From Gemmatimonadota bacterium (GTDB lineage Bacteria > Gemmatimonadota > Gemmatimonadetes > Palauibacterales > Palauibacteraceae): DNA of 64,000 nt. The DNA lies in contig OZ220691.1 in the NCBI GenBank assembly GCA_965116475.1, positions 2,912,001-2,976,000 of the forward strand, in the 5' to 3' direction. The translations under genes and the position numbers were made by a program. The notes below the pieces were generated by a model. It had not been told where the DNA came from. It was given only the letters and a program-made list of their open reading frames with translations, and did not search any database. How positions within the stretch are numbered: the stretch's first letter is position 1; every line of letters starts with the position of its first letter. Positions 1 through 64,000 of this stretch are shown one piece after another.

Positions 1-498
1 ATCATAGGTTCTCTCATGTCCAAGTTCATTTTCCCAATGCCCCGGAAACCGCCTTACCGCATCACGGTTATCAACAACGTCATGCAGGCAATAGGGCAAC
101 GCGGCGGTAGGATGTTCTTGCAAGAACTCCCCTGTTATCCGTAACTCATCAATCGTACGGGACCGGGCATACGCCTCGTCCGCTAGACCCTCACGCAAGA
201 GAATGATCGTGCCCCAAGTAGTTCTCAGCGCCCGCGCATGGATGCCTAGTATGGCATGCAAAAGCGCGTTTTCCTCGTTTAGTTCTTCGGTGAGATGATG
301 AGGCGCGGTTCCGTGCAGGTGCTCGGACCAGAGGTATATGTCATACATCTGACTCAAAGGATAACGTCTTCGCAACCGCCATTTGAGCAGAAGCCTCGCA
401 AATGCAACCGGCACGTTAGTGAGCCTGATACCACGCCGTAATTTCCTCAACTCTTTAGTAATATCTACATCGAAAACATCGTTGGCTTCTTCCGCCAT
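1..498 (-). CDS. DUF5677-like (HEPN-related) protein, partial (runs off the window's left edge)
   Basis: Not in ORF track. Manual translation from ATG 498 is open to base 1: MAEEANDVFD...HAILGIHARALRTTWGTIILLREGLADEAYARSRTIDELRITGEFL, resembling the DUF5677 pattern HARA..EI..LL..G.AD.A.AR.RT..E. Lower GC than flanks. Confidence 0.6.
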   Translation of the reverse strand, partial: MAEEANDVFDVDITKELRKLRRGIRLTNVPVAFARLLLKWRLRRRYPLSQMYDIYLWSEHLHGTAPHHLTEELNEENALLHAILGIHARALRTTWGTIILLREGLADEAYARSRTIDELRITGEFLQEHPTAALPYCLHDVVDNRDAVRRFPGHWENELGHERTYD

Positions 499-786
499 CC
501 TATTCTTCAGCCCTCGCTCCCCTCGTTGTTATTCCTCACCGGCCTAAACAACGCCTTCGCCAGTGTTGTCCTGGCTCGCAAGAACTTGCAGTCCACTGAG
601 ACCTGCCGTGGACTCACGCTCGTTATTCCGACAGATCTGTAGAAGATCTTCGGAGTCGACGAAACTCGCGAAGATGTTCTGTGGCCTGCTCGTATTCCCT
701 AACCTCATCGGCCGAGACTTCCCGCACACCGGTGACCGTACGGCCTTTGCACGCCCACAACCTGAGGTGCGTGCCTTCGGACACCG

Positions 787-1989
787 TCACGTGACGGCGG
801 CGATGAGCTCGGCGACGGAACCGAGCAACGGCCGGATATCTCTCTCGGCATACGTGGACTCAAGCAACCGGCGAGGCATGAAGAGCCGGAGGCGGTCCTC
901 GTAGCGGCGCACAAGCGCATCTGTCAAGCGATCATCCAGACAAAGCGCGAACTTGAAGCGGATCCGGGCCGCTTCGTCAAGCCACTGAGAGTGGCGCTCG
1001 CGAACCTTGGACTTGCAGCCAACCATGCGGAGCCGATGGTCGGGGAACGTCGGGTCGTGGTAGCTTTCGCAACTCGGAAAAACGAAATCAGGGGTCTTGC
1101 CGCCCTCGGTTCGGCACTGGTAGGCGTGGGGGATTTGCAGCGCCTCGAGAAGGTAGCGGAAGTGGTTTTCGAGGCTCTGCCCGCGGCGGGCTCTGCGGCT
1201 CTGCAAGAAGCTCATGAAGAAGCTCAAGAGGACGTTGAAGTCGCGTCGGTCTTCCTCCGGGAACGCCGCCAGCCTGCTGTTTCCAAGTTCCAGTTCGATA
1301 GCCTTGAAGAGAGCTGTCTCCGCTGCGAGGGAAGAATCGATGAAGTCGTCGGGGTCTGCGGGGGTCACGCCCGTGGCGGAGACGATGGCCTGCGCGGCGG
1401 CGGCCATCTCGGCCGTGGTCGGCATTGCACCCCGAGCAACGGAGTGCAGCAGAAGTGGATGTCGTGCGAAGTCGTACTCCCGCACGTCGACCTGTGGTTC
1501 CGGTCGCCGAAGGACCTGGAGGAGGACGCCGATCGTCTGGGGGTTGAGACTCTGCGAATCAACGAAGAGCGTGCCTACGAGTTCGTCCGGCTCGCGTTCC
1601 GCAAGATCAAGACTCAGGGCTCGTTCGATCGCAGATCCGCGCCGGGCGATCACCGCGACCAGATCATTGCTCGAAGGGTCGGGCCGAAAGAGGAGCATCA
1701 GGTCGTCAGCGCGGGCGTGTTCGGAGACCCCGAGGTTCGTGTAATACATCCGCCACTCGGCGGCTCGGGGTTTGTTCAGGCGGGAATCGTAGAGCGTGTA
1801 GCGCTCCGTTTCGGTCACGGGAGTTTCGTCGTCTCCGAGATAGAAGAGAAAATCGATCCGGCCTTTGCAGGGGTTGCCCGTGAGTTCGAGTTCCTGCCTG
1901 AGCCTGCCTGCGTTGAATTCGTGCTGGTTGGACAGGGACGGATCGATTTCCACGGCGGCGAGCCGTTTCATGCAAATGCGGACGTTCAA
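787..1989 (-). CDS. Type II restriction endonuclease, EcoRII C-terminal-like domain
   Basis: RRARRGQSLENH, E..KTPDFVFP, KSKVRERHSQWLDEAARI motifs of the EcoRII-C family; N-terminal KRL.AVE...SNQHEFN; coupled to vsr and dcm. Confidence 0.85.
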   Translation of the reverse strand: MNVRICMKRLAAVEIDPSLSNQHEFNAGRLRQELELTGNPCKGRIDFLFYLGDDETPVTETERYTLYDSRLNKPRAAEWRMYYTNLGVSEHARADDLMLLFRPDPSSNDLVAVIARRGSAIERALSLDLAEREPDELVGTLFVDSQSLNPQTIGVLLQVLRRPEPQVDVREYDFARHPLLLHSVARGAMPTTAEMAAAAQAIVSATGVTPADPDDFIDSSLAAETALFKAIELELGNSRLAAFPEEDRRDFNVLLSFFMSFLQSRRARRGQSLENHFRYLLEALQIPHAYQCRTEGGKTPDFVFPSCESYHDPTFPDHRLRMVGCKSKVRERHSQWLDEAARIRFKFALCLDDRLTDALVRRYEDRLRLFMPRRLLESTYAERDIRPLLGSVAELIAAVT

Positions 1990-2426
1990 GTTGGCAGCCC
2001 GTCCACCCGGTGATCGAGGCGGGCGCGAATCAGCCCAGGGAGGGATTCAAGAGTTTCGTCCTCGGCCAGTTCGCACTCCCATACCTCGATCGTCTTCCAC
2101 CCAAGCTCGCGGAGCTTCTTCAGGTTTCGCAGATCCCTCTCCCGATTCCCCTCCAGCTTCGCCTGCCAGAACGCGCGGTTCGACTTCGGCATGTACGCGA
2201 ACGGGCAGTTCTCGTGCCGGTGCCAGAAGCAGCCTCGTACCTCCACGACGGTCCGATATCGCGGCAGAACGATGTCCGGTCGCCCCGGCAGGTCCTTGTG
2301 GTGGAGCCGGAAGCGGAAGCCGGAACGATGGAGGAAGCGCCGAACGAGGATTTCCGGCTTTGTGTCCTTGCCCCGAATCCCCGACATCATCGCGCTTCGG
2401 GTCCGGGCGTCAACGATATCGGTCAC
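1986..2426 (-). CDS. vsr: Very short patch repair endonuclease
   Basis: DIVDARTRSAMMSGIRGKDTKPE, DLPGRPDIVLPRYR, GCFWHRH, W..K...N..RD, VWECE; GTG start 1 nt after dcm stop. Confidence 0.95.
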   Translation of the reverse strand: MTDIVDARTRSAMMSGIRGKDTKPEILVRRFLHRSGFRFRLHHKDLPGRPDIVLPRYRTVVEVRGCFWHRHENCPFAYMPKSNRAFWQAKLEGNRERDLRNLKKLRELGWKTIEVWECELAEDETLESLPGLIRARLDHRVDGLPT

Positions 2427-2427
2427 T

Positions 2428-3705
2428 TCAGGCTGTCCGCAGTCTTGGCAGGAGTTCCAGTTGATCGGTGTCGCTGGCCAGTGAAACGACATGGGGTGCC
2501 ATGGCGCCGGCGATGGCCGAGACGACCGGCACAGCTACGGCATTGCCAAACTGTTTGTAGGCCTGCGTGTCCGACACCGCGATCTCGAAGTCGTTCTGTC
2601 CGGGGCCATCGAAGCCCATCAGGCGAGCGCACTCCCGAGGAGTCAGCCGTCGAGGGTTGGCCCGATCCTGGCGAATGAGAATCTCCGAGCCGTCCTTGTA
2701 GTACCGGGCGGAGAGAGTGCGCGCCGTATCTGCCGGGCCGACGAGTCCGAATCCGAATCCGTTGCCGCGGAGCCTGTGCTTGCGTGCGTATTCCTGGAGG
2801 TAGGCCCAAAGGTGATCGCTAAGCGTGTACTTGTCGGACACGGCGGCGAGGTCGCCTTCGGTATAGGGCGGCTCCATCTCCTCCGAACCGTCCTCCGGGT
2901 GCAGCACGCTCTCAAGCTTCGGTCCCGCTGTCGGATCGGGGAGTTCGAGATCCTCCAGAGAAAAGCCCGTCTCCTCCTTGAATCCGGCGATAAAGACCCT
3001 CTCCCGGTGCTGTGGCAGGAACGACTTCGCGTCAATCACACGAGTCGTCACGGCGTACCCCAGCTCGTCTTCCAGCGTTCTCAGAATCACATCCATCGTC
3101 CGTCCCCGGTCGTGGCTCCGGAGATGCTTCACGTTCTCAAGGAGAAAGGCCGCCGGTCGGTGATCCCGAAGAATCCGGGCGATGTCGAAGAACAGCGTTC
3201 CCTGCGTCTCGTCCGCGAACCCATGAGGTCGACCAAGCGAGTTCTTTTTGGACACTCCGGCAACGGAGAACGGCTGGCAGGGAAATCCCGCCAGCAGGAG
3301 GTCGTGCGACGGGATGTCGGACGTGTCTACATCGCGAATGTCCCCGGCAATCTCATGGCTAGTGGGGAAGTTGGCCGTGTACGTTTGCCGACAGAATCGA
3401 TCCCACTCACAGGTGTAGACGCACCGTCCCCCGTGCCGCTCAAACCCGATCCGCATGCCGCCGATTCCTGCAAACAGGTCGATGAACGTGAAGGCGGGCG
3501 ACTTCGGCTGGCCGGTATCGCCGGAGCCTGGCCCACGAATCACTTGTCGGAGGAAGAGCACGGTGGCAGGCTTCGGGGCCGTGTCCCCGTTCTCCCAGCG
3601 CTGGACGGTCCGCAGGCTATAGCCGAGCCAGGTTGCGAGATTGCTTTGGGAGAGCCCCAATCTCTCCCTGAGATCACGCAGTTCTGACGGGCTGAGGACG
3701 GACAC
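2428..3705 (-). CDS. dcm: C5 DNA cytosine methyltransferase (Dcm/EcoRII-like) with N-terminal XRE HTH
   Basis: FIDLFAGIGG, GFPCQPFSVAGVSKKNSLGRPHGF, ENVK, RTLSARYYKDGSEILI, YKQFGNAV; N-terminal LRERLGLSQ..LA..LG.S.RTVQRWENG HTH. Confidence 0.95.
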   Translation of the reverse strand: MSVLSPSELRDLRERLGLSQSNLATWLGYSLRTVQRWENGDTAPKPATVLFLRQVIRGPGSGDTGQPKSPAFTFIDLFAGIGGMRIGFERHGGRCVYTCEWDRFCRQTYTANFPTSHEIAGDIRDVDTSDIPSHDLLLAGFPCQPFSVAGVSKKNSLGRPHGFADETQGTLFFDIARILRDHRPAAFLLENVKHLRSHDRGRTMDVILRTLEDELGYAVTTRVIDAKSFLPQHRERVFIAGFKEETGFSLEDLELPDPTAGPKLESVLHPEDGSEEMEPPYTEGDLAAVSDKYTLSDHLWAYLQEYARKHRLRGNGFGFGLVGPADTARTLSARYYKDGSEILIRQDRANPRRLTPRECARLMGFDGPGQNDFEIAVSDTQAYKQFGNAVAVPVVSAIAGAMAPHVVSLASDTDQLELLPRLRTA

Positions 3706-3741
3706 GGCTTACCTCCGCTGAGATGAAACGGGAACGATGAC

Positions 3742-3773
3742 GACAGAATGTCACATTTCCGTCCCCCCGGCAA
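3742..3773 (-). promoter_or_regulatory. Putative dcm promoter (TTGCCG-N17-CATTCT, TG-extended) with overlapping GACA-N3-TGTC palindrome
   Basis: Minus strand: -35 at 3773-3768, -10 at 3750-3745; palindrome GACAgaaTGTC at 3742-3752 overlaps the -10. Confidence 0.5.
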
Positions 3774-3825
3774 GTTCGACGGATTCGAGAGACGACGCCA
3801 TCAACCGCCCCATTAAGCGTGCTCG

Positions 3826-3868
3826 CATCATTGAAATCTGAACGGTTGCCGATCAGATTTCGATGATG
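3826..3868. repeat. 16-bp inverted repeat (1 mismatch) with 11-nt spacer at the island boundary
   Basis: CATCATTGAAATCTGA (3826-3841) / TCAGATTTCGATGATG (3853-3868). Confidence 0.85.
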
Positions 3869-3967
3869 ACGCCGGCTCGAAACGCTACCGGCTCGCCGAT
3901 CGCAGCTGGGGCACTTCCTGCCGCCGAACTCGCAGACATGCCGCCCCCCTCCGCACAGGAATACTCG

Positions 3968-4879
3968 ATGCTGCAACGGTTTGACGAGCGGAACCGGGAT
4001 CTCATCGTCAACGTGAACGGCGCGCTCGTTCACCGCGACGAGGCCGGCGTCAGCCCGTTCGACTCGGTGGTGCAGGGGGGAGATGCCGTCTGGGAGGGGC
4101 TGCGCCTGTACGACGGACGCATCTTCAAGCTGCACGAACACCTCGCCCGACTCCGGTCCTCGGCCCTGGCGCTCGCCTTCGCGGAGATCCCTTCGGACGA
4201 GGAGATCATCGAGGAGATCCGCCGGACGCTCGCCGCCAACGGCATGCGCGACGGCGTGCACATCCGGCTCACGCTGACGCGGGGCGTGAAGGTCACGAGC
4301 GGCATGGATCCGCGTCTCAACCGGTCGGGTCCCACGCTCATCGTGCTCGCCGAGCACAAGGCGCCGGTGTACGAGCGGTCGGGCCTCAAGCTGATCACGA
4401 GTTCGCTGCGCCGCTTCGGGCCGGACACGCTGGACCCGAAGATCCACCACGCGAACCTCCTGCAGTCGATCCTGGCCAAGATCGAGGCGAACGCGGCCGG
4501 GGCCGACGACGCGCTGATGCTCGACGGCAACGGTTTCATCGCCGAGACGAACGCGACCCACGTCTTCTTCGTGCACGACGGCGTCGCGCTGACGAGCCGG
4601 ACGGTCGCCTGTCCCGAGGGGATTACCCGCGCCACGGTGCTCGAACTCTGCGCGGAGCACGATATCCCGAGCCGGGTGAAGGATCTCTCCCTCACCGAGG
4701 CCTATCGGGTGGACGAGGCGTTCTGCACCGGCACGATGGGAGAACTGGCGAGCGTCACCGAGATCGACGGGCGGGCTATCGGGGACGGGTCGCCGGGACC
4801 GCTCACGAAGCGGCTCAGCGGCCTCTACCGGGATCTGACCGCGCGAGAAGGGGTCGTCGTGGCGGGGCGCGAGACGTAG
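3968..4879 (+). CDS. Aminotransferase class IV (PLP fold IV)
   Basis: GDAVWEGLR, HL.RL..SA, PKIHHANL, ETNATHVF, EGITR, EAFCTGTMGEL; AGGA RBS before ATG 3968 (ORF track start 3863 is likely too long). Confidence 0.9.
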   Translation: MLQRFDERNRDLIVNVNGALVHRDEAGVSPFDSVVQGGDAVWEGLRLYDGRIFKLHEHLARLRSSALALAFAEIPSDEEIIEEIRRTLAANGMRDGVHIRLTLTRGVKVTSGMDPRLNRSGPTLIVLAEHKAPVYERSGLKLITSSLRRFGPDTLDPKIHHANLLQSILAKIEANAAGADDALMLDGNGFIAETNATHVFFVHDGVALTSRTVACPEGITRATVLELCAEHDIPSRVKDLSLTEAYRVDEAFCTGTMGELASVTEIDGRAIGDGSPGPLTKRLSGLYRDLTAREGVVVAGRET

Positions 4880-4995
4880 ATCCGGTTCGGTCCCGGCCCG
4901 CTGCCGCGACACTGATCGTTTACTCGGTGCGGGGGAGCGTATTGTCTCGCCATCGGTGTAACGCGCGCTTATCATCCGGCTGAAAGGAGGGGTGC

Positions 4996-5898
4996 ATGAC
5001 GACAGCCGAATGGCGGGTCCCGGAGCCGCTCGACACCGTCGAAATCGAAGCCACCGGCGGCGCCCGCATAATTCTCAGGCGTCACGGGGACGTGAACGGC
5101 CCGCGGCTCGTTCTCAGCCACGACAACGGGCTCGCCATCGACCTCTACTACCCCTTCTGGTCGCGCCTCGTGTCCCGCTTCGAGCTGATCGTCTACGACC
5201 TCCGCAGCCACGGCCGGAACCCGGTCGCCGACCTCGCCCACCACAACGTCGCGACCTTCACGGCCGACGATGAGCGCATCCGGGCCGGCATCGAGCAGCA
5301 CTTCGGCGCGAAGCCCGCGGTCGGCGTGTTTCATTCGCTGTCGGCGATGGTGGCGCTCAACCAGGATCCGCCGGGGCGCGGGTACGCGGGGCTCGTCCTC
5401 TTCGATCCGCCCATGTACTTGGCCGACGGCGACCATTACGGCATCGACACGCTCTGGCGGCGGCTGGGCATGCTCGCCCGGCATCGCCAGCCCCGGTTCG
5501 CCACGAGGGAGGAGTTCGCCGAGGAGTTCCGGCGTTCGTGGGTGTTCGAGTTCACGCGGCCGGGGGTGGAACACCTCGCGGCCGAGGCGCTGCTCCTGCC
5601 CGCGTCGGACGGGGACGGGTACGAACTCCGCTGTCCGCGCGAGTTCGAGGCGCAGGTGTTCGACTACGGCTTCGCGTTCGCCTTCGAGCCGGACACGGCG
5701 GACTTCGCCTGTCCCGTCAAGGTGATCGGCGGCGATCCGGGCGTCGAGTTCTCCTCGCTGCCCAGCGTCGACCTGGAGGGGCTGATCGGGTGGGACTACG
5801 ACTTCATCCCGCACACGACGCACTTCCTGCAGTTGGAGAACCCCGAGGAGTGCGTCTCGACGATGATCGCGTTCCTCGAACGCGAGGACCTCGCGTAG
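4996..5898 (+). CDS. Alpha/beta hydrolase
   Basis: HDNG, YDLRSHG, FHSLSA nucleophile elbow, LVLFDPP, THFLQLENP; AGGAGG RBS. Confidence 0.8.
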   Translation: MTTAEWRVPEPLDTVEIEATGGARIILRRHGDVNGPRLVLSHDNGLAIDLYYPFWSRLVSRFELIVYDLRSHGRNPVADLAHHNVATFTADDERIRAGIEQHFGAKPAVGVFHSLSAMVALNQDPPGRGYAGLVLFDPPMYLADGDHYGIDTLWRRLGMLARHRQPRFATREEFAEEFRRSWVFEFTRPGVEHLAAEALLLPASDGDGYELRCPREFEAQVFDYGFAFAFEPDTADFACPVKVIGGDPGVEFSSLPSVDLEGLIGWDYDFIPHTTHFLQLENPEECVSTMIAFLEREDLA

Positions 5899-5983
5899 AC
5901 CACCCGCCTGGCGGGGCTTGGGCTTCCCCCGCGACTACCCGCCCCCCTGGTCGACCACGCCGCAGCCGAATGGGAGGTGCGCG

Positions 5984-6628
5984 ATGATCGAAGACATCAG
6001 GGCTGCCGCAAGCGGCTTCGTCCTGCGCTGGACCGTTCTCTGCGGGCTCGGCTTGGCGGGAGGGCTGGCCGTCGGCCTGGGTCTGGCAGCACCGGTCGAG
6101 GCGGTCGTAGGCATGATGTTGGTGACGCCCGTCACCCTGGCGTTGGCCGGTTCGATGTTCGGCGGCGCCCAGTGGCTGGCCCTGGGAAGGAGTCCGCGGT
6201 TCGGCGCGTCATGGGTCGGGACCTCGGGTCTCGGCCTCGGTGTCGGCATGACCGTCGGCATCGTGCTGGTCGAGAGGCTCGGCCCGGCATTGACCGGCGA
6301 GCCGGTGCGCCTGGCGGCGCTCGACATGCTCGGCCGAATCGGCGGCTTGGCGTTCGTCGGCGTGTTTGCCGGCCTGGGGCTGGGCGCGGCGCAGTGGCTG
6401 GCGCTCCGCGCCGCGGCTCCCGTGGCCCGGCGGTGGGTCGTCTGGTGCGTCGTCGGATTCGCCGCCGGACTGCCCGCCGGCAGCCTGGCCGCGGAGTTCG
6501 TGGGGGGACTCCAGAGCCCGGTCGGGTTCGCCACCTTCCTGGGAGTCGCCGGATTGACACTGGGAGTGTTTACGGCCAGGAGCGGGGCGGCGATTGCCGC
6601 CGGACTCGCCCCTCGACCCGCGGACTGA
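5984..6628 (+). CDS. Hypothetical multi-pass membrane protein
   Basis: Gly/hydrophobic-rich with two G.AQWLAL repeats; GGAGG RBS before ATG 5984. Confidence 0.7.
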   Translation: MIEDIRAAASGFVLRWTVLCGLGLAGGLAVGLGLAAPVEAVVGMMLVTPVTLALAGSMFGGAQWLALGRSPRFGASWVGTSGLGLGVGMTVGIVLVERLGPALTGEPVRLAALDMLGRIGGLAFVGVFAGLGLGAAQWLALRAAAPVARRWVVWCVVGFAAGLPAGSLAAEFVGGLQSPVGFATFLGVAGLTLGVFTARSGAAIAAGLAPRPAD

Positions 6629-6672
6629 GCCGGGCGGCGCGCCTCCCGCCACGGGCGCGGCCTCGTCCGTGT

Positions 6673-7218
6673 TCAGCCTGCCAGCGTCCGGCCGAGCCGG
6701 TCGAGCGCCTCGCGGGCGTCATGTAGCGCGCGCTCGACGAGATTCTGCGGGTCGGCGGCGTACACCGCACCCTCCCTTTCCCGCACCATCGGCGGCTCCG
6801 CGCCGGGGCCGATGATCGTGAAGGGTACATGCCGATGTCCGCGCTTCATGCGGTAGATCGGGAAGTGTCGGCGGTCAAGGGTGAAGACTCGGTCCGTCCC
6901 GGAGCGCTCGCCAACGGTGACAAGCGAGGCGTCCGCAAAATCCATTGGAGCGTCCGCGTATCGAAACATGAGATCGAAGCACCTTCGCACATCTCCATCA
7001 TCGAGTGGAGAGAGGCTCAGGTCTCCGTTGATCACGACATCCATGAGACCTGAAGGGGTTCCGCGGGGACGCCTCAGGAGGTGAAGCGCCTCGGTGAGAA
7101 CCGGCAGTGTCGTGGTCAGCCTGTCGCCCGGCGCTGTCAGGATCCGGGTACAGGCCGCGTGGTCGGGGTCGGACGGATCGAACGCGGCCACGAGGGGCCC
7201 CGTGTCGACCAGGATCAC
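6673..7218 (-). CDS. vapC: PIN-domain toxin (VapC) with C-terminal extension
   Basis: ILVDTGPLVA, VLTEALHLL, MDFADASLV, FTLDRRHF; GTGA overlap with antitoxin. Confidence 0.9.
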   Translation of the reverse strand: MILVDTGPLVAAFDPSDPDHAACTRILTAPGDRLTTTLPVLTEALHLLRRPRGTPSGLMDVVINGDLSLSPLDDGDVRRCFDLMFRYADAPMDFADASLVTVGERSGTDRVFTLDRRHFPIYRMKRGHRHVPFTIIGPGAEPPMVREREGAVYAADPQNLVERALHDAREALDRLGRTLAG

Positions 7219-7493
7219 CGGGCGTGCCTCTCGCGGATCACTTCCGCGATGGCTTCCTTCGCCCGGCGGGCGGGCGCGACGGCGCGTTCGTCTTCATGCG
7301 GCAGCCCGTGGCGCCGGAACGTCTCGGCGAATCCCTTCTTCTTCCGACCGCCGAGCCAGATGCCGTTCACGTACATGTCGTAGGACCGGAGACCCCGCTT
7401 CAACACCTCCGAGATCGATTGGCCGGTCTTCTCCCGGAGATCCTCGAGGATCGCCTCTTCTTCTTCATTGAGTCGTACCGTCCGCAGGCCCAT
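7215..7493 (-). CDS. Ribbon-helix-helix/CopG-like antitoxin
   Basis: MGLRTVRLNEEEEAILEDLREKTGQSISEVLKRGL; directly upstream of PIN gene. Confidence 0.75.
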   Translation of the reverse strand: MGLRTVRLNEEEEAILEDLREKTGQSISEVLKRGLRSYDMYVNGIWLGGRKKKGFAETFRRHGLPHEDERAVAPARRAKEAIAEVIRERHAR

Positions 7494-7527
7494 CGACCCT
7501 CCCCCGGTTCTCATGGATTCGTGACTG

Positions 7528-7551
7528 GTTGTAGTACAGGAGTAATACAAC
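7528..7551. promoter_or_regulatory. Palindromic operator upstream of the TA operon
   Basis: GTTGTAGTAC-agga-GTAATACAAC, 10-bp arms with 1 mismatch, AT-rich in a GC-rich background. Confidence 0.65.
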
Positions 7552-7691
7552 GCGTCGGCGACCACAAACGTGACGAGGCCGGCCGATGGGCAACGATCGT
7601 CCGGCGGGCCTTGTTTCTAAGAGGGATACCTGACTGGTAGGTTGGAGTCGGCGACAGAGACCGCGTTCGGAAGGGAAGGGTCAGCGACCGC

Positions 7692-10145
7692 GTGTTCGAG
7701 TTCCTCTTCAAATACAGGCCCGTCGTGTTCGAACGCGGCGATCTCTCCCTGGCCGCCCCCTGGTGGGCGGTGGTCCTCGTCCTCCTCGGAGTCGGCGCCG
7801 TCGTCTGGTTCGCGCTCGAATACCGCCGCGTCGGGCCCACGGTGGAGGCGCGCGACCGGTGGGTGATGATGGGGCTGCGGGCGACCGCGCTGGGCGTCCT
7901 CGCCTTCCTCCTGATGCGGCCCGTTCTCCTCGTCTCGACGGTCGTCCCGCGGCGGAACTTCGTGGCGGTCCTCCTCGATGACTCGCGCAGCATGCGCGTG
8001 GCGGATGAGAACGGAGAGACGCGCGCGCAACGGATGCTCGACCTGTTCGGCGGGGAAGATGAGGATCCGGCGGGCGGAACGGGCGATCCGGGGGCCGATC
8101 CGCCGCCAGATCCCCTGGCCGCCGACCCCGGCGTATCGGGTTCCGCCGCCATGGACCCCGCGGCCGCGGAACCCGCCGACGGTCAGGCGTTCGCGACGCA
8201 GCGGGGCGAAGGCGCGCTCCGGCAGGCGCTTGAGGACCGCTTCCGCCTGCGCATGTACGGGTTCGACTCCGACGCGGACCGGATCGACGGGGCCGGCGAG
8301 ATGGCCTTCACGGGCCCCCGCACGAACCTCGCCGCGGGCCTCACGCGCGTGCAGCAGGAGATGGCCGGGCTCCCGCTCTCGGGCATCGTCATCGTCACCG
8401 ACGGCGCGGACAACGACGACGAGGCGACCCCGCCCCTGTCGGAGGCGCTGCTGTCGGCACGCGCCGCCGGTATCCCCGTGTACACGATCGGGATGGGTTC
8501 GGAGCGCATCGCCCCCGATGTCGAGGTGCGTCGCGTGGAGGTGCCCCGCGCGGCGCTCGAGGGGACCACGATCGTGGCGGATGTCATCGTCTCCCACGCG
8601 GGACTGGCCGGACGCACGGTGCGGCTCGACGTGGAGGACGAGGGGCGCATCGTGGGCACGCGCGATCTCACGCTCGGGCCGGACGGCGAGGAAGCCGTGC
8701 AACTCCAGTTCACGCTGGAGGAGCCGGGGCCCCGCGCGATCCGTTTCTTCGTGGACCCGCAGGAGGGAGAGGCGCTGACCGGCAACAACGAGCGCCAGGT
8801 CCTCGTGGAGGTCGGCGACACGCGCCGCAAGATCCTCTATTTCGAGGGCTCGCCGCGGCCGGAGAACAAGTTCGTGCGCCGCGCGGTGGCGGACGACGAG
8901 AACCTGCACGTCGTCACGCTCCTGAGGACGGCCGACGAGAAGTACCTGCGGCTCGACGTGGAAGGGCCGGGCGAACTCGCCGGCGGGTTCCCGGACACGC
9001 GCGAGCAGTTGTACGAGTACGACGGGCTGATCCTGGGGAGCGTGGAGGCGAGCTTCTTCACGCACGACCAGTTGCAGATGATGGCGGATTTCGTGGGACA
9101 GCGCGGGGGCGGACTCCTCGTGCTGGGCGGGCGGCGGTCGCTGGGGGAGGGCGGCTACACGGGGACGCCGCTGGCCGACGCCCTGCCGGTGGTGCTCGGG
9201 GGAGCCGGCGAGCCGGACGTGCTCGAGGTATCGGCGGAACTCACCCCGGCCGGCCGCCGGCACGCGGCGATGAGGATCGCGGAGGCCGCCGAATCTTCCG
9301 CCGAACGCTGGACGGAGCTTCCGCCCCTCACCTCCGTGAACCGGGTGTTCGAGCTGAAACCGGGCGCCGTCGACCTCCTCCGGGGCGTGCCCGCCGAGGG
9401 CCAGCCGCGCATGCTCCTCGCGCACCAGCGGTACGGACGCGGGACGTCGATCGTGTTCGCCGCCCAGGACTCGTGGCTGTGGCAGATGCACGCGGACATC
9501 CCCCTGGAGGACGAGACGCACGAGACGCTGTGGCGGCAGCTCCTCCGCTGGCTCGTGCACGATACGCCGGGGCGCGTCCGTCTCGACTCGGGCGAGGATG
9601 TGGTCCCGATCGGGGAGCCGCTGCGCATCCGGGCCGAGGTGGAGGACGAACGGTACCTGCGCGTCAACGGGGCGGACGTCGTCGCCACGGTGACGGGGCC
9701 GGGGGGCGTCGCGTCGGAGGTTCGGCTCGACTGGACGGTCGAGCGCGATGGCGAGTACGAGGGACGTTTCGTGCCGCCGGAGCGGGGGCTGTACAGCGTG
9801 CAGGTCCGCGCGGCAGGAGCCCGGATCGGGGGCGTCGGGGCCGGGGCCGAGACGAGCCGCGACGTCGCGGAAGGAGCCAGTTTCTTCCAGGCGGGGACAC
9901 CCCGGATCGAGGAATTCGGCGCGGGCCGCCGCACGGAACTGCTGCGCCGGATCGCCGATGAGACGGGGGGCCGGTTCTACACGGCGGATGACGCGGAGGT
10001 GCTGGCCGACGAGATCCGCTACACGGAGAGCGGCGACACCGTGTACGAGGAGCGCTCGCTGTGGGACATGCCGATCCTCTTCCTCCTCCTGGCGGGATTA
10101 CTGGGCGGGGAATGGGCGTACCGCCGGCGCAAGGACCTCGCGTGA
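7692..10145 (+). CDS. Membrane protein with vWA, Ig-like and glutamine-amidotransferase-like domains
   Basis: N-terminal TMs, LLDDSRSM MIDAS, VIVTDGADN, GGGLLVLGG, YGRGTS...WLWQM, C-terminal TM ending EWAYRRRKDLA. Confidence 0.75.
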   Translation: MFEFLFKYRPVVFERGDLSLAAPWWAVVLVLLGVGAVVWFALEYRRVGPTVEARDRWVMMGLRATALGVLAFLLMRPVLLVSTVVPRRNFVAVLLDDSRSMRVADENGETRAQRMLDLFGGEDEDPAGGTGDPGADPPPDPLAADPGVSGSAAMDPAAAEPADGQAFATQRGEGALRQALEDRFRLRMYGFDSDADRIDGAGEMAFTGPRTNLAAGLTRVQQEMAGLPLSGIVIVTDGADNDDEATPPLSEALLSARAAGIPVYTIGMGSERIAPDVEVRRVEVPRAALEGTTIVADVIVSHAGLAGRTVRLDVEDEGRIVGTRDLTLGPDGEEAVQLQFTLEEPGPRAIRFFVDPQEGEALTGNNERQVLVEVGDTRRKILYFEGSPRPENKFVRRAVADDENLHVVTLLRTADEKYLRLDVEGPGELAGGFPDTREQLYEYDGLILGSVEASFFTHDQLQMMADFVGQRGGGLLVLGGRRSLGEGGYTGTPLADALPVVLGGAGEPDVLEVSAELTPAGRRHAAMRIAEAAESSAERWTELPPLTSVNRVFELKPGAVDLLRGVPAEGQPRMLLAHQRYGRGTSIVFAAQDSWLWQMHADIPLEDETHETLWRQLLRWLVHDTPGRVRLDSGEDVVPIGEPLRIRAEVEDERYLRVNGADVVATVTGPGGVASEVRLDWTVERDGEYEGRFVPPERGLYSVQVRAAGARIGGVGAGAETSRDVAEGASFFQAGTPRIEEFGAGRRTELLRRIADETGGRFYTADDAEVLADEIRYTESGDTVYEERSLWDMPILFLLLAGLLGGEWAYRRRKDLA

Positions 10146-11188
10146 CGCAGGTCGCCCGAGCCGCCGCGCTCACGGTCGCCCTGATCCCCGCCGCCCTTTC
10201 GGGCTTCGGGGTCGCGGGGCTCTCGGCCACGGCCCAGGCGGCGCCCGTCGCGCCGCGGACCCACGTGCTCATCGTCACCGGCCTCGGGGGCGCGCCGGAA
10301 TACTCCGAGCAGTTCCAGGCGGAGGCCGAGGCGCTGCTCGACGCGCTCGACAACCGGCTCGGCGTGCGCGAGACGGTCGCGTGGCTCGCGGAGGACGAGG
10401 CGCTGTCCCCTCGCGTCGCGGGCCGGGCCACCGTGGAAGCGGTCGAGCGGGAAGTGCTCGCCATGGCGAGCCGCGCGGGGCCTTCGGACGTCGCGCTCAT
10501 CCTGCTGCTCGGCCACGGGAGCGGCCGCGGCGAGGAATCGCGCTTCAGCCTGCCCGGCCCCGACCTGTCGGGGGAGGCGCTCTCGATGTGGCTGCATGCG
10601 TTCCCGACCCAGACCGTGGCGGTGGTGAACGCGGCGAGCGCCAGCGGCGGGTTCGTGCCCGCGGTCGCCGGCGAACGGCGCATCGTCGTGACGGCCACGC
10701 GCTCCCCGCGCGAACGGGAGCGGACCCACTTCGGCGGCTTCTTCGTCGATGCCTTCGCGCTCGACGAGGCCGACGTGGACAAGGATGAGCGCGTGTCGCT
10801 GCTCGAGGCGTTCAGCTACGCGACCGGCGAGGTCCGCCGCCGGTACGAGCGGGACAACGAGATGCTCACCGAGCACGCCCTGCTGGACGACGACGGGGAC
10901 GGCGAGGGATCGCTCGAGCCGAGTCCGGATGGACCCGACGGGGCGCTCGCCAACCGGTTCTTCCTCGCCCAGGCGCCGGCCGCGCTGGCGGGGGCGGCGG
11001 CGGACGACCCGGCCGTGGCCGCGCTCCTCGTGCGGAAGCGCGAGGTGGAGGACGGGATCGCCGCGCTCCGCGCGCGCCGCGACGAGATGGAGGAGGAGGC
11101 ATACGACGCGCAGCTCGAGACGCTCCTCGTCGAACTCGCCCGCCTCAACCGCGCCATCCGCGAGGGCGGGAGCGTCCCGTGCGCCTGA
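10142..11188 (+). CDS. Secreted caspase/legumain (C13-like) fold protein
   Basis: Signal peptide; LILLLGHGS and NAASASGGF, RRIVVTAT resemble C13 motifs; DxDxD-type Ca-binding loops; GTGA overlap with upstream gene. Confidence 0.6.
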   Translation: MTQVARAAALTVALIPAALSGFGVAGLSATAQAAPVAPRTHVLIVTGLGGAPEYSEQFQAEAEALLDALDNRLGVRETVAWLAEDEALSPRVAGRATVEAVEREVLAMASRAGPSDVALILLLGHGSGRGEESRFSLPGPDLSGEALSMWLHAFPTQTVAVVNAASASGGFVPAVAGERRIVVTATRSPRERERTHFGGFFVDAFALDEADVDKDERVSLLEAFSYATGEVRRRYERDNEMLTEHALLDDDGDGEGSLEPSPDGPDGALANRFFLAQAPAALAGAAADDPAVAALLVRKREVEDGIAALRARRDEMEEEAYDAQLETLLVELARLNRAIREGGSVPCA

Positions 11189-13863
11189 TCCGGCGACCGC
11201 CCGTCCGTCCGGCGGCGCCCCCGCCGCGGTTCGCGCTGCCGGCGCTCGCGCTGGCGCTCGTGCTCGTGGCGCCGCCGTCGGCGCGCGCGCAGGAGCGCGC
11301 GGCGGCGGACGGGGACGGCGGACCGCTGGCCGCGGCGCTCGAGGCGCACCAGACCGGCGACTACGGGCAGGCGGTCGCCGCGTACCGGTCGGCGGCCCGC
11401 GCCGGGCGCGCGTTCCCGGCCGCCGCGCGCGGGTGGGCGCGCGCGCTCGCCGCGACCGGCGAGTACGAATCCGCCCTCGACGCGCTCGACCGGGCCGCCG
11501 CGCGCGCTCCGGACGGGGCGGACGCGGACGCCGAACTCGCCCGTGCGCGCGGCCGTCTGCTGTACGCGCTCGGGCGCCTCGACGAGGCCGAAGCGCACTT
11601 CCGCCGCGCCATCGAGGGCCGGGTCGGCGACGCGCAACTCGCGCGGCTCGACCTGGGCCGCCTCCTCTTCGACCGCGGCGCCCGAGAGGAAGCCCTCGCC
11701 CTGTTCGACGGATTCATCGACTTCTACAACCGTTCCCGCCGCCTCGAGCCTGCGGAGCTGCGCGCCGTCGGCGCCGCGCTCACGTACCTCGGGGCCCGCG
11801 ACCCCGACCTCTTCCACGACGCCGTGCGCGCCTTCGAGGAAGCCATCGAAGCGGACCCCGGCGACCCCGAGCCGCGCATCGACCTCGGTCTCCTCTTCCT
11901 CGACAAGTACGACAGCTTCGAGGCCGGGCCGCTGATCGATGAGGCGCTGGCCCGGAACCCGGCCCACGCGCGCGCGCTGCTCGCGAAGGCGCGCCGCGCG
12001 AAGTTCGACGGCTCCTCCGAGGCGCTCGAACTCGCCGAGCGGGCGCTGGAGACGAACCCCCGCCTCACCGAAGCCCGGGCATTCCTGGCACGGCTCTACC
12101 TCGAACTCGAGGACGTGGACCAGGCCGAAGCGGAAGCCCGGCGCGCATTGGAGACGAACCCCGTCGCCCTCTCCGCGTGGACCGAGATCGCGGCCGCCGC
12201 CCACTTGCGGGGGGACGCGGCCGCCTTCGCGGCGGCGCGCGACCGCGTGCTGGGGCTGGATCCGCGGCACGCCGGACTCTACGTCGCCCTCGCGCAGGTC
12301 GCCTACCGCACCCACCGGTACGCCGATGCGGTCGAGTTCGCGCGGCAGGCCGTGGCCCTCGATCCCCTGTCCTGGCCCGGCATGGCCGAACTCGGGCTCA
12401 ACCAGCTCCGCGTGGGCGACCTGGAAGCGGGGCAAGCCACGCTCGAGGCCTCCTTCGAGGGCGACCCCTTTAATGTCTGGGTGTTCAACACGCTCGATCT
12501 TCTCGAGGATCTGTCCGGGTTCGAGACGGTGGAGAGTCCCCGCTTCATCTTCTCGATGCACCCGAAGGAAGCCGGCGCCCTCTCCATCTACGCCACGGCG
12601 CTCGCCGAGGAAGCGTTCGACGCCATGCGCGCCCGCTACGGATATGAGCCGCCGACGCCGATCTCGGTCGAGGTCTACGATCGGCACGCGGACTTCTCCG
12701 TGCGCACGGTCGGACTCGCCGGCATCGGCGCACTCGGCGTGAGCTTCGGCTCCGTCCTCGCCATGGACTCCCCGGGCGCCCGCCCCGGCGGCGCCTTCAA
12801 CTGGGGCTCGACGCTGTGGCACGAGATCTCGCACGCCTTCACGCTCGGCTACACCGAGCACCGCATCCCCCGCTGGCTCTCCGAGGGGCTCGCGGTCCTC
12901 GACGAGCGGCACGCGCGCGAGGGGTGGGGATCCGACGTGGACCCCGGTTTCCTCGCCGCCTTCCGCGACGAGCGGCTGCCCTCGCTCGAGCGTTTCAACT
13001 ACGGCTTCGTGCGGCCCGCCTACCCCGGGCAGGTGCAGCACGCCTACTACATGGCCTCCCTCCTGTGCGAGATGATCGAGACGACGCGCGGCTTCGACGC
13101 CGTGCTCGCCATGCTCGCGGGATACCGCGACGGGCTGGAGACGCCGGAGGTCGTGGAACGGGCCCTGGGGACGACGCTCCCGGCGCTCGACCGGGAGTTG
13201 CGGGACTACATCGAGACGCGCTTCGGTCCGACGCTGAAGGCGCTGGGCGACCCCGAGGCCGGGGGGCCGCCCGGCCCGGACACCTTCGCCGGACTGCTCA
13301 TGGCGGCGGCGGAGGCACGGCGCGCGGGCCGCACGGAGGAGGCGATGCGGGCGCTGGAGAGGGCGCACGAGGTGTTTCCCGAGTACGCGGGAGCCGACGC
13401 GCCGATCCTCGTTCTGGGGCACCTCCGCCGCGAAGCCGGCGACTTCGCGGGCGCCGCCGAGGCCTACCGGACGTACATCGCCCTCAACGAGAACCACTTC
13501 GAGACGCACCTCGCCCTCGCCGACCTCGAGCAGGCGCTCGGCAACGACGGGGCCGCCCGCGAGGCGCTGGAACGCGCGATCTGGATCGACCCCTTCCACC
13601 TGGACGTGCACGCGCGGCTCGCCGCCAGCCACGAGGCGGCCGAGGCGTGGCCCGAGGCGGTCCGCGAGCGGCGGGCGCTGCTGGCGCTGGCGCCGGCGGA
13701 TCCGGCGGAAGCCCACTACCGGCTCGCCCTCGCGCTGCACCGGGGCGGGGACGCGCGCGGCGCCCGGAGCGCCGTCCTCGACGCTCTGGAAATCGCGCCC
13801 AACTTCGAGGCGGCGCTCGATCTACTGCTCGAGATCCGCGGCGACCCGGAGGGCCGGCGATGA
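11179..13863 (+). CDS. TPR-repeat protein with zinc metallopeptidase (MA-like) domain
   Basis: Signal peptide, many TPRs, LWHEISHAF...PRWLSEGLA (HExxH...E). Confidence 0.85.
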   Translation: MRLIRRPPVRPAAPPPRFALPALALALVLVAPPSARAQERAAADGDGGPLAAALEAHQTGDYGQAVAAYRSAARAGRAFPAAARGWARALAATGEYESALDALDRAAARAPDGADADAELARARGRLLYALGRLDEAEAHFRRAIEGRVGDAQLARLDLGRLLFDRGAREEALALFDGFIDFYNRSRRLEPAELRAVGAALTYLGARDPDLFHDAVRAFEEAIEADPGDPEPRIDLGLLFLDKYDSFEAGPLIDEALARNPAHARALLAKARRAKFDGSSEALELAERALETNPRLTEARAFLARLYLELEDVDQAEAEARRALETNPVALSAWTEIAAAAHLRGDAAAFAAARDRVLGLDPRHAGLYVALAQVAYRTHRYADAVEFARQAVALDPLSWPGMAELGLNQLRVGDLEAGQATLEASFEGDPFNVWVFNTLDLLEDLSGFETVESPRFIFSMHPKEAGALSIYATALAEEAFDAMRARYGYEPPTPISVEVYDRHADFSVRTVGLAGIGALGVSFGSVLAMDSPGARPGGAFNWGSTLWHEISHAFTLGYTEHRIPRWLSEGLAVLDERHAREGWGSDVDPGFLAAFRDERLPSLERFNYGFVRPAYPGQVQHAYYMASLLCEMIETTRGFDAVLAMLAGYRDGLETPEVVERALGTTLPALDRELRDYIETRFGPTLKALGDPEAGGPPGPDTFAGLLMAAAEARRAGRTEEAMRALERAHEVFPEYAGADAPILVLGHLRREAGDFAGAAEAYRTYIALNENHFETHLALADLEQALGNDGAAREALERAIWIDPFHLDVHARLAASHEAAEAWPEAVRERRALLALAPADPAEAHYRLALALHRGGDARGARSAVLDALEIAPNFEAALDLLLEIRGDPEGRR

Positions 13864-14645
13864 CCGCCCGGTCTCTCGCGACCGCCGGCCTGGCCGCGCT
13901 GCTCACGCTGCTTGCCGCCACCGACCTCGAGGGCCAGCGCCGGCGCGGACGCGGAGGCGGCGGGTTCGGCGACGACCTCGCCTCCTACCAGGAGTACAAT
14001 ACGCCCTACACCGGCGAGTTCACCTTCGTCCGCCTCTACTACCGCGGCGGGTGGGGCTGGAACCCCGGGTGGTCGCACGACTGGCCCGTGGCCGAGCGCA
14101 ACTTCGCCGAGATCATGGACGCGCTCACCACCATCGGCCCGCGCCGCGGGGGCGGCAACGTGCTCGCCATGGACGACCCGGACCTGTTCAAGTTCCCCAT
14201 CGCGTACCTCTCGGAACCCGGCGGCTGGACGATGAACCAGGGGGAGGCCGACAACCTGGGCAACTATCTGCGCAAGGGCGGGTTCCTCATCATCGACGAC
14301 ATGGGCGGCCGGCGGGACCTGGAGAGGACGAGGCAGGGGCTCCACATCCTGCTCCCGGGGCTCGCACTCGTGCGACTCGACGACAGCCACCCGATCTTCG
14401 ACTCGTTCTTCCACCTGGAGCAGGAGAACATCGAGATGCCGCACCCCTACCGGGGCGGCGTGGCGAGCTACTGGGGCGTCTTCGAGGACAACGACCCCGA
14501 GGGCCGGCTTATGGTCATCGTGAATCACGACAACGACATTGGCGACTACATGGAGTGGTCGGACCGGGGGTTCGTCCCCATCGCCCTCTCCAACGAAGCG
14601 TACAAGCTGGGCGTCAACTACGTGGTATACGCCCTCACACACTGA
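13860..14645 (+). CDS. DUF4159 domain protein
   Basis: FTFVRLYY, WSHDWP.AERN, LFKFPIAYLSEPG, YLRKGGFLIIDD, HPIFDSFF, GVNYVVYALTH; ATGA overlap. Confidence 0.85.
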   Translation: MTARSLATAGLAALLTLLAATDLEGQRRRGRGGGGFGDDLASYQEYNTPYTGEFTFVRLYYRGGWGWNPGWSHDWPVAERNFAEIMDALTTIGPRRGGGNVLAMDDPDLFKFPIAYLSEPGGWTMNQGEADNLGNYLRKGGFLIIDDMGGRRDLERTRQGLHILLPGLALVRLDDSHPIFDSFFHLEQENIEMPHPYRGGVASYWGVFEDNDPEGRLMVIVNHDNDIGDYMEWSDRGFVPIALSNEAYKLGVNYVVYALTH

Positions 14646-14700
14646 GCAGACGCACCGAGCCGACACACTGAACCCATCACCGAACCCGGAAGGAGCCGGC

Positions 14701-15789
<1,089 letters not shown>

Positions 15790-15804
15790 GGGGCGGGCCG
15801 GATC

Positions 15805-16731
15805 ATGCGGGCGCGCATCGCCTCGAGGACGGTACCGGGGACGCAGTTCCTCGATCCGACGGTGCTCACCCGGATCGGGAACCTCGAACTCGTGGCGCGC
15901 TCGGTGGTGGAGGGGTTCATCGCCGGGGCGCACGGGTCGCCCTTCCTCGGACTGTCGCTCGACTTCGCCGCGCACCGCCAGTACCTGCCGGGCGACGATA
16001 TCCGCAAGATCGACTGGAAGGTGTACGGACGCACCGACCGCCACTACATCAAGGAATACGAGGCCGAGACCAACGCGAACATCTTCTTCGCGGTGGACGC
16101 TTCCCGTTCCATGGATTACGGCTCGCGCGGGATCACGAAGCTCGACTATGCCCGCTACCTGACGGCCTGTCTCGCCTATCTCTCCGCGAGCCAGCGCGAC
16201 CGCGTGGGCGCGGCGATCTTCGATGAAAAGCTGCTCGAGTACATCCCTCCCTCGGTCCGGCACCGGCGCCTGATCCTGGCGGCGCTCGACCGCGTCCAGG
16301 CCGAGACGGCGGGCGACCTCACGCGGCCCCTCACGCAGGTGGCCGAGAGCCTGACCCGGAAGGGGATCGTCGTCCTCGTCTCCGACCTCTACTCGGAACC
16401 GAAGACGGTCCTCGACTCGGTCGGGGCGCTCCGCAGCAAGGGGCAGGACGTGATCGTGTTCCAGATCCTGGACCCCGCCGAGGTCGACTTCCCGTTCGAG
16501 GCGGCGCGGTCGTTCGAGGACCTGGAGACGGGTGAACGGCTCCCGGTGACTCCCGACGTCATGCGCGAGGAGTACCTCTCGCTGGTGAAGGGGCATGTGG
16601 GCGAGATCTCGAAGCGGATGATCGAGCGCGCGATCGATCACGAACTCGTCGTCACGTCGACGCCGCTCGACGCCGTGCTCTTCCGCTACCTGTCGCACCG
16701 GTCGCGGCGCATGAAGGGCAAGGACCGATGA
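15805..16731 (+). CDS. DUF58 domain protein
   Basis: G.H.S...G.S.DFA.HRQYLPGDDIRKIDWK..GRTD; VDASRSM; VLVSDL. Confidence 0.92.
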   Translation: MRARIASRTVPGTQFLDPTVLTRIGNLELVARSVVEGFIAGAHGSPFLGLSLDFAAHRQYLPGDDIRKIDWKVYGRTDRHYIKEYEAETNANIFFAVDASRSMDYGSRGITKLDYARYLTACLAYLSASQRDRVGAAIFDEKLLEYIPPSVRHRRLILAALDRVQAETAGDLTRPLTQVAESLTRKGIVVLVSDLYSEPKTVLDSVGALRSKGQDVIVFQILDPAEVDFPFEAARSFEDLETGERLPVTPDVMREEYLSLVKGHVGEISKRMIERAIDHELVVTSTPLDAVLFRYLSHRSRRMKGKDR

Positions 16732-18824
16732 GTTTCCTCGCTCCTTGGTTCCTGGCCGGGCTCGGGCTCCTCTCGATCCCGATCATCATCCACCTCACGC
16801 ATCGCCAGCGCAGCCGGGTGACGGTGTTCCCGTCGCTGATGTTCCTCCGGAAGCTGCCCTTCAAGGCGATGAATCGGCGCCGGATCCGGCATCCGCTGCT
16901 CTTCGCCCTGCGCAGCCTCGCGGTCATCCTTCTCGCGCTCGCCTTCTCCCGGCCGTTCTTCGACTCGGTGGCGGAGGTGGAGGCCGGTTCGGCCCGCGAC
17001 GTCGTCATCCTCCTCGACGTGTCGGCGAGCCTGGGCTACGAGGGGCGCTGGGAGGCGGCGCTCGACTCCGCGCGCTCCGTCATCGACGGTCTCGGGGAGG
17101 GGGATCGCGTCGCGGTGGCGACGTTCGACGAGCGGGCGCGGGAGCGGGTGCCGCTGACGCTCGACCTCGTCGCGGCGCGGGAGGCGCTCGCGGAGCTGTC
17201 GACGACCGACCTGGGGACGCGGCTCGAAGCGGGGATCCAGCTCGCGGGGCGGATCCTCGCGGAGTCCGAGGGCCGGACCCGGGAGGTGGCGCTCGTCTCG
17301 GACTTCCAGCGTACGGGGTGGGAGGACGGCGGCAGGGTGCGGCTTCCCGACGGGGTCTCGTTGCGGACGGCGAGCGTCGCGCCGGAGGAGGCAGCGAATG
17401 TGGCGCTGGCGGAGGCGGCGGTGCGGGCCGCGGACGACGGGCGCGTGCGGCTCCTGGCCCGGCTCGCGAACATGGGCGAGGCGCCGGTGGAGCGCCTCCC
17501 GGTGTCGCTGGAGATCGCCGGACGGACGGTGGCGACGGTCCCGGTGGACATGCCACCGCGCGGCGTCGGCACGGCGGTGTTCGACGACCTCGCCCTTCCG
17601 GAGGGACGAAGCCGCGGGCGCCTCACGGTCCCGGGGGACGGGCTGGCCATCGACAACGAGTTCCGCTTCATGGCGGCGCCCGAGGCGGGCCTGCGCACGC
17701 TCATCCTGGAGAACAACCGCAGGGTGTCGGACGGGAGCCTCTTTCTCGAGCGCGCCCTAGGCATCGGCGACGCCCCCCGCATCGAGACATCGCGGACGCC
17801 GGCCGCGGGTCTCGACGCCGCCGCGCTCTCGTCGGCGGACTTCGCGATTCTCAACGACGCGGACCTCGCCGACGCGGGCCGGGCCGGCCGGCTGCGCGAG
17901 TGGGTGAGCGAAGGCGGGGGCCTGCTCATCGTGCTCGGGCGGGATGCGAGCATGAATCGATGGTCCGACGCCGGACTGGAACTGCTCGGCTCCGGGCCGG
18001 GCTCCCTCGTGGATGCCGCGGATGGGCGCCGGCTGTCGTGGCTCGACTACGACCACCCGGTGTTCGAGGTGTTCTCGGGTCCCCGCAGCGGGGACTTCTC
18101 GGGCGCGCGCTTCGACCGGCTGTGGAGACTCGATCCCGCCGAGGGCACGGCGGTGGTGGCGCGCTACGACAGCGGGGAACCCGCCCTGCTCGAACATTCG
18201 GTGGGCGAGGGGCGCGTGCTGGTCTGGACGTCGACCCTCGACCGATACTGGAACGATCTCGCGCTGCAGCCCGTCTTCCTGCCCTTCGTGCACCGGCTGG
18301 CGCTGCACGCCACCGGATACCGCGAGCCGGAACGCTGGATCGAGGCCGGAGGCGTGCTCGAACTCACGGCCCTCGTCGGCCCGGGCGGGGCGGGAGGGAC
18401 GGACGCCACGGGGCTCGCCGGGGAAGAGGCCGAGTGGGTCCTTGTGGATCCGGACGGCGACCGGCAGCCGGTGGAGGTCGGAGAAGGGCCGACGTGGATC
18501 GAGTTTCCGCGCGCGGGTTTCTACCAGGTGGCGCTCCGGGACGACGCCGGCCGCGCGACCACCGTGGCGGTGAACCCCCGGATCGCCGAATCTGATCTGG
18601 CGCCGGTGGCGACGGAGCGCGTGGTGGAGGCCGTGGCGGGCGTCGCGCCGGCGGAGGGAGCGGCCGGAGAGAGCGGCGCGGCGGTCGGCGGGGAAACGGT
18701 CCCGCGGCGCGCCGAACTCTGGTGGGTGCTCCTGCTGCTCGCGGCGCTCGTGCTGGGAGTGGAGAGCGTGCTCGCAAACCGCTGGACGCGCCAACGTCCC
18801 GTGTCCGGGCTGGCAGGCGCCTGA
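16728..18824 (+). CDS. BatA-like N-terminal domain plus vWA protein
   Basis: MSFLAPWFL...PIIIHL...FPSLMFL; LLDVSASL; LVSDFQ; C-terminal TM. Confidence 0.85.
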   Translation: MSFLAPWFLAGLGLLSIPIIIHLTHRQRSRVTVFPSLMFLRKLPFKAMNRRRIRHPLLFALRSLAVILLALAFSRPFFDSVAEVEAGSARDVVILLDVSASLGYEGRWEAALDSARSVIDGLGEGDRVAVATFDERARERVPLTLDLVAAREALAELSTTDLGTRLEAGIQLAGRILAESEGRTREVALVSDFQRTGWEDGGRVRLPDGVSLRTASVAPEEAANVALAEAAVRAADDGRVRLLARLANMGEAPVERLPVSLEIAGRTVATVPVDMPPRGVGTAVFDDLALPEGRSRGRLTVPGDGLAIDNEFRFMAAPEAGLRTLILENNRRVSDGSLFLERALGIGDAPRIETSRTPAAGLDAAALSSADFAILNDADLADAGRAGRLREWVSEGGGLLIVLGRDASMNRWSDAGLELLGSGPGSLVDAADGRRLSWLDYDHPVFEVFSGPRSGDFSGARFDRLWRLDPAEGTAVVARYDSGEPALLEHSVGEGRVLVWTSTLDRYWNDLALQPVFLPFVHRLALHATGYREPERWIEAGGVLELTALVGPGGAGGTDATGLAGEEAEWVLVDPDGDRQPVEVGEGPTWIEFPRAGFYQVALRDDAGRATTVAVNPRIAESDLAPVATERVVEAVAGVAPAEGAAGESGAAVGGETVPRRAELWWVLLLLAALVLGVESVLANRWTRQRPVSGLAGA

Positions 18825-18832
18825 GAGGGAGG

Positions 18833-21800
18833 ATGACGATGCAGCGATGGGCGAAGACGCGGAGCACGGAGCACCAGTTGCTCGGGATCGTCCGCGACGT
18901 GAGGCGCCGCTGGCGCGTACGCCAGCTCATCCAGGGCGTCGCCGTGACGCTGGGGATCGGGTTCGCCGTCTTCTTCATCGCGACCTTCGGGATCGACCGG
19001 CTGCGCTTCGACGACGGCGCGGTGCTCGCCTTTCGCATCGTGCTCTGGGCGGCCGCCGCCGGGCTCCTCGCCTGGTTCGTCGTGCGCCCGCTCCTGCGAC
19101 GGGTCTCGGACGCGCAGGTCGCGCTCTACCTGGAGGAGCACGAACCGTCGCTCAAGGCGGCGTTCCTCGCGGCCATCGAGCGCGCCGGGTCGCCGGGCGC
19201 CCGCTCCGGCCTCGACGCTCGTCTGCTGGAGGTCGCGGCCCGGCGCGCTCGCCGGGTGGACCGGGGGCGCCGCGTCGAGCGCGACCGGCTGCGCCGTTCG
19301 ACCGCCTGGTTCGCGGGCGTCGCCTCGGCCGTGCTGCTCATCGCTTTCTTCGGCCCCGCCTTCCAGGGCACGGCGGGCTCGCTTCTCCTGAGCCCCTGGA
19401 AGACCGCCGACGCCGCCAATCCCTACGCGATCACGGTGGAGCCCGGCGACGCGCTCATCGCCCGTGGCTCGGATCAACTCGTGCGCGCGTTCCCGCAGGG
19501 GTTCGAGACGGACGAGGTGGAGATCGCCGTCCGGCGCGGCGAATCGGAGGTGTGGGAGCGCTACTTCATGACGCCGGCCGCGGAGGACGCCGCGTTCGAG
19601 GTCCTCCTCTTCGACCTCGACGAGCCCACCGACTACACGGTGACCTCCGAGGGCGTCCGGTCGCCCGTCTTCACGATTGAGGTCGCGGACCTTCCGTACG
19701 TGGACCGGATCGACCTCGAGTACCGCTTCCCCACCTACACGGGCCTGAGCCCGCGCAGCGTCGAGGACGGCGGCGACATCGCGGTGCTGCGGGGGACCGA
19801 AGTCCGTCTTCGGGTGACGCCGACGATGGCGACGGAGGCGGCGCGGCTCGCGTTCGACGGCGAGGAGGAGGGGACGGCGCTCGAACCCGTCGACGGCGCG
19901 TTCGAGACGAGCTTCACGGTGACCGGCGAGACCTTCTACCGCATCGAATTCATGGGTCCGGGGGGCCGCTTCGTCATCGGCTCCCCCGACTACCTCGTCG
20001 AGCCGCTCGACGACCAGCCGCCGGGGGTCCGGATCGCCGAGCCCGGACGGGACACGCGCCTGACGCCGATCGAGGAACTCTACGTGGAGGTTGAAGCCGA
20101 GGACGACTTCGGTCTCGGGCAGGTCGAACTCCTCTATTCGGTGAACGGCGGGGAGGAATCGTCCCGCGTGCTCCACGGCACGGCCCGGGGCGGAACCACG
20201 CAGCTCTCCGGCGGACACACCTTCTTCCTCGAGGAGTTCGGGCTCGAGCCGGGCGATGTCCTCTCCTACTACGCCCGCGCGACGGACCTGCGCTCCGGCG
20301 GCCCCGGCGGCGGCGTCGAAAGCTCGGACATCTACTTCGTCGAAATCCGCCCCTTCGACCGGAACTTCCGCCAGGCCGAGCAGGGCGGGGGAGGGGGTGG
20401 TGGCGGCGGTGGGTCCGGCATGGAGGGCGAGCTGTCGGAACAGCAGCGGCAGATCGTCGCCGCGACCTTCCGCCTCGACCGCGACGGGAACGAGTTCGAC
20501 GAAGCGGAGATGTCGGAGAACCTGGCCACGCTGACGCTGCTGCAGGGGCGGCTGCGGCAGCAGGTGGAAGAGCTGATCGCGCAGATGCAGCAGCGCGGCG
20601 TGGCGGGCGACCCTTCCCTGGAGACGGTTTTCCGCGAACTCCCGCAGGCGCCGCCCGCGATGCTGGAGGCGGAGACGATGCTGGGGGAGCGGCGGCTCCG
20701 GGAGGCGCTCGCGCCCGAACAGCGCTCGCTCCAGCACCTGCAGCGCGCCGAAGCCGCGTTCCGCGATGTCCAGGTGCAGCAGGGCGGCGGCGGGGGCGGC
20801 GGTACGCCGGGCAGCGTCGGGTCGGGGGCCGAGGAACTCGCGGACCTGTTCGAACTCGAACTGGACCGCCTCAGGAACCAGTACGAGACCGTCCAGCGCG
20901 GCCGGCAGCAACAGCAGGACCAGGAGGTCGACGAGGCGCTGCAGAAGCTCGAGGAACTGGCGAGGCGCCAGCAGCAGATGAACGAACGCGCGGCCGCGCA
21001 GCAGCGGGGCGCCGCCGGCGGCGGCCAGGGCCAGCAGCAGCAGATGATCCAGGAGACGGAGGAGTTGGCCCGGCAGCTGCAGCGCCTGGGTCGCGAGGGC
21101 GACCGGGCGGACGTCGAGGAATCCGCGCGCCGGCTGCAGCAGGCGGCGGACGAGATGCGGCGGGCGCAGGCGCAGGGTCGCCGCGGGCAGGGACAGGCGG
21201 AGGCGTCGAACGCCCTCGACGGGCTGCGCGAGGCGCGCCGCCTGCTCGAGAACCGCCAGGTCGCGGCGGTGGAACGGGATGTCGAGGACGCCGCGCGGCG
21301 GGCCGAGCGGATCGCGGAGCGCCAGCGGGCACTGCAGAGCGACGTGAACGAGGATCCGACCGGCGGCGACCGGGACCGCGTGGCCGGGCTGCGCGAACGC
21401 AAGACCGAACTCGCCCGCGAGGTGGACCAGTTGGAGACCGACCTGGACCGCCTGGCGCGCGAGGCGCGTCAGGATCAGCCGGAGGCCGCCCGCCGCCTCA
21501 TGGAAGCCGCCGGCGAGATCCGCGAGAGCCGGCTGCGGGACAAGCTCAACTTCTCGCGAGGCGTCCTCGGCACCCAGTCCGAGGACTATGTGCGGAACTT
21601 CGAGGAGCAGATCACCCGGGACGCGGAGAATGTGCGCGCCCGGGTCCAGGCCGCGCGGGATGCGCTGAGCGAGTCGGACCCCCGGCGCCTCGGCCGGCAA
21701 CTGGACGAGACGCGCGACCTGGTCCGCGGCCTCGAATCGCTTCAGGAGCGCCTGGAACAGGGGCAGGAGGGCCAGGAGGGCCAGGGGCAGCAGGAAGGCC

Positions 21801-22345
21801 AGGGCGGTCAAGAGGGCCAGGGCGAGCAAGGCGGGCAGGGCCAGCAGCAGGGCGAGGGACAGGGCCAGCAGCAGGGCGAGGGGCAGGGTCAGGGAGGTCG
21901 TGGCGGTCAGCCGGGGCAGCCCAGCCAGACCCCGCAGGGTGGCCAGGGGTTCGCGCCCGGCGGGGGCGGTGGCGGTGGCGGTGGACCGTGGCTGTCGCCG
22001 GAAGACATCCGGCAGTTCCAGCGCGAATTCCGCGAGCGGGGACAGGACGCGCGTCGCCTGCGCGACGAACTGCGCCAGGAGGGCGTCGATGTGGGCGACC
22101 TCGATGGCGCCATCGCCGGACTCGATCGTCTGCGGACCATGGGAGACTTCGACGATCCCGAGGAACTCGCGGCGCTCCAGGCCGATGTGCTGCGCGGCCT
22201 GAAGGACTTCGAGTTCGCCCTTCGCCGGGAGCTGGGTTCGCAGATCGAGCGCTTCTTCCTCTCCGGGTCGGACGACGTTCCGGAGGAATACCGCGAACTC
22301 GTCGAGGCGTACTACCGCGCCCTCTCCGAGGACCCGCCCCCCTGA
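18833..22345 (+). CDS. Large membrane-anchored coiled-coil protein (DUF4175-like)
   Basis: N-terminal TMs, D.PP.V.I..P, EAEDDFGL, long Q/E-rich coiled coils, C-terminal VPEEYRELVEAYYRAL; GGAGG RBS. Confidence 0.75.
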   Translation: MTMQRWAKTRSTEHQLLGIVRDVRRRWRVRQLIQGVAVTLGIGFAVFFIATFGIDRLRFDDGAVLAFRIVLWAAAAGLLAWFVVRPLLRRVSDAQVALYLEEHEPSLKAAFLAAIERAGSPGARSGLDARLLEVAARRARRVDRGRRVERDRLRRSTAWFAGVASAVLLIAFFGPAFQGTAGSLLLSPWKTADAANPYAITVEPGDALIARGSDQLVRAFPQGFETDEVEIAVRRGESEVWERYFMTPAAEDAAFEVLLFDLDEPTDYTVTSEGVRSPVFTIEVADLPYVDRIDLEYRFPTYTGLSPRSVEDGGDIAVLRGTEVRLRVTPTMATEAARLAFDGEEEGTALEPVDGAFETSFTVTGETFYRIEFMGPGGRFVIGSPDYLVEPLDDQPPGVRIAEPGRDTRLTPIEELYVEVEAEDDFGLGQVELLYSVNGGEESSRVLHGTARGGTTQLSGGHTFFLEEFGLEPGDVLSYYARATDLRSGGPGGGVESSDIYFVEIRPFDRNFRQAEQGGGGGGGGGGSGMEGELSEQQRQIVAATFRLDRDGNEFDEAEMSENLATLTLLQGRLRQQVEELIAQMQQRGVAGDPSLETVFRELPQAPPAMLEAETMLGERRLREALAPEQRSLQHLQRAEAAFRDVQVQQGGGGGGGTPGSVGSGAEELADLFELELDRLRNQYETVQRGRQQQQDQEVDEALQKLEELARRQQQMNERAAAQQRGAAGGGQGQQQQMIQETEELARQLQRLGREGDRADVEESARRLQQAADEMRRAQAQGRRGQGQAEASNALDGLREARRLLENRQVAAVERDVEDAARRAERIAERQRALQSDVNEDPTGGDRDRVAGLRERKTELAREVDQLETDLDRLAREARQDQPEAARRLMEAAGEIRESRLRDKLNFSRGVLGTQSEDYVRNFEEQITRDAENVRARVQAARDALSESDPRRLGRQLDETRDLVRGLESLQERLEQGQEGQEGQGQQEGQGGQEGQGEQGGQGQQQGEGQGQQQGEGQGQGGRGGQPGQPSQTPQGGQGFAPGGGGGGGGGPWLSPEDIRQFQREFRERGQDARRLRDELRQEGVDVGDLDGAIAGLDRLRTMGDFDDPEELAALQADVLRGLKDFEFALRRELGSQIERFFLSGSDDVPEEYRELVEAYYRALSEDPPP
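21760..21985 (+). repeat. Q/G low-complexity coding repeats (QGQQQGE-like) and Gly run
   Basis: Repeated cagggc/cagcag units; GQGQQQGEGQGQQQGEGQG in translation. Confidence 0.7.
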
Positions 22346-23235
22346 GCGATCCGCGCGTCTACCTGTTCTCGGCCCTCGCGCTCTTCACGGCGGGACTGCT
22401 CGCCGCGTGGGCGCGCGCCGCTGCCATGGCCACGCGGGCCGGACGGGAGCGCGACGGCTGGCGCGGCCGGCCCACCGCGTTCGAACTCGCGGTGGGCTTC
22501 GGAACGAACTTCTTCGATACGCTCGGCATCGGCTCCTTCGCCCCGACGACCTCGCTGTTCAAGCTGAAGAAGGTCGTGCCCGACGAGGAGATCCCGGGCA
22601 CGATGATGATCGGGCACACGCCCCCGGTCGTGATCCAGGCCTTCATCTTCATCGCAATCATCAGCGTCGAGCCGACGACGCTCTTCGTCCTCATCTCGGC
22701 CGCCGTGCTCGGGGCGTGGCTGGGCGCGGGGATCGTCGCGCGGCTGCCCCGCTACCGGATCCAGGTCGGAATGGGGGTCGCGCTCCTCATCGCCGCCGCC
22801 ACCTTCCTCATGGCGATCTTCGAGATCACCGCCGTTGGCGGGGAAGCCTCCGGCCTTTCGGGAGGGTCGCTCGCTCTCGCGGCGGGCTGCCTCTTCGTCC
22901 TCGGCGCGCTCATGACGATCGGGATCGGGATCTACGCCCCGACGATGATCGTCGTCAGCCTCATGGGACTGAACCCGGCCGTCGCCTTCCCCATCATGAT
23001 GGGCGCCTCCGCCTTCCTCATGCCGGTCGCGGGCCTGCGTTTCTTGAAGGCGGGGCGCTACGGGCTCCGCGCGGCCCTCGGCCTCGCGATCGGCGGCATC
23101 CCGGCCGTCCTGATCGCGGCCTTCATCGTCCGCTCGCTCCCCCTCAACGCCATGCGCTGGCTCGTCGTCGTCGTCGTCCTCTACGCCGCGATCGCCATGC
23201 TGCGCTCCGCAGCGCGCGAGCGCCGATCGGCCTAA
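22342..23235 (+). CDS. Sulfite exporter TauE/SafE family membrane protein (start uncertain)
   Basis: TNFFDTLGIGSFAPTT, IPGT..IGH, GIGIYAP, AFPIMMGASAFLMP. First TM begins at a CTG overlapping the upstream TGA; alternative downstream ATG (MATRAG). Confidence 0.8.
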   Translation: MSDPRVYLFSALALFTAGLLAAWARAAAMATRAGRERDGWRGRPTAFELAVGFGTNFFDTLGIGSFAPTTSLFKLKKVVPDEEIPGTMMIGHTPPVVIQAFIFIAIISVEPTTLFVLISAAVLGAWLGAGIVARLPRYRIQVGMGVALLIAAATFLMAIFEITAVGGEASGLSGGSLALAAGCLFVLGALMTIGIGIYAPTMIVVSLMGLNPAVAFPIMMGASAFLMPVAGLRFLKAGRYGLRAALGLAIGGIPAVLIAAFIVRSLPLNAMRWLVVVVVLYAAIAMLRSAARERRSA

Positions 23236-23937
23236 GCTGCGGCCGCCTTGAGTCGTTCCAACCAGCTATCGAAATGCGGACATTCGGCGCGCATGGCCTC
23301 CAAGCCGATTGCTTGGGCGGCGAAGACCCCCATCAGTGGTTTCTGGTATCCGGGAATCAAGTCTACGATTCGCTTCGATGGCGAGGTCTCCGGCGAGTCA
23401 TCGATCTGCTCGGGATTCGAGACGTCGTCTCGGATATTCTGGAAATGGGAGGTTAGGTCTTCACGGTGGATCGCCTCCGCAAAGATCGTACAATCGCTGA
23501 AGAGAAGTGCTTCGAATTCATGGATCATGACGAAAGGGATGAAACGAGCCGGGTCGAACCCCCGGCCCATCGAGCCGTCGACATCCTCCAGGAGCGCCCG
23601 TTCGATCGACCTGACGTTCTGGGGGTACGGTAGCTCAGACGCCGCTTCTCGGCTGGGCCAAGCCCCCGAACCCGTGTGCGGGAGTCCGTAGTAGTCAACC
23701 ATAGTAGTCAACCATGGTAGTACTGAGGGAACCCGTATCTTGCTTCAGGTGACTCGTGATGTCCCTTCGGGCGTTGGGCCATGGCGTGATTCCTCCCCGT
23801 CGCGCTCGTTGGCGGGCGTTTCCAATGAGCCGTGCGCTCACCGAGGCGTACCCGTGCGCGTACAGATGCGGTGCGAGCAGCTCGTTGACGAACTGTTCTT
23901 CGGTCTGACCTTCGACGTGAACGAGAAGCCTTACCAC
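23232..23937 (-). pseudogene. DUF4276 family (TOPRIM-like) gene split by a 13-bp duplication
   Basis: N-part VHVEGQTEE..F and C-part TTMVDYYGLP, HEFEALLFSD, PEQIDDSPETSPSKRI, CPHFDSW lie in different frames; junction is a 13-bp tandem duplication. Confidence 0.85.
23690..23715. repeat. Perfect 13-bp tandem duplication (AGTAGTCAACCAT x2)
   Basis: 23690-23702 and 23703-23715. Confidence 0.95.
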
Positions 23938-23948
23938 GCGCGAGATCG

Positions 23949-25019
23949 TCAGCCTGCCCGCGGGGCCGGTCGTCCGCCCACTTCGTTCTTTTCCCAGAGC
24001 TGTCCCAGGCTGTAGTCCTCCAGCCAGGTTCCGAGCCTCTCGGAGTCAAGTCTCCGAAGTGTCGTCGCACCGTCCACGCGGTCGGCCACCAGCACATCCT
24101 CCGGCTCGAAGTGGTCCAACAGGATGGGAGACTGCGTGGCGACGATGATCTGAGAATCTGTTGACGCTCGTCTAAGCAGTGAAGCCAGCAGCGTTATTGC
24201 ATACGGGTGCAACCCGAGTTCAGGCTCGTCCAAGAGCATGACCGCTGGCCGCAGCGGTGGTGGTTGGAGGAGCGCCGTAGCCAACGCAATGAATCGAAGC
24301 GATCCGTCGGATAGTGACGAAGCATCGAAGTACGCGTCTGACCTGACGTGGCGCCACTCGAGGCGGATCTTGTTCTCGTTCAAGGCAAGGGGCTTGAGCG
24401 CAAAATCCTCGAGGAACGGCGCCGCTAGGCGCACGGTGCTCCGAATCATGTCGTATGACGTCGCGTACTTTTTCCGAAGCAGGTACAGGAACGGCGCGAG
24501 ATTCGACCCGTCGCGGCGCAGCCGGCGATTGTCGTGCAGGTCGGCGTCCGTCTTGATTGGGGACCTCGGGCTGGTATCGTGGAAGTGAAGTGTCTCCAAA
24601 TCGGCCAGCCTGTCCTGCAGGATCCCGAGCAGCCATGTCTTGTTCGGCTTCGACTCGATCTCGCGGAACAGGTCGGATCCGCCTGCCGAGAATAGCGGAA
24701 AGAGCCGATCCTCGACATCCGGCCGCATGATGATGCTGAAGTCCCCTTGATCGTCTTTGAATCTGGCTTCGAACCTGATTTGTGGAGTTACCTTGGCGCC
24801 GAAGTGAAGGAGCCGGTTCGCCCCGCCAGCGCGCTTTACGTATTCATCGGTGCGCTGGGGGCTACGGGCGCAAAGCGTCATGAGCTCGAGTGCTTCTAGG
24901 AAGTTGGACTTGCCCGATCCGTTGGCCCCGATGAGGACGTTGAGAGGTCGCAGCGGCAGATCCTGTAGCGCCTTGAAGCTCTTGAAGCCCTCGATCGTGA
25001 TGGTCCGAATCCCAGACAT
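23949..25019 (-). CDS. ABC-type ATPase (AAA_21-like)
   Basis: IEGFKS, GANGSGKSN Walker A, LSDGSLRF signature, LLDEPELGLHP Walker B, ATQSP. Confidence 0.9.
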   Translation of the reverse strand: MSGIRTITIEGFKSFKALQDLPLRPLNVLIGANGSGKSNFLEALELMTLCARSPQRTDEYVKRAGGANRLLHFGAKVTPQIRFEARFKDDQGDFSIIMRPDVEDRLFPLFSAGGSDLFREIESKPNKTWLLGILQDRLADLETLHFHDTSPRSPIKTDADLHDNRRLRRDGSNLAPFLYLLRKKYATSYDMIRSTVRLAAPFLEDFALKPLALNENKIRLEWRHVRSDAYFDASSLSDGSLRFIALATALLQPPPLRPAVMLLDEPELGLHPYAITLLASLLRRASTDSQIIVATQSPILLDHFEPEDVLVADRVDGATTLRRLDSERLGTWLEDYSLGQLWEKNEVGGRPAPRAG

Positions 25020-25193
25020 CGGCTCCCTCGTTAAAAGTTCTCACGCCAGCGGCCGCTCGCCCTGCGCCTCGTGGACTCGACCGATGATCGGTATCATCCG
25101 CTTGACGAAACAAGATAGGCGAAGGAGCTGGAAATCGGCACGGGCAGGCGGACTCTCTGCCAGAGCTGCTCGGATCAAGGGTAGGATCAACCC

Positions 25194-26201
25194 ATGAAGA
25201 TGCGCATTCTCTCGAGAAGCGACATCGAGCGGGCCGTGACGGCGAAGACGGCTGTGGATGCGATGCGGGTCGCGTTCGGGGAACTGTCCGGCGGCCAGGC
25301 GGTGGTCCCCGTGCGGGGGCACGTCGAGAGCCGGCGCGGGATCACGCTCCTCATGCCGGCCTTCCTCGGCGGCTCCGGCGGGCTCGGGGCCAAGATCGTG
25401 TCGGTCTTCCCGGGGAACGCCGCCGCCGGTCAGCCGCCGATTCAGGGGGCGATCATCCTGCTCGATGCGGAGACGGGGCGCCCCCGCGCCCTCCTCGACG
25501 GCACCTCGCTGACGGAGATCCGCACGGCGGCGGGGAGCGGGCTCGCGACGGAACTGCTCGCCGACCCCGCGGCGGATGTGCTCGCCGTATTCGGAGCCGG
25601 CGCCCAGGGCAGGGCCCACATCGAACTGCTGGCTGCGTGCCGGCCGCTGCGCGAGATCCGGATCGTCTCCGTTCCCCCCGAGGGCGCGGTGGAACTGGCC
25701 GCCGTGCTCACCGCGCGAGCTGCGTCGCTGGTGCCGCCCGAAGGGGGAGACCCGCCCCGGATCCGGGCGGCCGCGACCCCGGCCGAGGCGCTCGACGGCG
25801 CGGGCCTCGTCGTGACCGCGACCACGAGCGAGAACCCCGTCTTCGCCCCCGAACACCTCGAACCCGGTGCTCACGTCAACGCGATCGGCGCCTTCCAGCC
25901 TCACACGCGCGAGATCCCCGAGGAGGTCGTCGCCCGCGCCCGCGTGATCGTGGACCAGCGCGAGGCGATCTGGGAGGAGGCCGGCGACCTCATTATCCCG
26001 GTGGAAGAGGGCATCGTCGGGCGCGACGTGATCGATGCCGAACTCGGCGAGATCGTCAACGGCCGGGCCCTGGGCGGGCGCGGTGACCACGATTTCACCC
26101 TCTTCGAGTCCGTCGGGAACGCCGCGCAGGACGTCGCGATCGCGGAAGCGGCCCTGAGCCGGGCGGAGGACCTCGACCTGGGGTCCTTCGTCCCCTTCTG
26201 A
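25194..26201 (+). CDS. Ornithine cyclodeaminase / mu-crystallin family protein
   Basis: LMPA, KIVSVFPGN, LTEIRTAAGS, FGAGAQG, HVNAIGA, ELGEIV, FESVG.A.QD. Confidence 0.9.
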   Translation: MKMRILSRSDIERAVTAKTAVDAMRVAFGELSGGQAVVPVRGHVESRRGITLLMPAFLGGSGGLGAKIVSVFPGNAAAGQPPIQGAIILLDAETGRPRALLDGTSLTEIRTAAGSGLATELLADPAADVLAVFGAGAQGRAHIELLAACRPLREIRIVSVPPEGAVELAAVLTARAASLVPPEGGDPPRIRAAATPAEALDGAGLVVTATTSENPVFAPEHLEPGAHVNAIGAFQPHTREIPEEVVARARVIVDQREAIWEEAGDLIIPVEEGIVGRDVIDAELGEIVNGRALGGRGDHDFTLFESVGNAAQDVAIAEAALSRAEDLDLGSFVPF

Positions 26202-26229
26202 GTCGACACCCGGCGGACGCCGGCGATTC

Positions 26230-27000
26230 GTGACCGCGATGGGCGGCATCGCGCTCCACAGTGCGCTCGTATGGACCCTCCTCGCGATCGCGCCCCTCAC
26301 GTTCGTCTGCCTGCTGCGCCTCAGGGTTCCGTACGGCCGCCACAATCCCGGCCGCGGCTGGGGTCCGGCCCTCCCGGATCGCGTCGGCTGGATTCTCATG
26401 GAAGTGCCGGCCCCGGTGTTCTTCGCCGTCGTCTATTTCGCGGGCCCGTCGGCCGGCGACACCGTGCCGCTCGTCTTTCTGGGAATATGGCAATGCCACT
26501 ATCTGAACCGGACCTTCATCTATCCCTTCCGCACGCGGACGAAGGGAAAGGGCATGCCCGCGATCGTGGCCGCCTCCGGTTTCGCCTTCAATATCCTCAA
26601 CGCGTATATCAACGCGCGCTGGATCTCGGAACTCGGACAGTACGATGCCCCGTGGCTCGGCGATCCGCGCTTCCTGGCCGGCCTGGGAGTCTTCGCGGCC
26701 GGGTTCGCCCTCAACCTCCATTCCGACCACACGCTGCTGAGGCTTCGGAAGCCCGGAGAGACCGGCTATTCGATCCCGCGCGGGGGCGGGTTCCGCTACG
26801 TCTCCTGTCCCAACTACCTGGGCGAAGTCATGGAATGGGCCGGCTGGGCGCTCGCGACGTGGTCGCTGGCCGGACTCGCCTTCTTCCTGTTCACGGCGGC
26901 GAACCTCGTGCCGCGGGCGCTCAGCCACCACCGCTGGTACCGGGAGCGGTTCGAGGACTATCCCGCGCGGCGGAAGGCGATCATTCCGGGATGGATCTGA
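26230..27000 (+). CDS. 3-oxo-5-alpha-steroid 4-dehydrogenase (steroid 5-alpha-reductase) family
   Basis: PYGRH, GWILMEVP, HYLNRTFIYP, NLHSDHTL..LRKPGETGY.IPRGG.F.YVSCPNYLGE..EW, NL.PRA..HH.WY...F.DYP..RKAIIP. Confidence 0.92.
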   Translation: MTAMGGIALHSALVWTLLAIAPLTFVCLLRLRVPYGRHNPGRGWGPALPDRVGWILMEVPAPVFFAVVYFAGPSAGDTVPLVFLGIWQCHYLNRTFIYPFRTRTKGKGMPAIVAASGFAFNILNAYINARWISELGQYDAPWLGDPRFLAGLGVFAAGFALNLHSDHTLLRLRKPGETGYSIPRGGGFRYVSCPNYLGEVMEWAGWALATWSLAGLAFFLFTAANLVPRALSHHRWYRERFEDYPARRKAIIPGWI

Positions 27001-27889
27001 TCCCGGGAAGCGCGAGCAGGCTGAGCGGATCCACGCTCGTGGCGCCGTAGCGCACGACCCAGTGCAGGTGGGGACCGGTGACGCGGCCGGTGGCCCCGAC
27101 TCGTGCGATCGGCGTCCCGGCGGTGACGGTGTCGCCCACGGACACGAGCGACTCGCTGAGGTGGAAGTAGCCGGTGAGCAGTCCTCCCCCGTGGTTCAGG
27201 TAGACGACGTTCCCTCCGAGCAGGAAGCCGTCGACGACGGCCACGACGCCGTCCGCCGCAGCCGTCACGGTCGCGCCGCGGGCGCCGGCCAGATCGAGCC
27301 CCATGTGGCGGCTCGTGATCTGGCCGTTGAACTCGCGACCCGTGCCAAAACCGCTCGTCACGCGCGATTCGCGCGGGAGGCGCACCGCGCTCCACATGCG
27401 CGGCGAGGCGTGGGCCTCGCGGGCGGCCCGGGCCGCCTTCTCCCGGTCGCTCTCCAGCCGCGCCCGGTCTTCCTCGTTCAGCGGGGACCCGAAGCGCGGC
27501 GCCACCGTGAGCCGCTCGTGCTCGTATTCGCCCGCCCGCACGGGAATGCGGAGCGAGTCGGTCCGGGAGCGGCCGTCCGCGTAGTCCGCCCGCACCCACG
27601 CGTCGAGCGTGTCCACCGTCGATATCGGGACCGCCGCCAGACTCTCGAGCACCGGGCCGACGCGCCGGAAGTGCAGCGCCTCGCCACCGACCTCGCCGCC
27701 CGCCGAGATCACGCCGGAGCCCGACGGCGCCGCAATGCCGATGACGAAAAGGTGACCCTGCACGGGAACGGCGGGCGCCCACGCAACGTCCAGCGGTGGC
27801 AGCGGAATCGGAGACGAATCGCACGAGACGCTCAGCGCGCACGCGGTCGCGAAGGTGATCGCGAACACCCGGCGCGAGACGCGGCTCAC
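26981..27889 (-). CDS. M23 family metallopeptidase (lipoprotein-like)
   Basis: HMGLD, YFHLS, GRVTGPHLHW; GGAGG RBS before GTG 27889. Confidence 0.88.
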   Translation of the reverse strand: MSRVSRRVFAITFATACALSVSCDSSPIPLPPLDVAWAPAVPVQGHLFVIGIAAPSGSGVISAGGEVGGEALHFRRVGPVLESLAAVPISTVDTLDAWVRADYADGRSRTDSLRIPVRAGEYEHERLTVAPRFGSPLNEEDRARLESDREKAARAAREAHASPRMWSAVRLPRESRVTSGFGTGREFNGQITSRHMGLDLAGARGATVTAAADGVVAVVDGFLLGGNVVYLNHGGGLLTGYFHLSESLVSVGDTVTAGTPIARVGATGRVTGPHLHWVVRYGATSVDPLSLLALPGIRSIPE

Positions 27890-27920
27890 AGCCGACCTCC
27901 CGTTGTGGTACGCACCAGAC

Positions 27921-27958
27921 TTGACATGTGTATAACATGAAACCATGCTTCCAGCATG
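27921..27958 (+). promoter_or_regulatory. Promoter TTGACA-N17-CATGCT with two CATG-based palindromes; probably leaderless transcript
   Basis: TTGACA 27921-27926, CATGCT 27944-27949, ATG at 27956 without RBS; palindromes CATGT-N5-ACATG and CATGCT-N3-AGCATG. Confidence 0.7.
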
Positions 27959-28186
27959 TCAAAGATGCTCCAGATCCGAAATGTACCGGAGGACGTGCAC
28001 CGGCGGCTGAAGTCCCGCGCGGCGCTCGCCGGCACGTCGATGTCGGACTATGTCCTCCGCGGGATCCGCCAGTCGCTGGAAAGGCCGACCCGGGAAGAAC
28101 TGTTCGCCCGCATCGCCCGGCTGCCGCCGATCGACGTCGATCCCTCCCCGGGCGAGGTCCTGCGCGAGGCGCGTGAGAAGCGCTGA
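27956..28186 (+). CDS. FitA-like ribbon-helix-helix antitoxin
   Basis: MLQIRNVPEDVHRRLKSRAALAGTSMSDYV; VLREAREKR tail. Confidence 0.88.
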   Translation: MSKMLQIRNVPEDVHRRLKSRAALAGTSMSDYVLRGIRQSLERPTREELFARIARLPPIDVDPSPGEVLREAREKR

Positions 28187-28192
28187 ATCGGC

Positions 28193-28615
28193 GTGATCGT
28201 CGTTTTGGATGCATCGGCCGTCGTGGAACTGGTGCTCGGCACGCGGCGCGGCGCCCGAATCATGGACAGAGTATCGGATCCGGTGACGTCCCTGCACAGC
28301 CCCGAACTCCTGGACCTCGAGGTCCTGCACGTTCTTCGCCGGTACGAGAGGAACGGGGCCGTCCCGCCGACCCGTGCGGGCGCGGCGTATCGCAACTTCC
28401 TGGATCTCGATGTGCAGCGGCACGGCCACGAGCCGCTCCTGTCGAGGATCTGGTCCCGCCGCCACAACCTCACCGCGTACGATGCCGCGTACGTCACACT
28501 GGCCGAAACCCTCGACGCCCCCCTTCTCACCACGGATCGGCGGCTCGCCGGAGTGCCGGACCTCCCGGTGCCGGTCGAGGTCTTCACCGTCGCTACCGGG
28601 AACCCGCCGACCTGA
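28193..28615 (+). CDS. vapC: PIN-domain toxin VapC
   Basis: VVLDASAVVE, EVLHVLRR, NLTAYDAAYVTLAE, LLTTDRRLA. Confidence 0.92.
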   Translation: MIVVLDASAVVELVLGTRRGARIMDRVSDPVTSLHSPELLDLEVLHVLRRYERNGAVPPTRAGAAYRNFLDLDVQRHGHEPLLSRIWSRRHNLTAYDAAYVTLAETLDAPLLTTDRRLAGVPDLPVPVEVFTVATGNPPT

Positions 28616-28662
28616 CGAGCTGATGCGGGTTTGCGACGGGCTGCCAGACCGGGGACGGAGCG

Positions 28663-29961
28663 TCAGGGCCGGTCGGGGACGGGGATCCCGTAGCGCTCCA
28701 GCGTCTGCTTCACCGTGGGGCGGCCCAGGCTTACGCGGTCATCGTCGAGCAGGTAGGAGCACAGGTAGCCCGCGCCGAGCATGAGGATTCCGATCAGGAA
28801 GCAGTACATCACCGCCCGGTCGGGGTAGCTGTCCTTGAGGTATCCGACGTAGAGCGGGCCGCAGATGCCCGCCGCGGCCCACGCCGTGAGGATGGCGCCG
28901 TACACCTTCGACATGTTCCTGGGGCCGTACACCTCGAGGATGAACGACGGCATCGTCGCGAACCCGCCGCCGAAGCAGAGCAGCACGTAGCACACGAGCG
29001 CCGAGAAGATCCACGGGTTCGACTCGGTCATGAGGACGCCGAACACGACCATCTGGCTTGCGAGCAGGATCCGGAACACGGCCACGCGCCCGATCCGGTC
29101 GGAGAGCCACGCCCACAGGATCCGTCCCAGCCCGTTGCACACGGAACTCGCCGCGATGAGCGTCGCCCCGTACTCGGCCAACACCGCCGGCTCCACCGAG
29201 GGGTCGGCCAGTCCCCACACCTCCTGGAGGAGTTCGGACTGGAAGCTGATGACCGAGATGCCCGCGGCGATGTTGAAGAAGAAGACGATCCAGATGATGG
29301 CGAACTGGCTGGACTTCAGGTACGGGCCCACCTGCGCGGGCTGCTTCCATGGCGCCACCTGGGCGGCGGGCGGGTCGTCGATGACGAAGCTGCTGGGGAT
29401 GAGGATGCAGGCGAAGACGATCCCGAGCCACAGGAAGACCTGTGGAAGATCCCCTTCCGTCTGCAGCACGAGCAGCGGCGCGAGCCCCTTGCTCAGGAGG
29501 AGCGCCCCGATCCCGAAGCCCATGACGACGATGCCCGTGACGAGTCCCTTCCGGTCCGGGAACCACTTCGCGGCCGTGGTGACCGGCGTCACGTACCCGA
29601 GACCGATGCCGATCCCCCCGATGAGCCCGTATCCCGCGTAGAAAAGGAGGATCGAGTCGATCCGCAGCGCGAAGCTCGCGATGACGTATCCGCCGGCGAA
29701 GAGCGTGCTTCCGATGAGGGCGAGGCGGCGCGGACCCACCCTGGGCAGCAGCTGGCCCGCCCAGGCCGCCGCCGTCCCGAGAGAGAAGATCGCGATGCAG
29801 AAGGCCAGCGATCCCTGCGTGAACGTCCAGCCAGCCTGCCGGACGAGCATCGTCTGGAAGAAGCTCCAGGCGTAGACCGTTCCGAAGCAGACCTGCAGGA
29901 CCGTGCAGAAGAAGGCAATCGCGACCCGGGGCGCCTTCCACCCTTCGGCGGACGCGGACAT
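28663..29961 (-). CDS. OFA family (oxalate/formate antiporter-like) MFS transporter
   Basis: GTVYAWS, GIGLGYVTPV..AAKWFPDRKGLVTG..VMGFG, NG.GRI.W..LSDRIGR, YGAILTAW. Confidence 0.9.
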   Translation of the reverse strand: MSASAEGWKAPRVAIAFFCTVLQVCFGTVYAWSFFQTMLVRQAGWTFTQGSLAFCIAIFSLGTAAAWAGQLLPRVGPRRLALIGSTLFAGGYVIASFALRIDSILLFYAGYGLIGGIGIGLGYVTPVTTAAKWFPDRKGLVTGIVVMGFGIGALLLSKGLAPLLVLQTEGDLPQVFLWLGIVFACILIPSSFVIDDPPAAQVAPWKQPAQVGPYLKSSQFAIIWIVFFFNIAAGISVISFQSELLQEVWGLADPSVEPAVLAEYGATLIAASSVCNGLGRILWAWLSDRIGRVAVFRILLASQMVVFGVLMTESNPWIFSALVCYVLLCFGGGFATMPSFILEVYGPRNMSKVYGAILTAWAAAGICGPLYVGYLKDSYPDRAVMYCFLIGILMLGAGYLCSYLLDDDRVSLGRPTVKQTLERYGIPVPDRP

Positions 29962-29962
29962 G

Positions 29963-30724
29963 TCAGTCCGTTCCCGAACCCGGGTTCGAGGCCGCACCCG
30001 ACGCTTCGCCCTTCACGGCGTGCAGCATGAGGCGCGCCATCTCCCCGATCTCGTCGTCGCGCGCGAGCACCTTCGCATCGTTCAGCGCGTCGGCATCGCG
30101 GCGCGCGAGCCCCACCACGTAGGAGAGCAGTTCTTCCAGCGGAGTGACCGCGAGCCTCACGAACCAGATCGAGCCCAGGACGCCGACGATGAGGATGATG
30201 CAGATCAGAGCGATCTGCTGCCCGGTGGCGCGCTGGATCTTGAGCCGCACGAGGTCGAGGTCCATCCCTACGTGCACCGTGCCGGCCTGACCGGCCAGGA
30301 TGGGGCTCCCGATCTCGACGAAGTCCCCCATCCCCGGCAGGCTGCGCTCGACCGGTTCGGTGGCGTGCGGGTCGCTCTCGCGGATCACATCGGGGACGCC
30401 CGGCACGAACGTGTGCGTCAGGATCTCGCCGGTGTCGCTCGTGATGTAGATGTACCGGATACTCTGGATCTCCACGAACTGGTCGATGAGCGACTGCAGC
30501 GTGGCGAGGTTCCGGTTGAGGAGGATATCGACGCTCGAATCGGCGATGTTCTTGGCGATGTTCGCGCTGTTGCTCTCGTACTCCTCCTCGAGCTGGCTGG
30601 AGACCGTGTTGATGGAGAGCGTGGAAGTGGCGAAGACGATCGCGCCGAAGAGGACGAAGATGCCGAAGCGCGTCTTGCGGAAGAGCCTCTTGATCCTGAT
30701 CTCGTGCGTTTCCGGCGGATTCAC
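29963..30724 (-). CDS. Two-TM sensor with extracytoplasmic domain and C-terminal HAMP, no output domain
   Basis: TM1, IRYIYIT...GEILTHTF, GTVHVGMD, TM2, PLEEL...RDDEIGEMAR, then stop. Confidence 0.75.
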   Translation of the reverse strand: MNPPETHEIRIKRLFRKTRFGIFVLFGAIVFATSTLSINTVSSQLEEEYESNSANIAKNIADSSVDILLNRNLATLQSLIDQFVEIQSIRYIYITSDTGEILTHTFVPGVPDVIRESDPHATEPVERSLPGMGDFVEIGSPILAGQAGTVHVGMDLDLVRLKIQRATGQQIALICIILIVGVLGSIWFVRLAVTPLEELLSYVVGLARRDADALNDAKVLARDDEIGEMARLMLHAVKGEASGAASNPGSGTD

Positions 30725-32145
30725 GAGGCCTCGTCACCCGTCGCGGTTTGGCCGAACTTGGCTTCCCAGTCGGTCAGTGTGACGAAGCGGCCATCCTCGA
30801 CGACCGTATAGTAGACGCTCTGAAGCCCCTGCCGGCGGTCGGGCGCGAACGACACCATCTCGCCGATCCCGAGATCGTAGTTCCGAACCGAGAAGACCGC
30901 CTCGTTGAGCTTGCTGCGCTCGGGCGTGCCGTCGATCCGGCGCAGGATCTCCGTGAGCAGCTTTGCGTCCAGGTAACCTTCGAGGCTCGTGAAGCTGTAC
31001 GGGAACGGGTCGTACGGCTCCACCACGAGTTCCTCCGGCACCTGCGGATCGTAGCGGTCCATCAGGTCCCGGTACTCGGGGACGGCCGGGATCGACGTGT
31101 CCTCGTAGCTGGGCACGACCTGCGAGTTCACGAGCCACGGCGTGTAGTACGCCGGGTCATCGCCGCTCGCCCCCATGAGCAGCGCCAGCAGGTTCTCGCT
31201 CCCGACGAAGGAGAGGTTCGCGATGGGGACGTGCAGGCCCAGATCCATCGCGTCGCGGGCGAAGGCGGCGCACGCGGCGTAGGCGCCCACGCAGATCACG
31301 GCGTCCGGGGAGGCCTCCTGCAGAATCTCGACCTGCGGCCGCATCACGCTCGTGAACTGTGTGCCCCGCCGGTAGGTCGCCTCGCCCGCGATCGTCTCTC
31401 CGTGCCGGGCCAGCGCCGCCCTGACGCCGGCCCAGCCGCTGCGCCCGTACGCGTCGGCCTGGTAGAAGACCGCGATCCGGCGGCGCCCGATGCGCACGAA
31501 GTTGTCGACCAGCCCCGCCGTCTCCTGCCCGTAGGAAGCGCGCAGGTTGAAGGCGAACTCCCCGTACGGCGGCTCACGCTGCGGCTGGGCGCCCGTGAAC
31601 GGGAAGAAGATGTACATCTGCTGGTCCTGGAACTTCTTCAGCAGCGGCAGGACGCGGGTGACGGTCGGCGTGCCGACGTAGCCGAACAGCAGGAAGACCT
31701 CGTCCTCCAGCATCAGCTTGAGCGTGTTTTCCACGCACGGATCGGGCTGATAGCCGTCGTCGTAGAGCCTGGGGACGATCCGGCGGCCGTTGACGCCGCC
31801 CTGCTCGTTGACCTGCCCGAAACACGACATCGCCCCGCGATACAGTTCGGTGCCCAGCCCCCGGGACGGCCCGGAGAAGGCCGCGGACACGCCGAGCACG
31901 ATCTCGTCGTCCGGCTGCACACCCTGCCTTCCGCTCCACCGCAGACCCGGCGCGAGCGGTCGCGCGGAGGTGGAGGCGCCGAGCGACGTGGCGAAAGGCG
32001 CGCCGAGCAGACCGGCCAGTCCGGCGCGGATCGCGGAGCGGCGCGTCAGGAGTCCGCCGGCCGGGGGCGGGATCACCCGAGCCGGCCTGCGGTTCGGAAC
32101 CGGCGGTCCGTTGGGAGGCTGCGTCCCTTTTCGACTTCCGGACAA
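30721..32145 (-). CDS. Tat-exported solute-binding protein (LivJ/branched-chain type)
   Basis: TRRSAIRAG twin-Arg; SAAFSGP, N..GGVNGR, DDGYQP, GYVGTPT, FNLRASY, YQADAYG; AAGGAG RBS before TTG 32145. Confidence 0.88.
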   Translation of the reverse strand: MSGSRKGTQPPNGPPVPNRRPARVIPPPAGGLLTRRSAIRAGLAGLLGAPFATSLGASTSARPLAPGLRWSGRQGVQPDDEIVLGVSAAFSGPSRGLGTELYRGAMSCFGQVNEQGGVNGRRIVPRLYDDGYQPDPCVENTLKLMLEDEVFLLFGYVGTPTVTRVLPLLKKFQDQQMYIFFPFTGAQPQREPPYGEFAFNLRASYGQETAGLVDNFVRIGRRRIAVFYQADAYGRSGWAGVRAALARHGETIAGEATYRRGTQFTSVMRPQVEILQEASPDAVICVGAYAACAAFARDAMDLGLHVPIANLSFVGSENLLALLMGASGDDPAYYTPWLVNSQVVPSYEDTSIPAVPEYRDLMDRYDPQVPEELVVEPYDPFPYSFTSLEGYLDAKLLTEILRRIDGTPERSKLNEAVFSVRNYDLGIGEMVSFAPDRRQGLQSVYYTVVEDGRFVTLTDWEAKFGQTATGDEAS

Positions 32146-32352
32146 TACCCTCTCCTTGCGTGCGGTGGCCATCCGCGTCGCCAAGGCCGGTCCATCGCAT
32201 GGGGACCGCCCGGCATGGGAGTTTATTCGCAAGTACATTCATGTTCAACCTGACGCCCGGTTCTCCGGTCGATCCAGGGCCTCGGGTTCGATACGTTGCC
32301 CACAACGTTGCGCACAGAGGAACAACCCTTCGCGGTCTCGATGAGGTCCACC

Positions 32353-35136
32353 ATGTCCAACCTTCCCCGTCTCGACTCCTTCGGCGCGCGCGCTTCGCTG
32401 GATGCTCCCGGCGGCCCCGTCGCGATCCGCGACCTGCGGGCCGTCGCCGCGGCCACCGAGAGCGACCTCTCGCGTCTTCCGTTCTCGATCAAGGTCGTGC
32501 TCGAGAACCTGGTCCGGCACGAGGACGGTCAATCCGTGACGGCGGAGGACATCGCCGCCATCGCGGCCTGGGATGCGCAGGCCACGCCGGGCCGCGAACT
32601 CTCCTTCCGCCCCGCGCGCGTGCTCCTGCAGGACTTCACCGGTGTGCCCGCCGTCGTGGACCTGGCCGCGATGCGCGACGCGATGGCGGAACTCGGCGGC
32701 GATCCCTCGTCGATCAACCCGCTCATGCCGTGCGAACTCGTCATCGACCACTCCGTGCAGGTGGACTCGTTCGGCACGGCGCGGTCGTTCCTCATCAACG
32801 CGGAGCGGGAATTCGAGCGGAACCACGAGCGCTACGCCTTCCTGCGCTGGGGACAGACGGCGTTCGACAACTTCAAGGTCGTCCCGCCGGGCACGGGGAT
32901 CGTCCACCAGGTGAACCTCGAGTACCTGGCCCGGGTCGTGTTCGACGACGCGACGGGGGGCGGACGCGTGGCGTACCCCGACACCGTCGTCGGGACGGAC
33001 AGCCACACCACGATGATCAACGGTCTCGGCGTTCTCGGGTGGGGCGTGGGCGGCATCGAGGCCGAGGCGGCCATGCTCGGACAGGCCCTCTCGATGCTCG
33101 TTCCGCGCGTGCTCGGCTTCCGGCTCCACGGCCGGCTCCCGGACGGCGCCACGGCGACGGATCTCGTCCTGCGGGTCACCGAGGTCCTCCGCGACGCGGG
33201 CGTCGTCGGCAAGTTCGTCGAGTTCCATGGGCCGGGTCTGGCTGGCCTCTCGCTCGCCGACCGGGCGACGCTCGGCAACATGTCGCCCGAGTTCGGCTCC
33301 ACCTGCGCGATCTTCCCCATCGACGCGGAGACGCTCGCCTACCTCCGCTTCACGGGTCGCTCCGAGGAACAGGTGGCGCTCGTCGAGGCCTACGCCCGGG
33401 CCCAGACCCTCTTCCACGACGCGGATACGCCCGCCGCGGAATACAGCGACCACGTGGAACTGGACCTCTCGACCGTCGAACCGGCGATCGCGGGCCCGAA
33501 GCTGCCGCAGCAGCGCGTGCCGCTGACGGAGAGCAAACCGCGGTTCCTGGAGGCGCTCGACGGGCTGAAGGGGCCGGGCGCGGGGGGCGGCGGCCTCACG
33601 CAGATGACGGGCTGGTCCGGTGGGGCCGGCGACGGCGGCGTGGCGGTGGCCGAGGCCCCGGCCGGCGTGGCCGTGCGCCTGACGAACGAACAGGGAGAGT
33701 CGCACGAGTTCTCCCTGCACGACGGGTCCGTGGTCATCGCCGCGATCACGAGCTGCACGAACACCTCGAATCCGTCCGTCATGGTCGGAGCGGGCCTCCT
33801 CGCCCGGAAGGCCGTCGAAGCGGGCCTCAAGCAGCGTCCGTGGGTGAAGACGAGCCTCGCCCCCGGCTCGATGGTCGTGACGGAGTACCTCGAGGAAGCC
33901 GGCCTCATGCCGTACTTCGAGCAGCTCGGCTTCCACGTCGTCGGCTACGGCTGTACCACCTGCATCGGGAACAGCGGACCGCTCCCGGCTGAGATCTCGA
34001 GCGCGATCCGGGAGAACGATCTCGTCGCCTGCTCCGTCCTCTCCGGGAACCGGAACTTCGAGGGCCGCATCAGCCCCGATTCGCGCGCCAACTATCTCGC
34101 GTCGCCTCCCCTCGTCGTCGCCTACGCGCTCGCGGGCCGCATGGACATCGACCTGTACAGCGAGCCGCTGGGCACGAACGACCGGGGCGAGGAGATCTTC
34201 CTGCGCGACATCTGGCCCGCGCAGGACGAGATCGTCGAAGCTGTCCGCACCGCGGTGAAGACGGAGATGTTCCGCGCCAAGTACGCCGAAGTGTACGCGG
34301 GGGACGAGCGCTGGAACGCGCTGGAGATCCCCATGGGCGACCGCTTCGCGTGGGACGAGGCTTCGACCTACGTGCGGCAGCCGACCTTCTTCGCCGGAAT
34401 GTCGAAGGAGGCCGACGCCCCCGCGGACATCGAGGGAGCGCGCTGCCTCGCGCTCCTCGGCGACGCGGTGACGACCGACCACATCTCGCCCGCCGGCGGC
34501 ATCGCGCCAACCTCGCCCGCCGCGGACTACCTCCGGGCGCACGGCGTGGCGCTGCGCGACTTCAACTCATACGGGGCGCGCCGGGGGAACCACGAGGTGA
34601 TGATGCGGGGGACGTTCGCGAACGTCCGGCTCCGGAACCTGATGGTGCCCGGCGTGGAGGGCGGGTTCACGGTCCACGTCCCGAGCGGCGAGCAGTTGTC
34701 GATCTTCGACGCCGCCGCGCGCTATCGGGACGAGGGAACGCCCACGATCCTCATCGGCGGTGCGCTCTACGGATCGGGCTCGAGCCGCGACTGGGCAGCG
34801 AAGGGGCCCTTCCTGCTGGGCGTGAAGGCCGTCATCGCCGTGAGCTACGAACGCATCCACCGCTCGAACCTCATCGGGATGGGGATCCTGCCCCTCCGGT
34901 TCCGCGACGGCGAGACGGCGGAGACGCTGGGCCTCACAGGCGGCGAGACCTTCCACATCACCGGCATCGCCGACGGCCTGAAGCCGAAGGACGCGATCAC
35001 GGTGACGGCGGTCTCCGATGACGGATCGGAGACGCGCTTCGAGGCCATCGCCCGGCTCGATACGGAGGTCGAGGTGGACTACTACCGCAACGGCGGCATC
35101 CTCCAAACCGTCCTGCGGCAGCAACTGGAAGCCTGA
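32353..35136 (+). CDS. acnA: Aconitate hydratase A
   Basis: [64 protein letters not shown]. Confidence 0.97.
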
Positions 35137-35141
35137 GCCGC

Positions 35142-35684
35142 TCAGGACCCCTTGATCGCGGCCTCCAGCCACCTCCGGTCCGCCTTCCGCAGATGGTCCG
35201 GCGGCGCGGGTTCGTCGCGCTCTTCCTCGTCGCGACTCCGGCCGCGCCGGATGCGGCGCGCGACGAGAAATCCGCCGAGGAGGAAGGCCAGACCGGGACC
35301 GGCGTAGACGAAGAGGTTCATCCCCTCGGCCCGGGGCTTGAGGAGGATCCAGGGGCCGTACGCCTCCACGAACCAGGCCTCGATCTCCTCCGCGGTGCGA
35401 CCGTCCATGAGCATGTTGCGGATCACGTCCTGCATTTCGCGCGCGATGCGCGCAGACGACTCCGCGACGGACTGCTGGCGGCAGATGGGGCAGCGCAGGG
35501 TGGCGCCGATCTCCGCCGTCCGCTGGTCGATTTCGGCGCTCCGGACGGGGTCGCCCGGGGCGGCCGGCCGCTCGATGCCGTCGAGGGCCCCGTCGACGGT
35601 CTGGGCGGCGGCGGGCGCCCCTCCGAGGGCGACCCCCGTCACGGCGAGCACGACGAGCACGGCCGCGAAGGCGACGCGCGACAT
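35142..35684 (-). CDS. ccmH: Cytochrome c biogenesis protein CcmH
   Basis: LRCPICRQQSVAES, I..WFVEAYG.WILL.P, TM. Confidence 0.88.
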   Translation of the reverse strand: MSRVAFAAVLVVLAVTGVALGGAPAAAQTVDGALDGIERPAAPGDPVRSAEIDQRTAEIGATLRCPICRQQSVAESSARIAREMQDVIRNMLMDGRTAEEIEAWFVEAYGPWILLKPRAEGMNLFVYAGPGLAFLLGGFLVARRIRRGRSRDEEERDEPAPPDHLRKADRRWLEAAIKGS

Positions 35685-36238
35685 CAGCTTCCCGCCGGAC
35701 CGGCCGCGTCGCGGGCGACCAGGAGCGAGTCCACGTTCCGCCGGACGAGGTCCCAGGTCACCGCGAGGTCGTGCCGCAGCGCGACGACGCCGTCGGCGCC
35801 GATGAAGTACGTCTCGGGCACCCCGTACACGCCGTATTCGATCGCGGTCAGGCTCCCCGGATCCGTGACGAGCGGCCACTCCCCGCCCAGTTCCTCGATG
35901 AAGCGCATCCCGTTCTCCGGCCTGTCCTGGAAGAGGACGCCGATGAGCGCCACTTCCTCCGGATCGTACGTCTCGCGCAGCCGCACGAGCACCGGATGCT
36001 CGGCAATGCACGGGATGCACCACGAGGCCCAGTAGTTGAGCACGACGACCTTCCCCTCGAAGTCGCTCAGGCTCACCGAATCGCTCGGGTCGTAGAGGTT
36101 GGCGAGCCGGAACGCCGGCGCCTCGCGCCCCTCGAGCGCCGACGGAAGCCGCCGCTGGTCCTGCCCGAGCCCCCAGTAGAGGAGCGCCAGGACGGGCACG
36201 GCCGCCAGGGGCAGGGCCCACCGCCACCAGCCCTTCAT
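35684..36238 (-). CDS. ccmG: CcmG/DsbE thiol:disulfide oxidoreductase
   Basis: NYWASWCIPC..EHP, YGVYGVPETYFI. Confidence 0.88.
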   Translation of the reverse strand: MKGWWRWALPLAAVPVLALLYWGLGQDQRRLPSALEGREAPAFRLANLYDPSDSVSLSDFEGKVVVLNYWASWCIPCIAEHPVLVRLRETYDPEEVALIGVLFQDRPENGMRFIEELGGEWPLVTDPGSLTAIEYGVYGVPETYFIGADGVVALRHDLAVTWDLVRRNVDSLLVARDAAGPAGS

Positions 36239-36266
36239 GCCGCCCTCATGCCGCCCTCATGCCGCC
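36235..36266 (-). repeat. 11-bp tandem repeat x3 containing ATGA at the ccmF/ccmG junction
   Basis: TCATGCCGCCC at 36235 and 36246, 10/11 match at 36257. Confidence 0.9.
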
Positions 36267-38323
36267 GCCGCCGGATCCGCGAGCAGTTCGGCCCCCGCCG
36301 CCCGCACCCGGCTCCGGCCCCAGGGCCAGATCGCGATCAGCGCGCCCACGCCCATGATCATCCCCCCGATCCACAGCCAGACGATCCCCGGGTTCACGAT
36401 CGCCCGCACCGTCGCGTGCGCCCCGCTCTCCGGGTCCACCGCCATCAGCGTGAGATAGAGGTCGCTCGTGAGCGAACTCTTCACCGCCGGCGTCGCGATG
36501 TTCTGTCCCGTCGCGGTGTAGAAGTTGATCCGCGGCCGCTCCTCGCCGATCCCGCGCCCGTCACGGTACGCCGCGAACGTCGCCCCGATCACGAACCGGT
36601 GCGGTTCCTCCCGCCCCCACACGTCGATCAGTTCCACCTCGTAGTCCTCGATCGCGAGCCGTTCTCCGGGGCGGAGCGTCATCTCCCGCTCCGTCTTCCA
36701 CGTCCACGAGACGGAGATGGCGAGCGCGATGACGATCACCCCCACGTGCACGACGTAGCCGCCGTAGCGCTGGCCCGTGCGCGCGAACAGGTCCCGCAGC
36801 GCGCCGAGGAAGGAGCGCTCCGCGATCCTCCGCCGCGCCGCGATCCCCTTGCGGAACTCGTCGGCGATCGTCGTCAGCACGAAGGCGGCGAAGGCGATCG
36901 TGAGAATGGGGAGGAAATATCCCACGCCGAGGGCGAAGGCGAGGAGCCCAGCCGCGGCGCCGACGATGGCCGGCCACACGAACGACCGTTTCAACTGTTC
37001 CCGTCCCGCCCGCCGCCACGGGAGCGCCGGCCCCACCCCCATCAGGAAGATGAGCGCCAGCCCGATCGGGCTCGCGACCTGGTCGAAGTACGGCGGCCCC
37101 ACGCTGATCCGGTCTCCCCGCAGTGCCTCCACCACGAGCGGCCACATCGTGCCGAGGAGGACCGTGAAGGTGAAACCGACGAAGAGGAGGTTGTTGAGGA
37201 TGAAGGCGGATTCGCGCGAGGCGGGACTCTCGACCTGGCCTGGCGCCCGCAGGCGGTTGCTCCGCCACCCGATGAGCGCCAGCGACGCGATCGCCACCAC
37301 GGCAATGAAGGCGAGGAACACCGGCCCGATGACCCCCTCGGTGAACGCGTGAACGGAGTCGATGACGCCCGACCGCGTGAGGAACGTCCCGAACAGGGTG
37401 AGGAGGAAGGTCGAGATTATCAGCGTGAGGTTCCACGTCTTCAGCATCCCCCGCCGCTCCTGGACCATCGCGGAGTGCAGGAAGGCGGTGGCCGTGAGCC
37501 AGGGAAGGAAGGAGGCGTTTTCCACCGGATCCCACGCCCAGGCGCCGCCCCAGCCCAGAACCTCGTACGACCACCAGCCGCCGCCGATGATCCCCATGGT
37601 GAGGAAGGCCCACGCCGCGACCATCCAGCGGCGCGCGTCCCGGAGCCAGCGCGCCTCGACGTTCCCGCGCAGAAGGGCCGCGATCGCGAACGCGAAGGGC
37701 ACCGTCATCCCCACGAACCCGAAGTAGAGCATGGGCGGGTGCAGGCCCATGAGCGGATGATTCTGGAGGAGGGGATTGGGCCCGGGGCCGTTGGCCGGCG
37801 CGGGATCCACGATGCCGAACGGATTCGCCGCCCCCGCGAGGAGTCCGAAGAAGAAGAGCTGGACGACGCCGATGACGCCGAGGACGAGCGGGGTCGTCCG
37901 GAGGCCGTGCGCGAGTCCGCCGCCGAGCGCGGTCAGCGGTTCGCCGGTGGCCCGCAGCGCGCCGAACTCGCGGCGCCGGGTGAAGGCGAAGAGCGCCCCG
38001 TAGCCGGCGAGGATCCAGCCCCAGAAGAGGATCGAGCCCTCGAGGCTGCTCCAGAGCGAGATCGCCGTGTAGTAGGTTGGCGTCTCGCGGCTCCCCACGC
38101 GCGCCACGTACTCGACGCTGAAGTCGTGCGTGAGAAGAGCGATTTCCATCACGAGCATGCCGCCCGACATCGCGAAGAAGGCGAAGTAGGCCGCGCGGCG
38201 CGCCAGCGACGCGGACAGCTCGCCGCCGGAGCGTGACAGGCCGGCCCAGCCGCCCGCCACGGTTGCCACGCCCGCGGCCACCAACGCCGCGATGACGGAC
38301 GCGTAGCCGAGCGTGCTCAGCAT
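36257..38323 (-). CDS. ccmF: Heme lyase CcmF
   Basis: NPLLQNH, HPPMLY, WSYEVLGWGGAWAWDPVENAS, FLTRSG..SVHAF. Confidence 0.95.
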   Translation of the reverse strand: MLSTLGYASVIAALVAAGVATVAGGWAGLSRSGGELSASLARRAAYFAFFAMSGGMLVMEIALLTHDFSVEYVARVGSRETPTYYTAISLWSSLEGSILFWGWILAGYGALFAFTRRREFGALRATGEPLTALGGGLAHGLRTTPLVLGVIGVVQLFFFGLLAGAANPFGIVDPAPANGPGPNPLLQNHPLMGLHPPMLYFGFVGMTVPFAFAIAALLRGNVEARWLRDARRWMVAAWAFLTMGIIGGGWWSYEVLGWGGAWAWDPVENASFLPWLTATAFLHSAMVQERRGMLKTWNLTLIISTFLLTLFGTFLTRSGVIDSVHAFTEGVIGPVFLAFIAVVAIASLALIGWRSNRLRAPGQVESPASRESAFILNNLLFVGFTFTVLLGTMWPLVVEALRGDRISVGPPYFDQVASPIGLALIFLMGVGPALPWRRAGREQLKRSFVWPAIVGAAAGLLAFALGVGYFLPILTIAFAAFVLTTIADEFRKGIAARRRIAERSFLGALRDLFARTGQRYGGYVVHVGVIVIALAISVSWTWKTEREMTLRPGERLAIEDYEVELIDVWGREEPHRFVIGATFAAYRDGRGIGEERPRINFYTATGQNIATPAVKSSLTSDLYLTLMAVDPESGAHATVRAIVNPGIVWLWIGGMIMGVGALIAIWPWGRSRVRAAGAELLADPAAAA

Positions 38324-38324
38324 T

Positions 38325-38759
38325 TCAGTTGTCGAGGAGGGACTTGTAGACCTGGCCCGCGTCGCCCGCGTGCTCCGGTGGGGCGTATTCGTTCGAGTGC
38401 TTCACCATCAGGTTCGTGGCGCGGAAGACCCCATCGTTCCCGTAGGCGCCTTCGACGACGACGCCCATCCCCGGCTGGAACATCGACGGCGGCGCGCCCG
38501 TGCTCTCGACGGGGATCTCGATGCTCTCTTCGCCGATGACGAAACGCAGTTCGGCGGACTCCGGACTCCAGTCCACGCTCCCCGGCTTGACCCGGCCCCC
38601 GAGCCGGATCGGCTGGTCCACGACCTCGACTCCGCGCGCCTCGAGTTCGGCGGGCGTGAGGAAGAACACCATGTTCTCGTTCAACCCACCTGCCGCGAGC
38701 AGCATGATCGCCGCCGCGATCGCCCCGAGCCCTGCCAGCATCCAGAGTTTCCGTCTCAA
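38325..38759 (-). CDS. ccmE: Heme chaperone CcmE
   Basis: FFLTP.E, IRLGG.V..GS, P.MF..G.GVVVEG, KHSNEY; TTG start after GAGGG (ATG 38783 alternative). Confidence 0.9.
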   Translation of the reverse strand: MRRKLWMLAGLGAIAAAIMLLAAGGLNENMVFFLTPAELEARGVEVVDQPIRLGGRVKPGSVDWSPESAELRFVIGEESIEIPVESTGAPPSMFQPGMGVVVEGAYGNDGVFRATNLMVKHSNEYAPPEHAGDAGQVYKSLLDN

Positions 38760-38896
38760 CGTTCCCTCGCCTTCGAAGATCATCGTGCGGATTGCCCCGC
38801 AAGATGCAGCTTTCTCCACGCGCTTGCCACAGCACCGCCGAGGCGCGAAGCTCGCGGGGTAGACCCGCTCGCCTCGAAGAAGGAGAAGCTCCCCTC

Positions 38897-40189
38897 GTGA
38901 TCCGCGTGATCCGCGTGACCCTCGCAGCGTTGTTCGCCTCGCTCGCCGGCCCGGCCGGGCTTCAGGGTCAGGCCGGAGAACAGGACGACGCGGCCTGTCC
39001 CGCATACGGCGGGCGGTTCGAGTCGCCGATGGAGACGGTGCGATACCTGGCCGATGACGCGCTCGGCGGCCGCTTCTCCGGGAGCTCGGGGGAGCGGTGT
39101 GCGGGCGAGTACATCGCGGCCATGTTCGCCTCGCTCGATGTAGAGCCGGCCGGCGAGGACGGGTACTTCCAGGAACTTCCGCTCGCGAGCGCGGCGCAGC
39201 CGCACGCGCCGCCCGCCCGCGGACGCAACGTCGTCGGGATCCTGCGGGGGAGCGACCCCGAGTTGCGCGAGACGGCCGTCGTGGTGGGCGCGCACTACGA
39301 CCACCTGGGGCTGGGCGAGTTCGGGAGCACCGGGGAGGCGGGCGAGATCCACAACGGTGCGGACGATAACGCCTCGGGCGTGGCCGCGGTCCTCGCGGCG
39401 GCGCGCGCCCTGCGCGGCGGGCCGCGTCCGGCGCGGTCGATCGTGTTCATCGCCTTCACGGGAGAGGAACTCGGGCTGATCGGCTCGGCCTGGTATGCGA
39501 ACCACCCGGCGATTCCGCTGGAGGAGACCGTGGCCATGATCAACCTCGACATGGTGGGGCGGCTCGAGAACGATGAGTTGATCGTGTACGGGATGGGGAC
39601 GGCGCCCGAGTGGGAGGAGATCGTGCCCGCGGCGAACGCGGATCTCGGGATTCCCATCGCGTGGGAGCAGGCCGGTTTCGGACCCAGCGACCATACGTCG
39701 TTCTACGCGAACGACATCCCCGTCCTCCACTTCTTCACGAACGTGCACGCCGACTATCACCGGCACACCGATGACGCGGAGAAGATCGATGCCCCGGGCC
39801 TCGGACGCGTGGCCCGCCTCACGGAGAACGTCGTGCGGACGCTGGCCACCCGGCCGGAGCGCCTGGCCGTCATTCCGGGCGTAGGGGAACGGGAGCAGCG
39901 CGCGAGCGGGTCCGGAGCCTGGCTCGGGACGGTGCCCGACTTCACGCCGGTCGATTTCGGCGTGCTCCTCGCCGGCGTCACGGAGGGGTCACCCGGTGCG
40001 GAGGGCGGCCTCCTGCGCGGCGACATCCTCATCGGCCTCGGAGACCACGAGATCGGCGACCTGCAGGCCTTCACCGACGCCCTCGCCGCGTACAGGCCGG
40101 GCGACGAGGTCGTCCTCCGCTACCTGCGCGACGGCGACGAACGCGAGACGACCGTGCGGCTCGGCGACCGGGCCGACCGGCCCCAATGA
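38897..40189 (+). CDS. M28 family peptidase with C-terminal PDZ domain
   Basis: GAHYDHLG, NGADDNASG, FTGEELGL.GS, NLDMVGR, SDH, HADYH; WLGTVPDF...GSPG..GGL..GD PDZ. Confidence 0.9.
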   Translation: MIRVIRVTLAALFASLAGPAGLQGQAGEQDDAACPAYGGRFESPMETVRYLADDALGGRFSGSSGERCAGEYIAAMFASLDVEPAGEDGYFQELPLASAAQPHAPPARGRNVVGILRGSDPELRETAVVVGAHYDHLGLGEFGSTGEAGEIHNGADDNASGVAAVLAAARALRGGPRPARSIVFIAFTGEELGLIGSAWYANHPAIPLEETVAMINLDMVGRLENDELIVYGMGTAPEWEEIVPAANADLGIPIAWEQAGFGPSDHTSFYANDIPVLHFFTNVHADYHRHTDDAEKIDAPGLGRVARLTENVVRTLATRPERLAVIPGVGEREQRASGSGAWLGTVPDFTPVDFGVLLAGVTEGSPGAEGGLLRGDILIGLGDHEIGDLQAFTDALAAYRPGDEVVLRYLRDGDERETTVRLGDRADRPQ

Positions 40190-40196
40190 AGCCCCA

Positions 40197-41030
40197 ATGA
40201 ACCGGCCTGCGGCGTGCCCCCGCTGCGGGATCCCCGCGTCGGGAAACTTCTGCGCGCAATGCGGGGCCCCGCTCGTCCGGCGCGCGGGGTGTCCGGCCTG
40301 CCAGGCGCCGCTCCGGGCGGACGCCCTCTACTGCACCGCCTGCGGTACGCCCGTGGGCGCTCCGCCGCGGAAGCCGCGCTCGGCCCTGCTCCCCTGGATT
40401 CTCTCCGGCCTCGGGCTGGTGGTCTTCTCGGTGATGATCGCCGTACTCGTCCAGCGCGGAAGCGTGACGCGAATCGGAGACATGACGATGACGGGCGGCC
40501 TTCCGGGCGAGACGACGGGTGCCCCGCCGGTGGCCGGGGCAGCGGAGAACGGTGCCGGGGGCGCCGGAATGCCGAGCATGGAGGAACTCGCGGCCATGGG
40601 CCCGCGCGGCGTCGCCGACCGGCTCTTCGAGCGCGTGATGCGGGAGCACGAGGGGGGCGACTTCGAGCGCGCCGCCTTCTTCATCGACATGGCGCTGCAG
40701 GCGTACGATGCCGTCCCTCCGGAAGAGATCGATGCCGATGCGCGGTTCCACGTCGGCCTCCTCCGTCTCCTCATGGGCGAGTCCCGGCTCGCCCGGGACC
40801 AGGCGGATGATATCCTCGCCGCGCATCCGGACCACCTGCTCGGGCTCCTGCTCGCCGCGCGGGCGGCCGACTTCGAGGAGGACGCGGACGGGGCGGAGGC
40901 GTTCCGAGCCCGAATCCGCGAGCGGGTGGAGGCGGCCGGGGGGATCCCTGACCTCCCCGAATACCAGGCCCACCGGACGCTGATCGAGAACGTGCTGCAG
41001 ACGGACGGCGGAGCGGGAGGGGGCGCGTGA
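40197..41030 (+). CDS. Double zinc-ribbon membrane protein with TPR-like C-terminus
   Basis: CPRCG, FCAQCG, CPAC, YCTACG; TM; helical C-terminus. Confidence 0.75.
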   Translation: MNRPAACPRCGIPASGNFCAQCGAPLVRRAGCPACQAPLRADALYCTACGTPVGAPPRKPRSALLPWILSGLGLVVFSVMIAVLVQRGSVTRIGDMTMTGGLPGETTGAPPVAGAAENGAGGAGMPSMEELAAMGPRGVADRLFERVMREHEGGDFERAAFFIDMALQAYDAVPPEEIDADARFHVGLLRLLMGESRLARDQADDILAAHPDHLLGLLLAARAADFEEDADGAEAFRARIRERVEAAGGIPDLPEYQAHRTLIENVLQTDGGAGGGA

Positions 41031-42220
41031 CCGGCTCCGGCGCGACCGGAAGTGCGACCGGAAGCACGCCCGCGCAGGCCGTCGGCCGGCGGATGGCCGA
41101 CCTGCGCGACGAGTTCGTCGACTTCATCTCCCAACTCGTGCTCGAGGAATCCCCGTCCACCGACCCCGAGGCCCAGCGCGGCATCCGCGCGATCCTGACC
41201 GAGACGCTGAGCGACCTCGGGTTGGACGTGGATCACATCCCGGGACAGGCGAGCGGGGGTCACCTGCTGGCCCGGGGCGCCGAGGCGGTGGACGGCGGGT
41301 CGGCGGCGACCGGGGCACAGCTTCTCGTGGGCCACATGGACACGGTGTGGCCCATCGGCACGCTGCGGGAAATGCCGGTGCGCGTGTCCGACGGGCGTCT
41401 TTCGGGCCCGGGCGCCTTCGACATGAAGACGGGACTGGCGATCGGCGTGTTCGCGCTGCGGGCGCTGCGGGATCTCGGGCTGGACGCGGGCGTCTCACCC
41501 GTCTTCTTCATCAACTCGGACGAGGAGATCGGGAGCCCCGAATCCGAGCCGCTGATCCGCGATCTGGCGCGCGGTGCGTCCCGGGCCTTCGTCCTCGAGC
41601 CCGCGCTGGGCGCCGGCGGCCGGCTCAAGACGCGGCGCAAGGGGATCGGCCAGTACCACGTCGAGGTCGCGGGGCGGAGTTCGCACGCGGGACTGGCCCC
41701 GGAAGAGGGGGCGTCGGCGATCCTCGAACTCGCGCACGCGATCCGGCAGATCGACCGCCTGGCGGACCCCGGAACCGGGACGACGATGAACGTGGGGCTC
41801 ATGGAGGGCGGCTCCCGCCCCAACGTGGTCGCCGCGAGCGCGAGCTGCGAGGTGGACGTGCGCGTGTGGACGGCTGCGGAGGCCGACCGCATCCGCGAGG
41901 GGATGTTCGGACTGGAATCCACCGTGCCGGGGACGCGGATCCAGGTCACGGAGGTCGCGAGACGCGGGCCGCTGGAGCGCACGCCGCGCAACGTCGCGCT
42001 CTGGGAGCGGGCGCTCCGGGTCGCGGACGAGATTGGCCTCGAACTGGAGGAGGGATCGGCGGGCGGCGGCTCGGACGGTAACTTGACGAGCCAGTACACG
42101 GCGACGCTCGACGGGCTGGGGGCGGTCGGCGACGGCGCCCACGCCCGGCACGAGTTCGTGTGGATCGACCGGGCCGTGGAGCGCGTCGCATTGCTGGCGG
42201 GGCTGATCGCCGCACCGTAA
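41027..42220 (+). CDS. M20 family metallopeptidase (glutamate carboxypeptidase-like)
   Basis: GHMDTVW, GPGAFDMK, SDEEIGS, GRSSHAG..PE.G, GGGSDGN, LDGLG..GDGAHA. Confidence 0.9.
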   Translation: MTGSGATGSATGSTPAQAVGRRMADLRDEFVDFISQLVLEESPSTDPEAQRGIRAILTETLSDLGLDVDHIPGQASGGHLLARGAEAVDGGSAATGAQLLVGHMDTVWPIGTLREMPVRVSDGRLSGPGAFDMKTGLAIGVFALRALRDLGLDAGVSPVFFINSDEEIGSPESEPLIRDLARGASRAFVLEPALGAGGRLKTRRKGIGQYHVEVAGRSSHAGLAPEEGASAILELAHAIRQIDRLADPGTGTTMNVGLMEGGSRPNVVAASASCEVDVRVWTAAEADRIREGMFGLESTVPGTRIQVTEVARRGPLERTPRNVALWERALRVADEIGLELEEGSAGGGSDGNLTSQYTATLDGLGAVGDGAHARHEFVWIDRAVERVALLAGLIAAP

Positions 42221-42265
42221 CGGCGGACGACCCGCCGCAGGGCTTCGAGAGGCGGCTTCGACGAG

Positions 42266-43708
42266 ATGTTCTTTCGACAGGTTTTCGACGACACGCTCGC
42301 GCAGTACGCGTACCTCATCGGCTGCCAGCGTACCGGGGACGCGATCCTCTTCGATCCGCAGCGCGACATCGACCGCTACGTGGAACTGGCGGCGAGCGAA
42401 GACCTGCGGATCGTCGCCGTGGCCGAGACGCACATTCACGCCGATTTCCTCTCCGGCGCGAGAGAGTTCGCCGAACGCTTCGGGACGCGCCTCTACCTGT
42501 CCGATGAGGGCGGCCCGGACTGGCGGTACGAGTGGGCCCGCGACGGAGGCTACGACTTCGTACCGCTCCGGGACGGCGCCCGCTTCGAAACCGGCGAGAT
42601 CGCCTTCCAGGCGCTGCATACGCCGGGGCACACGCCCGAGCACATGTCGTTCCTCGTCACGGACCGTGGCGCGGGAGCGGACGAGCCCATGGGCCTCCTC
42701 TCGGGGGACTTCGTCTTCGTGGGCGACCTCGGCCGGCCCGACCTGCTCGAGACGGCGGCGCGGGTCGCCGGCGCGATGACGCCCGCGGCGCGCCGGCTGT
42801 ACGGCTCGGTGCGGAGCTTCCTCGACCTGCCCGACTACCTGCAGGTGTGGCCGGCCCACGGCGCCGGTTCCTCGTGCGGAAAGGCGCTCGGGGCCGTGCC
42901 GGAGACGACCGTGGGGTACGAGCGGCGCTTCAGCCCGGCGATCGCCGCCGCGCTGAAGGGGGAGGATGCCTTCGTCTCCCACATCCTCGAGGGACAGCCC
43001 GAGCCGCCGATGTACTTCGCCCGCATGAAGCGGGACAACCGCGATGGCGCCCCGGTTCTGGGCGGCCTCCCGCGCCCGCGCCGCGTCTCGCCGCGCGAGG
43101 CGGCCTCTCGCGCCCTGGCCGGTGCGAGCGCCGGGGATGTCGTGATCGACACGCGGCCGGACCGGTCGGCGTTCATGGCTCGGCACCTGCCGGGGTCGGT
43201 CTACGTTCCCCTCACGAAGTCGTTCTGCACCGCCGCGGGCTCCGTCCTGCCGGAGGGCGCGGCGGTCACGCTCGTCATCGACGAGACGGATCTCGAGTGG
43301 GCGGTGCGGCGCCTGGTGCGGATCGGGTTCGACGACGTGACGGGCTTCGTGGAGCACGGAGCGCTCGACCGATACTTTGACGAGGGTGGGGAGGCGGCCT
43401 CGATCCCGGAGATCGACCTTCAGGCCGCGAGCCGGCTGTCGACGAGTGGGCGGGGCGAGGTGCTCGATGTGAGGTACGCTGCGGAGTACGCGGCGTCGCA
43501 CCTTCCCGGAGCGGTCAACGCCTCCTACACGCGGCTGCCCGACTACGCGGACCGGCTGCCGCCGAACGGCTCGCTGCTCGTACATTGCCTGAGCGGCGCG
43601 CGGGCCGCGGTGGCCGCGAGCTACCTGGCCCGCGAGGGGCGCGACGTGCACTACATCAACGACCTGTTCACCGCGTACGCGGGATCGCTGGAAACCGGAG
43701 GACCCTAG
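42266..43708 (+). CDS. MBL-fold hydrolase with two rhodanese domains (persulfide dioxygenase-sulfurtransferase-like)
   Basis: ETHIHADFLSG, HTPGHTPEH, GDLGRPDL, WPAHGAGSSCG, HCLSGARA. Confidence 0.9.
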   Translation: MFFRQVFDDTLAQYAYLIGCQRTGDAILFDPQRDIDRYVELAASEDLRIVAVAETHIHADFLSGAREFAERFGTRLYLSDEGGPDWRYEWARDGGYDFVPLRDGARFETGEIAFQALHTPGHTPEHMSFLVTDRGAGADEPMGLLSGDFVFVGDLGRPDLLETAARVAGAMTPAARRLYGSVRSFLDLPDYLQVWPAHGAGSSCGKALGAVPETTVGYERRFSPAIAAALKGEDAFVSHILEGQPEPPMYFARMKRDNRDGAPVLGGLPRPRRVSPREAASRALAGASAGDVVIDTRPDRSAFMARHLPGSVYVPLTKSFCTAAGSVLPEGAAVTLVIDETDLEWAVRRLVRIGFDDVTGFVEHGALDRYFDEGGEAASIPEIDLQAASRLSTSGRGEVLDVRYAAEYAASHLPGAVNASYTRLPDYADRLPPNGSLLVHCLSGARAAVAASYLAREGRDVHYINDLFTAYAGSLETGGP

Positions 43709-43710
43709 GC

Positions 43711-46068
43711 ATGGTTACACGCACAGAGATTCGACTGGAGATCCGACCGCTTGCGGCCGCCTGCGCCGTTGTCGCGGCCTTCGCCGCCCTGACCTGGGCT
43801 GCCGCTCCCGCGCCGCTGGCCGCGCAGGGGTTCGGCACTTCGGTCGTCGTCGTCGAGGACGCGGTGCTGGTGGGGGAGCCCACCTCCGAGCGGGAGCCCG
43901 GAAGCGTGCGCGTCTTCCGCGCCGGCGACTGGACGGAGGCCCAGGCGCTGTACGCCCCGGAGGCCGCCGTGCGAGACCGCTTCGGGGTCGCGTTGGCGGC
44001 CGTGGGTTCCCGACTTTTCGTGGGCGCCCCGGGCGCGGGCGCCGTTCACGTGTACGAGCGGGGTACGGAATGGCTGCACGCGAGAGAAGTCCTTTCTCCG
44101 GGCCTGGAGGAGTTCGGGCACTCGCTGGCCGCCGGGGACGAGCACCTTCTCGTGGCGGGTCGGGACGGTTCCAACGGACAGAACGTTGTCGTCGCCTACC
44201 GGCGCGCGGTCGGCGGCGGATGGGAGGAGGATGTCCGGCTCTCGGCGGACCCCGGCCAAACAGGATTCGGGGCCTCCATCGCGCTGGCGGGCGACCTCGC
44301 CCTGATCGGCGCGCCGCTCGCCGACGAGGCTCGGGGTGCGGCGTACCTGTTTCGCTTCGACGCGGCGGCAGGCTGGCAGCGCGTAGCCCACCTGGTCGGC
44401 GATGGCGGTGAGACCGGGCGCGCCCTCGGATCGGCCGTGGCGTTCGCGGGCGACGAAGCACTCGTCGGGGCGGCCGGAGAGGACGAGGGGTTGGGCGCCG
44501 TCCACCGATTCGCAAGGAACGCCGATGGCGAATGGCAGCGCGTGGGGACGATCGGGCCGGACAACCAGCCTCCCACCGCCTTCGGCGCCGCGCTCGCCGT
44601 GGACGGCGATGTCGCCTGGGTCGGCGCCCCGGCGGCCGCCTACGGCCAAGGTCTCGTGTACCGCCTCGACCGCGTTGGGGACGGCTGGACTGTCGATCAC
44701 GGGTGGGAGATGCCGGGCCGGGAACCTGCCCCGGCGGGCCGAGTGGTTGCGGTGGGTGGCGGACACGTCGTGGCGGGTCTCCCCACCGACGACTTCGGGG
44801 CCGGATCCGTCATCGTCCGCGCGGCCGATGCCGATGAAACCGAGATCGTCCGGCTCGTGAGCGAACAGGTCGGGCTCTCCTCGATCTCGGGCGGCCAGAT
44901 CGACTGCGAGGAGGGGCTCGCCGAGGGCTTCGACTGCGACCGTGTGGACCTCCTCTCCTTCATCCCGCGGGAAGAGCTCGGCGCCCCCCGCGGCGTCCGC
45001 CTCAACGACGTGTGGGGCTGGACCGATCCGTTGACGGGAAGCGAATACGCGCTCGTGGGCCGCATGGACGGCATCGCGTTCGTCGACGTGACGGATGCGT
45101 TCAACCCGCGGTATCTCGGCAACTTCGCCAAGACGCCCGGCAGCCGGTCGAACACGTGGCGCGACATGAAGGTGTACCGGGACCACATGTTCGTCGTCGC
45201 CGACGGGGCGGGGCAGCACGGGATGCAGGTCTTCGACCTCACCCAGCTGCGCGACGTCACGGAGCCCCGGGAGTGGGAGCCCACGGCGCTGTATGAAGAC
45301 GTCGCCTCGGTCCACAACGTCGCGATCAACGAGGAGACGGGCTTCGCGTACCTGGTGGGCGCCTCCGGAGGCGGCGAGACGTGCGGCGGCGGTTCGCACA
45401 TCGTCGACATCAACGACCCGCTCAATCCCGTGTTCGTCGGCTGTTTCGCCCATCCGAACACCGGGCGCCGCAACACCGGGAACTCGCACGACACGCAGTG
45501 CGTGATCTACCATGGCCCCGACGAGGACTACGCGGGCCGCGAGATCTGCGTGAACGCGAACGAGACGGCGATTTCGATCGCGGACGTGACGGACAAGTCG
45601 AACCCGGTCGCCGTGGCGCGCGCCGAGTACCCGAACGTGGCCTACGCGCACCAGGGCTGGCTCACGGAAGACCACGCGTACTTCTATTCCAACGACGAAC
45701 TCGACGAAGTGAGCGGGCAGGTGGACGCGACGCGGACCCTCGTGTGGGATCTGCGGGACCTCGACGATCCACTCCTCGTCCGGGAGTACTACAGCGAGAC
45801 GAAGGTCACGGACCACAACCTCTACGTCCGCGGCGACCGCCTCTACATGTCGAACAACCGCGCCGGGCTGCGCGTGCTCGACATCAGCGACCCGGAGAAC
45901 CCGACGGAGGCGGGGAGCTTCGATACCACGCCCTGGGGCGAGGACGCGGCGGGCTTCGACGGCACGTGGAGCGTCTACCCGTACTTCGAAAGCGGGACGA
46001 TCCTCCTCTCGAGCCGCCGCGAGGGTCTGTTTCTCGTGAAGGCGCGGGACGAGCGACTTGTTCCCTGA
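43711..46068 (+). CDS. Choice-of-anchor B family protein with FG-GAP-like repeats
   Basis: FG.AL/VGAP repeats; NDVWGWTDP, WRDMKV, HGMQVFDL, HDTQC, YAHQGW, WSVYPYFESG. Confidence 0.85.
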   Translation: MVTRTEIRLEIRPLAAACAVVAAFAALTWAAAPAPLAAQGFGTSVVVVEDAVLVGEPTSEREPGSVRVFRAGDWTEAQALYAPEAAVRDRFGVALAAVGSRLFVGAPGAGAVHVYERGTEWLHAREVLSPGLEEFGHSLAAGDEHLLVAGRDGSNGQNVVVAYRRAVGGGWEEDVRLSADPGQTGFGASIALAGDLALIGAPLADEARGAAYLFRFDAAAGWQRVAHLVGDGGETGRALGSAVAFAGDEALVGAAGEDEGLGAVHRFARNADGEWQRVGTIGPDNQPPTAFGAALAVDGDVAWVGAPAAAYGQGLVYRLDRVGDGWTVDHGWEMPGREPAPAGRVVAVGGGHVVAGLPTDDFGAGSVIVRAADADETEIVRLVSEQVGLSSISGGQIDCEEGLAEGFDCDRVDLLSFIPREELGAPRGVRLNDVWGWTDPLTGSEYALVGRMDGIAFVDVTDAFNPRYLGNFAKTPGSRSNTWRDMKVYRDHMFVVADGAGQHGMQVFDLTQLRDVTEPREWEPTALYEDVASVHNVAINEETGFAYLVGASGGGETCGGGSHIVDINDPLNPVFVGCFAHPNTGRRNTGNSHDTQCVIYHGPDEDYAGREICVNANETAISIADVTDKSNPVAVARAEYPNVAYAHQGWLTEDHAYFYSNDELDEVSGQVDATRTLVWDLRDLDDPLLVREYYSETKVTDHNLYVRGDRLYMSNNRAGLRVLDISDPENPTEAGSFDTTPWGEDAAGFDGTWSVYPYFESGTILLSSRREGLFLVKARDERLVP

Positions 46069-46071
46069 CCC

Positions 46072-47751
46072 ATGTGTTCCGTCCTCGGCATCTTCGAGAT
46101 CGAGCCCGGCGCGGCGGGCCTCCGCCGCCGGGCGCTCGACCTGTCGCGGCGCCAGCGGCACCGCGGGCCGGACTGGAGCGGCGTCTACGCGGGCGAGCGG
46201 GCCATCCTCGCCCACGAGCGGCTCTCCATCGTCGACGTGGAGAGCGGGGCGCAGCCCCTGTTCGGTCCCGACCGCACGACGGTGCTCGCGGTCAACGGGG
46301 AGATCTACAACCACACGGAGCTGGAGCGCGGCGCCGCGCGCGGCTATCCGTTCCGGACGCGCTCCGACTGCGAGGTCATCCTCGCGCTGTACGACGGGCG
46401 GCCCGACGACCCCGCGGAGTGGCTCAACGAGCTGAGCGGGATCTTCGCCTTCGCCCTCTACGACGAGACGCGCGACCGCTACCTGATCGCGCGCGATCCC
46501 ATCGGCGTCATGCCGCTCTACACGGGGCGGGACGCGGAGGGGCGCTTCTACGTGGCCTCCGAGATGAAGGCGCTCATCGACACCTGTCCCGAGATCCACG
46601 ACTTCCCGCCGGGACACATGCTCGACAGCGGCGAGGGCGATGGCCGGCCGGTGCCGTACTACCGCCCGGGGTGGCGTGAGTACGACGCGGCGGCGGGCGG
46701 ACCGACGGATCCCGCGCGGGTGCGCGACGCGCTGGAGGAGGCGGTGCATCGGCAGCTGATGTCGGACGTGCCGTACGGCGTACTCCTCTCGGGCGGCCTC
46801 GACTCGTCGATCATCTCGGCGCTGGCCATGAAGTTCTCGCGCCGTCGCGTCGAGTCGGACGACAAGGAGGAGGCGTGGTGGCCCCGGCTCCATTCGTTCG
46901 CCATCGGACTCGACGGCGCTCCGGACCTGGAGGCGGCCCGCGCCGCGGCCGACGCGATCGGCACCGTGCATCACGAGATCGTCTACACGCTCCAGGAGGG
47001 ACTCGACGCGATCTCCGACGTCATCCGGCACCTCGAGACGTTCGACGTGACGACGGTGCGGGCGTCCACCCCGATGTACCTCATGGCCCGCCGCATAAAG
47101 GCGACGGGGATCAAGATGGTGCTCTCGGGCGAGGGCGCGGATGAGGTCTTCGGGGGCTACCTCTACTTCCACAAGGCCCCCGACGCGCGGGCGTTCCACG
47201 ATGAGACCGTCCGCAAGCTCGACCAGCTCCACAAGTACGACTGCCTGCGCGCGAACAAGTCGATGGCGGCGTGGGGGGTGGAGGCGCGCGTCCCCTTCCT
47301 CGACCGCGAGTTCCTCGACGTCGCCATGGCCCTCGACCCGGAGTCGAAACGGCCCACGGACGGCCGCATGGAGAAGCACATCCTGCGCGAGGCGTTCGAG
47401 GGACTCCTCCCGGACGAGATCCTGTGGCGCCAGAAGGAACAGTTCTCCGACGGAGTGGGCTACTCCTGGATCGACAGCCTGAAGGAGATGGCCGAGGGCG
47501 AGATCGGCGACGGACAACTCGCCAGGGCGGCCGCGCGCTTCCCCACCAACACGCCGCTCACGAAGGAAGCGTATCTCTACCGCTCGATCTTCGCGTCGCA
47601 CTTCCCCGGAGAGCCGGCCGTCCGCTGCGTCCCGGAGGGCCCGAGCATCGCGTGCAGCACGCCGGCGGCCATCGCCTGGGATCCCGCCTTCGCCGGCATG
47701 GCCGACCCCTCGGGCCGCGCCGTGCAGGGCGTGCACGCCCACAGCTATTGA
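46072..47751 (+). CDS. asnB: Asparagine synthetase B (glutamine-hydrolysing)
   Basis: N-terminal MC, RHRGPDWSG, HERLSIVD, NGEIYNH, LSGGLDSS, SGEGADE, RQKEQFSDGVG, DPSGRAV. Confidence 0.97.
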   Translation: MCSVLGIFEIEPGAAGLRRRALDLSRRQRHRGPDWSGVYAGERAILAHERLSIVDVESGAQPLFGPDRTTVLAVNGEIYNHTELERGAARGYPFRTRSDCEVILALYDGRPDDPAEWLNELSGIFAFALYDETRDRYLIARDPIGVMPLYTGRDAEGRFYVASEMKALIDTCPEIHDFPPGHMLDSGEGDGRPVPYYRPGWREYDAAAGGPTDPARVRDALEEAVHRQLMSDVPYGVLLSGGLDSSIISALAMKFSRRRVESDDKEEAWWPRLHSFAIGLDGAPDLEAARAAADAIGTVHHEIVYTLQEGLDAISDVIRHLETFDVTTVRASTPMYLMARRIKATGIKMVLSGEGADEVFGGYLYFHKAPDARAFHDETVRKLDQLHKYDCLRANKSMAAWGVEARVPFLDREFLDVAMALDPESKRPTDGRMEKHILREAFEGLLPDEILWRQKEQFSDGVGYSWIDSLKEMAEGEIGDGQLARAAARFPTNTPLTKEAYLYRSIFASHFPGEPAVRCVPEGPSIACSTPAAIAWDPAFAGMADPSGRAVQGVHAHSY

Positions 47752-47793
47752 CACGCTAACGCCCAGATCGCTCAGAGGGCTGACTTCAGCGCT

Positions 47794-48828
47794 TCAGAGT
47801 CCGTCTCCACGCGGAAGGTCGTACCAATAAAGGGTGTTGACGCCCAGGCCCGAGGTGTCCGGTTCGATCCCCAGCAGGCGATCGCCCTTGACCATTAAGT
47901 CCCGCGCCGGTGCTCTCAGCACCACGGTCTCAACGAAGGACGGTTCGTGGCCGAGCCGAAAGAGATCCACATACACGTGCTTGGCCTCTCGAAGGTGTGG
48001 TAGCCAAAGCCGACCGACAGCGTCGATGCCTCCCCACCCGTACCATGGAAGCGCCTGACTGCGCAGATCTTCGATCGACAGTCCCGCTGTCCAGCCACCT
48101 TCCCGCGCGCGCCGCGCCTGATTATCGCGGCGTCTTTGAACCACGGATTCCTCCGGCAAGCGCTCTTCGTAGGTTGGAGATGAAAGCACGGTTACTCGCC
48201 CCTCAAGCCCATCCGGATACCACAACAGGTATTCCCCGAAACAGGTAAAATAGAGAACGCCGGCTGCCACCAAGTGAGCGCTTTGTACTTTCACCTGCCC
48301 GTACCCCGGCGAGGTCCGACACCTCACGTCGGCTCCGTCCGGCCGTCCCCGCCAGAGCACCTCGCCGGTCCCGAGATGAATCTCCGCATCGGAACCTGGC
48401 TCCATCGCCAACGCCGTACTGTCTCCGCCACCGACAAGCAGGGTCCACCTCTGCGACGACGGCATGGATTCAACGAAAGTTCCCTCGGCGGTGAATCTCG
48501 AAAACCGCTGTAGGTGAGCGTCATAAAGGACAAGATCCCCATTCGACGTGGGCACGAGCCCCATGGGCGATTCCATCTCGCCTGGGCCCTCACCTCTTGT
48601 GCCGAACGACCAGCGGTTTCCGTGAATGTCTCCACAGTTGACCCGATAAAGAAAAGGATCCACCGCGCATACTGTATCGGGCGAAGGCAGGGACAGCCCC
48701 AGCAGAGTCCCGTCGAACCGGGTCGTCGCCACCGGCTCAATCTCCATCAGGTTAGCCGGCCCCGCCTGCTCTTCGCCGTCACAACCCAGAAGCAGGCCCG
48801 CCCCCAACAGAGCTACTGAAGTCCGCAC
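47794..48828 (-). CDS. Lipoprotein, probable 6-bladed beta-propeller
   Basis: Lipobox LLLGC; FGTRGEGPGEM..P, YD...R.SRF...G.F, ID..GRLW motifs; lower GC than flanks. Confidence 0.7.
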   Translation of the reverse strand: MRTSVALLGAGLLLGCDGEEQAGPANLMEIEPVATTRFDGTLLGLSLPSPDTVCAVDPFLYRVNCGDIHGNRWSFGTRGEGPGEMESPMGLVPTSNGDLVLYDAHLQRFSRFTAEGTFVESMPSSQRWTLLVGGGDSTALAMEPGSDAEIHLGTGEVLWRGRPDGADVRCRTSPGYGQVKVQSAHLVAAGVLYFTCFGEYLLWYPDGLEGRVTVLSSPTYEERLPEESVVQRRRDNQARRAREGGWTAGLSIEDLRSQALPWYGWGGIDAVGRLWLPHLREAKHVYVDLFRLGHEPSFVETVVLRAPARDLMVKGDRLLGIEPDTSGLGVNTLYWYDLPRGDGL

Positions 48829-49067
48829 TCGTCATCCATGCAGGCCCAGAACACCCGGCTGCCCGCCGACGTAGCCATAATCTCGATCGCCTCGTCGGTG
48901 AGACGATTGCCGATCGCCTCCAGCCGCTCTCGAGTGGCGTTGTACTCATCCATTCCCTGGTCGTGGCAGCCCTGCGTGCAGAGGTCTGGAGCCACCTGCC
49001 CGCTCAAGGAAAGGCTCGTCGCGAACAGCAGCGTCAGCGTCGTTGCAATCCGTCGGATCGAACGCAT
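48813..49067 (-). CDS. Small secreted peptide with CX3C...CX4C
   Basis: GGAGG RBS; signal peptide MRSIRRIATTLTLLFATSLSLSG; mature part CTQGC...CMDDEC; overlaps the lipoprotein start. Confidence 0.65.
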   Translation of the reverse strand: MRSIRRIATTLTLLFATSLSLSGQVAPDLCTQGCHDQGMDEYNATRERLEAIGNRLTDEAIEIMATSAGSRVFWACMDDECGLQ

Positions 49068-49118
49068 GATTCCTCCACCTTCCATAGGATTAGTAAGAAT
49101 CCGTATCGTGATTGCGAT

Positions 49119-49150
49119 ACCCTACGCGTGCGGGGGGGGGGGGGGTGCAA
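49119..49150 (-). promoter_or_regulatory. Putative promoter TTGCAC-N20-TAGGGT with a 14-nt homopolymer in the spacer
   Basis: G14 at 49132-49145 (+); minus-strand -35 at 49150-49145 and -10 at 49124-49119. Confidence 0.5.
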
Positions 49151-49163
49151 GCACAGAGTTCAA

Positions 49164-49349
49164 GAAGCGTATCTCTACCGCTCGATCTTCGCGTCCCACT
49201 TCCCCGGCGAGCCCGCCGTCCGCTGCGTCCCGGCGGGTCCGAGCATCGCGTGCAGCACGCCCGCGGCCATTGCCTGGGACCCCGCCTTCGCCGGCATGGC
49301 CAACCCCTCGGGCCGCGCCGTGCAGGGCGTCCACGCCCACAGCTACTGA
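49164..49349 (+). repeat. Diverged direct repeat of the asnB 3' end (copy of 47566-47751)
   Basis: 186 bp collinear; 11 substitutions counted by hand, 9 synonymous; includes the stop codon. Confidence 0.95.
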
Positions 49350-49383
49350 CTCTAAGCGTCAGTTCATCGAGGAGGGAACCGAG

Positions 49384-50640
49384 ATGAGGATCTGGCGGGA
49401 AGGAGATCGCGGGTACGCCCTCGCGCCTGCCGTGTTGGCGGCGATGTTGACGGTCTCGCCCGCACTCTCGCAGGTGCGCTGCGAAAACGGTACGGCGGAT
49501 GGGTTTCCGTGCGATCGCGTGGATCTGCTCGCCGTCGTCGCGCCCGGGCAACTCGGCGCCGGCGGGGACACCCTGCTCAACGACGTGTGGGGATGGACGG
49601 ACCCCGAGACGGGGAGGAACTACGCGCTCGTGGGACGAACGAACGGGACTGCGTTCGTCGACGTGAGCGACCCTTCCCAGCCGCGCTATGTCGGCGACCT
49701 CCCCGCGACCGAGGGCAGCGAACCCGGCCAGTGGCGGGACATGAAAGTGTTCCGCGATCACCTGTTCGTCGTTGCGGGAGGCCCGGTCCGCCATGGCATG
49801 CAGATCTTCGACCTCACGCAACTCCGGGATGTCCCGGAAGCGCGGGAGTTCCGGCCTGCGGCCACCTACGACGGGGTCGCGTCGAGCCACAACATCGTCA
49901 TCAACGAGGAGACCGGCTTCGCCTATCTGGTCGGGTCCGCGGTGGAGGGCGAGACGTGCGACGGGGGATCTCACATCGTCGACATCAACGAGCCGTTGAA
50001 CCCCATCTTCGTCGGCTGCTTCGCACATCTCGCCACGGGCCGCCGGGGTACCGGCTATACCCACGACGCGCAGTGCGTCATCTACCGCGGTCCCGACGGG
50101 GACCATCGAGGCCGCGAAATCTGCGCGGGCGGGAACGAGACCCACTTCTCGCTGGCCGACGTAACGGATAAGTCGAACCCCGTCCCGCTCTCGGCGGCCC
50201 AATACCCCGGCACCGGGTACGCGCATCAGGGGTGGTTCGGCTAGGACCACCGCTACTTACGGCAACGACGAACTCGACGGACTCGTGCGGGATATGCCTG
50301 GGCCTCGCGTGCTCGTGTTCGACGTCAGCGACCTGGAAGATCCCATACTGGTGAACGAGTACTTCGGTCCGGCGAAGGCCAGCACGCACAACCTGTACGC
50401 GCGCGGCGACCGGCTCTACATGGCGAACAACCTCGGCGGCCTCCTCGTCCTCGATCTCACCACCCCGAGACCCCGGTCACGGCCGGCAGCTTCGACACGA
50501 CGCCGTCCAGCGCGGACGAAGTCGGGTTCGGCGGGGCCTGGAGCGTCTATCCGTTCTTCGAGAGCGGGACGATCCTCGTCTCAAGCCGCCGCGAGGGCCT
50601 CTTCCTCCTCCAAATGTCCGCGCGCGAAGGGACTCGCTGA
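49384..50640 (+). pseudogene. Choice-of-anchor B family pseudogene
   Basis: Paralogue of the 43711-46068 C-terminal domain; in-frame TAG at 50242-50244, frameshifts near 50258 and 50460-50480; homology resumes (GAWSVYPFFESGTILVSSRREGLF) to TGA 50640. Confidence 0.88.
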
Positions 50641-50729
50641 GTCTTCAACGGGTGGTTTGCGCCCTCCGTCGCCGGACGGACATCTTGTGAGACGCAGTCG
50701 GGATTCTCACGCAAGTTCGAGGTCGAGCG

Positions 50730-52757
50730 ATGATGTACGGCAGATTCCGTGCGGTCTCCCTTTCGGCGTTTCTCCTCCCGTTCATCGGCGTGTTGTCGGC
50801 AAGTGCTCCGGTTGCGGCGCAGGAGGCGGTTTCGGTCGAACTCGTGCCGAGCGTGCTGTCGCTCGAGGTAGGGGAGGAGGCCACGCTGGAGGCGCGCGTT
50901 CTGGACGCGGAGGGGAACGTGATCGAGGCGCCGGTGCTCTTTTTTCCGAGTTTCGCGGATGGGCGAAGCGGGAGCGCGCGACGGAGCCTCGATGTGGACC
51001 GTGTCACGGGCCGCGTTCGGGCTGTGAAAGGCGGCGAGTTCCTCATCTCCGCTGTCGTGACCACCGCGCGGAACCTGCGTGCGGCGGCCGTGCCGGTGAG
51101 CGTGGCGTTCCCGCCACTCGACAGGATCGATGTGACGCCCGCGGGCGGTTCGACGTATGTCGGCGTGGCGACGCGCCACCGGGCCGGACTGCTCGACACC
51201 GCCGACGATGAGCGCGACGGCGAGATCCGCTGGTCCACCTCCGACGAAAGCGTCGCGACCGTGGACCGCTTCGGCATCCTCACGGCGCACGCGCCCGGAC
51301 AGGTGGTGCTGCGGGCCGAAGCGGAAGGCATCGCCGCGGAGGTCGCCTACGAGGTCAGGGAAAACCCCGCCGCTCGCCTGACGGTGTCCGGGAGCGCGGA
51401 GCGGGCGCGGACGGGCGACGTCGTGCGTTTCGAGGCGACTGTCGAGGACGCGATGGGCGGCGCGGTGGGCGACCTGCCGGTCACCTGGACCGTGATGTCG
51501 GATCCCTCCATCGAGGCGACGGCGGACATTCCTCCCGCGGAGATCGATGAGCAGGGCCGGTTCGTGGCCTATTTCCCCGGCGTGTACACGGTCGTGGCGA
51601 ACGTGCCGGGCCGTGCCGCGCGCACCTCGCTGGAAGTGCATCCGCGACACGCCTCGCAGGAAGTGACGTTCGTCGGGCAGGGACAGGTCAACAACGAGCG
51701 CACCTCGGATCTGTGGGTGTGGGAGGGCGTCGACGGCCGCGACTACGCGATCACCGGTACGCACGCCGCGGCGGGCGCCGTCTACTTCTGGGATGTGACG
51801 GATCCGGCGAGTCCCGTCCTCACGGATTCCGTCGTTGTCGATGCGCGCACGACGAACGACGTGAAGGTGAGCGAGGACGGGGAGGTCTGCGTCATCTCGC
51901 GCGAGGGCGCCTCCAACCGCCGCAACGGGATCGTCATCCTGGACTGCCGGAACCCGCGGGACGTGACCACGATCTCCGTGTTCGACGACGAGCTTACCGG
52001 CGGCGTCCACAACCTCTTCATCCACGACGGTCACGTGTACGCGGTGAACAACGGGCGCCGCTTCGACGTGATCAACATCGAGGACCCCGCCAGCCCGCAC
52101 CGCGTGGGCCGGTTCGAACTCGACACCCCCGGGCATGCGATCCACGACATCTGGATCGTGGACGGGATCGCGTACACCTCGAACTGGGGCGACGGGGTCG
52201 TGCTCATCGACGTGGGCGGCGGGGACCTCGGGGGCTCGCCCTCGAATCCGGTCGAGATCGCCCGCTTCCGCGACATCGGCGGGCGGACGCACGCCGCCTT
52301 CCCGTACCGGAGTCCCACGGGGCGCTTCTACGTGTTCATGGGAGACGAGGCGGGGCGGCCGGGCTTCGACGGGCAGGATCCCGAGCGCACGCCGCAGTTC
52401 ATGTCCGGGTACATCCACGTGGTGGACTTCACGGACCCGGAAAACCCGGAGGAGGTCGCGCGTTACGAGATCCCCGAGGCGGGCTCGCACAACATGTGGA
52501 TCGAGGACGACAAGCTCTACGCCGCGTTCTACAACGGCGGGCTGCGGGTGCTCGACATCTCCGGCGAACTGAAGGGGAACCTGGGCGAGCAGGGCCGGGA
52601 GATCGCGCGCTACATGGCGTACGACCCGGACGGCGTGGTGGCGAACGCGCCCTTCACCTGGGGACCGCAGATCCACAAGGGGAACCTCTTCTTCGCGGAG
52701 TACTTCAGCGGCCTGTGGGCGGTGAAGCTCCAGCCGCGCCAGGAACTCGTCCCTTAA
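50730..52757 (+). CDS. Secreted Ig-like (Big_2) plus LVIVD-repeat protein
   Basis: Signal peptide, WSTSDESVATVD, repeated DVTDP.SP / GGLRVLDIS, His-bearing blades. Confidence 0.75.
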   Translation: MMYGRFRAVSLSAFLLPFIGVLSASAPVAAQEAVSVELVPSVLSLEVGEEATLEARVLDAEGNVIEAPVLFFPSFADGRSGSARRSLDVDRVTGRVRAVKGGEFLISAVVTTARNLRAAAVPVSVAFPPLDRIDVTPAGGSTYVGVATRHRAGLLDTADDERDGEIRWSTSDESVATVDRFGILTAHAPGQVVLRAEAEGIAAEVAYEVRENPAARLTVSGSAERARTGDVVRFEATVEDAMGGAVGDLPVTWTVMSDPSIEATADIPPAEIDEQGRFVAYFPGVYTVVANVPGRAARTSLEVHPRHASQEVTFVGQGQVNNERTSDLWVWEGVDGRDYAITGTHAAAGAVYFWDVTDPASPVLTDSVVVDARTTNDVKVSEDGEVCVISREGASNRRNGIVILDCRNPRDVTTISVFDDELTGGVHNLFIHDGHVYAVNNGRRFDVINIEDPASPHRVGRFELDTPGHAIHDIWIVDGIAYTSNWGDGVVLIDVGGGDLGGSPSNPVEIARFRDIGGRTHAAFPYRSPTGRFYVFMGDEAGRPGFDGQDPERTPQFMSGYIHVVDFTDPENPEEVARYEIPEAGSHNMWIEDDKLYAAFYNGGLRVLDISGELKGNLGEQGREIARYMAYDPDGVVANAPFTWGPQIHKGNLFFAEYFSGLWAVKLQPRQELVP

Positions 52758-52789
52758 CGGGATCGGACTCGGGAACGGGATCGGATTCC

Positions 52790-53317
52790 GTGCGAGTATC
52801 CGCCCGGATCAACGGCACGGCGTGGTCCGGGGAGGTGGAGCCGCGTCTCCTCCTGTCGGACTTCCTGCGCTCCGAGGTCGGGCTCACCGGCACGCACGTG
52901 GGGTGCGAGCACGGCGTGTGCGGGGCGTGCACCGTGCAGCTGGACGGGGAGCCCGTGCGGGCCTGTCTCATGTTCGCGGTGCAGATCGACGGGCACGAGG
53001 TGACGACCGTCGAGGGGCTCGCCGAAGTGCAGCCGGGAGAAGCGATCACCGTCGAACGACTGCACTGGGTCCAGCGGGCCCTGCACGAGGCGCACGGGCT
53101 GCAGTGCGGCTTCTGCACGCCGGGCATCCTCATGACCGCGGAGGCCTTCCTGCGCGAGAACCCGGCGCCGTCGCGGGAGGAGATCCGCGAGGCCGTGTCC
53201 GGGCACCTGTGCCGGTGCACGGGCTACCACAACATCGTGGAGGGCGTCGCGCTCGCGGCCGAGCGCCTCGCGGCGGACGGCCCCGACCGCGGCGCCGACG
53301 GGGACGGGGACCCTTGA
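52790..53317 (+). CDS. Mo-hydroxylase small (2Fe-2S) subunit, CoxS-like
   Basis: GCEHGVCGACTV, QCGFCTPG, LCRCTGY. Confidence 0.93.
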   Translation: MRVSARINGTAWSGEVEPRLLLSDFLRSEVGLTGTHVGCEHGVCGACTVQLDGEPVRACLMFAVQIDGHEVTTVEGLAEVQPGEAITVERLHWVQRALHEAHGLQCGFCTPGILMTAEAFLRENPAPSREEIREAVSGHLCRCTGYHNIVEGVALAAERLAADGPDRGADGDGDP

Positions 53318-53333
53318 GCCGCGTGGACCGCGC

Positions 53334-55682
53334 ATGAGCCGGGCGGGCAGGACGTGGGTCGGGGCGCGGGTGCCGCGCAACGAGGACGCGCGGCTGCTGA
53401 CCGGCCGCGCGCAGTTCGTCGAGGACGTGGAGCCGCCCGGCGCGCTGCACGTCGCCTTCGTGCGCAGCGACCTGCCGGCCGGCCGGCTGCGCGGGCTCGA
53501 CGTGAAGAACGCGCGGGCGCACCCCGGAGTCCACGCCGTATTCACGGCCGCCGATCTCGGCCCGCTCCTCCGGCCCGGCGCGGTGCTCGTGCCGCCGCCG
53601 CCGCTCGAGGGGCTGGTGTTCCACGCCCGCACGGCGCTCCCTCTCGTCCGCGACCGGATCCGGCACCAGGGCGAAGCGCTCGCGATGATCGTCGCGGACA
53701 GCCGCTACGTGGCCGAGGACGCGGCCCAGCTCGTGGAGGCTGACATCGAACCGCTCGATCCCGTCGTGGATCTCGGGCGGGCGCTCGATGGGGACGCGCC
53801 GCTTATCCACGACGACCTCCCGTCGAACCTCGCCGCCCACGTCCGGCAGGCGAAGGGGGACTACGCCGCCGCCCGCGCGCGGGCCGACCTCGTCCTCGAG
53901 CGCCGCTTCTCCTACGACCGGGGCATCGGGGGCGCGATCGAGAACCGGGCCGTCGTGGCGGAGTGGGATGCGCGGGCCGACCGGCTGCAGGTCTGGGACA
54001 CGACGCAGGCCCCCATTCCGGTGCGCAACGTCGTCGCCGCGACGCTCGGCCTGTCGGAGTCGCAGGTGCGGTTCATCGCCCCCTTCGTGGGCGGCGGCTT
54101 CGGCCCGAAGATCATGTTCTACGCGGAGGAGATCCTCATCCCCTGGGCCTCGATCCAGCTGGGGCGGCCCGTGAAGTGGGTCGAGGACCGGTACGAGAAC
54201 TTCTTCGCCACCACCCAGGAGCGGGGGCAACTGCACGAGGCGGAGATCGCGGTAACGCGCGACGGCCGGGTCCTGGGCGTGCGCGACACCTTTCTCCACG
54301 ACTCGGGCGCGTACGACCCCTACGGTCTCACGATCCCCATCAACACCCAGTGCACGCTGCTCGGGCCCTACCGGGTGCCGAACTACGAGAGCGAATTCCG
54401 GGTCGCCTTCACGAACAAGCCGATCGTCACGCCCGTGCGCGGCGCCGGCCGGCAGCACGGCGTGTTCGTCATGGAGCGCCTGCTCGATCTCGCGGCGCGC
54501 GGGCTCGGCCTCGATCCGGTCGAGATCCGCCGCCGCAACGTGATCGGTTCGGACGAGTTCCCGTACAACCACGAGATCATGTACCAGGACTTCGCCCCCC
54601 TGCGGTACGACAGCGGGAGTTACGAGGCGTCGCTGGCCGAGGCCGTCCGCCTCGTCGGCTACGACGAGACGTTCCCGCGGGAACGCGAGCGCGTGCAGGC
54701 GGACGGACGCGTGGTCGGTGTCGGCGTCGTCAACTACGTGGAGGGGACGGGCATCGGCCCCTACGAGGGGGCGCGGGTCACGGTCGAGCCGAGCGGCACG
54801 GTCCGCCTCGCGACCGGCGTGGGCACGCAGGGCCAGGGACACTTCACGGCCTTCGCGCAGATCGTGGCCGACGCGGTCGGCGTGACGCCGGCTGACGTGC
54901 GGGTGGTGACGGGGGACACGAGCGACTTCCATTGGGGGACGGGCACCTTCGCGAGCCGGGGGGCGGTCGTCGCCGGAAACGCGATCCACGCCGCTGCGCT
55001 GTCCGTGCGCGAGAAGATCCTGCGCCACGCCGCCGAGGCGCTCGAAGTCGACCCGGATGACCTGGAACTCGCCGACGGCGCCGCCCGCGTGCGGGGCGCC
55101 CCGGACCTGTCCGTCGACCTCGGCGCGCTCGCGGTGAGCGCCAACCCGCTCAGGGGAGCCGTGGCGCCGGGGACCGAGCCGGGGCTGGAGGCGACCTCGT
55201 ACTTCGGCCCGCCGTACGGGACGACCGCAAACGGGACGCACGCCGTCGTCGTGGCGGTCGATCCGGAGACGGCGATGGTCGAGATCCTGCGCTACCTCGT
55301 CGTGCACGACTGCGGGACGGTGATCAACCCGACGATCGTGGAGGGCCAGATCCACGGCGGCGTCGCGGCGGGGATCGGGAACGCCTTCTACGAGGAACTC
55401 GTGTTCGACGAGTTCGGCGGGACGAGCAACGCCTCGTTCATGGACTACCTGCTTCCGACATCGACGGACGTGCCTCCGATCGAGACGGCTCACGTCGAGA
55501 CGCCGTCGACGCTGAACCCGCTGGGCACGAAGGGGGTGGGGGAGGGCGGCGCCATCCCGGTCGCGGCCGCCTTCGCGCAGGCCGTCGAGGACGCGCTGGC
55601 GGACATCGCCCCGGGGCTGGAAGTCCTCGACATCCCGCTGAGTCCCGGCCGCCTGTTCGAACTCCTCCAGGCGGCATCGTGA
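53334..55682 (+). CDS. Xanthine dehydrogenase family molybdopterin-binding subunit, CoxL-like
   Basis: VGGGFGPK, PVRGAGR active-site loop, QGQGH, GTFASR, INP.IVEGQIHGG, KGVGEGG. Confidence 0.92.
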   Translation: MSRAGRTWVGARVPRNEDARLLTGRAQFVEDVEPPGALHVAFVRSDLPAGRLRGLDVKNARAHPGVHAVFTAADLGPLLRPGAVLVPPPPLEGLVFHARTALPLVRDRIRHQGEALAMIVADSRYVAEDAAQLVEADIEPLDPVVDLGRALDGDAPLIHDDLPSNLAAHVRQAKGDYAAARARADLVLERRFSYDRGIGGAIENRAVVAEWDARADRLQVWDTTQAPIPVRNVVAATLGLSESQVRFIAPFVGGGFGPKIMFYAEEILIPWASIQLGRPVKWVEDRYENFFATTQERGQLHEAEIAVTRDGRVLGVRDTFLHDSGAYDPYGLTIPINTQCTLLGPYRVPNYESEFRVAFTNKPIVTPVRGAGRQHGVFVMERLLDLAARGLGLDPVEIRRRNVIGSDEFPYNHEIMYQDFAPLRYDSGSYEASLAEAVRLVGYDETFPRERERVQADGRVVGVGVVNYVEGTGIGPYEGARVTVEPSGTVRLATGVGTQGQGHFTAFAQIVADAVGVTPADVRVVTGDTSDFHWGTGTFASRGAVVAGNAIHAAALSVREKILRHAAEALEVDPDDLELADGAARVRGAPDLSVDLGALAVSANPLRGAVAPGTEPGLEATSYFGPPYGTTANGTHAVVVAVDPETAMVEILRYLVVHDCGTVINPTIVEGQIHGGVAAGIGNAFYEELVFDEFGGTSNASFMDYLLPTSTDVPPIETAHVETPSTLNPLGTKGVGEGGAIPVAAAFAQAVEDALADIAPGLEVLDIPLSPGRLFELLQAAS

Positions 55683-56575
55683 AGCCGCCCCCCTTCGAGT
55701 ATGTAGCGGCGCACGACCTCGACGAAGCGCTGGGGGCGCTCGCGGAACCGTCGCTTGAGACCCGGCCGCTCGCGGGCGGACAGAGCCTCGTCCCGATGCT
55801 CAACTTCCGTCTGGCGGCGCCGGAACGTCTCGTGGACCTGAACGGGATCGAGGCGTTGTCGCGGATCGAGGCGACGGAAGAGGGAGGGCTGCGCTTCGGC
55901 GCCATGGTCCGGCACCGCCAACTGGAGTGCGACCCGCTCGTTGCGCGGCGGGCCCCGCTCCTCGCGGAGGCGGCCCCCTTCATCGCGCACCCGCAGATCC
56001 GCTCGCGGGGCACCGTGGGGGGCTCCGTGGCGCACGCCGATCCGGCCGCGGAACTGCCCGCCGTCCTCCTCACGCTGGGGGCGCGGGTCCGGATTGCCCG
56101 CCGCTCGCCGGGCGGCGAGCCCGGCTCCAGGGTGGAGCGAACCCTGGATCTGGACGATTTCTTCCTCGGCCCCTTCTTCTCCGCGCTCGAACCCGATGAG
56201 CTCCTCACGGCCATCGACGTGCCTCCGCCCGCCCCGGGAGAGGGGACGGCCTTCGACGAGGTCGCCCGGCGTCGGGGCGACTACGCCCTCGCCGGCGTGG
56301 CGGCGCGCGTGCGCCTGGACTCCGGCGGTGTCTGCGAAGAAGCCGCCATCTCGCTCGTGAACGGGGGATCCACGCCCGGTCTGATGGGAGAGGCCGCGCA
56401 GACCCTCATCGGCGCGGAGCCGACGCCGGCCGCGATCGAAGCCGCCGCGGCCGCCTGCGCGGAGACCTCCGAACCCGCCGCCGACATGCACGCGAGCGAG
56501 GCGTATCGCCGGCACTTGATCCGCATCCTGACCTCCCGCGTGGTGTCGCGCGCGGCGGACCGGGCCCGGACTTGA
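55679..56575 (+). CDS. Mo-hydroxylase FAD-binding subunit, CoxM-like
   Basis: MKPPPFEY, LAGGQSLVPMLNFR, QIRSRGTVGGS.AHADPAAE, YRRHL. Confidence 0.93.
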   Translation: MKPPPFEYVAAHDLDEALGALAEPSLETRPLAGGQSLVPMLNFRLAAPERLVDLNGIEALSRIEATEEGGLRFGAMVRHRQLECDPLVARRAPLLAEAAPFIAHPQIRSRGTVGGSVAHADPAAELPAVLLTLGARVRIARRSPGGEPGSRVERTLDLDDFFLGPFFSALEPDELLTAIDVPPPAPGEGTAFDEVARRRGDYALAGVAARVRLDSGGVCEEAAISLVNGGSTPGLMGEAAQTLIGAEPTPAAIEAAAAACAETSEPAADMHASEAYRRHLIRILTSRVVSRAADRART

Positions 56576-58149
56576 CCGGCCCCGCGCTCTTCCATCCGTT
56601 CCCGGAGTGGTCGGACCGCGTCGCCGTGCTCGCCGGAGGCGCGCCCCGCACGTATGGCGACCTCGACGCGCAATCGCGGCTGTGGGCCCGACATCTCCTT
56701 GCCGAAGCGGGCGCCGCCGATCTGGATGGGGCCCGGGTCGGGTTTCTCATGGAGCCGGGATTCGAGTACGTCGCCACCCAGTGGGCGATCTGGCGCGCCG
56801 GCGGAATCGCCGTCCCCCTGTGTCCGGACCATCCCGCGCCCGAGATCGAATACGCGATCGACGACGCGGACTGCGCCGCGCTGATCGGCGCCGGAAAGAC
56901 CGGGCGTCGCATCGAGGGCCCCGCGCGGGAGCGCGACATCCCGTTTCACGACGTATCCGATACCGGCGCGGGCTCTTCCGTGTCCGAAGGGCCGGACCCG
57001 GGCCCGTTGCCGGCAGTCGAATCCGATCGACCCGCGATGATTCTCTACACCAGCGGCACGACGGGACGCCCCAAGGGCGCCGTGACGACCCACGGACAGA
57101 TCGAGGCGCACATCCGGTCGCTGCTCGAGGCGTGGAAGTGGGAGCGCGACGACCGCATCCTCCACGTCCTCCCCCTCCACCACACACACGGCATCGTCAA
57201 CGCCCTCTGCTGTCCGCTCTACGCGGGGGCCACGGTCGAGTTCGGTGGCGGGTCCGGAGGGTTCGATCCGGCAACCACCTGGGAGCGGCTCGCCTCGGGC
57301 GACATCAGCGTGTTCATGGCCGTGCCCACGATCTATGCGAAGCTTCTGCGCGCCTGGGACGCAGCGGAGGGCTCCACCCGCCGGCGATGGTCGCGGGGCG
57401 CGCGCGGGCTCCGGCTGATGGTGTCGGGTTCGGCGGCCCTCCCCGTACCGGTGTTCAAGCGCTGGGAGGAGATCACCGGGCACCGCCTCCTCGAGCGCTA
57501 CGGCATGACGGAGATCGGCATGGGGCTCTCGAATCCGTACGACGGAGAGCGGCGGCCGGGCACCGTGGGCCAGCCGCTCCCCGGGGTCGGCCTGCGTCTC
57601 GTGCGCCCGGCCACGGGGCGCGTGCTTGCGGAGGGGGTAGACGTCTTCGCGCCGGGAGAGCCGGGCGAGATCCGGATCCGCGGCCCCATGGTGTTCTCCG
57701 AATACTGGCGGCGTCCCGAGGAGACGGCCGCCGCCTTCGCCGACGGGTGGTTCCTGACCGGAGACGAGGCGGTCCTCGAGGACGGCTACTATCGCCTCCT
57801 GGGGCGCCGCTCCGTCGACATCCTCAAGAGCGGCGGCTACAAGATCTCGGCGGTCGAGATCGAGGAACTATTGCGCACGCACCCGGCGGTAAGGGACTGC
57901 GCCGTGGTCGGAATCCCGGATGAGGACTGGGGCGAGCGGATCGCCGCCGCGGTCGTCCCCGAGCCCGACGCGACGCCGCGCTCCGACTCGCTCCCGGAGC
58001 GGCTGGATCTGTGGGTCCGGGAGCGGCTCGCGCGCTACAAGGTGCCCCGCGCCTGGCTCTGCGTCGGAGAGCTGCCGCGGAACGCGATGGGCAAGGTGCA
58101 AAAGCCGGCCGTGCAGGCGCTCTTCGACGCCGAGGTCCGGCCACCGTGA
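56572..58149 (+). CDS. Acyl-CoA synthetase, MatB/ACSF3 (malonyl/methylmalonyl-CoA ligase)-like
   Basis: YTSGTTGRPKG, LPLHHTHG, SGSAALP, ERYGMTE, IKSGGYK-like ILKSGGYKIS, PRNAMGKV.K. Confidence 0.85.
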   Translation: MTGPALFHPFPEWSDRVAVLAGGAPRTYGDLDAQSRLWARHLLAEAGAADLDGARVGFLMEPGFEYVATQWAIWRAGGIAVPLCPDHPAPEIEYAIDDADCAALIGAGKTGRRIEGPARERDIPFHDVSDTGAGSSVSEGPDPGPLPAVESDRPAMILYTSGTTGRPKGAVTTHGQIEAHIRSLLEAWKWERDDRILHVLPLHHTHGIVNALCCPLYAGATVEFGGGSGGFDPATTWERLASGDISVFMAVPTIYAKLLRAWDAAEGSTRRRWSRGARGLRLMVSGSAALPVPVFKRWEEITGHRLLERYGMTEIGMGLSNPYDGERRPGTVGQPLPGVGLRLVRPATGRVLAEGVDVFAPGEPGEIRIRGPMVFSEYWRRPEETAAAFADGWFLTGDEAVLEDGYYRLLGRRSVDILKSGGYKISAVEIEELLRTHPAVRDCAVVGIPDEDWGERIAAAVVPEPDATPRSDSLPERLDLWVRERLARYKVPRAWLCVGELPRNAMGKVQKPAVQALFDAEVRPP

Positions 58150-58261
58150 CGCTTTGCCTCGGGCTGCCGGCCCCCGGCATTGCGCTCCCCGGCCGGATGG
58201 GGGAGCGTACGCCCGTTCGTCCTCGCCGCCCAAACCTCGAACCGAGTGGAGCCGATCGCTC

Positions 58262-59050
58262 ATGAAACTCTACGATCTCTCGCAGCCCCTCAATCAGGAC
58301 TGCTTCTTCTGGCCGTACTATCCCCCGTTCGAGGTCAAGTACATCAAGCGCAAGGTCGAGCACGGCGTGAACGCGCAGTACATCCAGACCTCCAACCACA
58401 TGGGCACGCACCTCGATGCGCCCCGCCACTTCGTGACCAACGGGATGACGATCGACGAGATCCCCCTGGAGTGGCTGTACGGGGACGGCGTCATCGTCGA
58501 CCTGCGCGAAGAGATGGGCGACCTCGCCGTCTACACGCCCGAGATGATCGAATCCCGGGTCGAGATCCGCGATGGAGACCGCCTCATCCTGCACACCGGG
58601 TGGGAGCGCTTCGCGCAATTCGGCGCCGAGGCGAACGAGGAGCGCTACGTCCACACGCACCCCGGCGCGCACCCGGACATGGTGCAGTGGCTCATCGACC
58701 GGAAGATCAGGGTCTGGGGCGTGGACGTGATCTCCACCGATCATCCCATGAACCTCCCCATCGGGAGATTCCTCGGGAAGGGTACCTTCGGACATTGCGA
58801 CCGCGTGCGGGCGATGGCGGAAAAGGTGTTCGGCGGGGCGGAGGCCGTGGAGGAGCTGTTTCCCGAAGAGCACTATCAGCTTACGCACAATGCGCTCTTC
58901 CCGCACAACTGCATGCACATAGAGAACCTCGGCGGACAGATCGCCGCGCCGGAACTGCAGAACCGGCGGCTCACGATCGGGTGCTTCCCGTGGAAGTTCA
59001 GGGGAGGAGAAGCCGCCTTCTGCCGGGTAGTGGCGTTCCTCGACGAGTAG
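58262..59050 (+). CDS. Cyclase family (kynurenine formamidase-like) metal hydrolase
   Basis: YDLSQP, HMGTHLDAPRH, LHTGW, HPG, GVD..STD, HIENLGG. Confidence 0.88.
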   Translation: MKLYDLSQPLNQDCFFWPYYPPFEVKYIKRKVEHGVNAQYIQTSNHMGTHLDAPRHFVTNGMTIDEIPLEWLYGDGVIVDLREEMGDLAVYTPEMIESRVEIRDGDRLILHTGWERFAQFGAEANEERYVHTHPGAHPDMVQWLIDRKIRVWGVDVISTDHPMNLPIGRFLGKGTFGHCDRVRAMAEKVFGGAEAVEELFPEEHYQLTHNALFPHNCMHIENLGGQIAAPELQNRRLTIGCFPWKFRGGEAAFCRVVAFLDE

Positions 59051-59121
59051 TCGGGAACGGACGGTCGGGCGAACACGAGTGCCCGAAGAGTCTTCAGACG
59101 GTTCAGACGGAGAGGTGGAAC

Positions 59122-60279
59122 ATGACGATCGCCAGCCGTGCGCGGACAGACGCCCTGCCGCTGTCGCTCCTTCTGTCGTTCGGTTTCCTCGCGCAGGCCA
59201 CGGCCCCGCTGGAGGCGCAGAGCTTCTCGCGGGAAGGATTGCTCGACTACATGGAGCAGATCCGCCATGACAACGACCTGCCCGGGTTGTCCGTCGCCGT
59301 GGCGGTGGACGGGGAGATCGTCTTCTCCGCAGGCGTGGGGGTCGCCGAACTGGACAACCGCACGCCGGCAACGGGCCGGACCGTCCACAACGTGGGGTCG
59401 GTGTCCAAGGTGCTCGCCGTGGTCGGCCTCATGCAGCTCGTCGAGCAGGGAAAGGTGGATCTCGACGCGACGCTCCAGACGTACATGCCCTGGTATCCCG
59501 AGCGGGAGTTCCCGATCACGGTGCGCCACATCCTCACGCACACCTCCGGAATCCGGCACTACAACGGCGTCGAATTCGGACCCTACGGCCTGCTTGCGCT
59601 CCGTCACTACGACACGTTCGAGGAGGCGACCGAGCTGTGGCGCGACGACCCCCTCGCCTACGACACCGACTCCGGCTGGATGTACTCGTCGCACGCGCAC
59701 AACCTCCAGCACGGGATCGTCGAGGCGGCGTCCGGGGTGGACTACGAGGAATACCTCAAGCGCTACGTGTGGGAGCCGGCGGGGATGTTCGCCACCCAGT
59801 TCGACGTTCCGTCGCGCGTCGTGCAGAACCGCGGGCGCGGCTACGTCCGGGGCGAATCCGGCCGCTTCATCAACGCCCCGCCGGAGGACCCGAGCTACAA
59901 GTACGCGGGTGGCGGCATCATCTCGAACGTTGAAGACCTCGTCCGCTTCGCCATCGCCATCAACGACGGGCGCCTGCTCGCGCCGGAGACCGTCGCGGAG
60001 ATGCACCGGCCGCAACTCGAGCCGGGGATTCGACAGATCGATCCGTCATCGCCGGACGGCCTGGGCGATCCGATCGCGCACGAGCAGGCGCTGGCGTGGT
60101 TCATCCGCACGGATCCGAAGGGACGTCGCTATCCGAGCCACACGGGCACGGTGAAGGGGACGCGGTCCTTCCTCGCGAACTTCGATGACTACGGCGTCGT
60201 GGTGGCGCTCCAGACGAACGCGCTCCCCTTCGACTCGGCGAGATACGGCGAGGCGATCGCCCAGATGTTCCTGCCGTAG
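59122..60279 (+). CDS. Serine hydrolase, beta-lactamase class C-like, secreted
   Basis: PGLSVAV, GSVSK (SxxK), ILTHTSG, YSS, HTG; signal peptide. Confidence 0.88.
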   Translation: MTIASRARTDALPLSLLLSFGFLAQATAPLEAQSFSREGLLDYMEQIRHDNDLPGLSVAVAVDGEIVFSAGVGVAELDNRTPATGRTVHNVGSVSKVLAVVGLMQLVEQGKVDLDATLQTYMPWYPEREFPITVRHILTHTSGIRHYNGVEFGPYGLLALRHYDTFEEATELWRDDPLAYDTDSGWMYSSHAHNLQHGIVEAASGVDYEEYLKRYVWEPAGMFATQFDVPSRVVQNRGRGYVRGESGRFINAPPEDPSYKYAGGGIISNVEDLVRFAIAINDGRLLAPETVAEMHRPQLEPGIRQIDPSSPDGLGDPIAHEQALAWFIRTDPKGRRYPSHTGTVKGTRSFLANFDDYGVVVALQTNALPFDSARYGEAIAQMFLP

Positions 60280-60323
60280 CAGCCCATGTTGCCAGCTGCC
60301 GGGGCCGGGGAGATGCGCCTGCC

Positions 60324-61733
60324 GTGACGGAACGCCGCGATCCGGCGCTGCTCCCGGCCTGCGAGCAGGCCCGCCGCATCCGCTCGGGCGAACTGAGCGC
60401 CGTCGACCTGCTCCGCGCCTGCCTGACCCGCGTCGAACGTCACAACGCCGAACTCAACGCCGTCGTCACCCTGAACCCCGCCGCGGAGGCCGAGGCGGCT
60501 GCGGTCGACGCCTCCTTCGGAGCCGGCGAGGATCCGGGACCCCTGGCCGGGCTCGTCGTCGGCATCAAGGACGTGACCGAGACGGCGGGCCTCCGCACGA
60601 CGTACGGCTCGCCGCTGTTCGCGGACCACGTGCCCGCCGGGGATGCGCTCGTCGTGCGGCGCCTGCGCCAGGCCGGCGCCGTAATTCTCGGGAAGACGAA
60701 TACGCCGGAGTTCGCGGCGGGCGGAAACACGTGGAACGAGGTGTTCGGCGTGACGCGGAACCCGTGGAATCCCAACCTCAGCGCCGGAGGGTCGACGGGC
60801 GGCGGCGCGGTCGCTCTGGCCACGGGGATGATCTCGCTCGCGCAGGGCACCGATCTCGGCGGCTCGCTGCGGATCCCCGCCTCCTTCTGTGGCATTGCGG
60901 GACTTCGCCCCACGCCCGGCCTCGTGCCGACGGTGCCGGCCGCCTACCTGTGGGATGACCTGCAGTCGACCGGTCTGATGGCGCGGGACCCGGAGGATGT
61001 CGCCTTCGGGCTCCGCGCGATCTCGGGACCCGATCCCGCTTCGCCGGTCTGCGCTCCCGAGCCGCGCTGGCCCGAAACCGGCGCCGCGGATCTCGCCGCC
61101 GGCCGCCTGGCCTGGTGCGGAGACGTCGCGCGCATCGGCATCGACGCCGGCGTGGAGGCGGCGTGCCGCGAGGCGCTGGCGGCGCTGCGGGCGGCGGGCG
61201 CGCGGGTCGACGAGGTGGACCTCGACCTCTCGTGGGCGTGGGACGCGTTCCTCGTCCTCCGCGGGCACTGGTTCGTGTCCCATTTCGAGGCGGAACTCCA
61301 CCGGGTCGACGCCTTCGGCCCCAACGTGTCCGCCAACCTTCGCTCCGGCCTGGCGCTGACGGCGGCCGAGATCGGGGCGGCCGAGAACGTTCGCCGCCGA
61401 GTCAGGGAAGCGCTTGTCGCCCTCCTCGAACGATACGACGCGCTCCTGACGCCCTGCATGGCGATCCCGCCCTTCGCGGCGGAGCAGAACTACCCGGAGA
61501 CGGTCGGGGGGCGGCCGATGAAGACGTACGTGGACTGGATCGCCCCCACCTTCCTGCTCTCGATGCCGGGGCTGCCCGTGGCCTGCGTCCCGGCCGGACT
61601 GGATGCCGCGGGACTGCCGGTCGGGCTGCAGATCGTCGGGCCCCCGAGCGGGGAGGGGCAGGCGCTCGCGATCGGCTCCGCCATCGGCACGGCATGGCCC
61701 ATCGGCCTTCCGCCCATGGTCGCCGACCACTGA
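60324..61733 (+). CDS. Amidase signature family protein
   Basis: GIKD, GKTNTPEF, GGSTGG, GTDLGGSLRIPAS, GLPVGLQIVG. Confidence 0.92.
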   Translation: MTERRDPALLPACEQARRIRSGELSAVDLLRACLTRVERHNAELNAVVTLNPAAEAEAAAVDASFGAGEDPGPLAGLVVGIKDVTETAGLRTTYGSPLFADHVPAGDALVVRRLRQAGAVILGKTNTPEFAAGGNTWNEVFGVTRNPWNPNLSAGGSTGGGAVALATGMISLAQGTDLGGSLRIPASFCGIAGLRPTPGLVPTVPAAYLWDDLQSTGLMARDPEDVAFGLRAISGPDPASPVCAPEPRWPETGAADLAAGRLAWCGDVARIGIDAGVEAACREALAALRAAGARVDEVDLDLSWAWDAFLVLRGHWFVSHFEAELHRVDAFGPNVSANLRSGLALTAAEIGAAENVRRRVREALVALLERYDALLTPCMAIPPFAAEQNYPETVGGRPMKTYVDWIAPTFLLSMPGLPVACVPAGLDAAGLPVGLQIVGPPSGEGQALAIGSAIGTAWPIGLPPMVADH

Positions 61734-61826
61734 AGCGGGTGGCGAGACGTTTCCGCGGGAACGTTCCACGCTAGATTCCGCGCTCGCGGCTGCCGCCGAC
61801 CAAACCCGAACCCCCGAGAGTCGATC

Positions 61827-63044
61827 ATGATGATGTCAAACGATGCTGCCGTCGCGGAGTTGTCGGGCGAGGCGCTCGACGCCTGCGTCCGCTTCCTCCA
61901 GCGGCTCATCCGCACGCAGTCGATGCCTGGCGAAGAGGGCGAACTGGCCACGCTCGTCGCCGCCGAGATGCGCGCGCTCGGCTACGACGAGGTCGAGCGT
62001 GACGCGGCGGGCAACGTCATCGGCCTCCTCCGTGGAAGCGGCGACGCTCCCTCGGTGATGTTCAACACCCATCTGGACCATGTGGACGCCGGGGATCCGG
62101 CGGACTGGCCCCATGACCCCTACGGCGGCGAAATCCACGATGGCCTGCTGTGGGGGCGCGGCGCGATCGACATCAAGGGACCGCTCGCGGCGCAGGTGCA
62201 CGGCATCGCCCGGCTCATCGCCGCCGGCCGCCGCCCCCCCGGCGATGTCTACGTGACGGGAACGGTGCAGGAGGAAGTCGGAGGACTCGGCGCCCGCTAC
62301 ATGGCGGAAACGCTGCGGCCCGATCTGGTCCTGATCGGCGAGCCCAGCCGGAACGAGGTCCGTCGCGGGCACCGGGGCCGGATCGAACTCCGCGTCCAGG
62401 TGCGGGGGAAGATGGCGCACGCCTCGATGACCGACATCGGCCGCAACCCGCTCACCGTGCTCGGCCGGTTCCTCGCGGCGCTGGAAGAGGTGGACCTCGC
62501 GCACGATCCCGATCTGGGCACCTGCTCGATCGCCCCGACGCTCATCGGGACGGACCAGACCAGCGGCAACGTCATCCCCGGCCTGGCGGAAGTCACACTC
62601 GACTGCCGCACCGTAACCGGGCAGGACGCGGCCTCGCTCAGGGAGCAACTTCTTCCGGTGCTGCGCGCGTGCGAGATGGAGGGATCGAGCAGCGACATCC
62701 TCATCCCGCAGCACGAGCGCTCCAGCTACGCGGGGTACGAGATGACGTATCCGGCCGACAACCCGGCGCTCTCGCTGCCCGCCGACCACGACGCGGTCCG
62801 CACGGCGGTCGAGGTCCTGGCCGGCCCGCTCGGGGCCGAGCCGCCGGTCGACATCTGGGACTTCGCGACCGATGGCGGACACTTCGGGCTCGCGGGCATG
62901 ACCGCGGTCGGCTTCGGGCCCGGAGACGACCGGCTGGCCCACACCGTCCACGAGCATATCGTGATCGACGAACTGGCGACGGGCATCCGCGGCAACGCGG
63001 CCCTCGCGTTCCACTGGCCCGCCCGCTACGCGCGAGCCGGCTGA
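61827..63044 (+). CDS. M20/ArgE-DapE (YgeY-like) metallohydrolase
   Basis: NTHLDHV, GRGAIDIKG, VQEE, GEPS, GHRGR, AHAS, FATDG, LAHTVHEH. Confidence 0.88.
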   Translation: MMMSNDAAVAELSGEALDACVRFLQRLIRTQSMPGEEGELATLVAAEMRALGYDEVERDAAGNVIGLLRGSGDAPSVMFNTHLDHVDAGDPADWPHDPYGGEIHDGLLWGRGAIDIKGPLAAQVHGIARLIAAGRRPPGDVYVTGTVQEEVGGLGARYMAETLRPDLVLIGEPSRNEVRRGHRGRIELRVQVRGKMAHASMTDIGRNPLTVLGRFLAALEEVDLAHDPDLGTCSIAPTLIGTDQTSGNVIPGLAEVTLDCRTVTGQDAASLREQLLPVLRACEMEGSSSDILIPQHERSSYAGYEMTYPADNPALSLPADHDAVRTAVEVLAGPLGAEPPVDIWDFATDGGHFGLAGMTAVGFGPGDDRLAHTVHEHIVIDELATGIRGNAALAFHWPARYARAG

Positions 63045-63144
63045 AGCGCGCCGAAGCACCCCGGCGCCGACGGTCTGTGACCTGCGGCCGGCCGGGGGCG
63101 TCTGGTACCCGGGTAGAGAAGGGTCAACCAGGAGGAGGTTCGGA

Positions 63145-64000
63145 ATGAGACGGCGGACTATTGCGGGCGCGGCCCCGGGCCTGCGTGTCTTCGTGGCTTC
63201 GACGGTTTTCGCGGCGCTTCACGGCCTGTCGGGCGCGGGAGCGCTGGCGGGCCAGGAGTCGCACGCTTGCGAGGATCGCGCCGGACTCCGCGTCAACGTG
63301 CTGGACGCGACGGGACTGGTGCGAGTGAGCGGCGCCGATGTGCGGATTCGCTGGATCGACGTGGTCCGCAGTCCCGAGCGCAAGGGCGCGGGGGATGACG
63401 GCCGCCTGACGTTCTGCGCTCCGCGGGACGCGACGAAGGCGACCGTCTGGGCGGAGGCCCGGGATGGGTCGAGCGAGCAGGCGTCCGTCGAGTTGATCCC
63501 CGGTGAGACGAGCGCGGTGGAACTCCGGATCCTGGGGGAAGACAACCCTGGGCGCCTCGAGGGGCGAATCTTCGACATCGTAACGAAGGACCCCATCCCG
63601 ACGGCCGCCGTGACGGTGGACGGTCGCCCCGCCGCCGTCGAGACCGACCGCTGGGGACGGTACATCCTCACGGGCATCCCCGCGGGGGCCAAGGAATTCC
63701 AGGTCCGCCGCATGGGGTACGAACCCCTCGAGTACGTCGTCACGGTCAAGCCGGGACTCACCACTCAGGTGGACATCGGCCTCGTTCCGGATCCCGTCGA
63801 GATGGAGCCGCTCGTGGCCACGACCGTCCGGTCGAACAGGCTCGAGCGCAAGGGGTTCTACGAGCGGCAGTATTGGGGCGAGATGCTCGGCATGGGCGAT
63901 TTCCTCACGCCGGAGTACCTCGAGCGCTGGCGTCCGATGCGCATGAGCCAGTTGCTCGAGCAACACACGATGCTGCGTCCGCGACTCGTGAGCGGGGGCA
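63145..64000 (+). CDS. Carboxypeptidase-regulatory-like domain protein, partial (runs off the right edge)
   Basis: Not in ORF track. GGAGG RBS, ATG 63145, signal peptide, TDRWGRY.L..IP.G...VRRMGY, L...GFYER; open to the window end. Confidence 0.75.
   Translation, partial: MRRRTIAGAAPGLRVFVASTVFAALHGLSGAGALAGQESHACEDRAGLRVNVLDATGLVRVSGADVRIRWIDVVRSPERKGAGDDGRLTFCAPRDATKATVWAEARDGSSEQASVELIPGETSAVELRILGEDNPGRLEGRIFDIVTKDPIPTAAVTVDGRPAAVETDRWGRYILTGIPAGAKEFQVRRMGYEPLEYVVTVKPGLTTQVDIGLVPDPVEMEPLVATTVRSNRLERKGFYERQYWGEMLGMGDFLTPEYLERWRPMRMSQLLEQHTMLRPRLVSGG

Follow-up and report, generated by a model that had tools for sequence, protein, structure and literature searches.

The asnB locus of this sponge-associated Gemmatimonadota genome raises the question of how two genes of unusual composition came to lie between an intact housekeeping gene and a second copy of its 3′ end. 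Its components, in coordinates of the window (the whole stretch of DNA analysed, 64,000 nt), are as follows.

43585..46068, + strand: upstream conserved flank ('A_up'), encoding an 827-aa FG-GAP/choice-of-anchor B protein (TIGR04312, 442 bits; PF14312)
46072..47751, + strand: asnB, intact, encoding the 559-aa glutamine-hydrolysing asparagine synthetase B (NF006949, 858 bits, residues 1-558 of 559; PF00733 and PF13537)
47566..47752, + strand: left repeat copy, the functional last 61 codons and stop codon of asnB
47794..48828, - strand: cass1, a predicted lipoprotein of 344 aa with an NHL-type six-bladed beta-propeller fold (profile and predicted structure)
48813..49067, - strand: cass2, a small secreted Cys-containing protein of about 84 aa, counted from MRSIRR; first gene of the cass2-cass1 pair
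49068..49163, no strand: spacer upstream of cass2, with a G14 tract at 49132-49145, ending at the putative illegitimate joint with the asnB fragment
49164..49349, + strand: right repeat copy, a displaced tail of asnB without function (pseudogene fragment) whose preservation in this genome (G000) is unusually good
49384..50640 (end approximate), + strand: A′, a broken choice-of-anchor B paralogue (TIGR04312 on both pieces)
50730..52757, + strand: downstream conserved flank ('down'), encoding a 675-aa Big_2/choice-of-anchor B surface protein (family matches)

The framework of the locus is conserved. Orthologues of asnB are present in 19 of 24 genus genomes (78-97% amino acid identity), and its DNA is matched in 9 of 10 additional ones. 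A_up is syntenic with asnB across the genus, lying upstream of it in relatives at 82-90% nucleotide identity, and 'down' follows asnB in 18 of the 29 loci compared, at varying distance. The gene behind the right copy, A′, is a disrupted paralogue of A_up, a point that adds to the original prediction. Aligned to six intact orthologues (414-440 aa), it shows three lesions: a TAG in frame at 50242 and losses of 2 nt after 50257 and of 1 nt after 50461.

The two asnB ends, 47566-47751 and 49164-49349, are collinear 186-nt copies, and a recount in the asnB frame reproduced the 11 differences reported initially, nine of them synonymous and all nine at third codon positions. The two non-synonymous differences are E->A at 47635-47637 and D->N at 47704-47706. 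A repeat search recovers the same structure as a 187-nt direct repeat of 94% identity (family D2, 47566-47752/49164-49350). Their similarity begins at 47566/49164 and ends 1 nt past the stop codon. Genome-wide, 140 nearby direct-repeat pairs were found, and none of the seven candidates inspected among them was convincing as another gene-end duplication. The best-looking pair, C1:1234425/1236137, was rejected as a pair of small paralogues on either side of a DUF3800 gene.

The two copies enclose a pair of minus-strand ORFs, as expected of the lower-GC, opposite-strand two-gene cassette that had been described. The cassette is compositionally foreign: its GC content is 61.4% versus 69.4% for the genome, in the lowest 2% of 1.3-kb windows, and GC3 is 0.67 in cass1 versus 0.94 in asnB, both copies of the asnB end being native-like in this respect (0.92-0.94). 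The product of cass1 has no Pfam match, even at E ≤ 5; the profile of its family matches NHL domains among solved structures at E 4e-30, and an AF2 model built from a 15-sequence alignment (pLDDT 80.4; 32.6 for single-sequence AF2) has its best Foldseek matches in the TRIM2/Brat NHL domains (E 5e-11). In the ESM Atlas, it neighbours '6-bladed beta-propeller' clusters (0.95), and its N-terminus ends in a lipobox-like LLLGC; the protein is accordingly listed here as a predicted NHL beta-propeller lipoprotein. The cass2 ORF can be called up to 49085 (48813-49085, 90 aa), the true start likely being 49067. Homologues of cass2 are located directly upstream of cass1 homologues in four paralogous modules (L026, L027, L028 and L085) and in the two orthologous cassettes. 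Pfam, NCBIfam, profile and structure searches matched neither protein to a toxin or immunity family. A promoter/terminator consensus scan of 47600-49500 yielded 0 promoters and one terminator-like site, at the level seen in shuffled sequence.

Of 36 genus genomes, 3 contain cassette DNA, namely, G000, G002 and G043, with the same joint between spacer and fragment in all three; the spacer, too, is shared by G000 with G002 and G043. The insertion is evidently older than the split of the at least three species-level lineages that share this joint. Over a 12.7-kb flank, cassette holders and non-holders alike are 91-93% identical, so that identity in this flank does not set the holders apart as a clade. 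Searching with cass1 relatives and the joint motif gave 0 matches in metagenome_contigs and, in genome_contigs, one MAG contig, counted as the same assembly as G043:C98.

An assembly artefact, that is, a strain-chimeric join or a poly-G sequencing artefact beside the right copy, would explain the structure trivially. The G14 run does end 18 nt before the right copy, and the short-read contigs of X20 break there; the bridging contig of X19 has just 30 nt to the right of the joint, and X19 depth is lower over the cassette (36.5) than over the flanks (~54). These features notwithstanding, the source genome is assembled as a single 3.62-Mb contig, and three independent assemblies contradict an artefact: the joint is also found in G002, where the G-run counts 10 G, and in G043, and one 5,065-nt contig from X1, an independent sponge metagenome, ~96% identical, crosses both junctions at a depth of 65. 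Because the cassette and the joint recur in this way, an assembly chimera can be dismissed as exceedingly improbable. Over the left junction and the cassette, contigs from X19 and X20 show 0 differences, and they likewise carry the A′ lesions with 0 differences.

It had further been proposed that the predominance of synonymous differences means that the two ends each have a history as functional asnB, in separate lineages. This argument fails once the 11 differences are polarised against 21 other functional asnB alleles. Four are derived synonymous changes on the functional left copy, and three fall at third codon positions that vary within the genus. The remaining four are derived in the fragment, at codon positions 3, 2, 3 and 1, and two of them replace residues invariant in 22 of 22 functional alleles. 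The bias thus stems from synonymous changes on the functional copy and polymorphic third positions, and is no evidence that the fragment has evolved as a gene; a synonymous/non-synonymous count alone can mistake a displaced gene end for a second functional allele. Bases absent from the 22 functional alleles are distributed over the three codon positions as 1/1/1 in the G000 fragment, 6/7/5 in that of G002 and 5/3/3 in that of G043 (totals of 3, 18 and 11), compared to 7/6/25 for private bases summed over the 22 functional alleles. In addition, the G002 fragment is interrupted by a stop codon in frame and lacks 1 nt, and the G043 fragment contains indels. Judged by this pattern of decay, the right copy is evidently a relic, a displaced tail not under selection.

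Decay is 4-6 times lower in the G000 fragment than in its orthologues. From this difference, we infer that a functional asnB end probably later overwrote part of the G000 tail, through gene conversion or recombination, which would be why the tail looks gene-like. A point against conversion is the C at asnB nt 1527, which is fragment-specific in all three fragments and lies inside the supposed tract. A comparison of asnB in 120-nt sliding windows revealed no clear mosaic tract or boundary. The ancestral fragment, reconstructed at the 153 sites where the two old fragments (G002 and G043) agree, differs from same-clade alleles at only 6-7 of them, and a tree of the 186-nt copies, of the kind suggested at the outset as a check, supports 0 of 22 inner branches and permits no donor inference; a foreign asnB allele is, therefore, not demonstrated. 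As for the left edge of the fragment, local alignment past 49164 gives scores equalled by 1997 of 2000 shuffles in G000 and 1999 of 2000 in G002. When the 20 nt before 49164 are compared with asnB collinearly, allowing a 4-nt deletion, 10, 9 and 13 of 20 positions match in G000, G002 and G043, respectively, and 14, 56 and 0 of 1609 other offsets do as well. This is only suggestive of a fragment that might once have begun ~20 nt further left.

What kind of event displaced the tail? The geometry, in which the 3′ end of the target gene is repeated directly at both ends of the element while asnB is intact, calls to mind icd/icdC of Escherichia coli K-12, which flank the cryptic prophage e14 (Hill et al., 1989, cited in PMC13626634). 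As described there, the housekeeping gene is kept intact by a replacement 3′ end, the displaced C-terminal fragment remains at the far end as a pseudogene, the ends differ mostly synonymously and recombination between them restores a chimeric gene. The asnB cassette could, by this analogy, be the remnant of a site-specific integrative element whose attP carried an asnB end and which has since lost its integrase and most genes; the cargo between an intact gene with a replacement tail and a displaced pseudogene tail, the mostly synonymous differences and a repeat that ends at the stop codon would all fit. Yet the absence of a recombinase from the cassette, as initially claimed, held up in Pfam and NCBIfam searches of the cassette ORFs, and no integrase or recombinase was found in the 64-kb window or in 22 ORFs of relatives' variable inserts; for PF00589, the family searched genome-wide, the closest of six matches in the 3.62-Mb genome is ~286 kb away. 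No element-encoded tyrosine or serine recombinase was found in the cassette next to a candidate att site. All three holders carry identical 1.4-kb content, no larger version being found, and a second event described below has a different breakpoint (asnB nt 1340) and imports ordinary chromosomal DNA. An excised allele, suggested at the outset as a RecA product, did not turn up: no joint skipping the 1,598 nt is among those listed for four runs, three represented by contigs and the raw-read run by 9 reads. Whereas the 15-kb prophage e14, according to the account in PMC13626634, encodes a site-specific integrase of its own and is excised upon SOS induction, the asnB insert is 1.4 kb long, carries two genes unrelated to mobility and lacks both an integrase and a fixed breakpoint. 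An e14-type origin thus appears highly unlikely.

We consider it somewhat more probable than not, at about 0.55, that the locus is an old scar of an integrase-independent, homology-anchored illegitimate insertion behind asnB. Donor DNA from a related lineage would have carried the 3′ portion of asnB followed by a foreign low-GC two-gene operon. Its asnB portion would have paired with the resident asnB on one side, and its other end would have been joined illegitimately inside the resident gene, ~190-210 nt before the stop codon. As a result, asnB would have remained a complete gene ending in a new or hybrid tail, and its former tail (49164-49349) would have been pushed downstream together with A′ and 'down'. 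The route might be homology-facilitated illegitimate recombination (HFIR) or, equivalently, single-crossover integration of a circularised fragment. Of the initial proposal that incoming DNA displaced the resident gene end, the displaced tail stands, with an HFIR-type event as the best mechanism; the lack of an integrase and the different breakpoint of the second event speak against the gene-end-carrying att site. In Campbell-type insertion-duplication, a single crossover of a circular molecule leaves direct repeats of the homologous segment on either side of the insert; this route needs a circular intermediate and, for asnB, is only a proposal. Transformation of Streptococcus pneumoniae with partly homologous DNA can also create duplications, in the form of merodiploids, but those described in PMC3784515 are 100-900-kb tandem duplications between IS repeats, unlike the asnB case.

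HFIR has been described in natural transformation (de Vries & Wackernagel, 2002; Prudhomme et al., 2002; Meier & Wackernagel, 2003; cited in PMC5361080; see also PMC3240628). The asnB locus shares with it import without a recombinase and, in G043, a short GC-rich microhomology (CGG) at the illegitimate joint; a homologous anchor at the other end would complete the likeness. HFIR in the laboratory usually yields insertion-deletions; at asnB, the illegitimate joint would lie upstream of the gene end, hence the duplication of 186-341 nt. The inserted DNA is foreign to the recipient, as one-sided homology insertion implies, in the GC content of the cassette as well as in a partial 'down' gene of G043. 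The host encodes comEC-like and dprA-like genes, as do 10-11 of 14 control genomes; natural transformation is a possible route of uptake.

Another parallel in layout comes from the orphan 3′ regions of Rhs/CDI systems and the T6SS effector-immunity arrays of Vibrio cholerae, for which HFIR-like displacement has been proposed (PMC5361080). As outlined in that work, a conserved upstream anchor and an illegitimate other end leave the resident 3′ part downstream, and relics stack. Displaced asnB tails are also serial, with one in G000, one in G002 and two in a row in G043. At asnB, however, a housekeeping enzyme gene takes the place of the polymorphic toxin as anchor, no toxin or immunity domain is recognised in the cargo, unlike the toxin tip plus immunity gene of those arrays, and there is no evident selective reason to keep the relic.

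The second event is nested in the locus of G043, an arrangement that rests on one short-read MAG contig. Its order is asnB, 3.3 kb, the 5′ 577 nt of 'down', a 341-nt asnB tail, the cassette, the old fragment, A′ and 'down'. The partial 'down' meets asnB nt 1340 at a 3-nt CGG microhomology, which points to an illegitimate joint, and the primary event broke at about nt 1470-1495; the two events therefore did not share a crossover site, as e14-type integration would. The partial 'down' is 82% identical to the genome's own copy, and its last 95 nt are 100% identical to G016/G023, which identifies it as foreign congeneric DNA. The 341-nt tail is 100% identical to the genome's own functional asnB end, which requires a conspecific donor or later conversion.

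That identity would equally be predicted by a self-made duplication, in which template switching, or illegitimate recombination at either end, brought in the cassette without any foreign asnB end: a replication fork would have left asnB just past the stop codon and re-entered ~200 nt upstream, duplicating the host's own tail, and the differences would have arisen later in place. The 3-nt microhomology at the second joint, the closeness of the ancestral fragment to same-clade alleles and the donor arrangement predicted for an import (asnB followed by the cassette without the fragment), found in 0 of 29 asnB loci, agree with such a local event. It would, however, require that the left joint happened to land no more than 1 nt past the stop codon and, in G043, once more at the stop. 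Moreover, the old fragments share CCG TCA (nt 1638/1641) with the alleles of G017, G010 and G051, not with their hosts' functional ends, and the G043 insert, being congeneric chromosomal DNA that normally neighbours asnB, fits asnB-anchored import better. We regard a local event as unlikely. The asnB scar, best read as homology-anchored illegitimate insertion, is real and a fairly ordinary representative of a known kind of recombination scar, not a new kind of mobile element. It offers a natural example of uncultured bacteria gaining accessory genes without mobile-element machinery: the insertion is dated by decay in three lineages and was repeated once in nested form, and the scar records the breakpoints.

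Different contents at the same junction, as anticipated for a hotspot, are indeed observed. Among the 29 asnB loci, seven are empty (73-111 nt to 'down'), three contain A′ only, three hold the cassette and the rest have other contents, including a DUF4143 ATPase, GmrSD/AAA/PD-(D/E)XK genes and PDZ, Ig or LRR proteins. Surface or secreted proteins occupy the slot in several lineages, and that of G042 holds defence-type genes (GmrSD-like, AAA ATPase, PD-(D/E)XK nuclease). As far as these loci tell, the slot behind asnB is evidently a core-gene-flanked variable region in the genus, and the asnB-'down' interval can be marked as such in Candidatus Palauibacter-like sponge symbionts. Integrase-free variable slots flanked by core genes are known from Neisseria as 'minimal mobile elements' or HGT hotspots. 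The asnB slot resembles them in its conserved flanks (A_up-asnB and 'down'), lineage-specific content and lack of mobility genes; their descriptions need no duplicated gene ends, whereas the asnB scar records the entry of one cassette. Turnover of the slot would proceed mostly via homologous recombination in the flanks.

It is possible, albeit doubtful, that the asnB tail itself serves as a reusable, integrase-free landing pad in the genus, with successive captures stacking tails that stay recombinationally active. If so, the scar would promote further cassette turnover and account for the putative gene conversion in G000, the replacement of A′ in G002 and X1 and a possible RecA-mediated loss of the cassette; it would also provide displaced-tail arrays as in Rhs/T6SS, albeit on a housekeeping gene, in a sponge-associated Gemmatimonadota genus. 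A′ is indeed replaced behind the fragment in G002 and in the X1 strain. Separately, the dip in X19 depth over the cassette hints at heterogeneity, yet it reaches 51245, past the repeats, and co-occurring relatives share k-mers.

The 3' end of asnB is present twice in the source genome (G000), as a direct repeat recovered by a repeat search of the window (47566-47752 and 49164-49350, 94% identity). Compared in the asnB frame, the 186-nt copies are collinear and differ at 11 positions, nine of which are synonymous third-position changes; the two replacements are E to A at 47635-47637 and D to N at 47704-47706, and the similarity ceases 1 nt past the asnB stop codon. The copies enclose two ORFs, both on the minus strand, and the locus is organized as follows:

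upstream of asnB: A_up, an 827-aa FG-GAP/choice-of-anchor B protein
46072-47751, plus strand: intact asnB (NF006949, 858 bits), with the left copy (47566-47751) as its 3' end
47794-48828, minus strand: cass1, 344 aa
48813-49067, minus strand: cass2, ~84 aa
49164-49349: right copy, a second asnB tail
49384-50640: A', a paralogue of the C-terminal part of A_up (71-77% nucleotide identity)
50730-52757: 'down', a conserved 675-aa surface protein

The composition of the cassette is foreign, with a GC content of 61.4% versus 69.4% for the genome (the lowest 2% of 1.3-kb windows) and a GC3 of 0.67 for cass1 versus 0.94 for asnB. Neither cassette ORF matched a Pfam or NCBIfam family, and the closest tyrosine recombinase match is ~286 kb distant in this 3.62-Mb single-contig genome. 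The diverged collinear copies, the low-GC, opposite-strand two-gene cassette and the lack of a recombinase within it are all as originally described.

The structure is real and well documented. Of the 36 genomes of the genus, three (G000, G002 and G043) carry cassette DNA, and in all of them the spacer meets the asnB fragment at the same joint. A single 5,065-nt contig from an independent sponge metagenome (run X1; ~96% identity) spans both junctions, which contradicts a strain-chimeric assembly. Beyond the right junction, this contig continues to 'down' without A', as does G002. Two further public runs yielded contigs with no differences from the window, one from another study (X20, covering 47568-49141) and one from a run that may be the source sample (X19, covering 47688-49193, just 30 nt past the right joint). 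The run of 14 G at 49132-49145 is biological, because G002 carries 10 G at the same place. The joints listed for the public runs included none that skips the 1,598 nt from one repeat to the other, as an excised allele would. Zero-difference contigs from two runs also confirm the lesions in A' (TAG in frame at 50242, with 2 nt missing after 50257 and 1 nt missing after 50461); the gene, intact in six relatives (414-440 aa), is a pseudogene in G000.

The prevalence of synonymous differences had been taken to mean that both ends evolved as functional asnB in different lineages. This is not borne out. The common joint makes the G002 and G043 fragments orthologues of the one in G000, and both are decayed: the former contains a stop codon and has lost 1 nt, and the latter has indels. 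Their private bases are spread over the three codon positions, as tabulated here.

Private bases (never seen in any of the 22 functional alleles) and their codon positions (1/2/3)
G002 fragment: 18 (6/7/5)
G043 fragment: 11 (5/3/3)
G000 fragment: 3 (1/1/1)
22 functional alleles, summed: 38 (7/6/25)

When the 11 differences in G000 were polarized against the 21 other functional alleles, four proved to be derived synonymous changes on the functional end (nt 1539, 1611, 1662 and 1677 of asnB), three fell at third-position sites polymorphic in the genus, and four were derived in the fragment, one of them common to the other two fragments. Both fragment-derived replacements hit residues that do not vary among the 22 functional alleles. 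Therefore, the synonymous bias shows that one copy works as a gene, but not that both did. A tree of the 186-nt copies gave no resolved grouping. The decay of the G000 fragment is 4-6 times lower than that of its orthologues, it lacks derived states common to them (A at nt 1603, CCG TCA at nt 1638/1641), and it matches the G000 functional end at nt 1596/1599, suggesting that it was partly overwritten by gene conversion or recombination with a functional allele.

Integrase-free variable slots flanked by core genes are a known type, and the interval between asnB and 'down' fits it. We compared 29 asnB loci: that of G000, 19 from a set of 24 genus genomes and 9 from another 10 genomes of the genus, with G046 left out. 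Within the fetched stretch, 'down' was found in 18 loci and not in the other 11, two of which are represented by only ~2 kb. The slot is empty in seven loci, with 'down' 73-111 nt past the asnB stop (G041, G005, G022, G003, G012, G006 and G007), contains A' alone in three (G020, G044 and G051), and holds other inserts of 0.4-2.1 kb in G016/G011, G023, G017 and G008; in the three cassette holders, it measures 1.9, 3.0 and 7.2 kb. The sequences differ from the first bases past the stop codon, and the slot holds different genes in different relatives. The contents include an AAA_14/DUF4143 ATPase (G017, G010 and G048) and PDZ, Ig and LRR proteins. In G042 (locus L075), a GmrSD_N protein, an AAA_15/AAA_21 ATPase with DUF3696 and a PD-(D/E)XK nuclease, 0.15-4.7 kb after asnB, form a defence-like gene set. 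No recombinase was detected among 22 ORFs scanned from the relatives' inserts. G002 (L048) retains a ~89-nt relic of the ATPase gene that is intact in G017, G010 and G048, ~1600-1780 nt after the asnB stop and between the asnB fragment and G022-like intergenic sequence, which shows further turnover behind the fragment. In G008 (L043), G020 (L047) and G017 (L049), an AT-rich inverted-repeat motif resembling a Fur box lies directly behind asnB, within ~60 nt of the stop codon and before the next gene.

A second event appears to be nested in G043, as read from a single short-read MAG contig (C98). Along this contig, intact asnB is followed by 3.3 kb with other genes and by a partial 'down'; then come an asnB tail of 341 nt, the cassette, the old fragment in its decayed state, an intact A' and 'down'. 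The partial 'down' comprises the first 577 aligned nt of the gene and meets asnB nt 1340 at a joint with 3 nt of shared microhomology (CGG). It is 82% identical to the genome's own 'down', but over its final 95 nt it matches G016/G023 exactly. This identity pattern and the joint indicate that DNA of a congener, from the region that usually follows asnB, entered asnB through an illegitimate joint at a position other than that of the first event. Two caveats are the single short-read contig and the complete (100%) identity of the 341-nt tail with the functional end of G043.

Both events are most simply explained by the import of a fragment starting in asnB, with an illegitimate joint at its far end. 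The portion of asnB would have served as the homologous anchor, and the far end would have been joined upstream of the resident gene end, leaving intact gene, cargo and displaced tail in that order. The route would have been homology-facilitated illegitimate recombination or, equivalently, single-crossover integration of a circularized fragment. Displacement of the resident gene end by incoming DNA had been proposed by this route or through an att site carrying the gene end; the microhomology at the second joint and the foreign cargo favour the former, and the lack of an integrase and of a fixed site speaks against the latter. As for a putative uptake route, G000 encodes comEC- and dprA-like genes, but these are near-universal. 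The main weakness of the import account is that the predicted donor arrangement was found in no sampled genome (29 asnB loci).

The repeat geometry at asnB is the same as that of icd...e14...icdC, as presented in PMC13626634, but the integrase and fixed site were sought at the asnB locus and not found. In mechanism, the locus resembles the displacement that PMC5361080 puts forward for T6SS effector-immunity arrays and Rhs orphans, although the asnB cargo is not a toxin-immunity pair. The asnB scar is real and of an ordinary kind. Elsewhere in G000, a DUF3800 gene (C1:1234425-1236297; L084) has on either side a 161-nt copy of the 5' end of a small gene on the minus strand, the translation of which looks antitoxin-like; these copies, 90% identical to each other, were rejected as a displaced gene end, being paralogous genes.

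The cass1 protein has a lipobox-like N-terminus. Its family profile (15 members) matches NHL-repeat propellers of solved structures (E 4e-30), and its AF2 model (pLDDT 80.4) matches the NHL domains of TRIM2 and Brat (E ~5e-11). The cass2 product is a small Cys-containing protein, predicted to be secreted. In four paralogous modules, a gene resembling cass2 immediately precedes a cass1-like gene, and this recurring pairing marks the cargo as a two-gene module that has been conserved. The G-tract, one of just three G/C runs of at least 10 in the genome, is located 65-78 nt ahead of the probable start of cass2; a consensus scan found no promoter consensus near it. Its length varies by lineage: the X1 strain has 6 fewer, and in G043 the tract is interrupted. 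It could serve the cass2-cass1 operon as a slipped-strand switch. One of the paralogous modules is located elsewhere in G000 (C1:1563995-1565429; L085 ~4998-6430), with 36% and 43% amino acid identity, a likewise low GC content (63%) and one TGA reported inside the cass1-like match.
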